Source: Malacoraja senta (taxonomy: Eukaryota). Taken from it: a stretch of 64,000 bases of DNA. The notes beneath the pieces were generated by a model. That model was not told the DNA's origin. It saw nothing but the letters and a program-made list of their open reading frames with translations, and did no database searches. Made by a program: the position numbers and the translations under genes. Of the stretch, positions 1-64,000 are shown piece by piece. The stretch spans positions 25,236,001 to 25,300,000 of the forward strand of contig CM075988.1 of the NCBI GenBank assembly GCA_038087875.1, given 5' to 3'. The first letter of the stretch is position 1. Every line of letters begins with the position of its first letter.

Positions 1-330
1 AACAAGGGGACATAAGTTTAAGGTGAGAGGAGAAAGTTGTAATAGATTTGATTAGATTTGAAAGTTTTGATTAGAACGGGTGTCAATGTTTATGGGGAGA
101 AAATGGGATTAGGAGGCAGAGATCGGCCATTATTGTATGGCGGAGTGGACTCGATGGGCCAAATGGCCTAATTCTACTTCGATAACTTGTGAACCTGAGG
201 GGCCACCTTTTCACACCGAGGATGGTGGGCATGTGGACCAAGCTGCCAGAGCGGGTAGTTGAGGCAGGCACTGTAACATTGTTTAATAGACATTAGGACA
301 GGTACATGGATAGGAAAGCTTTACAGAGAG
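1..330 (+). mobile_element. Decayed CR1 LINE 3' fragments
   Basis: ORF2 C-terminal-like sequence (TRGHKFKVRGE) plus the 3'UTR motif 'tatggggagaa...gggccaaatggcctaattct' shared with other CR1 copies; bounds approximate. Confidence 0.75.
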
Positions 331-556
331 AGAATGTAGAAACAAGGAACTGCAGATGCTGGTTTACCAAGAAAAGACACAAAATGCTGGAGTAATTTAA
401 ATGGCAAATCATTAATTTAGGTTCAAATGTGAACTAGAAATCCAAGTTGTTATGAATAGAATTGAGAAGTGAATGATAACGAGCCAGAGGAATATTAAAT
501 TTTGTCCTGTAATACTAGGAAAGATGACAAACATTTATAAAACAGAGATTTAATAC

Positions 557-680
557 CTGTAGTATACAACATAGACACATCCGGATTTCATATTATTTGG
601 CTTGCTCCAGGTTAAAGAAATTGCTCCGTTAAAATCAGCTGACCAATGAAGATAACGTACTTTGTACACTGTTTTGTCAT
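557..680 (-). CDS. SORL1: SORL1 exon 34 (first half of FN3 domain 1)
   Basis: [41 protein letters not shown](R); 124 bp. Confidence 0.94.
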
Positions 681-3600
681 CTTAAAAAGAAAAAAAAGTT
701 CATATTGTTGTGCACACAAACAGAATTTATTTTAGTGACTGAAACTTCTTGATATTTAGGTAAGAAACATCAATACAGTCCTCTTGGAAAAGATAAAGCT
801 CCATTATAGGAGGTAGTAGGAGTCCTATTTCCACTTAAGTTAGGGTTCAAAGCCAGCCATGAAAAGCAATTAACAATGAAATTTGTCTACATCAAGGCAA
901 ATATATTTTTCCTCAGTATTTCTGGGTAAATATAATCATAACGTGGTCATTTATCATCCTGGAGATGACTTTTGATATGTTGGGAAAACAATGGGCATCA
1001 TGGGTCACTCAGAATTTCATCGTTTTTACATGTTTTTATTTCTACATTCCTAAGATTAAAGCTTCTGCTACATGGCATGACATCATGCAGAAACTGAGAT
1101 ATTTATAATGCCCAATTATTTTTTAAAAATCAGTAATCTATGCTTCTTTCAAAAAGTTATACTAACCTATACATCAACACATAAATCAAGAAAAATGCTT
1201 TTGTAGATTTAATTTTCATAATCCCAATGACTTCACCACAACCCAAAGTTGCTACATCTTAAGACTCGCTCTTCAGTTCCTTGCTCAAATACTGTCAATT
1301 ACTTCAGGCAAGGTGCTGTTTCACAACCTCTTCATATTTACATGGGTTTACTTACTTGAGCAGTTCTTCTCGTCACTGTTATCAGAGCAGTCCAGAAACC
1401 CATCACACCGTTCAAATTGGCCTACACACTTCTCCCCATCGTCACATACAGTTCCATTCGAGCAGAGTAATGGAGGATGTGTAGCTGAAAATTAAACCAT
1501 TCCAATAAGTTGCAAGATATTTAAAGAAGCAAAAGTTAATCAAAATAAAGCAAATGCTCATCAGGTCAAACTGATTATTAAAAATAAAGCAAATCAGTTT
1601 CAAGTATAATCCTTCAGCATACTGCAGATACTGATTGGCTGGATATGGTCTGGTTATTTCTGAAAAATCGTGATTGGAAACCTTCTCATCTCTATGAGAA
1701 CAATAAACAAGAAGTGCTTCAACATTTAAAAAACGTCATGTTCTTAGCGTTGCTATATTCTATTTTCCCCAGCATAGGTTTCATAGCAAAGAGAACCAGC
1801 AACCAATTTACTCCCATATCACAATACAACGGCCTTAGATTGCAGCCAACGTTCAATATTATCACTCACCAGGTTTTCTTTTGTTCTACCCCCTTTTTCA
1901 TTTGATTCACGCCAAATACTACCAGTTGATGGTACATTAAATACATGGATACAATAACACCTGTAGGAGATACTAAAGCCAAACCACTATGATAATAGGG
2001 GAGAACTGGTAATGGAGAAGAGATTACAATTGGTTACAGAAATTGGCTTGAAGCACAATACCTAAGCCAATCCCTACTTCTGGAATGAAATCTTTCAAGA
2101 ATGCACCTACTTTGTTCATTATGAGGTTATGGGGAGAAGGCAGGAGAATGGGGTTAGGAGGGAGAGACAGATCAGCCATGGCTGAATGGCGGAGTAGACT
2201 TGATAGGCCAAATGGCCTAATTCTGCTCCTATTCCTTATGACATTATAACTAACTCAATAATTTGGTTGCAAAGTGGATGAACACAAGTACTCACGGCAG
2301 TGGAGTTCATCTGATCCATCACGGCAATCTTGGTGACCATCGCACTGCTTCCAGTTGGGAATGCAGTTACGGCCTCGAGCACAAGAAAACTCTGAGATGC
2401 TGCATCTTCCAGCAGGCCGTGTTGTAGTGGTGGGAACAGTTGTTCTGTTTACTGCCAATGTAAAATGCAATCATGAGATCCCAAAGCTTCTCATGCTATT
2501 AGACAAAACCCAGACTGGTGAGTGGTTAATTCAGTACTCAGTGGATTCAAGTAATTTTCATGAATCAATTCTGATTACACTAACAAAAAGTTAACACAAG
2601 AAGAATATCACACATAATACACATCATATTATTGAGGGTAGTGATAATGAGCATTGAAAAATGAAGTTTCCCTTTCAGGCAAAATATCAAATCATTCAAC
2701 CCCTTGGTAGGTAGGATAGGTTCATCAAATATAATAGGCATGCACTAGCTCGGTCAGTAAGATGAAACACAATGTTTGCAGAGAAACATTCTAGGTTTTA
2801 TGCAACATCCAGTGATATTGGTTTTATGCAACACCCCGCCCAGGATAGTGCTAAAGTAAGGGGATTGCTGGTTGGTGCAGACCAAAGGCCAAAGGGCTTA
2901 TTGTATCCCCAAAACCAAAACTACCAAAATAACTTCTTTTTTTAAATGCAATTAAAAGCATCAAGACACTAACAACTAATTAGTAATGCACCTAGTCTTC
3001 TTCACAGGATCATTAACACCATTTCTATGCCAGTCTCTCAAATGCAACACGAGGTGCAGATGCATCTGGATATTGTCTTTCACAAGTTACCACTAGTCAA
3101 GAGAGGTTTATTGTCATGTGTCCCAGATAGGACAATGAAATTCTTGCTTGCTGCAGCACAACAGAATATTGTAGGCATAAATAGAGAACAGATCAGTGTG
3201 TCTATATAGCATAGACCATATATATACACACGTCTAGGCATAAGCTCAGGGGCGACCGCACCTTTGCGGTTGCAGCCCCTGGACTGTGGAACAGCATCCC
3301 CTTTCCCATCAGAACTGTCCCCTCCATCGACGCTTTTAAGTCAAGACTAAAAACGTATCTATACTCCCAAGCCTTTCCTGACGTCCTCTGAGTGAGGGCT
3401 ACATGTATATATGTATGTAGTTTGTTTTGTTTATGCTATTCATATAACAAATGTAAAGCACTTTGGCCAACAAGAGTTGTTTTTTAAATGTGCTATATAA
3501 ATAAATGTGACTTGACTTGACATAAATAAACAGATAAAGTACAATAGGCTGTTATAGTTCAGAGTTTGTTTGAAGTTGTGTTTAATAGTCTGATGGCTGT

Positions 3601-6600
3601 GGGGAAGCAGCTGTTCCTGAACCTGGATGTTGCAGATTTCAGGCTCATAGAAACATAGAAACATAGAAATTAGGTGCAGGAGTAGGCCATTCGGCCCTTC
3701 GAGCCTGCACCGCCATTCAATATGATCATGGCTGATCATCCAACTCAGTATCCCGTACCTGCCTTCTCTCCATACCCTCTGATCCCTTTAGCCACAAGGG
3801 CCACATCTAACTCCCTCTTAAATATAGCCAATGAACTGGCCTCGACTACCCTCTGTGGCAGAGAGTTCCAGAGATTCACCACTCTCTGTGTGAAAAAAGT
3901 TCTTCTCATCTCATCCTGGCGGGGAGATCTGCAAAGGCTACTGGGGAGACTTTAAACTAGAATGGTTGGGGGGAGGGACTCAAATAGAGAATGCTATTAG
4001 ACAGTGTGTGAGGCAGGAGGCAGAGAAGGAAAGCGCTCAGACCCAACATGTAGGGGGGAAAGAAGAAAACAATAATAAACGGAGAATAAGAGGTGGTGGG
4101 GTTCTTAAATGGGTGAGCAGAGAAACAGAGGGGTGTAAAATGCGGGCGGAAGCAATAGGTAGCAAGGTGAAAGGTAAAAGTGGCAGGCAGACAAATCCAG
4201 GGCAAAAATCAAAAAGAGCCACTTTTCAACATAATTGTATAAGGGGTAAGAGCGTTGTAAAAACAAGCCTGAAGGCTTTGTGTCTCAATGCAAGGAGCAT
4301 TCGTAATAAGGTGGATGAGTTGAACGTGCAGATAGCAATTAATGATTATGATATAGTTGGGATCACGGAGACATGGCTCCAAGGTGACCAAGGCTGGGAG
4401 CTGAACATCCAGGGATATTCAATATTCAGGAGGGATAGAGAGAAAGGAAAAGGAGGTGGGGTAGCGTTGCTGGTTAGAGAGGAGATTAACGCAGTGGAAA
4501 GGAAGGACATTAGCTTGGAGGATGTGGAATCGGTATGGGTAGAGCTGCGAAACACTAAGGGGCAGAAAACGCTGGTGGGCGTTGTGTACAGGCCACCTAG
4601 CAGTAGTAGTGAAGTTGGGGATGGCATCAAACAGGAAATTAGAAATGCGTGCAACAAAGGCAAAACAGTTATAATGGGTGACTTCAATCTACATATAGAT
4701 TGGGTGAATCAAATTGGCAGGGGTGCTGAGGAAGAGGATTTCTTGGAATGTATGAGGGATAGTTATCTAAACCAACATGTAGAGGAACCAACGAGAGAGC
4801 AGGCTATTCTAGACTGGGTATTGAGTAATGAGGAAGGGTTAGTTAGCAGACTTGTTGTGCGTGCCCCCTTGGGCAAGAGTGATCATAATATGGTTGAGTT
4901 CTTCATTAGGATGGAGAGTGACATTGTTAATTCAGAAACAACGGTTCTGAACTTAAAGAAAGGTAACTTTGAGGGTATGAGACGTGAATTGGCCAAGATT
5001 GACTGGCAATTAGTTCTAAAAGGGTTGACGGTGGATATGCAATGGAAGGCATTTAAAGACTGCATGGATGAACTACAAAAATTGTTCATCCCAGTTTGGC
5101 AAAAGAATAAATCAAGGAAGGTAGTGCATCCGTGGATAACAAGGGAAATCAGGGATAGTATCAAAACAAAAGATGAAGCGTACAAATTAGCCAGAAAAAG
5201 CAGCATACCAGAGGACTGGGAGAAATTCAGAGACCAGCAGAGGAGGACAAAGGGCTTAATTAGGAAAGGGAAAATAGATTATGAAAGGAAACTGGCAGGG
5301 AACATAAAAACTGACTGCAAAAGTTTTTATAGATATGTGAAGAGAAAGAGATTAGTTAAATCAAATGTAGGTCCCTTGCAGTCAGAAACAGGTGAATTGA
5401 TCATGGGGAACAAGGATATGGCAGACCAATTGAATAACTACTTTGGTTCCGTCTTCACTAAGGAAGACATAAATAATCTGCCGGAAATAGCAGGGGGCCG
5501 CGGGTCAAAGGAGATGGAGGAACTGAGTGAAATCCAGGTTAGTCGGGAAGTGGTGTTGGGTAAATTGAATGGATTAAAGGCCGATAAATCACCAGGGCCA
5601 GATAGGCTGCATCCCAGAGTACTTAAGGAAGTAGCTCCAGAAATAGTGGATGCATTAGTGATAATTTTTCAAAACTCTTTAGATTCTGGAGTAGTTCCTG
5701 AGGATTGGAGGGTAGCAAACGTAACCCCACTTTTTAAGAAGGGAGGGAGAGAGAAAACGGGGAATTACAGACCAGTTAGTCTAACATCGGTAGTGGGGAA
5801 ACTGCTAGAGTCAGTTATTAAAGATGGGATAGCAGCACATTTGGAAAGTGGTGAAATCATTGGACAAAGTCAGCATGGATTTACGAAAGGTAAATCGTGT
5901 CTGACGAATCTTATAGAATTTTTCGTGGATGTAACTAGTCGAGTGGATAGGGGAGAACCAGTGGATGTGTTGTATCTGGACTTTCAGAAGGCTTTCGACA
6001 AGGTACCACATAAGAGATTAGGATACAAACTTAAATCACACGGTATTGGGGGTTCAGTATTGATGTGGATAGAGAACTGGCTGGCAAACAGGAAGCAAAG
6101 AGTAGGAGTAAACGGGTCCTTTTCACAATGGCAGGCAGTGACTAGTGGGGTACCGCAAGGCTCAGTGCTGGGACCCCAGCTATTTACAATTTATATTAAT
6201 GATCTGGACGAGGGAATTGAAAGCAACATCTCCAAGTTTGCGGATGACACTAAGCTGGGGGGCAGTGTTAGCTGTGAGGAGGATGCTAGGAGACTGCAAG
6301 GTGACTTGGATAGGCTGGGTGAGTGGGCAAATGTTTGGCAGATGCAGTATAATGTGGATAAATGTGAGGTTATCCACTTTGGTAGCAAAAACGGGAAGGC
6401 AGACTATTATCTAAATGGTGGCCGATTAGGAAATGGGGAGATGCAGCGAGACCTGGGTGTCATGGTGCACCAGTCATTGAAAGTAGGCATGCAGGTGCAG
6501 CAGGCAGTGAAGAAAGCGAATGGTATGTTGGCCTTCATAGCAAGAGGATTTGAGTATAGGAGCAGCGAGGTTCTACTGCAGTTGTACAGGGTCTTGGTGA

Positions 6601-9600
6601 GACCACACCTGGAGTATTGCGTACAGTTTTGGTCTCCAAATCTGAGGAAGGACATTATAGCCATAGAGGGAGTGCAGAGAAGGTTCACCAGACTGATTCC
6701 TGGGATGTCAGGACTTTCATATGAAGAAAGACTGGATAGACTTGGCTTATACTCGCTAGAATTTAGGAGATTGAGAGGGGATCTTATAGAAACGTACAAG
6801 ATTCTTATGGGGTTGGACAGGCTAGATGCAGGAAGATTGTTCCCGATGTTGGGGAAGTCCAGGACAAGGGGTCACAGCTTAAGGATAAGGGGGAAATCCT
6901 TTAAGACCGAGATGAGGAAAAACTTTTTCACACAGAGAGTGGTGAATCTCTGGAACTCTCTGCCACAGAGGGTAGTTGAGGCCAGTTCATTGGCTATATT
7001 TAAGAGGGAATTAGATGTGGCCCTTGTGGCTAAAGGGATCAGGGGGTATGGAGAGAAGGCAGGTACGGGATACTGAGTTGGATGATCAGCCATGATCGTA
7101 TTGAATGGCGGTGCAGGCTCGAAGGGCCGAATGGCCTACTCCTGCACCTATTTTCTATGTATCTATGTATCTATGTATCTCGGTTTTAAAGGATTTCCCC
7201 CTTATCCTTAAGCTGTGACCCCTTGTCCTGGACTTCCCCAACATCGGGAGCAATCTTCCTGCATCTAGCCTGTCCAACCCCTTAAGAATTTTGTAAGTTT
7301 CTATAAGATCCCCTCTCAATCTCCTAAATTCTAGAGAGTATAAACCAAGTCTATCCAGTCTTTCTTCATAAGACAGTCCTGACATCCCAGGAATCAGTCT
7401 GGTGAACCTTCTCTGCACTCCCTCTATGGCAATAATGTCCTTCCTCAGATTTGGAGACCAAAACTGTACGCAATACTCCAGGTGTGGTCTCACCAAGACC
7501 CTGTACAACTGAAGGCTCCTGTACCTTCTACCCGATGGCAGCAGAGAGATGAGTGCGTGGCCAGGATGGTGTGGGTCCTTGATGATGCTGGCAGCCTTTG
7601 TGAGGCAGCAACTGCGATAGATCCCCTCAATGGTAGGGAGGTGATGGCTTGGGTTATAATGCTGCGTTCAGCAGAATCTGATATGTGAACTGTCCAATGC
7701 ACCAGCATGGTTCAGCAAATATTTTTAACGGTTTTTTAAACAACAGCAGCTGAAAAGCAATATTCTGGAAAATCATAGCCCTTGATGTCGGAAAAGCAAT
7801 TGCCAATAATGGCACCAACTAAAACAAATGTACAAACTTTATTATAAAATACATGCGTGCACATTTATTGGGGAATGGTTCTTGGTGCAATATCTACGCA
7901 TGTGCAAAATTCACAGGCATTAATGTGGCATTAACTCCAAACTTTTTTCAACGAGCCCCAGCTATGGTAAATTTAGGATTTTCTCTGATCAAAATTAGCA
8001 GCGCAATATTTATGAATGGAATACATTTCTACATTACATTTACTGATGGTGGCAGGCACTTTCAACTCCAAGCTAGCACAAGAAAGAGGCACAAAAGGAA
8101 CCCCCAATATCTTTCAACATAAATGATCTCCAATGAAGTGAAGATCTAAGTAATGTTGTGTTGGACAATCTATCACAATTTGCATTTACCTGAAAAAGTT
8201 GGGCAACCTTCCTCGTCAGAACCATCCCGACAGTCTCTGTAAGAGTCACACACCCAATGGTTTACAATGCATCCCCCAGAATTACATCTGAAGTGGTTGG
8301 GGCCACAACTGGAAGGAACTTCAGTAGCATGTGGAACAGGATGCGAACCTAAAACAGACGTAAACACTCAAATTTTTGGGCTTCCGAATAAGAAATGAAT
8401 TTAACAAGTCCTCGATCAACATCATAGATACAAAGAACTAATCGTTGACTTCAGAACGGGAATGCTAGGTGATCACATGCCACTTTTCAATGGTGGGTCA
8501 GCTACAGAGAAAGTTAGCATCTTCAAATTCCTTGGTTTTCATATTGCCTGGCCTGGGCCCAGTGTATAGATGCAACCATGAAAACAACATACCAGTGCTT
8601 TCATTTTCTTAGAAGTTTAAAAAGATTCAGCATGTCACCAAATACTCTAACCACCTTCTACAGATGTAACATAGAATGGGTCCTGCTGGGTACATGGGTG
8701 CTTGGCATGGCAATTCCAAAGCACGGGAACTCAAGAGGCGATAGAGAGTGGTGGACTCAGCCGAGTTCATCATGGGCACAGCCCACCCCACCATTGAAAG
8801 CATCTAGATGAGGTTATGCCTAGAGAAGGCAGCATCTATCATCAAGGATCCCTACTCGGCTAACCTGACCAGCGGATAAACATCTGTAATAATCTCATCT
8901 TTCAGCACTTGGCCCATAGTCTTCCATGCGTATGTGTTTTAAGTGTTTGTCTTAAATGCTGTTAGTTGTCCGGCATAAGGAAGAAGATGGTAATTATCTT
9001 CTACCATCAGTTATGTTACATTTCATCCATAAATTCCATCAATAATAGTTTAAACTTAATTGTGTTTATACCAGGGCAGCCGTCTTCATCAGACCAGTCT
9101 CCACAGTCATTCTCTCCATCGCATTTCCACCATATCGGTACACATTTTCTATTCTGGCAACTGAACTGAAAGTATTTCATGCAAGAAGGTGCTTCGGTGG
9201 GATATCCTGCAAAGATTCAAAAACCATATGAATAACTGATCAGTTATTGTTAGCAACGTGATACCAAATGCAAGAAATAAACCTGATGCACACGGTGTAA
9301 AGTAATTTATTTCATGAGGAGGAGAAATTGCTAGCAATGTATTCCTTGTCTATCCCAAATTGAGAAGTCAGTTAATCCAACCCTATTGGTAGGCGCAAGG
9401 AACTGCAGACACTGGCTTACAAAAAAAGACACAAAGTGCTGAGGTAACTCATCAGGCCAGAAAAGCCAGCTATCTGTGTTCTCCAGAGATGCTAACTGAC
9501 CCTCTAAACCACTCCAGCACTGTCATTTTTACAACTTATTGGTAGTCTGGAGGTGCAGGGCAAGATGTAACAAATTTCCTTTCCCAAAGGACAAAGGCGA

Positions 9601-12600
9601 ACCAGGTCAGTTTTAAAACAAATCTGATATTTTAATGCTTGCTATTATTAGCTTTCTAAATAAAATCCTATTTAATTATCGGTCAAATTCCCCAGTGCTG
9701 TGGCAAGATTCAAAGTCATTTCTCTAGATCATTGGTTCAAAACCCTGACTGTGAGACCAGTAATTAAATGCTACGTTATCATGTCTGTTTTGCAAAAAAA
9801 TAAGAAAAATGTAAAAAAATTGCTTTTGATCAAAGCTAATTATAGATTTTATACTAACAACAACGGCCAGGGTGTAGATAAGACTTTGTATACTTACTAC
9901 AATTTGTTTCATCCGAGTAGTCGCCACAGTCATCCACCCCATCGCACTTCCATTCCATGCTAATGCACACTCCATTCCAGCATTTGAAACTGAAGGGCTC
10001 ACAGGTTCGATTGAACTCCTCTGTCCCGCCTACAAATACAAGCATCAATAGGATTCGATCGTAGATTATTATCAATTCAGATAAATGAATAATTATTATT
10101 TAAACTTTAAAGCAATAAATGCTGGAAGTGGACTAATGGGGCTGTCCCACTGTACGGGCTAATTCAAAAGTTCTCCCGAGTTTCCCCTGATTCGAACGCG
10201 GAGAATTACGGTAATAGCCACTCGTAGGTACTCGGGGCTCTCGTGGACATTTTTCAACATGTTGAAAAATCTTCACGAGTCTTCCCGAGCTTACCGCGTT
10301 TCCCGAGTACCTGCCGTTAGCGTTACGAGCCGCTAAGAGACGTCCCGAGCTCCGACGTACCCGCAACGTACATTCTACGTGCTTACCACGAGCTTGATTT
10401 TTTTTTTTTTAAACTCAGATTTTTTTTTTAGCTCTTGAATTAGCTCGTACAGTGGGACAGCCCCATAAGTATTGTTGCAGATCTCAGGAAGTTTTTTAAA
10501 TAACGTTGGTCGCTTGCACTTTGGTCAAATAAAGAATCCCACCTGAAGCATTAACTAATTAACTTAACTGTAACATAACATCCCAACTTCTATGTGTAGG
10601 AAAGAACTGCAGAGGCTGGTTTAAATCGAAGGTAGACACAAAATGCTGGAGTAACTCAGCGGGACAGGCAGTATCTTTGAAGAGAAGGAATGGGTGACGT
10701 TTCGGGTCAAGACCCTTCTTCAGTCCCAACTTCTATACTCAATACCTTAACTGATGAAGGCCAATGTAAATAAAGCCTTCTTGACCACCCTACCTACTTG
10801 TGATGCCACTCTCAAGGAACTATGTACCTGTCCTCTAGATCCTCAGGGCCCTGCCATTCACTGTGAAGACCCTGCCCTCGTCTGACTTCCCAAAATACAA
10901 CAATTGCCTGCATTAAACTCCATTAACCATTCCACATGCCACTGGCCAAACGGATCAAAATCCTGCTGTAATTGTTGAAAACCATCTTCACTATCTACAA
11001 TACCACCCACTTTCGTCTCCTCTGCAAACTTACTAATCATGCCTTCTAGATTCTCATCCAAATCATTGATATAAACCACAAACAGCAATGGGCCAGCACC
11101 GATCCCTGAGGCACACCACTAGTCACAGGCCTCCAGTCCGGAAAAAACCTTCTACCTTCACCGTTTGCTTATTTGTATGAAGCCAATTCTCTATCCAGTC
11201 AGTTATATCTCCCTGGATCTCAAGCGATCTAACCTTCCAGAGAAGCCTACTATGTAGAATCTTATCAAATTCCTCGTTGATGTCCTTATGAACAACGTCT
11301 GTGGCTTTTCCCCCCATCAAACTTTTTGGCTACTCCTTCAAAAAACTCAACCAGAATTATAAGACACAATCTCCCACGTACAAAACCAAGTTTACTAATC
11401 AACCTGTCTATCCAATTCCATATATATCTATCTCACAGAACTCTCTCCATTAACTTGAAGACTGGAGTAACTCAGCAGGGCAGGCAACATCTCTAGAGAG
11501 AAGGAATAGGAGACGTTTTAGGTCGAGACCCTTCTTCAGAAGAAGTCTGAAGAAGGGTCTCAACCCGAAATGTCACCCATTCCTTCCCTCCAGAGATCCT
11601 GCCTGTCCCACTGAGTTATTCCAGCATTTTGTGTCTATCTTTGGTTGTTCCTTCCTATACCTCTCCATTAACGTTCCGACCACAGATGTTAGGCTCACTG
11701 GTCTATAGTTCCTAGGCTTTTCCTTGCAGCCCTACATTAAAAAAAGGTACAAAATTAGCCACCTTCCAGTCTTTTGGCACCTCATTTGTGTCTAATTATT
11801 TATATATCTCTGCCCGGGAGATTTATCGACCTTTATTTTATGGAGAGCCAAGTTTCCATGCGATGGTCAGTAATTCAGAATCGCCATGTCCACTCTACTC
11901 CAGGGCCTTGTGTTGATGAACTAAACTCACAAATGTTGATCAATCCTGAATAACAGGCCCATCACAGATATTGATAGAAATTTCAAATCTCCCAAGAAGC
12001 CTGCCAGCCAATATGTTGCATGTTTCTAGCTAAACACCAATAGGATCGGGTAGTTCTGGCAAGATAAACATTAAGCTTTCCAATCTAGTAAAGGACACAC
12101 TTCTATCTCAGTCAGCTGCTTTCATTTGACATAAGGAAAAACTAACGAATAAGGTATTGCTTTCTCTGTTTAAAATTTGGATTAGAAACACAACATTGTC
12201 TCTAAGGGAAGAGGATATAATGAATAACAGATAAACTGCTGGTGATTTTTCAGTCTTTATCTAACGGGGAGAGTAAGTGGATTTGTACATGTCATCGCTG
12301 ATGTCAAAACCCCACCAGCTAATTTATTTTTGTATCTTTTTTCTGTTTTCCAGCTATGGATTGGTTTCAACTCCAATAGTTACATTCACTGTTGAACAAC
12401 TGAGTCACATTTGGATTGAACTCGTGATTCAGTATTTTTTTTTCCTGAGAAATGCTGCAAACAGGAGAACAAAAGAACATTTATGTAATCTGAGATTTTC
12501 TATGCATTCTTCAAATTCCTAACACCAGTCGGTATTTTACCAATTATCTTTGTTATTCTGGGACATGCTTGGTTTGAATTTAATGTTTCTCATGCATACA

Positions 12601-15600
12601 AGCATAACTGTAGATTACAGTCAGTTGTGAAAATAACTTTGGATGGGACATTACTTGCTCTTTTAGTATGTGTGGATACATCCTACTTCAGCAGACTCAA
12701 CAAAATAAAGTATAAGGAGGTGGAAAAAGTTTCACAAAGCAAAGTTTTAAAATGGTTATGAAATGTTCTCAGTGAACAGAACTATCGGCTGATATAAAGC
12801 CAAATGAAATCAGTATATATGAGAATTGATGCCCAATGTGTTAATTACACTCATCTCAGCCAGGATAGCGTGCAGGGCTCTGTGAAGGATTTAAACGCTA
12901 ACAACGGTACAGTTACTTTGTTAGAATTCTTGCTCCTGCTGACTGCTCAATTGACCCATGCAGACTAGTTAATGATCTATCTTGCATGTAACAATATCCA
13001 AAGTTATGGAAACCGATTGCCACCTGGTTGCAATACCTATATGTAGAATGGCCACAAGGAGTACAATGAGGAACAATTTTCTTCCCCAAAATGGTCATCC
13101 AATTTGACAACGTGGGAGAACATAAATTCAATCAGCAAATCATGGTCTACAGATGTTGCCCTATATGGTTTTAATATGATAGAGAATACTGAAGAAAACA
13201 TACTGCAATACGCATGATTTGGATCTTCATCTGAACCATCATCACACTGTCGGGTTCCATCACAAACCATCTCTTTCGGCAGGCACTGACGTCCATTCTT
13301 ACAGGCGAACTCAAAATACCGAGAGCATAATGGGTCTGGCAAAATTAATAAAAAAGGAACCATGGTAACATTCAGGTTTAATATTTAAACACAGCAGCAA
13401 CTCTCACTTCTACAGAGCTTACATGAAAATCATCTCAAGCCATTTGAAAATGCAGGAAAATCTTATTATTCATGTCTGGGAAAGTGGGAACTGCATTACT
13501 TTAGGTTGGAACATCGAATGTGCATTCCATGAATTTTACATTGTGCATTTATAACAGATTATATTGAAAAGTAGGAAGGAAAAATAACTACAGTGCAGTC
13601 ACCTGAATCTTGGGAATTCAGCAACAAAGTATTGGGAAGTAAGGAGTGCAAGAATCTAACTACGTAAAATGTAAAAGAATCCCACATACAAATCAAAGTA
13701 GAACCTTAAATTCCCTTGTCCATTTATTAACTATGATAATAGAGAAAGATTTTTCAATAATTTCTACTTCTGCATAAATAATCAATTTTATTTTAACTCA
13801 TCTAAAATGTTAATATACAATCATGTTATACAGTATATTATGTGAGTTTTTAATACACCAATGTGCTATGCATTGCTATTCCAATCTCAATGTTACAGAC
13901 CAGCCAAACTGAATTATGTATGTATAATTATGGAGCTGTGGAATTGTACAGCATGGGAAGAGGCCATTCTGCCCATCTGGTTCTGACTGACCAGTGGTTC
14001 TTTCGTATTGATCTCATTGCCCAGCACTTAGTCTCTAGGCTTCCTTGCCTAAGCAATTCAATTGCCATTCTAGACACTTCACATTGAAAGTAGACAGATG
14101 CAGTCATTGTTTTAAAAAACGTAAAAGTACTCACTGCAGTTTTGCTCATCTAATCCATCTGAACAGTCTGTGACACCATTGCAACGTTCAGACATTCCAA
14201 TACATGTACCATTTTTACATTTAAATCCATTGCAACCCGTCTTCTCTGCATGATAGCATATGATTGAGAAGAAAATACATTAAGACATTTCGGAAACAAA
14301 AGAGCATGTGTAACTTCTATTATATGTACTAATTCGCCAACACTATTCTGATATTATGTTGACTTTTACAAATAGTTACAAAACTAAGCTAGTAATTTCT
14401 TAATGTGCCTGTTAATAGTAATGAGACATAATTGAAAAATGAAAATAGATGTGAAAAACGAAACAAAAATCATTTCTGCACACATTGAGATCTTCATAAT
14501 TCAGATTCCTATTTCCTTCGCTCCATAGATGCTGCTGCACCCACTAAGTTTCTCCAGCACTTTTGTCTACCTTCATAATTCAGATAGATTGTTTCATTTG
14601 TCATAATACTGAACAGCGGGGCAAAACATAGACTCAGAACTTTGGCCCACAATTTTGTGCTGAATGTGATACCAAGTTAAACTAATCTCTTCTGCCCAAT
14701 TCGACCCAACCAATATTATATAAAGCTGCAATATGATTTCCTGACTGTTGTACTCATTGGCTCAAGAAATGAAGGCAAACATACTAGTTGTATTCTTTGC
14801 CATTACTTGTATTGCTACTTTAAGGGAGCTGTGGACTTGGACCCCACAACCTCTCTGTACTCCAATGCTGTTAAGCATCTTGCCAATATCTGTATACTCT
14901 CCCCTTACCTGTGACCTCCCAAAGTGCATTACCTCACACTTGCCCGTATTAAACGCCAGCTGCCGTTTCTCCACCCTTATCTGTAACTAGTTTACATTAA
15001 CTATATCCCTTGACAGCCTCTTCACTGTCTACTACTACACCAATGTGTTGACGTCTGCAATCTTGCTAACCAACCCATCTACATTTTTGTCCAAGCAGTT
15101 TCCATATTTTATGTAATAAACAGAGGTTCCTCCATTAAACCTGTGGAAAACCATTGGTCACAAACCTCCAGCCAGATTAACACCCTTCCATCACTATTGT
15201 CTGCTATTGGTAAACCAGTTCTGAATCCAAACTATCAAGTCACAGTGGATCCCACACATCTTAATCTTCTGGACACTAAAAGCTGGAATAACTGAGCGGG
15301 ACAGACAACCTCTCTGGAGAGAAGGAATAGGTGACGTTTCGGAAGAACGGTCTCGACCCGAAATGTCACCCATTCCTTCTCTCCAAAGAGGTTGCCTGTC
15401 CCGCTGAGTTACTCCAGCTTTTTGTGTCTATCTTCGGTTTAAACCAGCATCTACTGTTCCTTCCTACACTCTTAATCTTCTGGGTCAGCCTACCATAAGG
15501 GACTTTTACTAAAGTCCATGCAGACACCATCCACCACTCTCCCTTCACCTTTGTCACCTCGTTAAAAAACTCCATCTAGTTTGCAAGATGTGATCTAAAG

Positions 15601-18600
15601 CCATTCTACCTGTTCCCCAATTATCCCATACTCTTCCAAGTGCGAGTAAATCCTATCCCAAAGAACCCTGTCCAGTAGCTTCCTTACCACTGACATGAGG
15701 ATCAGGGGTCTGTAAATTCCTGGATTATCTCTAGTTCCTTTCTTAAACAAAGGAACAACATTTAACAGTTGGTTAAATTAACTGTATGAAATGTTAATAT
15801 CAGTTTAAGCCATTTATCATTAGAGCGAGTTCTCAAACAACTCCAAGATCATCACACGGCCAAAGAGACTAAAATTCATCTCCATCATTTGCAAGGCCAA
15901 TAAATCACAACTATATATCTATTAAGATTATTCTCATAAATTAGACTGAGTGAGAAATATTCAAAATTATTTGCTTTCTTCTGTTAAACTGTAATTTATC
16001 CTATTAAATAAGTAAAAACCATGTTGACATTTTGTGTTTTGTAAGTTTAAACCATTTGGATTGTTATTTCCTGTTTACCTCCTCTTCCACCTGCACTCAT
16101 AAATACATCTATATACAATACACAGGTAGACAGAGACATTCAGAACCTGCTTTTGATTCAAACATAAAAGACTATTACCTGGTCTGAACTTTTGACACTA
16201 CTAAAATATCTCAGTTAAATATTATCAAATTCCAGACTGTACTGCTAAGACACAAAACGACACAGACATCCTACAGGATTCTTACCACAGAGAGTAACTT
16301 CTTCATCACTTTCATCGAAACAATCGTCATCTCCATCACACAACCACTCACGCTGGATGCAGTTACCATTATGGCATGTAAAGTAGCGAGGGTCACAGCT
16401 TTTCTTAGTGGCTAAAGAAAATATTTGTGTTGGTGGATGTTCCAAAAAATCATCAATATAATTATACACACTTCCAGAGATAACAATGCATTTCTGCTCT
16501 GCTACATATTACAGGGAAGGTGCAATTTTGACAAACTTCATTCTTCACATAGAAGGCAGTGGTTTTCAATGAAATGAATAGCTATGTCTTAAGTGTCAAA
16601 TGGAGCAGATAATTTACAGTGCTACATAAATTGAATTTGTTACTTTTGAAAGTGTCATGTTGAAAACATTCAAATGTGAAATTTCATCAAGCGACATGAG
16701 ATGGATTAGCTCCCAATTTTCAATAAATTGCAGAGTTTTCTCAAAGCAGGGTCACAGCATCGTAGAATATAGATACGGGCCATTCAGTCCAACTTGCCTT
16801 AGCCAACCAGTGAATATCTCTGTTTACACTATATCCCAGCACCTGGTGCATAGCCTTCTATGCCCAAGTGATTTAAGTGCTCATCTAGACACTCCTAACA
16901 TGCTATCAGCAAACCACCTTCCACCTCTCTCTCAAGCAGTACACTCCAGGTACTTGGCACTCTCTGGATGAAGGAGGTTCCCCTCAGATTCCCTTTAAAT
17001 CACTTCAAATTTACCTTAATCCTGCCTGCGATTTTCTGTAACCCCTCTTAGCCTTTCTAATTTCCCTTTTAAGTAGCTCCCTACATTTCTTATATTCCAA
17101 ACATGCCTCGCTCGCCATTATTCCCTTATCCATACACATGCTTCTTTTTTATTTTTTAATCCAACCCTCAATACCCCTTGACATCCAAAATCTCACACGG
17201 ATTCTGTGGTCTTGTACATACTGGTTCTCATTGTTACATAAGTGTAAAGATACCCAATTGAAAATGAAATATATTTCCTATGCTCCAGCCAATTCTTAAA
17301 TAACCAAATCTATTTGCCAAAATGAAACAAAATTTAAAATTATCAAATTTAATAACCATAACTTTACTGCATTTATCTTTCAAAAGTATTATAATCTATT
17401 TCTGTGTCCTGGCTCTCCTGCTTCATTGTGGAAGCTGGAGCTGTTCTGAAACGAATATTAACCAAATGAATGACCAATGGACTGGAAATGAACTGTGGTA
17501 TTTTGAAAAGAAATACAGTACAATGCTTACTTTTAAACCCAATTTGAACATTTTCCAAATTGAGCCGAGTGAATATTACATTACTCTGCAAGAAGACAAT
17601 TTAGATAATCAGGAATAAATGAAGTTGAAGCAAGTTGACACAAGTACGTTGTTACTTACAGGTGCAGTTTGCTTCATCTGACCAGTCTCGGCAGTCATTG
17701 TCCCCATCACATATCCATGACTTGCGGATGCACAAGCCATTGGCACAAGTAAACTCATCACTGGTACAGGTATTAAATGCTGTTGAGGTTCAGAGAAACA
17801 ATTATATACACAGAAGGTTGAATTTATAGGAAGGAACTGCAGATGCTGGTTTAAACCGAAGATAGACACAAAAACCTGAAGCAACTCAGGCAAAAACCTG
17901 AGGCAGCATCTTTGGAGAGAAGGAATAGGTGATGTTTCAGGTTGAGACCCTTCTTCAGACCAGTTCAGACCAGTCTGAAGAAGGGTCTCGACCCAAAATG
18001 TCATCCATTCCTTCTCTCCAGAGATGCTGACTGTCCCGCTGAGTTACTCCAGCTTTTTGTGTCTATCTTCGACTGAATTAATATATCTGCACACTTATTA
18101 TTTTACTTTAAAAAAAGCCACAAGATATTTCTCAACTCAAATGGATTGATGGCAATGTAACCCAGTGCAGTTATTTAACCTTATATTAATAAATATTTTA
18201 TATCAGGTGAATACACTGACAAATCTAAATGCTGGATTTGGTAATTGGCTTTACTTCATGAATAGAATGAAACCCAATTGTTTAGAGCTAATAAATTATT
18301 GTTCACATGAGCAGCCAAGGGACAACATTGCCTCATCACAAAATTAGACATCTTATTTGGTTATCCCTAAACTTTAAGAAAAAATAAATTCTTGCAGCTT
18401 GCAGTTAAAAGAACTTTAATTCATCACTTGCAGGTTGAGTCCAAGAAATGGGGAAAACTATTTTGCAACAGAATAAATAGTCAGTCATTGACTGGCTATT
18501 TATAATAATAATGAAGACATCCTTATTGAAAAGGTGTATTCATAGTCTATTTTAACATTTCTAATTTTTGACTGGGAGCCAATGCTAATGGTTACAAGGA

Positions 18601-21600
18601 ATCTGTTGCTTTTCACAAAGTTCGTGATGCAAAAACATGCTGCCAGGGCAAGTGGGAGCAGACATGATAGCAACATTTAACAGGCATTTACACAGGTATG
18701 GAATTAGGTACGGAGTCTTGTGCAGGCAGATGGGATTAGTTCAAATTGGCAACAAGAAAGCGCAGGCATTGTGGGCTGAAGGGCTTGTCGTTGTATGTTC
18801 TAAGAAATAACACCATTTAGTACAAATTTCTCAACAAAAACCTTGATAAAAAATTGATCTATTGCCCATGTTGTATGGGAAGGATCAGGATTAACCTCCA
18901 ATTGGTTAAATTCAAATTTCTCTTCCATCTTAAAACAGGTTAAATTATATTGGAGCAGGATCCAATTTTGTGATACGTTAGAACTGGAATATAAAACATG
19001 ATCTAGGCTCCTCCCAGCAAACTTGACTAATTTCAGCAACGGGGATGTGGAAGATCTGAAATCACAGGAAAGGAATGGGTAACACAGGAAACTATACAGC
19101 TGCTGCACTTGATCAGATAGAGGTTGCTGCATGCCCCCTGGTGGAGATGAATTTAAAGTGCAAGGCATTTATAACAAGAGTCAGAGTGTTTTATTGTCAT
19201 ATGTCCCAAAACTGTCTGTGTCTGTGCCTTTGTGTCTGTGCATTTGTGTGTGCTTGTGTGCGCGAGCGCGTCTGTGTGTATTCCTATATACCTGCCGGAG
19301 GAGACAATTGAGAGAGGCACTATCACAATGTTTAAGAAACCTTTAGCCGGTTACATGGATTGGACTGGTTTAGAGGGATATGGGCCAAACGCAGGCAGGT
19401 GGGACTAAACACTGTATAACTCTAATATATATATATATATATATCCCCCTACCCTACATAGTTCGGAGCCTGTTGGGAAATTAAGTAACTGAAGACTGCA
19501 AGTAAGAATTTCAGTATTCTATCTGGGACATATGACAATAAAACGCTCTTCATTGTTGTGTTTAATAGCCTGGTGGTCGAGGGAAAGAAGCTGCTCCTGA
19601 ACCTGGACCTTGCAGTTTTCAGGCTCCTGTGCATTTGGATTGAGGTGAGAGCTTGGCCATGATAGTGTGGGTCTCAGATGATGCTGGTTGCCTTTTTGAA
19701 GCAGCGATGCTTGTAGATCCCTTTGATGGTGTGGAAGTCAGTACCCATAATGGACTGGGCAGTGTTTACCACTGGGCTGAATTTTGCAGGGTAATAGGAC
19801 ATTTTTCCCACACGATTATCAGGTTTTAAGACTTCACATATGTGGTCACAAACGCAGTCAGAAGTTGACGGCAACTATTCAACCACGACTGCATGACTGC
19901 TGCAGTACTGACGTCTTCTTGGTCACAACTATGAAGCTATCAGGCGCAGAAACCTGTATTAGGTTAGATCCAATGCAGGGATTTCTCTGTCTACATTTTA
20001 AAGAAAACAGAGCAATTGCAAGGATTATGGAGATAGTATTTAAGACTACTTTAAAAATGGTGAATTAAAAAAGTTCAAACATCTCAGTTTGTCTTCTGGG
20101 ATTAATGTTTAACTGTCCTTTAAAGATTTCAGCTTCCCCACAATGGGATATTTAAGTGGAAGGTTCCATGACGGTACAGAGCCTTGCCATTCCATCTTCA
20201 ACATAACAGCAATTTCTCAAATGGAAACGTACAACGCTCAAGCCTTTCTTGACGTCCTCTGAGGGAGGGCTATAGTACCTCCACCAATGTAAAGCACTTT
20301 GGTCAACGAGAGTTGTTTTTTAAATGTGCTATAGAAATAAAAGTGACTTGACTTGAACCAACTTCGATTTTTAAATGAAGGCCGGCCACAACAATTTGGC
20401 AGAAGATAACTATTCAGAAAATGTGGATAAAGATATTAAACCACTTACAGCAATGCTCCTCATCACTATTGTCTCCACAGTCATCTTCACGGTCGCACAC
20501 ATATGCTGCTGGTATACATATCCCCGAAGATTTACACTTAAACTGAGAGTTGACATCACACACTCCCGTGGCTGTGAAACAGGTAAAAAGGGTTCATGCT
20601 TACCAACCAATGTTTGTACATGATAAGATTAAAAATTGGCACCCTGTTTTACCAGGACAAAAAATAAAATCCAGAGCGGCTGAATTTCTATTAAACCGGT
20701 AAGCACAATGAGTTTCATAAAAAAACATGCTTGGAGTACTAAAGGAAACATCCGGTGTAAAGGATAAGGTTGTAAGGTTTAACTGGTGAGACCTTACACT
20801 ACAACTCACAAGTTTCAGTTACGCCGTGGAAAAACGTGTTATTTTAGCATTATTTCAGATAGTTACATAATATTTATCAGTTACTAAATTCAGGTGGTAC
20901 TTACGGCAATCCATTTCATCACTGAAGTCACCACAGTCATCATCATGATCACACTTCCAAATGCTGCTGATACATTTTCCATTGAAGCATTCATACTGGT
21001 TAGGGGTGCAATTATGCTCTGTAATGCAATACAAATATACAAAAGTTGCTCTTTCCAGGTTGATAGCCAATGTTTAGATACGTCTGGTTCTTCTCCTGAA
21101 ATACATCACCCGCACCCATCATTGAGCCACAGCCCAATTTTGGTGGAATACTATTTCACAACTAATTCAACAGTCAATTTCCAGAGGACTAGCAATGGAA
21201 GAAATGTTTTCCCTTCATCTTGGTTTTACTAGCCAAACAAGCAGAAAAATCCTTCAGGTCTTTACCAGCTAAAAGCCCTGTTTCACTGTGCGAGTTGACC
21301 CACGAGTGACCCCGAGTGAAAGACTCGTGGTTGCGTACGAGACTACAAGTTTATGATCCAGAGTTTAACCGAGTTCCCACGGGTATGTCTAAGTTTGCCG
21401 TTTACGTCTCATTTCTGCGATGTTCCAAGTTCGTCTCCCGAGTGTACCAAGTTCCTCTCCCGTTAATCTTGAGGCAACAATGTATATCGACGTGTTGAAA
21501 AATCATCACATGTTAAAAAAAAGCCTGCCTTGTTTAAATTGGCTCATTTGGAGAAAATGTCTGCAAGAAGGCTATTGGAGTCCAGGATGGTGATGTTTTT

Positions 21601-24600
21601 TGTTCAAGTGCTGTATGCTGCAGCCCTTAATGTGATGCAAGGACGCTTGTGTAATGAAGGCAGTAGAGAGAGAGTAAAGAGGAAAATTAAGAAGAGGTCT
21701 CAGTGGGTGAAGCCCCTGTTTCAAAGGAGATCTCTCTTTGGACAGTATGAAAAGCTGCTTAATGTGCTGTGCGAAGAGGATAAATCTGCATTAAAAAATT
21801 TCATCAGAATTTCACCTGAGCCGTTTAATGAGCTGAAGAATAACTTGGGACCTCTGCTGATGAAACATGACAAAAGATTGTGATTATGGTCATGTTAAGA
21901 ATTAAAAGTCATAAAATCAATGTGTGAAATGTGATTCTTATTTTTCAAAGTCTCTCATAGGAAACAATGAGCGTATAGAGCCCAGGGAGAGGGGGAGAAA
22001 GGGACGTACATTCACAGAGGCAGAGTCTCTCAGCCTGTGTGAGAGGGAGGGAGGGAGAGAGACACACACACACAAGGTGGATGTGAAATCTCACCTACCT
22101 GTTTCAGTGACAGGCACCCGCAGCCAGTGAATGAAGACACCCCCATCTGTCTCCCCCTCCTCTCCCTCCACTCTCCACCCCCTCTCCTCCACCCCACCCC
22201 CGTCCCTCCCCCAATTTGGAAATGTCATCCCATCACCCATTCCTTCTCTCCAGAGATGCTGCCTGCCCGCTGTTAAAGAGTTCCCACTTGCAGCAGCATA
22301 ACAGGCCAGTAAACACAATACTGTATATATATACTGCGCTCTAGGGCAAACTCATACTCATAGATAATATACTAAACAAAGAAAATATATATTAAAAAAT
22401 CCAGTATTATTGCAAAAATCCCAAAGTCCTTAGTGCAACCAAGGCAGTTTGTAGTTCATAGTTTAGTTAGTATTTGTAGCGTTCAAGAGCCCGATGGTTG
22501 TTGGGAAGAAGCTGTTCTTGAACCTGGAGGTCATGGTTTTCAGATTCTTATTCCTTCTGCTCAGCAGGAATGAAATGAGAGCATGGCCAGGGTAGTGTGG
22601 GTCCATGACAATGCTGGCTGCCTTTTTTGAGGCAGCACCTCATATAGAACCCTTTGATTCAGTAAAGTTCAGTAAAGAGATCGGGAATCTGGCATCATGG
22701 CTTGAGAATAAAACCCAGCCTTTAACATCCGCATAATGAAAGAGTTGGTGTTGTCCTACGGAACAGGGGTGCAGGAGAGGTGAACACAACCCTGTCTTCT
22801 TCAACAGCACTGGTAGAGATGGCTTCTGGACGTGACTGGCAAACCTCAGATTAGGCTGCCATGAAGTGTCATAAAATGTTCTCACGCTGTTCCTCAATAC
22901 TGGTTTGTCTTAAGGTTGTGAGCTCAGTCCCAAATACACAAAATCTATATATAAACTTCAAGCAATTTTTTCTTTTCAACCCACTCTGTCACCTATCAAT
23001 AACTTTTACTTTGTTAAGCAGAATTTGTCTTTAAAAAGTCTAAGTAACTGATATTTCTGTCCCTGATTATTGTTTCTAAAAAGAGTTCCCACGGTAGAAT
23101 CACGAGTCACAAAGGTAAACGCACGGGCCACTACGTTCTTACAACGAGTTGAAATGTTTCAAATTTTAACCTCAAGAGTACATTTTACTCGTGGAAAAGT
23201 TCAAACATGTTTGAACTTTTGCAAGAGTTAACAAGTTTCACGGGTACCTGCCGTTAACGCCACGAGTCGCTAAGTTGCGTCCACGAGTTCCGACGTTCCC
23301 GCTACGTTAATTGTACGTGATTACCACGAGTTAAATTTGTTTTAAACTCGGGGTACCTCGTGGGTCAGCTCGCACAGTGTAACAGGGGTTTAACTCCACA
23401 TATGATGGGCCACTAAACCCAATGAGTTATCAATGAGGATTCGCTGGATCACTTCCTCACTACTGCCATTAGGAAATTACACTAGGATGGCGATGAATGA
23501 ATCTGCACCATTGCCTTAACAACACAAGGGTCTGAAGAAGGGTTTCGGCCCGAAACGTTGCCTATTTCCTTCGCTCCATAGATGCTGCTGCACCCGCTGA
23601 GTTTCTCCAGCACTTTTGTCTACCTTTGATTTTCCAGCATCTGCAGTTCCTTCTTAAACACAATTCTATGGTTATGAAAGTATTTGCAAATTGGTTGTCA
23701 TCTTTGCAGGCAGCCAATTCATTTTATGATACAAATTCCTAATTATTAATATAATATAATTTCTTAAAAATAGCGGAGTCAGGGGATATGTGGAGAAGGC
23801 AGGAACGGGGTACTGACTGGGGATGATCAGCCATGATCACATTGAATGGCGGTGCTGGCTCGAACGGCCGAATGGCCTACTCCTGCATCTATTGTCTATT
23901 ATTAATGAGTCTCATTGCAGCGCTGCCCAAGCTGTGCTCGACCTCCTTGTTGTCGTCAATGCACAGGTTGTTTACATGCTATCTTTATAGTTTTACTTTT
24001 ATTTTAATGTAGTCTTTGTATTTTATTATGTAGTTTTATTATCTTCTTATGTAGTCTTAATGTCTTGAATGGTGATGATGGGTAATGGAAGGAGATATAC
24101 AAAGATTATTTGCACGATTATATGCACATATTCATTTTCAGTAGAAATGATCACCAGGAGCATGGCAATATTTCAACTAATTTGTATCATAATGTATTTG
24201 AATCTAATAAATAAATGACATTGTGGGCCATTACACAGAATGTAAAGATTACTAGCTACAAGGCACTCACCTTGTCGCACACAGGTGGTATTCATGAGAG
24301 AATAACCATGTGGACATTCACAACTAACATTCCCATTTGGCAATTTGAAGCTCTTCACTCCATCGGGACATGCACATCGTTTCCCGTTTGGCTTTGGAAG
24401 ACAAAGCAAACTGCAGGTCTTTGATGCACATGCATTGCTGCCTTTAAAAGGAATTTAAAATATGTCAGAAAAATTACAAGCAATAATTTGAGAGTGTAAA
24501 TCTGAACATCGCCCAATCTTTTCTCTTTTCAGATGTGAAAGCATGCGTACACCTATTCTCTCTCTCTCCCCCTTTTCCAAAGCTGGCTCTAATCTTCAGA

Positions 24601-27600
24601 AATACTTGAGTGGCCTAATACATGTACATAATGTAAAACAAAGCTACTTTGAGTCACTAACAATAATTAGGTGTACAAGTGCCCCAAATTAGATATTCTA
24701 TATATTCATAATAGTCACCAGCTAGTCCACCTACAGCCAGCAGAACATTAAATGTTCAGATCCTGCAGCACAGACTTACAATGATCAGAGAACTGTTCCA
24801 CTCCATCAGCCTCCTACGCTTCCTCAACTCCCATGGCCTCATGAATGGTGTCAATACCTTCAACTGTCTGAGTAAAAAACTCTGGAATTCCTTTCCCGAA
24901 CCTCTAATCAAACACCCTCTTAAAAACTCATCTTTTCTGATTAAACTTTTTCCTATCCTTTTTTGGCATGGTACGAATTGTTTCCTGATAACGCTTTTAT
25001 GTAGCAGCTTGCATATTTCTATATTTAAGTGCACCATACAAATGCAGGTTATTATTAACTGAAGGTAGACCCAAAATGCTGGAGTAACTCAGCAGGTGAG
25101 GCAGCATCTCTGGAGAGAAGGAATGGGCGATGTTTCAGGTCGAGACCCTTCTTCAGCATCTGCAGTTCTTTCTTACACATTTTGTCCACTCCGCTGCGAA
25201 ATCTCCTCATGGTATGTCTACATTGAAGAAGTTATCCTCCTCTCTCCGACGAGAATTCAGCAACCTTCTCTCCAGAGATGCTGCCTCACCTGCAGCGTTA
25301 CTCCAGCATTTTGTGTCTACGTTCGACTTAAACCAGCATCTGCAGTTCTTTCTTACACATTTATTATTAACTGATACATGCCTAGTGAAGGTCTGACTGA
25401 TGCAATTAGATCTACTGGATTTTGTAAAATATTGTGTTTTGCAATTTAATTTTGCTAACAAAACAGCTAATGTACATATCTGGAATACATGAAACAAAAA
25501 TGTCCATAATAAATTAACTTTTATTCTCCAACTGGAAGTATGCCCAGACACTTAGGTGACCTGCTGATGTACGATCTTTGATGCACAAAAGTAGATCGTC
25601 CAATAATAATTTACTTTGTTTTCCAAGACTTCCCGCAACTTCTCATCTACGTTTTTGGTGATGCTAAAATATATTTCAGCACTGTACATATTTTGCTGGC
25701 AAGCACCAAAGTAAACAGAGCAAATGTTACATCCAGAAAGATTCTGTACAGGTGTTACCTGTAGTCTTGCCCTTGTAGAAAACTTTCATATCCATTACTC
25801 CAGTTAAACCAGTGACCAAGGTTTCCACACCAGAGCCATCATGCTTATACGCTCTAAAGATGCTCAGCTTTGACCAATCATCCCAGTAGATTTGATCCTA
25901 AAAAGAGTATTGAATATCCAAGACTCAATATTTATTGGAAGTATACTGTTCATATTATTGAAACTTCCTCACTAAAAAACTCACGTTCATTACAAATCTA
26001 TCCTTGTATTCCACAATCTCATGAAATCTCACACTCATAATTATTGAATTGCAGTGTCTTATGTAATATGGTAGCCAAATCCACAACCCAAAGTCTAACA
26101 AGCATTAAGCGAGTGAACCAGTCAACAGAAGATCCTGGCTGAGCTGAAAACGTTGATCAGGGCAGTAGCAGAATGTAATACTTCATTTCAATTAGTGCTC
26201 TGGGATCTTTATGTTAACTTAAATTAGACTACAGTTTAACAGAGATAAGGGAAGCAGGCCATGTTTTTCCTGTGTCTCACCGTGAATCTTTGTTGTCGAA
26301 GTGCAGTATTTTGCAACGTCGACAGACTGGTGGAGGTCTGTACTTTTCCTGTATATGCTGAGTGTATGGCTCATCTTATCATAAGCTTCAGTGAATGGAC
26401 CAATAATGACTTGCACACATTTGGAGGCCAATCTCTGCCTCCAAATGTGTGCCAACGCAAGCATCATCTGCATTCAACAGCTCATCTTCTGAGGTTGGTG
26501 AGGTTGAGAAAAGCGATGGACAGCAATTGCATCCTGTATTTATATTTTTGGAGTTGTTAGGTCGTGAAGATCATGTCTGCTGTGCATCAAGACAAACAGA
26601 ATTCACTCTGGAATTTGGGAAGCAACTCTTCAGCTACCAGGAGGAAACAGTCGATGAGGATCCTGGCAATAATTTTCCCTGTACCAAACAGCACGGAGAC
26701 ATCGCTGTAGTTCCTATAGCCAAACTTGTCTCCATTCTTGCAGACAGACACGACTATGGGACCATCATCCCTAACACATGCAAATCTGGCAAGATCACCA
26801 GGTTATGGACTCACCACCAATCTTCAAGTACCACCAGCTCCTGAGACATTGCTGCTTTTTACAGCTGTGATATGGACTTTGACTTGTTATTAGTGGCAGC
26901 AAGATCGAACCAAATAGGTTGCTTTGGAATCCAGTCAAGGGCAATTACATCAAGCACATAGTTGCAGTTGAGGAGGTGTCTGAAGTGTTCCTTCCAGTGG
27001 ACACTAGCCTGATGGTTTCAGTCCTATACAGCTATGGTTCATCAGTGAATCTTCACACGAATCAATAGGATGCGCATTCAAGTCCCATGCCAAAGATTTA
27101 AGCATAAAACTTAACCTGATGCAGGGGGGATTCCGCAATGCTGAAGACGCCATTTTTATGACGAGATCGTAACTCTTGGTTCTTTCTGACCTTTTAGGTG
27201 GAGGCAACAATTCATGATAACAAAAGGGCAGGGCAATTATTCTCAGTGATCTGACCAATATTTACCCTTCAATTAACATCTTATAAAATAGTTTATCTGG
27301 TTATTATCCCGTTTCTGTTGTTAAGGAGTTTGACAAAAAACATTTGCTACATTACAACAGCAAGTTGAATTCAATTTTACTTTGCTGGGCGTTAGACTGT
27401 TTGAGGCACTGAAAGATGCTATTAAATTGTAAGTATTAAAAATAAAAGCTTATTAGCCAGAATTGCTCATGAAGACAGACTTGCCAGAGAATGACATCCA
27501 GCACTTGTCGAACCAACCCTGTATACTTTTGCTTCGGTGCTTGCTTTTGAAAACCTTAACAAAACTCCAGAAAATTAAAGAACTAATTTTAAGACAAGGA

Positions 27601-30600
27601 GTAACCAGCTGAATCACGTGTTTATTTATTTCAATGCTAAAGAAGCTTAAAATAACCCAATACCAAAAGTGGATAGTTTCACAACTAAATTTCTGAAGGA
27701 TTAGAAATTAAGTATGAGACTACACCAGTATTTGATTTGATAAGTATCACAATTTTGAATTCTTACCAGGATAGTATGGCACAACGCAAATTTGGATTTA
27801 AATCCAATTATGGGTTGGGTGAGGTGGGCGGTGGAGGGGAGGGGGGGACTTTTTTCTTTTCTTATATCTTTATTCACTCTTTGGCCACACTACTTTGGTA
27901 GTCTAGGGGTCCTATCTTTTCACTTTTTCCCTTTCTTGTTCTTTCTCTCTTCTTTTCCCTCATTTTCAGGTTAAAAGGTCAAAATTGAAGCTGTACAATA
28001 ATTGTATAATTCTACATGCCGAATGTTTAAAGGCTCTGTCCCACGGGTTTGCGGTCGTTGGCGGTGAAGCGCGGCGTCGCCGGAAGAGGGGACCGCACGG
28101 CAACCACGTGAGCGCCACACGGATGCTGCGCGGGGGACCAAGTACGGCCGGTTCAACGTGCTTGCGGTTTCGGCTGATGACGTCTTTCGGATCGCGGGGC
28201 TGTGGCGGTGGCCGTGCTGCACATGTACCTCACTGGCGGCGGCTGTGCGGTAGGAACATATTTTTGGACAGTGTTGGGGTTTTTTTAAGCACCGTGCGGT
28301 GTTGGGAACAACGCCGCACGGCCCCGGAATTGTGCGTTTGACCGAGCCCGCGGTCTCTGGCGGCCCAGGAGCGGTAGATAGTTCCTGTTTCGCCGCCAAT
28401 GACCGCAGACTCGTGAGACAGGCCTTTTATTCTTGTACAATTGGTTCTAATAAAAATAATTTAATAAAAAAAGATAAGTATCACAATTCAAACATCATTC
28501 TGGCCATTTACCTTGAAGACACTGATAGCATATGGATGAGGAAGGTTCTGTATTAGTACTGATCTCTGACCACCATTTAAATCAGCTCTCTCAATACGAT
28601 CAACATAAGCTTCAGTCCAGTAGATCCAAGATCCATCCACGGTAATCCCATTGGGCCATTTAATACCATCAGAAATGAGTCGAGTGGCGTGTGATCCATC
28701 CATCTCACTCTTGTGAATTCCAACTTTATCTTCTCCCCAGTCTGTCCAAAACATCAGTCTAAAGACAGATTTACAAGACAGTTATAATTTGCCTTCTTGC
28801 ACAAACTAGGTTCCTAGAAATTCACACCACATTAGGAGTTTATGGGATCTCCTATAGCACCAATTCTGGCATAAAAGTGCTGTCCTAATGTACTTTTCCA
28901 GTTCTTGCCAGTCAAGGTTACAGCCCATCAAACACATAGCCAAGTACTTTCAATGCAATACGCAGTCATCGCCAATCACTCGCAGTGACAATAATTCTCA
29001 ACTTGCTTTTCAACTGTTTAGAAGAACGCTTGATATTGTTCCTTCCTTGTTATTGATGCTCAGCTAAGTGACACAAACCCTCACTATCTCATCTGTGTAA
29101 GCCCTTTTAATTTTATGTATCAATTAATTTTCCCTCAGCCTTCACTGTTCCAAAGAAAACAAGCAGTCAATCCTGCCACAGAACTAATATTTTCCAGTCT
29201 TGGCAGTGTCCCACTTTATCCGCTCCGTACCTCCCAAGTGCTTTCACATCTCTCCTCACAGATGACGACCAGAAATGTACAACTAATCAATGTTTTCCAT
29301 TTCCAAAATAACCTCCCTGGGCCCTGGCCAATATGAAACACTGTGGGCACCATCTTAACGTGGCATTTACGGCTACTTCAGATTTATGCACAAGCTTTCC
29401 ATTATCTCTGTGCTTCTCAATGTTTTTCAGAAGTCTATCATTAATAGCATATCCTCCACTTGTCCGCCGTCCGGAAATGCGCTGCGCCTTGTTTCTCCAA
29501 TTCCAATTCCAATGGCCCAATGAGTCTATCTACATCTCCCTGCCACTTGCACCTTTCCCCCCCAGAAACCACAAAACTACAAAGACAACAGCTTAGGAAC
29601 CTGGAGCTTACCCAAGTCTTCTACTTCCCATCAGTCCAGTCATCTACATCAAGTTTATATAATAAATCCTATTAAATGTGGACAATAAAATCTGACTGGA
29701 TCTCCACATGAACAACATAGAGGTTGCAGATTGGACATCCGTCTCCATCCCTCTCCCCACACTTTTACTTTCAACATCAAAAATGAGATGAGGTCTCGGT
29801 ATTTTAAATCTAAATGAGCTCTGTTGATAACAGACATGCTCTATGCATCCAAACAGCTCACTAAATAAATGGACCATCAAATCAAGATGGTGATGGCAAC
29901 TATACTTAGGAAAGGAAAGCAGCTTGGTCTATAAAAAGCTGCATACAATACCTCTTGTAATACCACCTTGATCCACTGGATGGTGCAAATAAATGCAGCG
30001 TATAATGTCTATCAGTACCCTCTAGTGTTATGAAAAGTTAACTTCACTGAGCCAACTTAGAGCCATGGAGTATTACAGCACGGAAACAAGCCTTTCTGCC
30101 CAACTCATTCATGTGGCTAAGCTATAATCCCATTTGCCAACTTGACAAACACCAAAATGAATATAACTACTTGGAGCTTCATAAAAACATCACCATACAG
30201 AATTTTGTTTTAGGCACAAGTTTCACCCATTCCTTCTCTCCAGAGATGCTGCCTGTCCCGCTGAGTTACTCCAGCATTTTGTGTCTAACTCTAACTCAAT
30301 GGCAACTGATCTCACCATAGTTTAGACATTATAGGAAGACTTTCTGTGTTAGCAAGGACAGTGCCAGTACAAAAAGGAATTCATGTAGGTAGGGTGTCAT
30401 CAGCCCAGGCTATCTGATTAACACACAATTGTTCACCATGGTATAGGAAGATTAAAAAATAAAAAGATCCCAGATTGAACCAGCAAAGTATTTAGAGCAC
30501 TTTTAAGTGCATTGATGCCTTATTTGCATGTGCACACAAGGGCTTCAGGTCAAAGTTGTAAAGATTTGCTGGTTATCTGTGGAATCTGCATGAAATTTTG

Positions 30601-33600
30601 AAAGTCATTTTCCCAAATGAGAAATGTAACTCTCCACAGCAATCTATCGATCTTCATATCCCAACAAATGATATTAAACATACAAGGGCACAAGTTCAAT
30701 TATTTTCAAAACTTACCCTAAAGTGGGAACTAGTACAAGAGCCCTTGGTCGGTCCAATGTAGTGGCATTCAAGAGAGTGAGACGAAGGTCGCCATCAGAG
30801 TTAGAAACCTAATAAGTAATTAAAATTAAAAAAAATTGTATTTATGGTCTTCCTTAAGCTTTGCTAGTGTCCAAATGAGATCGGAGTTCCCACTTGCTGC
30901 TGTGGAATGTACTGATGCCAAATTGTTTGCATTAAGACATTTAATTTTATTCATTGGAATCATAAAACACTACAATGCAAGAGGATATCAGTCATTGTAA
31001 TGACAAACTAAAACTGGTTCCTCCGAGTTGTCCATATATTATTTTTAAATGCCACCTAAATGCAAACATTCAGCTGCAATGCTTCTTCAGTTCTAATCAT
31101 TACAATTAGTCTCCCAACAAATCACTTTCTGCCCTCCCCACCCACTTTCTTCCTTCCCCATTCATGCTTGGTCACCAACTATGAATTGGATATAAACATT
31201 TAATGCGTTCTAAGTTTTAGAAGTATTTCATACTTATGCAATACATGCACTAGACTTGCCTCAAGTTTCTTTGCTCCAGCATCTATCCAGTACAGAAGCC
31301 GGCTAATGGAGTCAAAGGCTAGAGCTTCCACAGCCTGCAAGCCATCCTTGATTATTATATTCTGGCCAGTGTTCCCATCTAGGCACAAACGCTGAGGAGA
31401 GAGAATACCAATGACTAAATTACAACAGTAATCTTACAGCGCAATCATAAACTAGCAATGCCTCAGTATTACATATTACTAGACCTCTCGAAGAAAGATC
31501 TCACCATCCACTTCAGCCAAGACATTATGTAAAATTTTATAAGTACATTTTATAAATAAATGCACCAAATTCAACTCAATTTAAACGACGACATTATATC
31601 AATGTTGTTAAGATATTCTGGCCTGAAACGTAGGATATCTTTTGGAAAATTCCTACAAATTTCAGTAGACTCCCTAAATGAAAGTGTGCCATTTAAGGGC
31701 CTGTCCCACTTTTTTTTCGGCGACTTGCTGGCACCCGTCATAGTCGCAGTAGGTCTCCGAAAATGATCAACATTTTGAAAATCCAGCGGCGACCAGAAAA
31801 AGGTACCACTCTTTGGGCGACTACTCCAAATTGTCCTTGTGCCACCAAGTTTATGTCACTTGGGTCTCAATTCTCAAAAATGAAGGAGATGCAGTCATTC
31901 TGCAACATTGGGGGATTAAAGTTGATCTCTGTTTGACGGGGGTAATACTATCCAGATTACACTTCTGAACCTGATATTTACAAATGTATCTAAGATACAA
32001 AATGTAACAAGGTATATTAACACATTCAAAGTAAATTATTAAGTGCAAATTGTTTGAGAAATGAATTCATTCTTTCAGGCGGTATCAGAATATTGAGCAA
32101 TGCAGAAATGGGATGTTTGGAGCTTTGGAAACATTCCACACAGCATTTTGAAATTACAACTTCAACCTCAACTTGAATACTGCAGACATTACTGGGAGGC
32201 ACACTGTAAAACGATGCAAACTATAATTTAGTTACTCCTGGTGTTTACCATCGATAAGGTGTCAAATAGTACCACTTCCTGTCGATTTAAAGCAGACGTA
32301 CGTGCACAATACGCCTGTACTTCACATGTGCTCAGAGTGCACTCACCTGAATAATATGCTGTGAAATATCTGCCCAATACAAACAATTGTTTTCATAATC
32401 AAAATCCAAAGCAACTGTGCCTCGCAGGTTCTGAAGTGGCAGTGCCTCGTCTGTACCCCTGGCAAGATCGTAACGATGAATTGAGTTCCTCAACGCATAA
32501 AGTATGAATTCATTTACCTCTGCAAAGAGATTTATTTATTCAAACACTGGCAAACATCAGCATGAAACAACTATGTTAAATGTTTCCCCAAGAGACAGCA
32601 ACATTACAACTTCCTCATCCCCCACCTTCATAGTGCCAGAGACCCAAGTTCGATCCTGACCACGGGTGCTATCTGTGTGGAGTTTATACATTCTCCCTGT
32701 AATCACGTGCGATTTATCCGGGTGTTCCCGTTTCCTCCCACATTCCGAAGATGTGCAGGATTGTAGATTAATTGGCTTTTGTAAATTGTTCCCAGTGTGT
32801 TGGATAGAACTAGTGTATGGGTGTCACTGGTTGGCGCCAACTTGGTGGGCCGGAGCCTATTTCCATGCTCTACCTGTAATCTAAACTAAATCCGCTCTTC
32901 ACACAACCTCTGGCATTTCAGAAAAAAACAATCCAATTCTGTACACCTCGCCGTGTAGCTAATACTCCCTAAACCAGGCATTATTCTGGTAAACTACATC
33001 TGCACCCTTTTCAAACCTTCCTGTATTGGAGTGACCAGAACTGCACACAATACTCCAAATGCAGCCTACCCAAAGCTGCATCATGACTTCCTGACCCTTA
33101 TACTCAATGACCCAACTATGAGAGCAAGCAACCATATGCCACCTTTACCACTTTATCCACTTGTGCTGCCACTTTCAAGGAGCTATGAAATTGGACACCA
33201 ACATCCCTCTGTACATCAATGTAAAATCACCCATAGAACTTGCCTATTGATCAGGCTTTCAGTGATATATCCTAATACAGGCTCAGTGTCATCAATTATT
33301 TGAAACTACTTATCTACAGTGTAGGAAGGAACTGCAGATGCTGGTTTAAAATGCTGGAGTAACTCAGTGGGACAGGCAGCACCTCTGGAGAGAAGGAATG
33401 GGTCTGAAGAAGGGTCTCGACCCGAAATGTCACCCATTCCTTCTCTCCAGAGATGCTGCCTGTTCCGCAAAGTTACTCCAGCATTTTGTGTTTATCTACA
33501 CTAATGGCTCAAGATAAATGCATTTATATTTTATCAGATATTTGTTCACTTCTTAAAATTTACTTTTCATGTACTCATCTTTAATTATTTATTTTAAAAA

Positions 33601-36600
33601 GCATACATTCTTCCATTGGCATGGTCCAATTAGTAACAACAGTACTTATTAACACCATTCCTTCCCATACATTTATATATTTTTTAATATAACAATCTCC
33701 TGCATGTCTCTTTCCTCAAAATTGAACTTGGGGAGTTTGCTGACAATTCTGCTAATGGGAGAAAATGTATTTTCCCAACACGTTATGTCTTGTAAAAAGA
33801 AACATTTCCATGTAAAAACTTCACTGGAAAACAGGTTTAGACTGATGATTATGCAAGATTGTCTCCCTATCAGCACTTTAGTATTCCACTTGGTCGAAAG
33901 ACACACCAAGCTGAACAGCCTTGACAAAAAGTTACAAATTACCGTTCACAGGACAGGGCAGCATTTCCCCTTCTAAACGAGCCTCAACATCGCCGCCACT
34001 ACACGTATCACCTGAGATTTTACGGTAACTGGGAAAACAAGGAAGAAACGAGCTCACATTGTATCTGAATCGGTTACTATACGGTATTGCTAATCAATCA
34101 TTCTTACAACACAAACCAATTATTGATCTATCAAGTTTTAACCCTGGAGAATTACTTAAATAGTAATTCTTTATTAATTACTTAAACAGCAATTCTTAAT
34201 AGTATTCAAAATAGACATTTTGAAAGGAATCAATTGGCCCACAAACATCTGGGGCATTTTGAGGTTGTGAGTTTACACAATACAAGTGCAAGATAATTCT
34301 ATGAAAAGCTGATGGTTGATTCAATAGCAGTGTTTGGCTTTGCAAATGCTTACCCTTTTGTCCGTTTGTATGTGGTGCCATCAGGACAAGGTATAGGTGG
34401 AGCAGACATATTGCCAACGAACTCTGGATCAGGGATACAAATCTCAGAGGCCAAATTTTCACTCAGCTTGAAACCAAAGTCACTAAGAGGATCAGATAAA
34501 AAGTGACACAAAGAGAGCAATATTTAAAAGCGTTTTCAACAAATAATACTTTTGATTAATATTAAACTATTTAAAAAGGTTATACGGGACACTTTTCTTT
34601 TCTAGCCAGGGTATTGAGTACAATGGAAAAGAAGGGTACGGTAGACAGAATACAACACGAATACTGCAAACAGCTCTGATTGCATGGCAGAGAAGGTGTG
34701 AATGTACAGGAGTGGACACAGATGTGATTTATGAAAATGGTGCCAGGTCTGGAAAATTGTAGTCATGTGGAAAGATTGGATAGGATGGCATTGTGTTCTT
34801 TGGTAAAGAGTGGAACGTAAGGGGAAACAATGTGCTATATAAGTGTGAGGGATTACAAATTAAGTAATAACGATCCATTTCAATTAGCAGACAGGTTAAA
34901 AAAAAAGTGTACATATTTAAAGTAGTTGGTAGGATTACAAGATGAACAAGGAAAAATATTTTCACCCATGAAGGTGGTAGAAATATGGGTCTTGATATCA
35001 GAATGACAATAGAACCAGAGACCGTCATCACATTTAACAAGCAACTGGATGTGTACTTAATAGCTTTGATTTTTGACTTGCTCAGTTACAGGTCAAACGT
35101 CAAAAATTAGGTCATTCTTCCTGACCAGCATGGCTAAGATGGTCTCATTCTGTGAATTAAGAGTACATGGCAATAACTGAATAAATTAAAACCTGTGATA
35201 CTCTTTATTTCATTGTAATGTTGGACAATAGAGCAATCTTTCAATGAGTGTTAAGTCCTATAAAAACATAATATAGCATAATACCCAGCAGGACCTAGCC
35301 TTTTCAAATATCTCTGACAAAGGTCACAAAATCTGAAGACGGCCATCGATCCGAAATGTCAACCATTCCTTCTCTCCAGAGATGCTGGTTGTCTCGCTGA
35401 GTTACTCCAGCATTTTGTGTCTATCTTCACAATAATATACCCAATCGTCCCCGACTTCATGACATGGCAAGACACAGAATTACCTATTTTTCTATACATT
35501 ATGTTACAAAGAATGACATCAAACCTCTGCAGAAACAGATCCAACAGTTCATTTGGAACAACACTTCGCTGAATATACAAAAAATGCTAATGTCCAAAAT
35601 AAGTGATTTATATCGGAGAGTGGGGTGTAAAAGGCGATAAATTAACTTTGTTTTCTTAAGCATTTCAATTAAGAAACACCCACATTCCTAAGAAAAATAT
35701 ACTTGTAGCGGTATTTTAAAAAAAATCTCATTACCAACGTTCGTTCCTTGTTATTTTTGTACAGGATAGTTTGTTAGCCATTGTTAATTACCATTCATAG
35801 TCATCCCTTGTACAGGAACAGTTGCTGACTGTAATTGGCCTGTCAAAGTCTTCCCCATTAAAGCAGGTTGCATGTGGGGCTCTGCGCTTGAAGACGGTTT
35901 TTCGACCAAGCAAACACTCATTCCCATGTTCATCAGACGGGGACCACAATTTATAATCGGTCTCAGAACAAGCTACACCTAGAGCAAAACAAATACAAAC
36001 ATCCAGAGTTTAACAAGGAAAAACACACTTAGATTTGGGGGAAGAGAACATTTGGCATTGAAGCATTAACCATAAAAATATTCAGCCTACAATTAAATAC
36101 ATTAATCTTTTTTGCAATTAAATAGTCTAACTCATTACAAGATGAATAAAAAGATCAGCCATGTGTAAATAACCATTAATGGAAATGATTTCACAAATAA
36201 TGCTAAAACATAACCAACTTACAAAGGCTCCAATTATAATATAAGAATGCGTAAAAACTGATTCAAATGTGAAGTTTTAAGATGTGTGTCCATGACAAAT
36301 GAATGAAAAGTCTCATAACTCCTGCTGGGTTGGCAAATATCAACCATTATCCTTAATTATTATCCTTAAACCTGCTTGGTAAACTCACCAATCTTCATCT
36401 TTCAACTCTAAATACGTGGAAATCGATTTAAGAAAGGAAATGGTTAGGATATGGTACCTCCGTGATACAGTCTAACACTCAAGCATAGGAGAAACATTTG
36501 AGGTATTCCAATAGCTGTAAATGAGTCACAGCGTTTAGAAGTAAATAAGCAAGGACGATTAAAAGCAGGGGGTTTTCTCCGTTCAAACAAGTCTATTTGT

Positions 36601-39600
36601 GTTATTTGCTCATTTAGTGGTACAGAATTACAGTGTTTTATGCTAAAAATTATGGGGAACAATGATCGCGTTGTTCAATGAACAGGTCACATCATAGACC
36701 TACCCAATGCTGATTTTGTGTCGATCTGGATTATTAGCCAACTGTGCGACTTTATTGCAAACGATCCAAAGAGAGTGAAGATGGTACTTTTTTCTCCTGG
36801 CTCAGTAATTAGTCCATATATGGTAATATTATCTTTTGCGAAAGTAATGGCCTTCCATGTCTCTCCCTCATTGGTACTGTACCTTTTTATCAAAAGGAAT
36901 TTATGAATATGTAATATTGCAGCAGTTTTACTCCAAGCAGCTGAATAACATCTCTTTCTTGAATCAAACTTACACAACATTGAAATTCATATATAATTTT
37001 TAAAAAGTATTAAAACAAAATACAATGGATAATGGATATATGAAAAGATATGAAAAATGCTGAAAGTATTCAACATGTTGAAAGCATCTACAGAGAAATA
37101 AATTTCAGATGAGCAATATACTCCATTTCACCATCTTCTGATGTTACCCGACTTTTCAAAAATGAGAAAAGAAAAGCTAAGAGCCTGTTTCGTCGATTTG
37201 CCGGCACCCGTCATAGTCGCAGCAGGTTGCCGAAAATTTTCAACATGTTGAAAATCCAGCGGCAACCAGAAAAAAGTACGACTCTTTGGGCGACTACTCA
37301 CCACCAAACAGGCGTCACACCGCGATGTCATTGTTAACATTTCAACATGGCTAGTGGGGTACCGCAAGGCTCGGTGTGGGGACCGCAGCTATTTACAACA
37401 TATTTTAATGATTTAGATGAAGGGATTACAAGTAACATTAGCAAATTTGCAGATGACACAAAGCTGGGTGGCAGTGTGAACTGTGAGGATGCTACGAGAA
37501 TGTAGGGTGACTTGGACAGGTTCGGTGAGTGGGCAGATGCAGTTTAATGTGGATAAATGTGAGGTCATCCACTTTGGTAACAAAAACAGGAAGGAAGATT
37601 ATTATCTAAATGGTGTCAAGTTGGGAAAATGGGAAGTACAACGGGATCTGGGGGTCCTTGTTCATCAGTAAGCATGTAGGTACAGCAGGCAGTGAAGAAA
37701 GTGATCATGGCTGATCATCCACAGGCCTTCATAACAAGAGGAGTTGAGTATAGGAGCAAAGAGGTCCTTCTGCAGTTGTACAGGGCCCTAGTGAGACCAC
37801 ACCTGGAGTATTGTGAGCAGTTTTGGTCTCCAAATTTGAGGAAGGACATTCTTGCTATTGAGGGAGTGCAACGTAGGTTCACGAGGTTAATTCCCAGGAT
37901 GGCGGAACTGTCATATGTTGAAAGAAAGGAACGGCTGTGCTTGTGTACCCTGGAATTTAGAAGGATGAGAGGGTATCTTATTGAAACATATACATTTATT
38001 AAGGGTTTGGACAAGCTAGAGGCAGGAAACAAGTTCCTGATGTTGGGGGAGTCCAGAAACAGGGGGCCACAGTTTAAGAATAAGGGGTAAGCCATTTAGA
38101 TCAGAGATGAGGAAACACTTTTTCACACAGAGAGTTGTGAGTCTGTGGAATTCTCTGCCTCAGAGGGCGATGGAGGCCAGTTTTCGGGATTCTTTCAAGA
38201 GAGAGCTAGATAGGGCTCTTGAAGATAACGGAGTCAGGGGATATGGGGCGAAGGCAGGAACGGGGTACTGATTGTGGATGATCAGCCATGATCACATTGA
38301 ATGGCGGTACTGGCTTGAAGGGCCGAATGGCCTACTCCTGCACCTATTGTCTATTGTAAAGTTTAGAAAGTACAGTTAATTCTCTAGTTTACTCACTTTA
38401 CTTGATTAGTCGGTGAAAACCAAGGAACTGCCAGCAGGATGCCTCCATGATCAGCCCAAGAATAGAAGTAGGAACCTTTGAGGGCCTAAAAAAGAGGCAC
38501 AGGAGTGTTCAGAATATAATTAGTTCCACTGTTACACCTTTTCATTGTTTTGCTACTTTCCCTTCAAATGTTTTATGCTGTACGCTAAACATGCTGGAGA
38601 ACTCAACCCAGATCTCTGCCACCTCCCTACTCTCTGCATAAAAAGAATCAAACAAACTTGTCACTCCTCTTGAGAACATACAGAAAATCAACAAACCTAA
38701 TTATTTTACATGCTTTATTTGAGTTTCTACATTTTTGTTACGATATAGTAAATTTATATTGATATGTTGGTGAATAAATGCCGGAGCCCAAGTTGTCAAA
38801 GGACGTCAAATCTCTTATATACGAGACAACATTAAAAGAAAAACTGTATAAAGAGACTCCGAGATATGCACCTGTACAAGTGTCAGGGGTTATGGGGAGA
38901 AGGCAGGAGGATGGGGTTAGGAGGGAGAGATAGGTCAGCCATTATTGAATGGCGGAGTCGACTTGATGGGCCGAATGGCCTAATTCTACTCCTATTCATT
39001 ATGACTTATGACATATCGACCAATATAATTTGCCTGGTTTTGCCCCACCCTTTTCCCTCACCTATATTTACCAGCCTTCTTCCCTATACTTCAGTTTGAA
39101 GAATGGTGCCATCCGGAAACGCCGTCTGTCCGTTGTCCTCCACAGATGCTGCCTTACCTGCTGCCTTCCTCCAGCACTTTGTTTTTTTTTGCTCATTATC
39201 TACCATCGTCCACATTACCAACACAGTAACTAGTTTACACAAAACGAGTTTCCCCAAACAACAATGACATAATGACTGTATCATCTTCTGTGTTTGTGGT
39301 TAAGGACTCCAATAAAAACTATTTGAGCAGTACACTGTTCACCAGATAAGATTTTTCAGAACAAGAGTCGCGCAAACCTGCAATCTGGACCAAATTCTAT
39401 TCATGAATACCATCCGGATCTTTTGCTGACTGGAATTTTGCAATTGAATACAGTACAATGTCATCTTGATACAGCACCAGATAATGTGGCAGACAGCTAA
39501 TGGTTAGAATTTGTAATAGAATTACGTTTCTTGACATGACAGTAAGCAATATTATATTATATGGTGCGACCAATAATCCTTCAACGTTCAGCAAATCCCA

Positions 39601-42600
39601 ATTTCATTTAGGTGGGAATATTCTGCAGCTAGTGTTTATTAATATTGAATTGGAGGCCTAACGGCTAAATGAAATACCTTTTGCAATCTCTTTTAAACCT
39701 CTCGCACCTCATCTTTTATGACCCAGCTAACAATTCACCATTATCAGCATGGGTCTGGATCAGTGATTTGAACAACTAACTTTCACCTGACTGTCATAAT
39801 GTCACATCTTGAACTGTACATTTTAAGATCTAATTTGCCCTTTTCCCCAGCACGACATATTGCAATCGGAATTTAAAGCTATTTTCTGCAAAAATGACAT
39901 GATATTTGATCTCATATGGCGACTAGATTTTCTCCATTTCTTGCTTACTTCCTACATTTCTTTATCGTCTCTTTCACAGACCTCCACTTAAATGGCAATT
40001 TTTGATCCTAACTCCTTATTTATTCGATTTGCTCATCATAATTAAAAAATATTGACGTTTACAGTACTTTGTTATACTTTCTTTTTCAAATAACATATCC
40101 CCAGGCAGCACAGTGGTAGATTGCTGCCTTGCAGCACCAGAGACCTGGGTTCAATCCTGACTATGGGTATTATCTGTACACAGTTCGTACTTTCTCCCCA
40201 TGACTGATATATACGGGACTTTTTTGTCATTGTTTATTCTGGGTTTTACAGAGTACTACATTTACATATGTCTGAAGAAGGGTCTCGACCCAAAAACGTC
40301 GCCCATTCCTTCTCTCCAGAGATGCTGCCTCACCTGCTGAGTTACTCCAGTATTTTGTGACTACATTTACATATATGTTGTGCTGCTGCAAGTAAGAATT
40401 ACATTGTTCCGTTTTGGGACATATGACAATGTGAAAAAAACTCTTGACTCTTGACATGAAAGCGTGGGTTTTCTCCGGGTTCTCCAGGTTCTCCGGTTTA
40501 TCACACATTCCAAAGATGAGCAGGTTTGTAGGTTTATTGGCTTCTGCAAATTGTCCCTAGAGTGTAAGATCGTACATAGTGCATGGGTGATCGCTGGTCA
40601 GCACAGACTCAGTGGGCCAAAGGGCCTGCATCCACGCTGTATCTCTAAACTAAACTTTAAAAATATCAGTTACCTTTTCCAATAATTTATGAAAAAATAA
40701 CTAGTTAAAAGGAGAGAAAACAAGTTGAATGAAAGGGTTTTACCTCGCGCCACCGAGCCCCAGCACTACTTGACACATAAACATTTAGTTTGTTTGCCAA
40801 ATTCTTGCCAATGGAACCTAAAGGAGAAATACACATGAAATAATTGTTTTAGAAATTTAGCATGAATGGTAAAAGTATTAACTAGATTTATGCTCCAATT
40901 CCTTAACTTGCTATACAAATTGTCATTATATAACACAACACATTTGTATTTATGTACTTTCAACATGGAGAAAAAAAAGCCTATTGACATGAAAACAAGA
41001 AATGTTATCTTCTAGAAGAAACTAAAAACTTCGAAGCAGTTCTTGGAGAGAGTGTATCGGTCACCTGGAGAATGGTCAGCCGGGTGAATTTGAGATTCAA
41101 CTGCAGTGTCTGAGCTCAACTGCAGTATCCGCTGTTCCTGCCACAATGACAACATATGCATGGAATCCAATAATTGTAAGAAGTGTGTGACAAAATTAAA
41201 ATCATGTAGACTACATGCAGCTCAGCAAAACAATCCATCGACAAGAACGAAAACTTGCTCTCCTGTCCAAATAACATTATATTAAACGTGTAGAAAGGAA
41301 CTGCAGATGCTGGTTTAAATCGAAGAATCAGACTGAAGAAGGGTCTCGTCCCAAAACGTCACCCATTCCCTCCCTCCAGAGATGCTGCCTGTCCCACTGA
41401 GTTACTCCAGCATTATGTGTCTATCCTGGACTTTAAATTAATGTAGGTACAGCTTAGAGCGAATATATACCATTTCTAGTTACCAGATAATGGGCGTGGA
41501 TTCATCATTCTGCCAATGAAAATCAGTGCTAAGTGTTATCTTGCTTACTTTTCTACATGAATTGGAGAACAAAAGGCTTCACCTGTAGCTATGATAAGGC
41601 CGGGTGCTGATTCTTTGGAGAGGATCTGGGCTCTGCGACGCTCATAGTAACGCTGTACCAGATGCAACGAGCAACCTTGTTCAATCTGCAAAAACAAAAA
41701 CAGTACCTTCAGGTTAAAACAACTCTCCAACACCAATGTTACATTTGCCACCATCCAATCTAATGGGATTAGTCTGGAATGGAAGGTATTTTTAAATGGT
41801 GCATCACCATCTTTGCAACCTCCTCCCATCGGACCTAGAGATCCATTCCACTGTTCGCAAAATCATTAGCAGCCAGACCCGTTCACTTTTCAGTTCCATT
41901 ACGTTTTCCAGCAGCTTTTCCTTAACACTGATTACAAAGAGGCTTGTTGTCATGAGACACTGTTATCACAACCATTTATTTTATTTGTCTACGCAAGCCA
42001 AATGCAAGATAATTGTTTTCAAATTTGTAATTTATTTACTCCCCATTGTAACTTGCCCTGTTTGTCTCTAAGACAGTTATGTTTACTTAGCTACACAATT
42101 CCAATTTACTGTGCTGATTACAATGTTTTCATATTTCTTATTAATAAATTCTCAGACTGAAATCGATGTCATTTGGTGCTTTGTAAAACTATTCTATGTT
42201 TTCAGCCTTGCGGGCAGGATAGATGTATTTGTTCTGCTCGTTACCATCCATACCTTGCAGTCTATTTGATCACCCTCGCTGTCAAAAGCTGGAGCCTCCA
42301 GTAATTCCCAGGTTCCACCCTTATCAAATGTGATCACTGATCTCATGTTCTCATCAATGAAAGACCCATTCAGCTGGGTAGCGATGTAGACTCCACGCAG
42401 TCCTTCGACGTGATGAAAATTTGCAAATGGTTCATTTGCAAAGTATCTGACATTTTTAAAAAAAGAGTACGTCAGTTCATTGAAGGCAAATGGAACGCAA
42501 TCACTGAGCTATCATCATTCATCTCAAATAAATCTTTCAACTAGGAAAACCATAAAGCAAAACAATTTCAACACATTAATCTCAGAGACATCAACCCACC

Positions 42601-45600
42601 TCCAAAAATAACAAATTAAAGATTTCTTCTCACTATTTTTCAGGGTGGGGGCAGAATATTGACATCCAGATATTAGAGAACCCCAGCCCATGAGAAAATG
42701 TTGATGATACAGTATAAATGCTCAGGTAGAGTTTTGTGTGAAGTCAAAATATTGGGGGTGGGCAAGACAGAATACAGTTATCATTTCTGTGGTCATATTG
42801 AAAACATTATTATTATTACAATGTGATTAGGGCATGGTTAAATTCAAATAATTAATTTTCTTCAAGGCAAATGGATTTCTCCTTAAGGCAAGAAACAGAA
42901 AACATATTTCAGGATTGCCTTCACATAATTGAAAGTTTGTCGTGCAACTTTTTATAATAGCAAGGTGAAACACAGCATTCACTTTTAGGACCAAATTAAA
43001 TGCTACCAGAGAAAGGAAAACAAATCCCAGATCATGAACAGATAGAAATCTTCGACATCACATACAGTAGATGATCTATTTTCAAGTTGGTGATTGTAAA
43101 CATCAAGAACACATTTATCTTAAAACTACTTGGACAACATTGGTAAGGAAAGGAAATGCTGCTAAATAACTCGCTCTCGTGCTAACCATTCCTCTGCTGC
43201 TTCACATATAGTACACAAATACATTTCCAGGAATTTTACCCATTTGTTGACAAGGGTTGCAAGAATACTGTAGATGAACCATCTCAAAGTGAACTAGCAT
43301 AACAGTGGTCCATTTGATTGAACTCAGAGACATCCGCAATTCTGAAACTATAGATACAAAGACGGTGTTCGATGTCTTGTCCAATCTTTTCCAAACTAAA
43401 TACCAGCTTGTCAAATAAAAATAATGTTTCAATATGGATCACGATCAAAAGTATTTTAAAAAGTCTACATACGAGCTATTTGGGCAACTTCCAATATTGG
43501 TAGGAAATTAGAGATATCATTTAATGTTTTTAAAAGTTTAAAATGAGAAAGGGGAGCAAAGAATTGCAGAATTCAGACACAACTAGAAGCAGTAACATGT
43601 TGATCTTATCACAGATTTAGTCGCCACTTTTATCTTGAAGTCTAGGTTTCTGAGCCAAGTAATAATGGCATCTTGAGTGGTAGCACAGTTAACAGTCACA
43701 TGCCCTGGAAAAGAATCGTGACAAGAACAATTGCATGTAATCTCCTTTCAAGCAAGCGATCGCAAAGGAAGGAGACTTCCTTTATGGAGAACACCCCTGT
43801 AACGGGCCTTAAGTAAGGAATGGGTAACCGATAAGGTCTAATGTCTGGGAATTAAAACGTCATATTGTGAACAAAGATAAAAGGGCATAATTTCAGCAAT
43901 AAAACAGCTTTATTTTAATTTAATCCAAGCTCATGTAGAGCACCTGGATATATGGAACAAGAAGATATTTTCACTGAGAGACTTTAAATAACAGAACACT
44001 TTAATTTATTTCAGGAATCACAATGTTCATTTACCTACCTCACCAAAGTTGAACTTCCTGCACCTCCTGGACTATAATACAGTATATTTTCCAGAGAAAG
44101 AGAAAACTTCAGCCCGTCTGCTTCTGAGATGTAGAGATTGGTCACGTTATTGCTTAGACGGACACAGACAAACACCTGGTCTTCTGAAGCATCAGCCACA
44201 TAGTACTCCTGAAGAATGCATGAATAAAACAAGTTAGTATAATTACACACCAAATTTAAATCACATTCATTTTTTTGTACTGAAAAGTGCATTCTCATAA
44301 TCTTTACTCAAAATGGAAACAATTCTGATAGACAGGCCGTAATACACACTAGCAGTTACTCTGCTGGGTCTGATCGGTAGAATGCCTGGCTCAGTTTCTT
44401 CAAGACATCACCAATCCCTTGCATCTACCAAACCCCAGCTGAAAAAGTGGAAAAGTGGAAATAATAAAGAAAGAGAGAAAAGTAAAACTGAATATTCAGG
44501 GGTATACGTCCTATCGAAAAGACAGACAGATGGTCAAAGGGGGTGGGGTAGCTCTGTTGGTGAGGAATGAAATTCAGTCCCTTGCGAGGGGTGGCATAGA
44601 ATCAGGAGACGTAGAGTCAGTATGGATAGAACTGAGGAATTATGAGGGTGAAAAGACCCCAATGGGAGTTATCTACAGGCCCCCAAACAGTTGCCTGGAT
44701 ATAGGGTGCAAGTTGAATCAAGAGATAAAATTGGCATGTCGCAAAGGTAATTCTACGGTGGTTATGGAAGATTTCAACATGCAGGTAGACCGTGAAAATC
44801 AGGTTGGCACTGGACCCCAAGAAAGGGAGTTTGTGGAGTGCCTCCGAGATGGATTCTTAGAGCAGCTTGTACTGGAGCCTACCAGGAAGAGGGCAATTCT
44901 GGATTTAGTGTTGCGTAATGAACCGGATTTGATAAGGGAACTCAAGGTAAAGGAGCCATTAGGAGGTAGTGACCATAATATGATAAGTTTTAATCTACAA
45001 TTTGAGAGGGAGAAGGGTAATTCGGAGGTGTCAGTATTACAGTTGAACAAAGGGGACTATGGAGCCATGAGGGAGGAGCTGGCCAAAGTTGACTGGAAAG
45101 ATACCCTAGCAGGGATGGCAGTGGAACAACAATAGCAGGTATTTCTGGGAATAATACAGAAGGTGCAGGAGCAGTTCATTCCAAATAGGAAGAAAGATTC
45201 TAAGGTAGACAAAAATGCTGGAGAAACTCAGCGGGTGCAGCAGCATCTATGGAGCGAAGGAAATATTAGAAAGATTCTAAGGGGAGTAAGAGGCAACCGT
45301 GACTGACAAGGGAAGTCAAGGACAGTTTTAAAAAGTACAACATGGCAAAGATGAGCGGGAAGCCAGAGGATTGGGAAACTTTTAAAGAACAGAAGATAAT
45401 TAAAAAGATGAGGGAGAAAAGATGAGGTACGAAGGTAAGCTAGCCAAGAATATAAAGGAGGATAGTAAAAGCTTCTTTAGGTATGTGAAGAGGGAAAAAA
45501 TAGTTAAGACAAATGTGGGTCCCTTGACGACAGAAACAGGTGAATTTATTATGGGAAACAAGGAAATGGCAGAGGAGTTTAACAGGTACTTTGGATCCGT

Positions 45601-48600
45601 CTTCACTAAGGAAGACACAAACAATCTCTCATATGTACTAGTGGCCAGAGGACCTAGGGTGACAGAGCAACTGAGGGAAATTCTCATTAGGCAGGAAATG
45701 GTTTTGGGTAGACTGATGGGAATGAAGGCTGATAAATCCCCAGGGCCTGATGGTCTACATCCCAGGGTACTTAAGGAGGTGGCTTCAGAAATCGTGGATG
45801 CATCGGTGATCATTTTCCATTGTTCTATAGATTCAGGATCAGTTCCTGTGGATTGGAGGGTAGCTAATGTTATCCCACTTTTTAAGAAAGGAAGGAGAGA
45901 GAAAGGGAATTATAGACCAGTTAGCCTGACATCGGTGATGGGGAAGATGCTGGAGTCAATTATAAAAGGTGAAATGGCAGCACATTTGGATAGCAGTAAC
46001 AGTATCGGTCCGAGTCAGCATGTATTTACGAAGGGGAAATCATGCTTGACTAATCTTCTGGAATTTTTTGAGGATGTAACTAGAAAGATGGACAAGGGAG
46101 CCTTTCAGAAAGCCTTTGATAAGGTCCCACACAGGAGATTAGTGGGCAAAATTAGAGCACATGGTATTGGGGGTAGGGTACTGACATGGATAGAAAATTG
46201 GTTGGCAGACAGGAAACAAAGAGTAGGGATTAACGGGTCCCTTTCACAATGATAGGCAGTGATTAGTGGGGTACCGCAAGGCTCGGTGCTGGGACCGCAG
46301 CTATTCACAATATATAATAATGATTTAGATGAAGGGATTAAAAGTAACATTAGCAAATTTGCAGATGACACAAAGCTAGGTGGCAGTGTGAACTGTGAGG
46401 AGGATGCTCTGAGGAATCAGGGTGACTTGCACAGGATGGGTGAGTGGGCAGATGCAGTGTAATGTGGATAAATGTGAGGTTATCCACTTTGGTGCCAAGA
46501 ACAGGAAGGCAGATTATTATCTGAATAGTGTCAAGTTAAGAAAAGGAGAAGTACAACGAGATATGGGGGTCCTTGTTCTTCAGTCACTGAAAGTAAGCAT
46601 GCAGGTACAGCAGGCAGTGAAGAAAGCTAATGGCATGTTGGTCTTCATAACATGAGGAGTTGAGTATAGGAGCAAAGAGGTCCTTCTGCAGTTGTACATG
46701 GTCCGAGTGAGACCACACCTGGAGTATTGTGTGCAGTTTTGGTCTCCAAATTTGAGGAAGGACATTCTTGCTATTGAGGGAGTGCAACGTAGGTTCACGA
46801 GGTTAATTCCCAGGATGGCGGGACTGTCATATGTTGAAAGAAAGGAGCGACTGGGCTTGTATACGCTAGAATTTAGAAGGGTGAGAGGGGATCTTATTGA
46901 AACATATAAGGTTATTAAGGGATTGGACACACTAGAGGCAGGAAACATGTTCCCAGTATTGGGAGAGTCCAGAACCAGGGGCCACAGTTTAAGAATAAGG
47001 GGTAGGCCATTTAGAACAGAGTTGAGGAAATAATTTTTCACCCAGAGAGTTGTGAATATGTGGAATTCTCTGCCTCAGAAGGCAGTGGAGGCCAATTCTC
47101 TGGATGCTTTCAAAGAGAGTTAGATAGAGCCCTTAAAGATTTTCTTTTCTTTTTTCTTTTCTTTTTTCCTATCTTTTTTTGTATGGCTTTGTAAATATTT
47201 GATTAGTGTATAAATGTAAATAATTGGTGTACATATTGGTGTACATATAGCTGCTAAATTTGTATAAGATAATTATAAGCAGTTGAATAAGGGGTGGGAA
47301 TTAATAAGCTTTGGCTTCTTCCTGCTCCTTTTCGGACACATACGATTTCATTTATTTAGATATTGTTTATGACACTTTATAAATATTCTTGTTTTGTTTT
47401 TTTGTATGCTGTTTCACACTTGCTTTTTATTCTTTTATTCTGTTCGAAATAAAGAATAAAATAAAATAAATAATTTTATGGGGAGAAGGCAAGAACGGGG
47501 TACTGATTGTGGATGATCAGCCATGATCACAGTGAATGGCGGTCGGTGCTGGCTCGAAGGGCCGAATGGCCTACTCCTGCACCTATTGTCTATTGAAACC
47601 TTACAAGCACAATCTGGCTTAGTTGGACAGCATTTAATGCACCTCTAAATATTATCATTAGCATTCTGCTGAACATTGCAGTGAATAAAAAGTTGCTTAG
47701 ATTCACAGAACACTGCTGTAATCATAATATCAGATTCATAACCTTTTTTTCAGCAGATCAGCATCTAATCATATTTTTAGCAAAGCCTTGAGGTTTTTAG
47801 GCAACTGAATTTCCCTAATCTACTAAACTTTGAGAAAGGATTCAATACAAGAATTAAAAGTTGGGCTTTTAGTGTTCTTCCTATTCATGTACTCACCACT
47901 ACTCGATGTCTTGTGAGGAAATGAACACGTTTCATTGGTTTCCGATCATAAGAAACCCACAACTGCACCACAGATGGGTCACTGCTCCCCAAAAGATGCT
48001 ATCGGAAACAAAAACAAAATGTTTTCAAACCACAGCAAGGAGAAAAACATTTTTTCCTTTTTAAAGAGAAGACTACAACTGGAAAGGTGTGCAGCGAGTA
48101 CTGGAGTCATGACGACAGTATGTGAGGACACCTCAGTGGATCACACATATTCTCAGACTATTATTCCTTGCTTGGATATGCATTAAACAGAATCTTTGAG
48201 AATATACCTGCTGTTGGGGGCCATTATTTCTAATTCCCCCTCTGTTTCCTTTCCATCCAGTTGTGTGTCAGCGCCCTGTTATGTGACAGGCCAAGAGGAA
48301 TTGTTGCTCAAGTACTGTGCTCTAATTGACAGCAACTACATGTTTTGTATAGACACAAAAAGCTGAGTTACTCCAGCTTTTTGTGTAGATTTTCAGTTTT
48401 AAACCAGCATCTGCAGTTCCTTCTTGCACATGCTTTGTATATTTGCTCCAAGTGAGAATCACACCTCTGCATTTACCAATATCGACAGTAGAACATTCTA
48501 CAAACATGCAGAATGCCACATTGGAAGTTAACCCCAAAACAAAATGAAGCCGTCGAATTCTAAAGTGAGAAAAAACAAACTACTGGATGAACTCAGCAGG

Positions 48601-51600
48601 TTATGTTGGTTGCTTTCCTAAGACAGTGGGAAGTATATGGGAGATATTTGGGAGGGTGGGTGGGGGGGGGGGGGGGGGGGGGGGTGGAGGTGAGAGGTTC
48701 AGCAACATCTGTCAAGAGGAACGGACATTTCAGGTTAAGATGCTGCATTTGGATTAAGAGTTATAATGTCATTTATGAGAGAGTAACCAAACTACTTGGC
48801 TTCGTGAATGGTCCTTACAATGGTCCCATACAATGGATAATTTTATATCACTGTATATTACTATATTTTAAAAGTAATTTATCCCAACTGAAATGCAGTT
48901 TTTTCACCATTGGGCATTGGTAGCAGATTTTCAGATCTATAAATTTCCAAGCAGCTTGATAGCTAATAAGAAAATGGACAAGGTTGCCTACGTTTGGTGG
49001 CTCGGCTTGGCAAGATTATTACCCATAAAAATTATTGTCTGGATGTCTATTTGGGGACATCAAAATTGCACACTTCCCCTTGAAGATTAAGAAACAACCA
49101 AATAATCATAAAAATCAATAATGTCAAATGGGCCAAGTCAACAATAAGGAGTCTGCAGCGTGCAAGGTAACTGCAACCCACATGATCCAAGTTCTCCCAA
49201 ATTAACTGCTAATCGACCACCAGGTGGCAGCCTAACAACACAAACTATAAGAGCGATCGAGAACAGGACTTAATGCATTTCCCAGTGAAGCCTTTTACAA
49301 TACATTCTTTATGTAGACATTAAAAATATGTAGCCTCCTTTTGCTCTGGTATTTTATTTAATTAACGTTTAATCGATAATGTTTTATTCTTAATGTGTAA
49401 TGTTTTTATGTGTCATTCTTAATTGTCACTGTATGTCATGTTGTCACTTGTGAGCGGAGCACCACAGCAAATTCCTTGTATGTGAACATACTTGGCCAAT
49501 AAACTTATTTGTTCATTCATTCGAGTATGATTTGCCTAGCTAGCACGCAAACAAAGCTTTTCACTGTATATCAGCACACGTGATAATAATAAACGAAGCC
49601 AATTCATGAAGATTGAAGTCTCCCATTATTCCCAGCCACCCTATGGTACCATCGCTCGCAGGCAGCATGACCACAATGGGACAATACATCAGTGGAACAG
49701 TACCTGGACAAAGCAGGCATTACACGAGCTTCCTGGCACTGCAGGACAGCCAAGGCCAATGGATTTTTGTTTTCAATTACAGGCCCGAGTACATACTTGT
49801 GAGAGTGATACAGTGTGGAAACAGGCCCTTCGGCCCAACTTGTCCACACCAGCCAACATGTCCCAGCTACACTAGTCCCACCTGCCTGCGCTTAGTCCAT
49901 ATCCCTCCAAACCTGTCCTATTAACTGACCTCCTTCTAAATCATTAACTTTTCATGATTCTAGTGAGTGGTTGAGCCACAAAGTCAGCTTGGTCACATTT
50001 CTGCTTCAACTGTCAATGTCTGAAATTCATTACTGTGGATCAGAATAGCTCCCCCCCCCCCCCCCCCCCCCCTCCTCCTCCTTCCTTATGGGGTTGTACA
50101 GAACATAAAGGGGGTGGAAAGAAACAAAGTAAAGGATTTGCACAAAAACAATTTCTGGTCATCCGCAAACATTTTCTTCCCATATCTTCCACTCTCCTAC
50201 TCCATGAACAGAGGAAACATCACATTAGAAAGTATAATTCTAAACATCAATCTGATTTACACAAACATGGGTTTAGATTTTATGGGGGGTTTTCAGAAAC
50301 CTTTTTAGACAAAGTTCATTTGTTTAATATTACAGGAAGAGATCATTACAGGAAGAGATCGCTTATTGGAGTGGGTTACTGTCATTTAATATCGGAGGCG
50401 CTAAAGTCAATGCACTTGCTAATTTTTGTCATATATCTCTGCGACATCTTGAAGACAGTTCCTGCCACCATGGTCGCTACTTAAATAAGTTTACAAAATG
50501 TTTCATGTAAAATTTTATCTGATTGTTTCTAAAATAAATAACTGTTAAGATGGCTCAACGAAGCAGTTATATACCATGGCATTATATATCAAGCACCACA
50601 AAACAGGAGCTCTGTGTGGCCACAACCAAAGTCCTGTGGAGCATCCTGAAAAGGTGTTACACAAGACAACTCTCCCTCTCATTGTGCAGGAAGGAACTGC
50701 ATGAGATGCTGGTTTAAACCGAAGATAGACACAAAAAGCTGGAGCAGGGGCAGCACGGTGGCGCAGCGATAGAGTTGCTGCCTTGCAGCACTGGAGACCC
50801 GGGTTCGATCCCGACTACGGGTGCTGTCTGTACGGCGTTTGTACGTTCTCCCCGTGACCTGCTTGGGTTTTCTCCGAGATCTTCGGTTTGCTCCCACACT
50901 CCAAGACTTGCAAGTTTGTAGGTTAATTAGCTTGGTAAATTGTAAAACTTGTTCCCAGTGTGTGTAGGATAGTGTTAATGTGCAGGGATCGTTGGTCGGT
51001 GCGGACTCGGTGGCTGAAGGGCCTGCTTCCGTGCTGTATCTCTAAACTAAACAGGTCAGACCCGAGTCGGAAGAAGGTTCTTGTGCCGAAACGTCACCTA
51101 TTCCTTTTCCCCAGAGATGCTGTCTGACCCGCTGAGTTACTCCAGCATTTTGTGTCTCCCTCTCATTACGATTTTCAAACTGGAGTTTTAGGGTTAATTG
51201 CATTTTAATACATTTGTTCTTGTTCCATGGATATTTGATAAGAAAAGCTATGACTAAAGCATAAAATACCTAGCTTTAACCGCTGATTAAATGAATTTAA
51301 TAGTTCTCTACACAAACAAGTACAAATGCTCCTCAGGCGTTCGTTCAACCTCCATCCAACTAATGTGACATTTCATAGTGACAACTGCAATACACATATT
51401 TACCCTTGGCAGGTCCCGAAATTATTTCACAGCATGGGAGCAGGAAAGCTATCAAAGGGATTTAGTCGACTGTTTTTAATTGAAACTTTTAATTGAACAT
51501 TCTGGAACATTTCTATAAGGATCTCCTGTAAAATTATTTGTTAATAAAAATTAAAATCAACTATGGCTGAGAATTATTCAATTATTCCTTTTTTGGGGAA

Positions 51601-54600
51601 AAAAAAATCTGGTACAACATGAATGATATTTATGGAGTTACTAGGCTCAGAAACTTAAGGAACGAAATGAACACACATCTTGCTGATAGCAGTTACATAA
51701 TATGACATTATTAAAGGTAGACACAAAATTCTGGAGTAACTCAGCGGGGACAGGCAGCATCTCTGGAGAGAAGGAATTGGTGATGTTTCGGGTCGAGACC
51801 CTTCTTCAGTCTGAAACGTCACCCATTCCTTCTCTCTGGAGATGCTGTCTGGCCTGCTGAGTTACTCCAGCTTTTTGTGTATACCTTCAATTTAAACCAG
51901 CATCTGCCATTCTTTCCTACACATGACATTATTAACTTGTTCAACCAGCTCAACCTGCCATTCTTTCCTACACATGACATTATTAACTTGTTCAACCAGC
52001 TCAACACACGAGCCCACGACTGGATGGAGAGAGGAATCACTCCGACTGAATGCCTCGCCAGCGGGCACGACCTCCCATGGCCAACCTGGAAGACCCTCAA
52101 CAGATTACGAGTGGAGCAGGGGAGGTGTAAAGCACTTATGAAAGCATGGTACTACCAGGCAGAAGACACATGCAGCTGTGGAGCAGTACAGACAATGTCC
52201 CACCTACTGGAGTGTGACGACGCCCCCCAGTGCAGCCCCCAGGACCTGGCTGAACCGACCCGACCAGCTGTGACCTGCGTCAGATACTGGCAGAACGACA
52301 TCTGAGATTGCAACGGACTCGAAGAAGATTAACTTGTTTGTTTCATTAACTTGCAAACCTGCGATCCTTCCTTTGCAAATGCATTAGATCAGAACAATGT
52401 CAATAATAAAAACAATAGGCCATCACCCTGCTCTAAAGGCAAGACAATTCACTTCTATTAAATTAGCACAGCAAATAAATGTTAATGTAAGCAGTTTGCT
52501 CATGAACACACAACACAATCCTTTCATCAAGATTAGCGGCATTTAGGCAGAGTTTCAACACTTACTCAGCAGGATCTTTCAACTCATTGCAAAATAGGAG
52601 GGAATGTGTAAGAAGGAACTGCAGATGCTGCTTTAAACCGAAGATAGACACAAAATGCTGGAGTAACACAGTGGGACAGGCAGCATCTCTGGAGAGAAGG
52701 AATGGGTGACGTTTCAGGTGAAGAAGGGTCTCGACCTGAAACGTCACCCTATTCCTTCTCTCCAGAGATGCTGCCTGTCCCGCTGAGTAACTCCAGCATT
52801 TTGTGTCTATCTTCAAAATAGGAGGGAATCAGGTCAGTGTTTCTCCCCAGGCTGCAGCAGAGGCTCTAACCACACTCAACTAGCTCTAATGGACAGGCCA
52901 TATTCTTCATGTGTCTCCCGAAACCCAGGTCACTGTCCCCCACATTTAATCTGGAAGGAACTAAGCACCTCAGGTCTCCGTGATAGTGCAACAGAAACAA
53001 GCCATGATTAGATCGTCATGCACTAGTCTCATTCATAGCTAGTTTTAGAATGTTAAGAGATAAAGTGTGGAAACAGGCCCTTCGGCCCCCAGTCCACACC
53101 AACCATCGATCACCCATACACTAGTTCCACGTCCTACACACAAGAGGCAATTTGCAGAAGCCAATTAACCTGCAAACCTGCTCGTCTTTGGAATGTCCAA
53201 GGTAACAGGAGCACCCGGAAAAAACCCCATATGGTCACAGGAAGAACATACAAACTCCATAGTGACATTAGTGTGAATCGAGCCCCAGGGCACTCTACTG
53301 CTGTACTCACAGCAGAGTAAAGAAATATGAACTCGAGGGGACAAGAGGAAACATTTTAAGGGCTCTCTCAAAGCAAGCACTACAGAGGAGTCCGACATCA
53401 AAAGTCTGAGAAATATTAGCCAAGACCCTGCGGCATCACATCATGGAGAAAATGTTGTTTTGAGGGCAACAGACACACCTCGGAGGAAAAAAAAACAACA
53501 GGGGACAAAAAAGACAAGATACAACTCCGATCCTCCATTTGCCGATTCTCAATAGTATCTGTCAGATATGCCGGTCGGTCTAAGGATTGGAATTCTTCAC
53601 CATCAACACATTCCCTACAATCATGAGCCATGAAAGAGATTGTCCTCAACCATGAAAGATTTGCAAAGTGTAACTAGTCATATGGAACGGATTAGGCAAA
53701 AAGTCAAATACCACCCCCCATAAAAATAGGTAAATCAACTGAATAACTGATTTAAAATGGTAACATTGAAGGGAGGGGGGAGAAGAAGGGAAGAGAGAAA
53801 ATGAAGACTGGAGAATAATGATAATTATTCAATATACACTACTCTCCCGGCAACAGCTGTGGAACATATTCTGAGAAAATCTTCTTGGTCACATTAGGTA
53901 TTTATGTTCGTTTTTATTATAGAGTCAAAGATCAGTATTGAACACTTTTAAAGACCAATAGCTTTTCTTTTACTCTACGTTCTATTAAAGCAACTACACC
54001 ATCAGAGGATATATCAGAATACTCACCAACTTCTTTGTGGCAAACATGTATTTGCCTTGCAACTGAAACTCTTCTACTCCATTCAAAATTATCTCATGGT
54101 TTTCACTCTGAAAGAGATCACTGCTTTTGATGATGCTTGAGGAAGTCATTGGCTCATGGCGTTCAACGTAAATTGTAGTAGATGAGTCGTATGGTTCTAC
54201 ACCCCTGTAAAATTGGATAACAAATGTACTTTGTTTCTGAAAATACTTTAATGGGATAACAATCGTTCTGTGAATTGTACTACAGTCATGAGAGGAATAG
54301 ATCGAGTAGACGCACAATCTCTTGCCCAATGTTGGGGGGATCGAGAACCAGACTATGCAGCCCTTGCTGTCTCCTCCCCTTCTCAGCTCTCCCTCAGCCC
54401 TCTGGCTCCTCCTCTTCCTTTCTTCTTCCCGCACCCCCCCCCCCCCCCCCCCACCCTGCATCAGTCTGAAGAAGGGTTTCGGCCCAAAACGTTGCCTATT
54501 TCCTTCGCTCCATAGATGCTGCCGCACCCGCTGAGTTTCTCCAGCATTTTTGTCTACCTATGTAGGTTTAAGATGAGGGGGGAAAGATTTAATAGGAACC

Positions 54601-57600
54601 CGAGGGATACTTTTTTTCACACAAAGGGTGGTAGGTGTATGGAATGAGCTGCCGGAGGAGGTAGTTGAGGCTGGGACTAATGCAATGTTTAAGAAACATT
54701 TAGACAGGTAAATGGATATGACAGGTTAAGAGGGATATGGGCCAAATGCAGGCAGGTGGGACTATGTGGATGGGACATATTGGCCGGTGTGGGCAAGTTG
54801 GGCTGAAGGGCCTGTTTCCACGTTGTAACACTCTATGACTCTAGTTCCAACTTCGTTGGGCCAACTTGCAGTCAAAATTTATCCACAGCCATGTCTCTTT
54901 TTTCCAATTGTTTAAGAAGGAACTGCAGATGCCGGAAAATCGAAGGTACACAAAAATGCTGGAGAAAGTCAGCGGGTGCAGCAGCATCTATGGAGCGAAG
55001 GAAATAGGCAACGTTTCGGGCCGAAACCCTTCTGGGTTTCGGCCCGAAACATTGCCTATTTCCTTCAGGGTTTCGGGCTGAAACGTTGCCTATTTCCTTC
55101 GCACCATAGATGCTGCTGCACCCGCTGAGTTTCTCCAGCATTTTTGTGTACCTTCACTTTTTTCCAAGATCAATCTAATACAAGCTATTCTGACATTCAT
55201 CCCAACAAACCAACACAACCGATTATGCCATAGAATCAGCAGAAACGTGGATAGAAGCAACACATTTAACAGATTCCAAGATGCACAGTTCTACAATGCT
55301 ATAAATCATTCAATAATACGTGTTTAGAGATTCTGAATCAAGTACTCGACTGCCCTCTCATTACTACATGCTACATTAATGCTACATTACTCAATGCTAC
55401 ATTAATATCCATACCAGTAGTAAGATTTGACATGTTCCTGAATTAAGACCCAACTTTGTCCAAAGTCATCAGATTTCCAAAGCTGCAAGATAAAACCATA
55501 ATTTGCTTAGTAAAAGCTGCACTTAAGCATACATTCTTGGTCGCTTTTATATATTGATCTGATAGAGAGAAATTAACAACTTCAAGATTCCCACTGCATG
55601 ACCCAAATTCCAAAATATGTAGGGCTTAAAATGTTAATTTCCCCAGCTACCAATAATTAGGCAGAAAAACAATTAAAACAGAGAAGGAGCTTCTACATTC
55701 CATTTTGGCATATCATAAATGTTTTAAATAGCATGCATCAGGACAACAATAAAGCAGATAATGATGCAACACAAGTCCACAGATGGAGAATGGTAGTGAT
55801 TTTCCTATCAATAATAATAAAAAGCAGTTTAAAACTATCTTCTTCCAACTTCTGGGGCAGGCTTGCTACTCCCAACACCAGAATCAGAATCACACTTTTT
55901 TCGCCAAGTATGTTTTGCAACATACGAGGAATTTCATTGACCAGATCAGTCATACAAGAAAAAGCAACAGATCACTCAAAAACACATTTTAACATGAACA
56001 TCCACCACAGTGACTCCTACACATTCCTCACTGTGATGAAAGGCGAAATAAAGTTCAAGTCTCTTCCTTCAATTCCTCCTCGGTCGTTGACGGGACGATC
56101 TTGACTCCCGTAGCCGGCGGCGTTCGGGCTCTCCGCGACGAGGTGATCAAGCTCCCGCATCGGGGGGATGTCAGCTCCCCCCCACGCTGGGCGATCGAAC
56201 CTCGCGCGGGGCTGGTCGAACTTTCGCGGTGTTGGAGCTCCCGACTCGGCCTCACCCGAGACTGCGAGCCCTTGATGTTGATTCCCCGGTGGTTGCGGTA
56301 GGAGTGATCCCAGGCAAGGGATCAGCTCCGATGTTGAGTCCACGCCCCGCGGTGGGGCTCACGACAGTCCAAGGAGGCTTCCCAACCCCCATTCCCAATA
56401 GCTTCCTGGAACATTTACCTTACCAAGACTTACACAGTGGGTACACAAGATTCTACAGATGCTAGAAACAGGAGCAAAAAACAGTCTACTGGAGGAACTT
56501 AGTGGCCAGGCAACATCCATGGATGAAATGAACATACTATGTTTCAATTTGGACCTCCTTCAGACTAAACTATCCATTTTCCTCCCCAGGTGCTGCTTGA
56601 CCCACTGAGTTCCGCCAGCAGTCTGTTTTTTATTGCTCATACTACAGTAGGTTCTGCTGCCTTGTGGTCAGTTTTAAACATCAGGGAATTGCTGCTCACT
56701 GAATGATCTCCTTGGATGACAAGCAGGCATGTGGTTCAGGCAATGAAATAATCTGAACCTGCTTGGTGTCATTGCTGAATGGTCACACTAAGTTGCTTAC
56801 CACATTCCTTCCCAGGAGTTCAAATCAACTTCAAAGTTGAGTCCACAATGTCGAAACTGAAATTTTTGCTCTGCGATATGTAGTTTGAAAATACCTGACA
56901 ACTGAGAAATTATGTCCTGGAATCTAATCAAGTAATCAACACTTTGCACTGAATCATGCATACAGCCGTTAGCTGCAGACTCATAAGGAACGGCTGGTTA
57001 TTGGAGTAGTTGTGCAGCACAATCAAGGCTTCTGTGTCTGTGTACGACATGTACAATTGACCTCAGTCTGTCCCTGGATTCATCATCTACTTCAATAGAC
57101 AATAGGTGCAGGAGTAGGCCATTCGGCCCCTCGAGCCAGCACCGCAGGGGCATCTGCAACAACCCAAGCTGAAGGGCTGGATATTGGCACATCATGCGCT
57201 GTTCCATCCATTTGAATAGAGCCACCAACCTAAATTAAGAAGCCCAGTTGATGTTCCAAGTACTTCAATACTTAATTACATGCTAAATAGTAGGCCTCCC
57301 TCGGTCATGACTGACCATGGGTGATGCATCCTGGTCGGATGCAAGCCTGGGCGATGTCATATGGAGGACAGGCTGTTGCCCATGCAGCACGTCCCCCCTC
57401 TCCACGTCGCTGATCGATCCAAAGCAACAGCAGGGCCGTTACAGTTTGGCACCAGCGCCGTCGCAGGAGCTGCCAGAGCGAGGTTGTAGACAACGACGAA
57501 CTGCCTTAGGGGCTCCGACTCTGGATTTTCTTGAGGTTTACTCCTGGAGCCTTTTCCATGACTGGATATGGCCACAAGGCAGTGGAGGTTTTAAATCAGA

Positions 57601-60600
57601 GTTTTAACCTCTCCTAGATGGACTGCCTTCCCAGGCTGACGAGCCCCACCTGCTAAATAACAACGCTAAATAACATAATTGCTAAAAAATTATAGAAAAG
57701 CAGGGTGACAGCATTTATTTTATACGGACAAGTTGGTCAAAAGGTTATGCACTTCGTGGCTCTAACAGTATAGTGCTTGACTGGACAAGTTTGGACTGGA
57801 CATCCACACCATTAAACATGGCTGCCTGGACTTTATTATTACTGAAGGAAAATGTTGATTATGTAGTTAAGTCCTTTTGAAAACGATTTATGTTATACAC
57901 AAGAGTACCTTAGCTTTTGCTTTAATGTGTGCCATTTTTGGATGGCAGATTGACTGATGAATATATTAAGATAACCCATTTCTACACTTTCATTACAAAT
58001 AAATGTAAAAATGATTACTTTTGTATTGACATAGCATGCACACATTTGTACATGGAAGTCCGACTACTTTCTTGTGCCAAACATGCTTTATACACTATGC
58101 CCTTAAATATTTCAATAAAAGATAAATTTCTACTTAATAAACAATAGGTTTTTTTTGTTTCATGTCTTAGTAGCTTGAAAGGGGGTGGGAGATTGCAACC
58201 TTCATGTGGTCTGCCCGGTTTCAATGAATGCAATCAACCTGGCGTGCACAATCAAATAAGATCAAATAGAACAAGTTGTCCTACTTTAGGCTGTGCACGC
58301 CATACGCAAGAAGAAGAAGGAGTAGCTTGAAAGTAGCAATCCTACTTAGATTTTCACGAAGCAGCATCATTGCCCATTCATTTTCTGCATTAGCAAACAC
58401 CCGAGACAAATAATGAACCATACCTGCTTGTTTGGATGAGTGCTATCATAACCAAGTACGAGGTTGGGGTTGGTGCTGTGTAGGAGGAGATCTGTTGGGC
58501 TGAATGGAATAGGGAAGTTCTGGATGTCATTGCAGAAGTTTAAAGTGGTCCATAAGTAGTGATTTCTGGTGTCTGTAAAAATGTACTGAGACAAACAGGA
58601 AAAATAGGCATGTAGTTAAAATTTGCCTGCATAACAAACAAGAATACCTACTGCTACTGAATTGCTACTACTGCCACTAATCAGTAACAAGAATCTCTTA
58701 ACCTCTTCACCATCACAATAGGGTAATTAGCCATCAATACTTTGATATCAAACTTTAAAAGTAACAAGATTCTGTATTTAAAAATTATAATTGGTAGGAT
58801 AAATTATGCATAGATCTTGAACAATAAATACAAAACCATCAGCATCTATCCTGTTTAAATTGGTGCTTTTGTTTTCAAAGTAGATTAGATTAAATAAAAT
58901 CTGCAGCATCCAAATTATTAAACAGAATATAGTCCCAAAATTAATCATATTTGAAAGATGTGCTGCCAATAACAATGTATTATGCTAGTAGTCAGGTCAG
59001 TTTCACTATAAAGAATTCCCACAACACTTCATCACATTGCACACGTCACAATTTAATTTATGATTTATTCACACAGGCTACAATAACCATAATTTATTTT
59101 GTGAGGTGAGAATTAATTTTTTAGTGAGAGGCTTTCCAGAAGTCACAAGAGCAATGCACTCCTTTGTGAAAAAACCTGACAAAAAAGCCCAATGAAAAAA
59201 CATATCCTGAAGATATGTTAAACATATCCTAAAATGCAATCCTAAATTAGGAATATGAGAATGTACAGAAACATTGAAACAAATATAATTTCAGCAATTA
59301 GCTTCAAAGGCAAAGGTTTAATAGTTTCCCATTGATCCTGGCATCAACACCACTCCAGTGGGTAGTTTGTGGGAGGCAAGATGCAGTTTAGCAGCAAAAG
59401 GTTGAGAAAATGGGTGGCATGATAACACTATCAAGCTCGACATCAGTTTGCACTGCGTTTGCATTGCTGAGAGACTTAATGGTTAGGACCACATTGTACA
59501 TCACTCACAAAAATAATCATCAATTTCTGAGGACAGCCAAATTTGGGGAAAAGAAAGATTCTTCCATGAATTCTCTCTACAATATCTTTTGACTCTATCA
59601 GCTAAATCCACAAAGGATAGGTCTCCTATATTTTATCTTGACTTTATTATGTCCTTTGTTCCAGATTGGTCGACAAAGAACATGATATTTGTTGCATTGC
59701 AGTTGTGTGGCTGAAAAGATCTTGAAAATGTTCCTTCCAGCATGTGCTAATTGCCCTGGCAGGATTTAAAAATTCACAACCTTCTGTCTCAAAGGACCAA
59801 GGTAGCTAATAGTGTGGGAGCTGCAGCAAGATATACGACCTATTTTCCTCGTCAAAAGCCAGAGAAATGCTGCAGGAAAATAACTGGTGGTTCTCGGTCA
59901 CTTTATTGTTTAAAACTAGTGCATCTTTGAATAATCTAAAATTACCCATTTTATTTAGAATCTATTATTTGTGAATATACCTCAAACTTGTTTTTAATGT
60001 CCACATCTATTGCTTATAACAACCTTCCATTACCATGGAGCATTTCATGGAATTCCGAGCTTTTGTACATACCTACCCCAGTCAAGGCATGCACTCCTTG
60101 TGTCCCTGCTGCAATAGAACAGGAATAAAAACAAATGCTTTCTTCCTTCTCTAGGCCTGACTATGTTTCTCCATTGATTTAGAGCATATGGACAGACACC
60201 TTTATAAACGGTTATTATTTTTTGCCAATCCTCAGCTGGGCTCAAGGTGTTGGTGGTCACAATCACCTTCCTGAGCTATTGCGGCTTTTATGAAGATACA
60301 TCCATTGTGCTCTTGGATAGCAATTTCCAGTACATAAAATTAGCAAAGATGAGGAAAGTGTATTAAGGCAACTATTCTTCTTTTAATGCCATCATCTAAA
60401 GTTTTACATTGTTCATTGAAATCAATAGATTAAAAATCTTGAAACCAAAGCATTTGCACCGACAGAAATAAACAGGGTACCAATAACTACAATCTTTGCA
60501 TAAAGAGGTGTTTGTTAAGAGGACAGCTGATAGTGACTTTCATCGGTGTTGCTCTGGGAACCCCAATAAATTATAAAAGAGACAAATTAGTTCATAATGA

Positions 60601-63015
60601 GGCAATTTAAAAATAACACTGTGAAATGAAGATAATGTAAAAAAGTTAACAGACAAACATTTGCTAATAATCCACAGAATGCTCCTTACCCTTCTATTAT
60701 CTATTGGGCTGTGGTAAAATTGAACAACATATTTATGTTTTTTTGTTTCATCTTCCAATTTGAACTTCTTATCAATTCTCTCAAAGGAGTTTCCATAATC
60801 ATATGAAATGTAAACCTAGGGGAGACAGGAAGGGGGGAGGAATAAGAAGAAAAAAACATTACACAGAGTTAACAGTACAGAACCACGCCAATGGACCTGA
60901 TTGGTGGACTTTAGTATGTGTACTCCACAGGAATCTCCCCGTGGCAAAATCTTCTACTTTTTTTCCCTCCAATATGCTTCTCTAGCTTCACCTTAAAAAC
61001 ACTTGTGTTATTCGCCTTAATGATGTGTTGAACTAACTTAGCCACCTTTCCACCTTATATTTTCTGATTTATTCCCATGTTATTTCTGCTTTGGAAACAG
61101 ACATGGCAACCATTTGGGGAAGCCCGAGAAGGTAAAATGATCAGACTCGGGTAGTTAGGTGCATTAGTACAATTGAAAATTTGACAAAAAGAAATCATTT
61201 AAATTGTAGCTACAAATGCAAGCGATATTAAGCAGCAAGTTCTACCTTAAGATATGGCAGTGGATAAGAAAATTTAAAAAGTGATAAATTTAACGAAATA
61301 AGTATTTACATTTAAAACCTCACAACGACAATATGGTTGTGGCTGTAAATGATACCGTGCAAATTCAGTGGTATAACACCAATTTATTTCCTTTTGAACA
61401 TTACCTTCTCATTGTCCATGCCTTTCCCCCACTCTTCCCCTTGATGACCACACACTTCGCGTCCCATGTAGGTTACACTATCCGCCATCATCTAATCATA
61501 CTTAACCTAAAAATGTCACAAATGTTTGCATTGAAGTACTATCAGAGATATTTACTCCTCTTTCCATCTATGCCGCTTGACTTGCTAAGTAGTTCCAACT
61601 TCTTTTGTTTTTGTGCTTTTATTTCCTGTTATTTTCTCTGCTTAAGTAGGGCACTTTAATAATGTATACAGATCTAAGTTTATTTGAGCAATTTTATCTC
61701 CTTGTTTCCATTATTTAAAATGCATCTTGTTCTTTGAGGTTCAAAATGAATGATCTTTCCAATTCGAAATACGTGTCCTGCAGATGTCCATTCATTTAAT
61801 CTCTTTTGCAGAAATATATATTTTTTTAAAGATTGTCTCTGCACAGTTTACAAAAAGATCTATTCTCATGTCAACCTCCAGTTTGGATAACTGGCTTTTT
61901 TTTCCCCCCATCACCAAGGATAGTTACATGGATCAGAAAGGTTTAGATGGATATACACTAGGTCAAATGCAGGCAAATGGGACTAGCTTCAAATGGTATC
62001 TTGGTCAGCATAGATGAGTTGAGCCAACGGCTATGTTTCCATGCTGTTTTATTCCATGACTCACATCAATGAAAATGTGAAAGTGAGGAAAAACCTCTTC
62101 ACCCAGCAAGTTGTGAATGTGGAATTCTCTGCCACAAAAGGCAGTGGAGGCCAATTCACTGGATGTTTTCAAGAGAGAGTTAATTTAGCTCTTAAGGCTA
62201 AAGGAATCAAGGGATATGGGGAAATAGCAGGAACGGGGTACTGATTTTAGATGATCAGCCATGATCATCAGCTGGCTCGAAGGGCCAAATGTCCTACTTC
62301 TACACCTATTTTTTCTATGTTCTATGTTTCTATGTTAAACAGCAAATATCTCAACATATCCTTGCAAAATGCCACAAGTCAAAGTACCTACCCTTTCTTT
62401 CCCAGTCTCCAGGCACTGCAGACATTTTCCAACTGAATTAAAAAGGCTACAATTTGACAAACCTCAACACCAATGAATGCTGCCTTATGAGAGAGAATTG
62501 ACTTATCTTAAACACGCTCAAGATTTTAGTTCTCACCCGATTTCCCCCTTTGTTGCTTACTATCAAATGTTATTAATTCACAGAAAATGTCACATGTCAT
62601 TTAAGGTAGAGTGTGGATAGGTGCTGGGGAAAAAGAGGGGGAGGAGGGGTGTAGTTTTACTTGAACCAAGTATTAACGGTTATAAGGCTAAATTATTCAT
62701 GTTGTTTAGTTAAAAACAGTATTTTGCAAAAATTCCTTAATTATCTGAATTACCAGAGCAGATAAATCATTAGATTTCAGGCAAATTCCAACTTTTTTTA
62801 TTGTGAAAGTGAATATTTTGGGAAGAAATTGAAATTATACAGCAGTATGACAAATCACTATTTTATTTCAGTATTTACTTTTTAAATGTTCAACCTACCG
62901 AACTGGTGAGAAGTCCATCCAGGAATGGATTATCACGGGCAAGTGCCACAATCACCTTGCTTTTCTCTCCAGCCCAATGAACAACCAATTGACCGTGCGA
63001 ATCATTGAGGTTCAC
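557..63015 (-). CDS. SORL1: SORL1 (sortilin-related receptor SorLA/LR11), multi-exon span covering exons equivalent to human 2-34; incomplete at both ends
   Basis: 33 AG/GT(GC)-bounded exons splice into one open frame (4478 nt) with domain order VPS10P-10CC-YWTD-EGF-11xCR-FN3, which is diagnostic of SORL1. Confidence 0.98.
1356..1484 (-). CDS. SORL1: SORL1 exon 33 (LDLRa repeat 11)
   Basis: [43 protein letters not shown]; 129 bp. Confidence 0.95.
2296..2451 (-). CDS. SORL1: SORL1 exon 32 (LDLRa repeat 10)
   Basis: [52 protein letters not shown]; 156 bp. Confidence 0.96.
3232..3521 (+). mobile_element. L2-clade LINE 3' end
   Basis: [23 protein letters not shown]...[14 protein letters not shown]; (ACTTG)n tail; a second 3' piece lies at about 20238-20356. 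Confidence 0.8.
3913..7176 (+). mobile_element. Young CR1 LINE: ORF1 C-terminus, complete ORF2, 3'UTR, octamer tail
   Basis: ORF1 end [15 protein letters not shown] (3913-3960); intact ORF2; (CTATGTAT)n tail; ATCTC at both junctions. Confidence 0.95.
3966..7076 (+). CDS. CR1 ORF2: APE endonuclease + reverse transcriptase (1036 aa open frame; first in-frame ATG at 4140)
   Basis: EN motifs LNARS, GITETW, VYRPP, MGDFN, SDH; RT motifs [35 protein letters not shown]. Confidence 0.95.
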   Translation: MGGGTQIENAIRQCVRQEAEKESAQTQHVGGKEENNNKRRIRGGGVLKWVSRETEGCKMRAEAIGSKVKGKSGRQTNPGQKSKRATFQHNCIRGKSVVKTSLKALCLNARSIRNKVDELNVQIAINDYDIVGITETWLQGDQGWELNIQGYSIFRRDREKGKGGGVALLVREEINAVERKDISLEDVESVWVELRNTKGQKTLVGVVYRPPSSSSEVGDGIKQEIRNACNKGKTVIMGDFNLHIDWVNQIGRGAEEEDFLECMRDSYLNQHVEEPTREQAILDWVLSNEEGLVSRLVVRAPLGKSDHNMVEFFIRMESDIVNSETTVLNLKKGNFEGMRRELAKIDWQLVLKGLTVDMQWKAFKDCMDELQKLFIPVWQKNKSRKVVHPWITREIRDSIKTKDEAYKLARKSSIPEDWEKFRDQQRRTKGLIRKGKIDYERKLAGNIKTDCKSFYRYVKRKRLVKSNVGPLQSETGELIMGNKDMADQLNNYFGSVFTKEDINNLPEIAGGRGSKEMEELSEIQVSREVVLGKLNGLKADKSPGPDRLHPRVLKEVAPEIVDALVIIFQNSLDSGVVPEDWRVANVTPLFKKGGREKTGNYRPVSLTSVVGKLLESVIKDGIAAHLESGEIIGQSQHGFTKGKSCLTNLIEFFVDVTSRVDRGEPVDVLYLDFQKAFDKVPHKRLGYKLKSHGIGGSVLMWIENWLANRKQRVGVNGSFSQWQAVTSGVPQGSVLGPQLFTIYINDLDEGIESNISKFADDTKLGGSVSCEEDARRLQGDLDRLGEWANVWQMQYNVDKCEVIHFGSKNGKADYYLNGGRLGNGEMQRDLGVMVHQSLKVGMQVQQAVKKANGMLAFIARGFEYRSSEVLLQLYRVLVRPHLEYCVQFWSPNLRKDIIAIEGVQRRFTRLIPGMSGLSYEERLDRLGLYSLEFRRLRGDLIETYKILMGLDRLDAGRLFPMLGKSRTRGHSLRIRGKSFKTEMRKNFFTQRVVNLWNSLPQRVVEASSLAIFKRELDVALVAKGIRGYGEKAGTGY
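8190..8348 (-). CDS. SORL1: SORL1 exon 31 (LDLRa repeat 9)
   Basis: [53 protein letters not shown]; 159 bp. Confidence 0.96.
8410..8860 (+). mobile_element. Decayed Rex/Babar-like LINE RT C-terminal fragment
   Basis: KELIVDFR...FKFLGFHI...[13 protein letters not shown] motifs with frameshifts. Confidence 0.7.
9072..9206 (-). CDS. SORL1: SORL1 exon 30 (LDLRa repeat 8)
   Basis: [45 protein letters not shown]; 135 bp. Confidence 0.96.
9898..10029 (-). CDS. SORL1: SORL1 exon 29 (LDLRa repeat 7)
   Basis: [44 protein letters not shown]; 132 bp. Confidence 0.96.
10137..10465. mobile_element. PIF/Harbinger-type MITE
   Basis: About 34-bp TIRs TGGGGCTGTCCCACTGTACG..., TAA TSD at 10134-10136 and 10466-10468. 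Confidence 0.92.
10594..10723 (-). mobile_element. Penelope-like pLTR-derived short repeat with hammerhead core
   Basis: 13-bp TSD TCCCAACTTCTAT (10581-10593, 10724-10736); minus strand reads CTGAAGA-A-GGGTCTTGACCC-GAAAC-GTC. Confidence 0.8.
11455..11660. mobile_element. Penelope-like short repeat, inverted pair
   Basis: 12-bp TSD CTCTCCATTAAC (11443-11454, 11661-11672). Confidence 0.78.
13204..13335 (-). CDS. SORL1: SORL1 exon 28 (LDLRa repeat 6)
   Basis: [44 protein letters not shown]; 132 bp. Confidence 0.96.
14135..14245 (-). CDS. SORL1: SORL1 exon 27 (LDLRa repeat 5)
   Basis: [37 protein letters not shown]; 111 bp. Confidence 0.95.
14507..14570 (+). mobile_element. 64-bp Penelope-like micro-insertion
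   Basis: 15-bp duplication CTTCATAATTCAGAT (14492-14506, 14571-14585). Confidence 0.78.
14700..15750 (-). mobile_element. Old decayed CR1 RT fragment
   Basis: [14 protein letters not shown] and EFFNEVTK motifs; bounds approximate. Confidence 0.8.
15273..15469. mobile_element. Penelope-like short repeat, inverted pair
   Basis: 14-bp TSD TCTTAATCTTCTGG (15259-15272, 15470-15483). Confidence 0.78.
16286..16411 (-). CDS. SORL1: SORL1 exon 26 (LDLRa repeat 4)
   Basis: [42 protein letters not shown]; 126 bp. Confidence 0.96.
17660..17779 (-). CDS. SORL1: SORL1 exon 25 (LDLRa repeat 3)
   Basis: [40 protein letters not shown]; 120 bp. Confidence 0.96.
17827..18072. mobile_element. Penelope-like short repeat, inverted pair
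   Basis: Minus copy then plus copy, each with CTGAAGAAGGGTCTC; about 45 bp from the exon 25 acceptor. Confidence 0.75.
19175..19780. repeat. Mixed repeats: Rex/Babar-like pieces, (TG)n, CR1 3' piece, (TA)n
   Basis: Homology to 3095-3650 and 7520-7645; microsatellites at about 19213-19280 and 19425-19444. Confidence 0.65.
20449..20571 (-). CDS. SORL1: SORL1 exon 24 (LDLRa repeat 2)
   Basis: [41 protein letters not shown]; 123 bp. Confidence 0.96.
20905..21018 (-). CDS. SORL1: SORL1 exon 23 (CR1 / LDLRa repeat 1)
   Basis: [38 protein letters not shown]; 114 bp, phase 1-1. Confidence 0.96.
21273..23390 (+). mobile_element. Internally deleted PIF/Harbinger DNA transposon (2.1 kb) with nested Rex-like and Penelope-like pieces
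   Basis: Imperfect TIRs AAGCCCTGTTTCACTGTGCGAGTTGACCCACGAG versus reverse complement at 23357-23390; TAA TSD at 21270-21272 and 23391-23393. Confidence 0.88.
21557..21883 (+). pseudogene. Harbinger transposase N-terminal fragment
   Basis: [39 protein letters not shown]...GPLLMKHD matches the pre-DDE region of Harbinger/HARBI1-like transposases; catalytic core absent. Confidence 0.75.
23528..23661 (+). mobile_element. Penelope-like pLTR repeat (second subfamily) with intact hammerhead core
   Basis: CTGAAGA-A-GGGT-TTCG-GCCC-GAAAC-GTT at 23532-23559. Confidence 0.78.
24271..24441 (-). CDS. SORL1: SORL1 exon 22 (EGF-like)
   Basis: [27 protein letters not shown]...[17 protein letters not shown]; 171 bp; 8 Cys. 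Confidence 0.96.
25063..25360. mobile_element. Rearranged Penelope-like insertion with a putative ORF start
   Basis: 14-bp TSD TTATTATTAACTGA (25049-25062, 25361-25374); internal [17 protein letters not shown] at 25214-25264. Confidence 0.72.
25759..25897 (-). CDS. SORL1: SORL1 exon 21 (YWTD)
   Basis: [23 protein letters not shown]...[12 protein letters not shown](G); 139 bp. Confidence 0.96.
26300..27005 (-). mobile_element. Old decayed RTE-clade LINE RT fragment
   Basis: Frameshifted GKIIARIL and LPESQ-like and DLTKAFD-like segments. Confidence 0.6.
27010..27440 (+). mobile_element. Ancient DeuSINE-like (SacSINE1/AmnSINE1-type) copy
   Basis: Collinear diverged motifs 'ttcaagtccca', 'aggtgga', 'ctgaccaatatttaccct', 'ttatctggttattatc', 'ctacattacaacag'; matched against recalled consensus only. 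Confidence 0.55.
27755..28472 (+). mobile_element. Poly(A)-tailed L1/Tx1-like 3' fragment
   Basis: G-rich then T-rich 3'UTR, AATAAA plus A-tail, 16-bp TSD GATAAGTATCACAATT (27739-27754, 28473-28488). Confidence 0.72.
28030..28426. mobile_element. CpG-rich Harbinger-type MITE nested in the L1-like fragment
   Basis: Imperfect TIRs AAGGC(T)CTGTCYCACGRGTYTGCGGTCRTTGGCGG; TTA on both sides. Confidence 0.85.
28512..28758 (-). CDS. SORL1: SORL1 exon 20 (YWTD)
   Basis: [21 protein letters not shown]...[18 protein letters not shown]...[11 protein letters not shown]; 247 bp. Confidence 0.97.
30717..30808 (-). CDS. SORL1: SORL1 exon 19 (YWTD)
   Basis: [30 protein letters not shown](G); 92 bp. Confidence 0.95.
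31260..31391 (-). CDS. SORL1: SORL1 exon 18 (YWTD), GC donor
   Basis: [44 protein letters not shown]; 132 bp; ends GAG|gcaagt. Confidence 0.93.
31696..31827 (+). mobile_element. Truncated Harbinger-type MITE (left end only)
   Basis: TTA|AGGGCCTGTCCCACT start; homologous to 37180-37330. Confidence 0.7.
32347..32519 (-). CDS. SORL1: SORL1 exon 17 (YWTD propeller)
   Basis: [19 protein letters not shown]...[21 protein letters not shown]; 173 bp. Confidence 0.96.
32630..32890 (+). mobile_element. tRNA-derived V-SINE (HE1-like)
   Basis: B box GTTCGATCC, central domain shared with 50747-51051, (CTAAA)n tail. Confidence 0.75.
33319..33491. mobile_element. Penelope-like inverted pair forming a hairpin around a hammerhead core
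   Basis: Arms 33348-33403 and 33432-33487; TTATCTACA at both flanks. Confidence 0.8.
33943..34028 (-). CDS. SORL1: SORL1 exon 16 (10CC end)
   Basis: [28 protein letters not shown]; 86 bp. Confidence 0.96.
34354..34482 (-). CDS. SORL1: SORL1 exon 15 (10CC)
   Basis: [21 protein letters not shown]...[12 protein letters not shown](G); 129 bp. Confidence 0.95.
35792..35978 (-). CDS. SORL1: SORL1 exon 14 (10CC)
   Basis: [32 protein letters not shown]...[10 protein letters not shown](C); 187 bp. Confidence 0.96.
36704..36882 (-). CDS. SORL1: SORL1 exon 13
   Basis: [14 protein letters not shown]...[15 protein letters not shown]...IDTKSAL(G); 179 bp. Confidence 0.95.
37180..37330 (+). mobile_element. 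Truncated Harbinger-type MITE
   Basis: Homologous to 31696-31827. Confidence 0.65.
37340..38357 (+). mobile_element. 5'-truncated CR1 LINE, degraded
   Basis: GVPQGS through ORF2 C-terminus with stops and frameshifts; (CTATTGT)n tail ends 40 bp from the exon 12 donor. Confidence 0.92.
38397..38485 (-). CDS. SORL1: SORL1 exon 12
   Basis: [29 protein letters not shown](K); 89 bp. Confidence 0.95.
40100..40655 (+). mobile_element. V-SINE split by a Rex-like fragment, itself carrying a Penelope-like insert (40270-40359)
   Basis: SINE head 40100-40205 and tail 40460-40655; 15-bp TSD ACTACATTTACATAT (40255-40269, 40360-40374). Confidence 0.7.
40744..40817 (-). CDS. SORL1: SORL1 exon 11
   Basis: (G)[24 protein letters not shown]; 74 bp. 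Confidence 0.95.
41288..41425. mobile_element. Penelope-like short repeat, inverted pair
   Basis: Homology to the other copies in the window. Confidence 0.72.
41583..41685 (-). CDS. SORL1: SORL1 exon 10
   Basis: [34 protein letters not shown](G); 103 bp. Confidence 0.95.
42254..42446 (-). CDS. SORL1: SORL1 exon 9
   Basis: [23 protein letters not shown]...[15 protein letters not shown]...IDCK; 193 bp. Confidence 0.96.
44039..44208 (-). CDS. SORL1: SORL1 exon 8
   Basis: [16 protein letters not shown]...[17 protein letters not shown](R); 170 bp. Confidence 0.96.
44485..47595 (+). mobile_element. Long degraded CR1 LINE (EN+RT pseudo-ORF2) with two nested inserts
   Basis: ORF pieces 44455-45135, 45422-46252, 46259-46462, 46692-47033; inserts at 45206-45267 and about 47141-47476 (AT-rich 3'UTR with (AATAA)n tail). 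Confidence 0.93.
47897..47998 (-). CDS. SORL1: SORL1 exon 7
   Basis: [34 protein letters not shown]; 102 bp. Confidence 0.95.
49330..49522 (+). mobile_element. Rex/Babar-like LINE 3'UTR
   Basis: AAATTCCTTGTATGTG..CATACTTGGCCAATAAA end motif with (ATTC)n tail. Confidence 0.55.
50684..51154. mobile_element. Penelope-like inverted pair hosting a V-SINE
   Basis: 13-bp TSD TCTCCCTCTCATT (50671-50683, 51155-51167). Confidence 0.75.
50747..51051 (+). mobile_element. Full-length tRNA-derived V-SINE (HE1-like) with CR1-type tail
   Basis: A box TGGCGCAGCG, B box GGTTCGATCCC, tail GAAGGGCCTG...TGTATCTCTAAACTAAA. Confidence 0.85.
51715..51922. mobile_element. Penelope-like inverted pair
   Basis: 13-bp TSD ATGACATTATTAA (51702-51714, 51923-51935). 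Confidence 0.78.
51904..52005 (+). repeat. Perfect 51-bp tandem duplication
   Basis: 51904-51954 identical to 51955-52005. Confidence 0.92.
51993..52327 (+). mobile_element. Vingi/Ingi-like LINE 3' fragment with CCHC zinc finger
   Basis: [17 protein letters not shown]...[15 protein letters not shown]...YWQNDI*; (GAA)n tail; TSD ATTAACTTGTT (51982-51992, 52328-52338). Confidence 0.78.
52606..52813. mobile_element. Penelope-like inverted pair
   Basis: 16-bp TSD CAAAATAGGAGGGAAT (52590-52605, 52814-52829). Confidence 0.8.
54027..54204 (-). CDS. SORL1: SORL1 exon 6
   Basis: [18 protein letters not shown]...[14 protein letters not shown]; 178 bp. Confidence 0.95.
54360..54560 (+). mobile_element. 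Penelope-like 3' region (C-rich leader plus pLTR)
   Basis: Pyrimidine-rich leader then CAGTCTGAAGAAGGGTTTCGGCCCAAAACGTTGCC. Confidence 0.7.
54560..54845 (+). mobile_element. CR1 3' fragment
   Basis: [21 protein letters not shown]; tail GAAGGGCCTGTTTCC...CTCTATGACTCTA. Confidence 0.8.
54908..55156. mobile_element. Penelope-like inverted plus partial-tandem insertion
   Basis: 11-bp TSD CTTTTTTCCAA (54897-54907, 55157-55167); duplicated GGGTTTCGG..GAAAC segment. Confidence 0.78.
55415..55482 (-). CDS. SORL1: SORL1 exon 5
   Basis: [22 protein letters not shown](W); 68 bp; Asp-box. Confidence 0.95.
55880..56379 (-). mobile_element. CpG-rich retroposon with Rex/Babar-type 3' end
   Basis: Minus-strand end AAATTCCTCGTATG..CATACTTGGCG..(GATTCT)n; near-TSD TCCCAACACC / TCCCAACCCC. 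Confidence 0.6.
57290..57650 (-). mobile_element. Non-autonomous RTE-like element
   Basis: 9-bp TSD TGCTAAATA (57281-57289, 57651-57659); RTE 5'UTR-like motif TCAGCCTGGGAAGGCAGTCCATCTAGGAGA; no ORF. Confidence 0.6.
58182..58320 (+). mobile_element. 139-bp non-autonomous Vingi/Ingi-like SINE with HDV-like ribozyme head
   Basis: 13-bp TSD AGTAGCTTGAAAG (58169-58181, 58321-58333); CCATACGC(AAG)n tail; HDV-type P1/P2/P3 pairings at 58182-58235. Confidence 0.8.
58424..58585 (-). CDS. SORL1: SORL1 exon 4
   Basis: [14 protein letters not shown]...[13 protein letters not shown]; 162 bp. Confidence 0.95.
60690..60815 (-). CDS. SORL1: SORL1 exon 3
   Basis: [42 protein letters not shown]; 126 bp; Asp-box SYDYG. 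Confidence 0.95.
61920..62335 (+). mobile_element. Two adjacent CR1 3' fragments
   Basis: [18 protein letters not shown] plus 3'UTR and (CTATGTTT)n tail. Confidence 0.8.
62899..63015 (-). CDS. SORL1: SORL1 exon 2 (VPS10P start)
   Basis: [39 protein letters not shown]; 117 bp, phase 0-0, ag/gt. Confidence 0.95.
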
Positions 63016-64000
63016 CTGCAGTTTTAAAAAAAATGCAGTAGAATTAGTACCGATCAATCATTCACAGTTGAAAATAGTTCCAGCACGACGCCATTAAAAA
63101 TAGATCCAGCAAAATCTAGAAGATACACAATTGTCCAGAAAAGAACAAATCTATTTGGCATAAAACACAAAGCCCTAGAGTAACTCAGCGGGTCAGGCAG
63201 CATCCGTGGAGGATATAATGTTTCTGGTCAGGATCCTTCTTCATATCTATTTGGGCCTACTTGTCTACATTATTTATGCATCATATTGTGTTCTTCCCAC
63301 TCTATATCTAACCTCATTAATGCCTCTAATGCTTTCACTTTCAAGTGTCTATCCAGCCTCACCTCAAGTACGTCTAGATTTGTCACCTCAACTATCCCTT
63401 GCAGTAATGAGCTTCAAATTCTAATTAATTTCAAAGTAAGTCTCAGAATGTCAACCTTGATTTATTTGTGGCCATTTTCTTTTAAATACCAGTCTTTGAT
63501 TGACCTTCAAACGATGACTAATCAAACTTTGTCACTATAGCCAAGTACGTCAGATCATCCCTCAGTCTTATCTTTTCCAGAGAACATATTCTCCTGCCTG
63601 TTCATACTTTCTTTCTTAATTCTGGTAACATCCTAGTGAATCACTTTTTTCTCCACTTATATATCTTTTTTAATTAAGGAGACCGTCACTTCACAGTATA
63701 TCAAGCATGGTCTAATTTATTCGACACAATTCATATTTCTTTGCTTTGCAGTTTTCTCAAACGACTTATTCGCCAATAACATGACCTTAATCTTCTGCAA
63801 AATGCATCCTTCCCTGCAAAATGCACTTTGATGCAACACATTCATTTAAGATAGTAGGATATTACACAGATGGTCTGCAGAAAAGCAAATCATAATCATA
63901 CTTGGCTAATAAATTATGTTTTGCAACAAACGAGGAATTTGGCTTGCCATATAGTCATACCGAAAAAGCAACAAGACACACAACTACTTAACAAATTGAC

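What the first reader, a model, noticed from the sequence alone, without database searches (positions are those of the whole stretch)
3913..4142. U_UUA_AAC slippery heptamer at the CR1 ORF1 stop leads by -1 shift into ORF2
Seen: ORF1 ends ACT TTA AAC TAG, placing T TTA AAC (3951-3957) in the correct X XXY YYZ phase directly before the stop. The -1 frame (TTT AAA CTA GAA TGG TTG GGG...) is the ORF2 frame. It stays open for 63 codons before the first ATG (4140) and on to 7076. A G-rich tract (GGTTGGGGGGAGGG) starts about 6 nt downstream, and GTTGGG (3965-70) could pair with CCCAAC (4042-47). Known: UUUAAAC is the coronavirus -1 frameshift heptamer, and such sites are usually followed 5-9 nt later by a stimulatory structure. 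Inference: this CR1 may make an ORF1-ORF2 fusion by programmed frameshifting, unlike the reinitiation used by L1.
Basis: partly seen in the sequence, partly recalled or inferred. Interest (0 to 1): 0.72.

Follow-up and report, generated by a model that had tools for sequence, protein, structure and literature searches.

The report
Conserved frameshift site in CR1 LINEs
This broken copy of a very common vertebrate jumping gene (a CR1 LINE) keeps a seven-letter slippery sequence, a stop codon and a G-rich patch that recur in relatives from sharks to crocodiles, so its copying enzyme is most likely made when ribosomes slip back one base, a mechanism inferred from sequence and not yet measured.

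Summary
Observation confirmed: T_TTA_AAC (3951-57) abuts the ORF1 stop, and the -1 frame is ORF2, open to 7076. The copy is 5'-truncated (15 ORF1 codons), so the signal matters for the family, not this copy. Conservation supports -1 frameshifting. The heptamer stood at 14 of 14 published CR1 consensus junctions found without selecting for it; across 20 rows (sharks, bowfin, coelacanth, frog, lizard, crocodilians) the stop varies. A distant locus (35% ORF1 identity) has it too, with no AUG before the endonuclease's invariant first motif. Of 96 esterase-ORF1 representatives, 59 end in tripeptides compatible with a perfect heptamer (background 3.9%), including swaps to G_GGA_AAC and A_AAA_AAC types. 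The proposed GTTGGG/CCCAAC helix is unsupported; what recurs is a G-run about 10 nt downstream, the arterivirus protein-stimulator spacing. Against: no shifting measured, 3 of 20 rows carry a UAAUG overlap, and several gapped consensus rows are not open. Not found in 10 literature searches; three key older CR1 papers were unavailable. This scan reported the same idea before on other DNA (e1-8041403). Frameshift 0.75; interest 0.74.

The parts
3913..7176 (+). 5'-truncated CR1 LINE copy with intact ORF2 frame, 3' UTR and short (TCTATGTA)n-type tail
   Evidence: Sequence; self-BLAST; Pfam EN and RT
3908..3912 (+). 5-bp ATCTC, repeated at 7177-7181: likely target-site duplication
   Evidence: Read
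3913..3960 (+). Last 15 codons and TAG stop of the esterase-type ORF1 ([15 protein letters not shown])
   Evidence: 14 of 15 identical to P0088 residues 220-234; P0088 matches Lipase_GDSL_2
3951..3957 (+). Slippery heptamer T_TTA_AAC in X_XXY_YYZ phase, directly before the ORF1 stop
   Evidence: same in L001 and in 20 consensus rows of PMC13343379
3958..3967 (+). ORF1 stop plus 7 nt: the 10-nt spacer
   Evidence: 10 nt in both the window and L001
3968..3977 (+). G-tract (G6-A-G3), candidate 3' stimulator; a two-tier G-quadruplex from 3964 is predicted here but not in L001
   Evidence: a run of 4 or more G starts within 14 nt of the heptamer in 16 of 20 consensus rows (read by eye)
3961..4268 (+). 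Purine-rich linker open only in the -1 frame; contains the first in-frame ATG (4140) and four upstream out-of-frame ATGs (3962, 3991, 4048, 4109)
4269..4886 (+). AP-type endonuclease domain (first motif [10 protein letters not shown]; Pfam match residues 118-312 counted from 3951)
5745..6389 (+). Reverse transcriptase domain (residues 599-813 counted from 3951); frame ends at 7076
3661..3912 (-). 3' end of an antisense copy of the same family, into which the element inserted
   Evidence: 96.4% identity over 252 nt
7177..7514 (-). Continuation of that antisense copy
   Evidence: 96.7% identity over 338 nt

Best explanation
In full-length members of this CR1 family, most ribosomes finish ORF1 at the stop after T_TTA_AAC and release the esterase protein. 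A minority slip back one base on the last two codons (UUA AAC re-pairing to UUU AAA) and continue through a flexible linker into the endonuclease and reverse transcriptase. The product is an ORF1p-ORF2p fusion that keeps all of ORF1p, like Gag-Pol. The pause is probably supplied by the stop codon waiting in the next position plus a G-tract about 10 nt downstream, not by a stem-loop or pseudoknot. SHOWN: the layout, the open -1 frame, conservation of heptamer and G-tract, absence of a usable AUG in L001. INFERRED: slippage itself, its rate, the stimulator, and the role of the fusion.
For: (1) DNA conservation: 14 of 14 CR1 consensus rows whose ORF1 end was fully visible in heptamer-independent look-ups carry TTTAAAC; 20 distinct junction rows in all, with TAG, TAA and TGA all used as the stop. 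(2) L001, 35% ORF1 identity: same heptamer and stop; its -1 frame opens 5 codons before the heptamer and runs 112 codons to the contig end; its first AUG is residue 44, after the start of the Pfam endonuclease match (residue 36) and the invariant NARS motif. (3) ORF1 proteins: 44 of 52 with a normal tail end in LN; the residue before L is one that cannot end in T in 0 of 45, against 29 of 45 one position earlier, and 1 of 48 among 50% representatives. (4) Swaps: 59 of 96 representatives end in a tripeptide compatible with a perfect heptamer, against 607 of 15734 background tripeptides; GN-enders have Q before G in 9 of 10; the ending tracks the stop over tails of 24-39 residues. (5) Two Hypanus gene models read from ORF1 through FKL into the endonuclease, so the -1 frame is open there with other linker lengths (P0003, P0173). 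(6) Young copies in two organisms show no indel at 4% or more in 3913-4900 and no stop among the 12 listed substitutions between heptamer and ATG; a minor variant deletes ATG 4140 by a net 93 or 96 nt. (7) U_UUA_AAC, G_GGA_AAC and A_AAA_AAC are named among the most shifty heptamers (PMC5009743).
Against: No frameshift product or rate was measured. No conserved RNA structure: z -1.1 in the window, -3.5 kcal/mol in L001. 3 of 20 consensus rows (ScyCan-1a, SquAca-17a, SquAca-6c) have a TAATG overlap with the ATG in the ORF2 frame. Read by eye, the -1 frame is open to the endonuclease in ScyCan-1a and to the cut in PriPec-7, but not in AllMis-1b, AllMis-6a, PogVit-2, HypSab-13 or SquAca-1; these rows appear to drop letters, but I could not show that for each. 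2 of the 14 rows lack a stop right after the heptamer. 37 of 96 representatives do not end compatibly, and P0182 (EELN) breaks the rule. After clustering at 70/60/55% identity the residue test alone is weak (p about 0.005/0.04/0.11, computed ignoring the one exception). The GN-enders lie in one clade (quick tree). One search hid 45 of 85 substitution rows, so invariance of 3951-3960 is not shown. The search profile included the LN tail, which favours LN-enders in the ranking.
Confidence: 0.75

Rival explanations
1. ORF2 is made by termination and reinitiation, as in human L1 or by SART1-type UAAUG coupling, starting at ATG 4140 here; heptamer and G-tract help reinitiation or are passengers.
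For: L1 ORF2p is described as made by termination/reinitiation (PMC7658363) and independently of the AUG (PMC5009743), so a missing AUG does not exclude it. SART1 uses UAAUG (PMC3894237). TAATG is present in 3 of 20 rows. ATG 4140 lies 43 codons before the first endonuclease motif.
Against: It does not predict a fixed -1 frame open right from the heptamer over linkers of very different length (about 30 codons in L001, 106 here), fixed TTA AAC codons, or swaps to other slippery heptamers. Four out-of-frame ATGs precede 4140. By eye, ATG 4140 aligns to GCA in SquAca_CR1-1 and has no counterpart in HypSab_CR1-13. L001 has no AUG before NARS.
Confidence: 0.14
2. The conserved feature is the protein end Leu-Asn-COOH of ORF1p; the heptamer is a by-product of codon choice and ORF2 starts by another route, such as a near-cognate codon.
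For: The terminal residues continue the last predicted helix (215-233). The protein data alone cannot fix codons.
Against: All DNA junctions seen use T TTA AAC, although TTA is 14 of 93 Leu codons and AAC 20 of 47 Asn codons in this ORF2. The ending follows the stop rather than the fold. The last four residues have mean pLDDT 53 against 91 for 221-230. The residue before the pair covaries with the identity of the repeated base.
Confidence: 0.06
3. The motif acts on RNA processing: a splice acceptor at CTAG, a weak polyadenylation or pause signal giving ORF1-only RNA, or polymerase slippage.
For: CTAG ends in AG and G-tracts bind splicing and 3'-end factors (recalled, from no call).
Against: TAA-T junctions (HypSab-6b, ScyCan-1a, SquAca-17a, -6c) lack the AG. 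None of these explains phase-locking to ORF1 codons or the GN and KN swaps. The heptamer has no run longer than three bases. No usable RNA reads were laid (one search used DNA-type runs).
Confidence: 0.05

Closest known systems
Coronavirus ORF1a/1b and retroviral gag-pol -1 frameshift signals
   Same: Same heptamer class (U_UUA_AAC is the IBV site; PMC5009743), downstream polymerase frame in -1, structural or accessory protein fused to the polymerase.
   Different: No stable or conserved stem-loop or pseudoknot was found. The 0-frame stop is the very next codon. The host element is a LINE.
Arterivirus (PRRSV) protein-stimulated -2/-1 frameshift
   Same: A short unstructured motif at a 10-nt spacer; efficient only at 9-11 nt (PMC4937337). 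The CR1 G-run follows a 10-nt spacer in the window, L001 and 6 of 20 consensus rows.
   Different: The motif is G-rich, not C-rich; no trans-acting protein is known; the spacer is shorter or the G-run absent in other, gapped rows.
G-quadruplex-stimulated -1 frameshifting (synthetic constructs)
   Same: G-tracts just downstream of the slip site; a two-tier quadruplex starting 6 nt after the heptamer is predicted here; tested optimum 6-8 nt (PMC3919603).
   Different: Those constructs had four G3 tracts. L001 gets no quadruplex from the same program. The 2016 review knew no natural use.
Dictyostelium TRE5-A and TRE3-A (APE-type LINEs)
   Same: A review states that both need a -1 frameshift for ORF2 (PMC5911963, figure legend).
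   Different: Different clade and ORF1 type; I saw only the statement, not the slip site or an assay.
Human L1 and SART1 ORF2 translation
   Same: Two ORFs on one RNA with low ORF2 output.
   Different: They make a separate ORF2p by reinitiation or UAAUG coupling; this junction has no overlapping stop-start and no conserved AUG.

Membership tests
Vertebrate CR1 LINE with esterase ORF1 | ORF2 with AP endonuclease and reverse transcriptase | tested here: met
   Exo_endo_phos and RVT_1 above their cut-offs
Vertebrate CR1 LINE with esterase ORF1 | SGNH esterase ORF1 upstream | tested here: met
   Only 15 codons remain; 14 of 15 match the end of P0088, which matches Lipase_GDSL_2
Vertebrate CR1 LINE with esterase ORF1 | Short repeat tail instead of poly(A), 5' truncation | tested here: met
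   Read from the sequence at 7150-7181 and 3908-3913
Vertebrate CR1 LINE with esterase ORF1 | Placement of the RT in the CR1 clade by phylogeny | not tested
   No RT tree was built; the CR1 label rests on similarity, by eye, to rows labelled CR1 in PMC13343379
Canonical -1 frameshift signal | X_XXY_YYZ heptamer in 0-frame phase | tested here: met
Canonical -1 frameshift signal | Downstream ORF open in -1 from the heptamer | tested here: met
   Window, L001, P0003, P0173; not confirmable in several gapped consensus rows
Canonical -1 frameshift signal | Stable stem-loop or pseudoknot 5-9 nt downstream | tested here: not met
   z -0.8 to -1.2; helix lost in wider context; L001 -3.5 kcal/mol; pseudoknots were not predicted
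Canonical -1 frameshift signal | Measured transframe product | not testable with these tools
   Needs a reporter, ribosome profiling or mass spectrometry
Protein-stimulated frameshift (arterivirus type) | Short conserved unstructured motif about 10 nt downstream | tested here: inconclusive
   Exactly 10 nt in window, L001 and 6 of 20 rows; 3-13 nt or absent in the others
Protein-stimulated frameshift (arterivirus type) | Trans-acting RNA-binding protein required | not testable with these tools
   No binding data
G-quadruplex-stimulated frameshift | Four G-tracts able to form a stable quadruplex | tested here: inconclusive
   Two-tier predicted in the window, none in L001
SART1-type stop-start coupling | UAAUG overlap | tested here: not met
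   The window has TAGAAT; TAATG is present in 3 of 20 related rows

The most novel reading that the evidence does not exclude
Esterase-ORF1 LINEs, the dominant retrotransposons of most vertebrates, make a Gag-Pol-like ORF1p-ORF2p fusion by a -1 shift whose stimulator is not an RNA stem but a G-tract at a fixed 10-nt distance, read by a host G-tract-binding protein or by ORF1p itself, or folded as a quadruplex, working with the adjacent stop codon. The device is older than jawed vertebrates and has swapped heptamers (U_UUA_AAC, G_GGA_AAC, A_AAA_AAC) in distant lineages. This would be a natural G-tract-stimulated frameshift, a host-tunable switch on retrotransposition, and a physical way to tether the enzyme to its own particle.
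Probability: 0.35. Interest if true: 0.88.

Novelty: new variant of a known kind. Interest (0 to 1): 0.74.

Why it matters
How LINE ORF2 is translated is called an open question (PMC3894237), and CR1-group elements are described as the dominant retrotransposon in most vertebrate species (PMC13343379 abstract). A frameshift would mean that the true CR1 enzyme begins with the whole ORF1 protein, so ORF2 starts annotated at the first AUG are wrong. It would add a very old, very abundant natural frameshift signal with an apparently non-structural stimulator, and it can be tested with one reporter construct.

Tried and rejected
No genome is held for the window, so sister copies could not be counted. 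The window's other CR1 fragments lack the junction. Scans of viral contigs with ORF2, ORF1 and the GN-ending alignment gave no CR1; genome contigs gave one weak bacterial match; metagenome contigs gave 1 locus from 122 pattern matches. Raw-read runs X21 and X22 laid 10 and 0 reads and say nothing. The supplement of PMC4316615 gave four hits, all inside ORF2 3' ends; its file 1 was not searched. A search for variant stop contexts was too unspecific to use. The GTTGGG/CCCAAC helix was rejected as the stimulator: context-dependent, and by eye absent from HypSab_CR1-13 and L001. Absence of stops among 12 linker substitutions is weak, since few random changes make a stop; 11 of 12 change the residue, so the linker sequence itself looks unconstrained. 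P0003 and P0173 show an open frame, not translation: they probably come from copies with a one-base indel. ORF2 N-termini from gene callers could not be used, as their start codons are unknown. The careful tree did not finish; a quick tree was used. A PDB search with L001's endonuclease start gave nothing significant.

Full report
WHAT IS THERE. The window holds a CR1-type LINE at 3913-7176 (+). It sits inside an antisense copy of the same family (3661-3912 and 7177-7514, 96-97% identical), with ATCTC on both sides. One frame is open from 3894 to 7076 and carries an AP endonuclease and a reverse transcriptase. The element is 5'-truncated: ORF1 is reduced to 15 codons, 14 of which match the end of esterase ORF1 P0088. 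The closest named relatives of that ORF1 type are from rays, skates and sharks, so the host is probably a cartilaginous fish (inference). This copy cannot use the signal; the question concerns the family.

THE OBSERVATION. All coordinates hold. The -1 frame has 0 stops in 106 codons, the other frames 10 each; the linker was open in 118 of 5000 shuffles. A heptamer precedes 31 of 6858 stop triplets in the window. Four out-of-frame ATGs lie before ATG 4140. The proposed helix is in the local minimum-energy fold, but the region is no more stable than shuffles (z -0.8 to -1.2 for three downstream windows), and the helix vanishes in a 388-nt fold.

DNA RELATIVES. The metagenome scan gave one locus, L001, at 35% ORF1 identity. 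It has CAT TTA AAC TAG and a G6 run after the same 10-nt spacer. Its -1 frame opens 5 codons before the heptamer and stays open for 112 codons; the first AUG is residue 44, after the start of the Pfam endonuclease match (36) and the invariant NARS. Its short linker is open in 1948 of 5000 shuffles, so openness alone is weak there; the frame and the missing AUG are the point. L001 has one stop early in ORF1 and no downstream structure (-3.5 kcal/mol).

PUBLISHED CONSENSUS ROWS. The supplement of PMC13343379 lists vertebrate CR1-group consensus sequences, cut at 400 letters as served, so only some junctions are visible; I read them by eye. A search for heptamer plus stop gave 23 places, 18 at ORF1 ends and 5 elsewhere: alligator, crocodile, bearded dragon (TGA), bullfrog, coelacanth, bowfin, elephant shark, sawfish, stingray, catshark, dogfish and one teleost row labelled Crack (species read from the row codes, recalled). 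Because that selects for the motif, I also used upstream and downstream anchors and three whole parts of 58: 14 of 14 CR1 rows with a fully visible ORF1 end had TTTAAAC, 12 of 14 with a stop directly after. Among the 20 distinct rows, 16 have a run of 4 or more G starting within 14 nt, 6 with a spacer of exactly 10 nt, and 3 have TAATG. The -1 frame is open to the endonuclease in ScyCan-1a and to the cut in PriPec-7, but not in AllMis-1b, AllMis-6a, PogVit-2, HypSab-13 or SquAca-1. These automated consensus rows seem to drop letters, so I count them neither way on frame. The uncut file could change these counts.

YOUNG COPIES. Contigs of runs X1 and X10 (28,988 and 15,973 laid) show no indel at 4% or more over 3913-4900. 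None of the 40 substitution rows shown falls in 3951-3960, but 45 were hidden. The 12 shown between heptamer and ATG make no stop; 11 change the residue. X10 has minor joints near 4087-4102 to 4195-4198 that net 93 or 96 nt and remove ATG 4140; they are probably one event, at depths of 14-172 against about 100,000 or more. One X10 contig skips the heptamer (3946-4067); 8 joints were hidden.

PROTEIN RELATIVES. Of 102 ORF1 hits, 57 had the catalytic-loop anchor and 52 a normal tail; 44 of 52 end in LN. T TTA AAC needs the preceding codon to end in T, which excludes E, K, Q, M and W: 0 of 45 there, 29 of 45 one position earlier. Among the best 150 representatives at 50% identity, 96 had an anchor and a tail of at most 45 residues; 64 end in N (background 4.9%): LN 48, GN 10, KN 2, SN 2, FN 1, EN 1. 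59 of 96 are compatible with a perfect heptamer, against 3.9% of other tripeptides. Before LN, residues with pyrimidine-ending codons only occur 20 times and purine-only once; before GN, purine-only 9 of 10. This is what G GGA AAC would give. Limits: relatives are not independent, the GN group is one clade of unnamed source, the profile included the LN tail, and no DNA was obtained for the swaps. LN-enders include named snake, turtle and swallow proteins. An AlphaFold model gives the last four residues pLDDT 53 against 91 just before, weak evidence against a structural role. P0003 and P0173 read from ORF1 through FKL into the endonuclease.

MECHANISM. Best reading (0.75): a -1 tandem slip on UUA AAC gives a minor ORF1p-linker-EN-RT fusion. 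The adjacent stop and the G-tract are the likely pause. Rivals: reinitiation (0.14), possibly real in TAATG families alongside shifting; protein-end constraint (0.06); RNA processing (0.05). It works like a viral gag-pol shift but fails the canonical test for a downstream structure, so I do not file it as a canonical signal. The 10-nt spacer equals the wild-type PRRSV spacer; quadruplex stimulators were best at 6-8 nt.

LITERATURE. Ten searches listed no paper on CR1 frameshifting. Seen: PMC5009743, passages, only the first 300,000 characters held; PMC3894237, parts 1-2 of 3; passages of PMC5911963, PMC3905857 ('frameshift' 0 times), PMC8557442, PMC4120745 (0 times), PMC4255032, PMC4937337, PMC3919603, PMC9004415, PMC7658363; PMC13343379, passages (52) and supplement rows; PMC4316615, supplement search only. 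Not held, nothing seen: Haas 1997, Kajikawa 1997 (id recalled), Kapitonov and Jurka 2003; they or Repbase entries may already remark on a frameshift. A -1 shift is asserted for Dictyostelium TRE5-A and TRE3-A. Earlier notes of this scan reached the same idea in another genome (e1-8041403); I wrote my reading before seeing them and do not count them as support.

VERDICT. A real, deeply conserved recoding-type signal; mechanism inferred, not measured. New variant of a known kind; interest 0.74.

Noticed in passing
window 44038-44208 (-): An exon of a sortilin-related receptor (SORL1-like) gene: full-length match to PDB chains at E 5e-29, Vps10 domain. Whether the CR1 at 3913 lies in one of its introns was not checked.
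   Followed up: partly
window 3958-4270: The linker looks like a mosaic: by eye 3937-4044 resembles HypSab_CR1-13, which then enters the endonuclease directly, and about 4113-4290 resembles SquAca_CR1-1. The frame is kept across the joins.
   Followed up: partly
proteins P0241, P0260, P0278, P0293, P0304, P0312, P0317: Seven esterase ORF1s of one clade share x-K-N at the same tail position, 10-12 codons before their stop, compatible with A_AAA_AAC in an overlapping layout. No DNA seen.
   Followed up: partly
proteins P0242, P0250, P0270, P0284, P0302, P0303: A separate clade with a DGLHP motif does not end in N; it may use another way to make ORF2 and would be a natural control.
   Followed up: no
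protein P0003: A Hypanus RefSeq model named 'hydroxyacid oxidase 2 isoform X1' is entirely CR1 ORF1 plus endonuclease; P0086 is a CR1-type ORF1 labelled Pseudomonas aeruginosa, probably contamination.
   Followed up: no
window 44488-47134 (+), 37347-38354 (+), 10729-11795 (-), 14708-15771 (-): Further decayed LINE fragments of more distant families, none reaching the ORF1 junction.
   Followed up: no
PMC13343379 supplement rows SquAca_CR1-18 and SquAca_CR1-3: TTTAAAC plus TAA or TAG and a short G-run also occurs in the 5' region upstream of ORF1 in two dogfish rows; unexplained.
   Followed up: no
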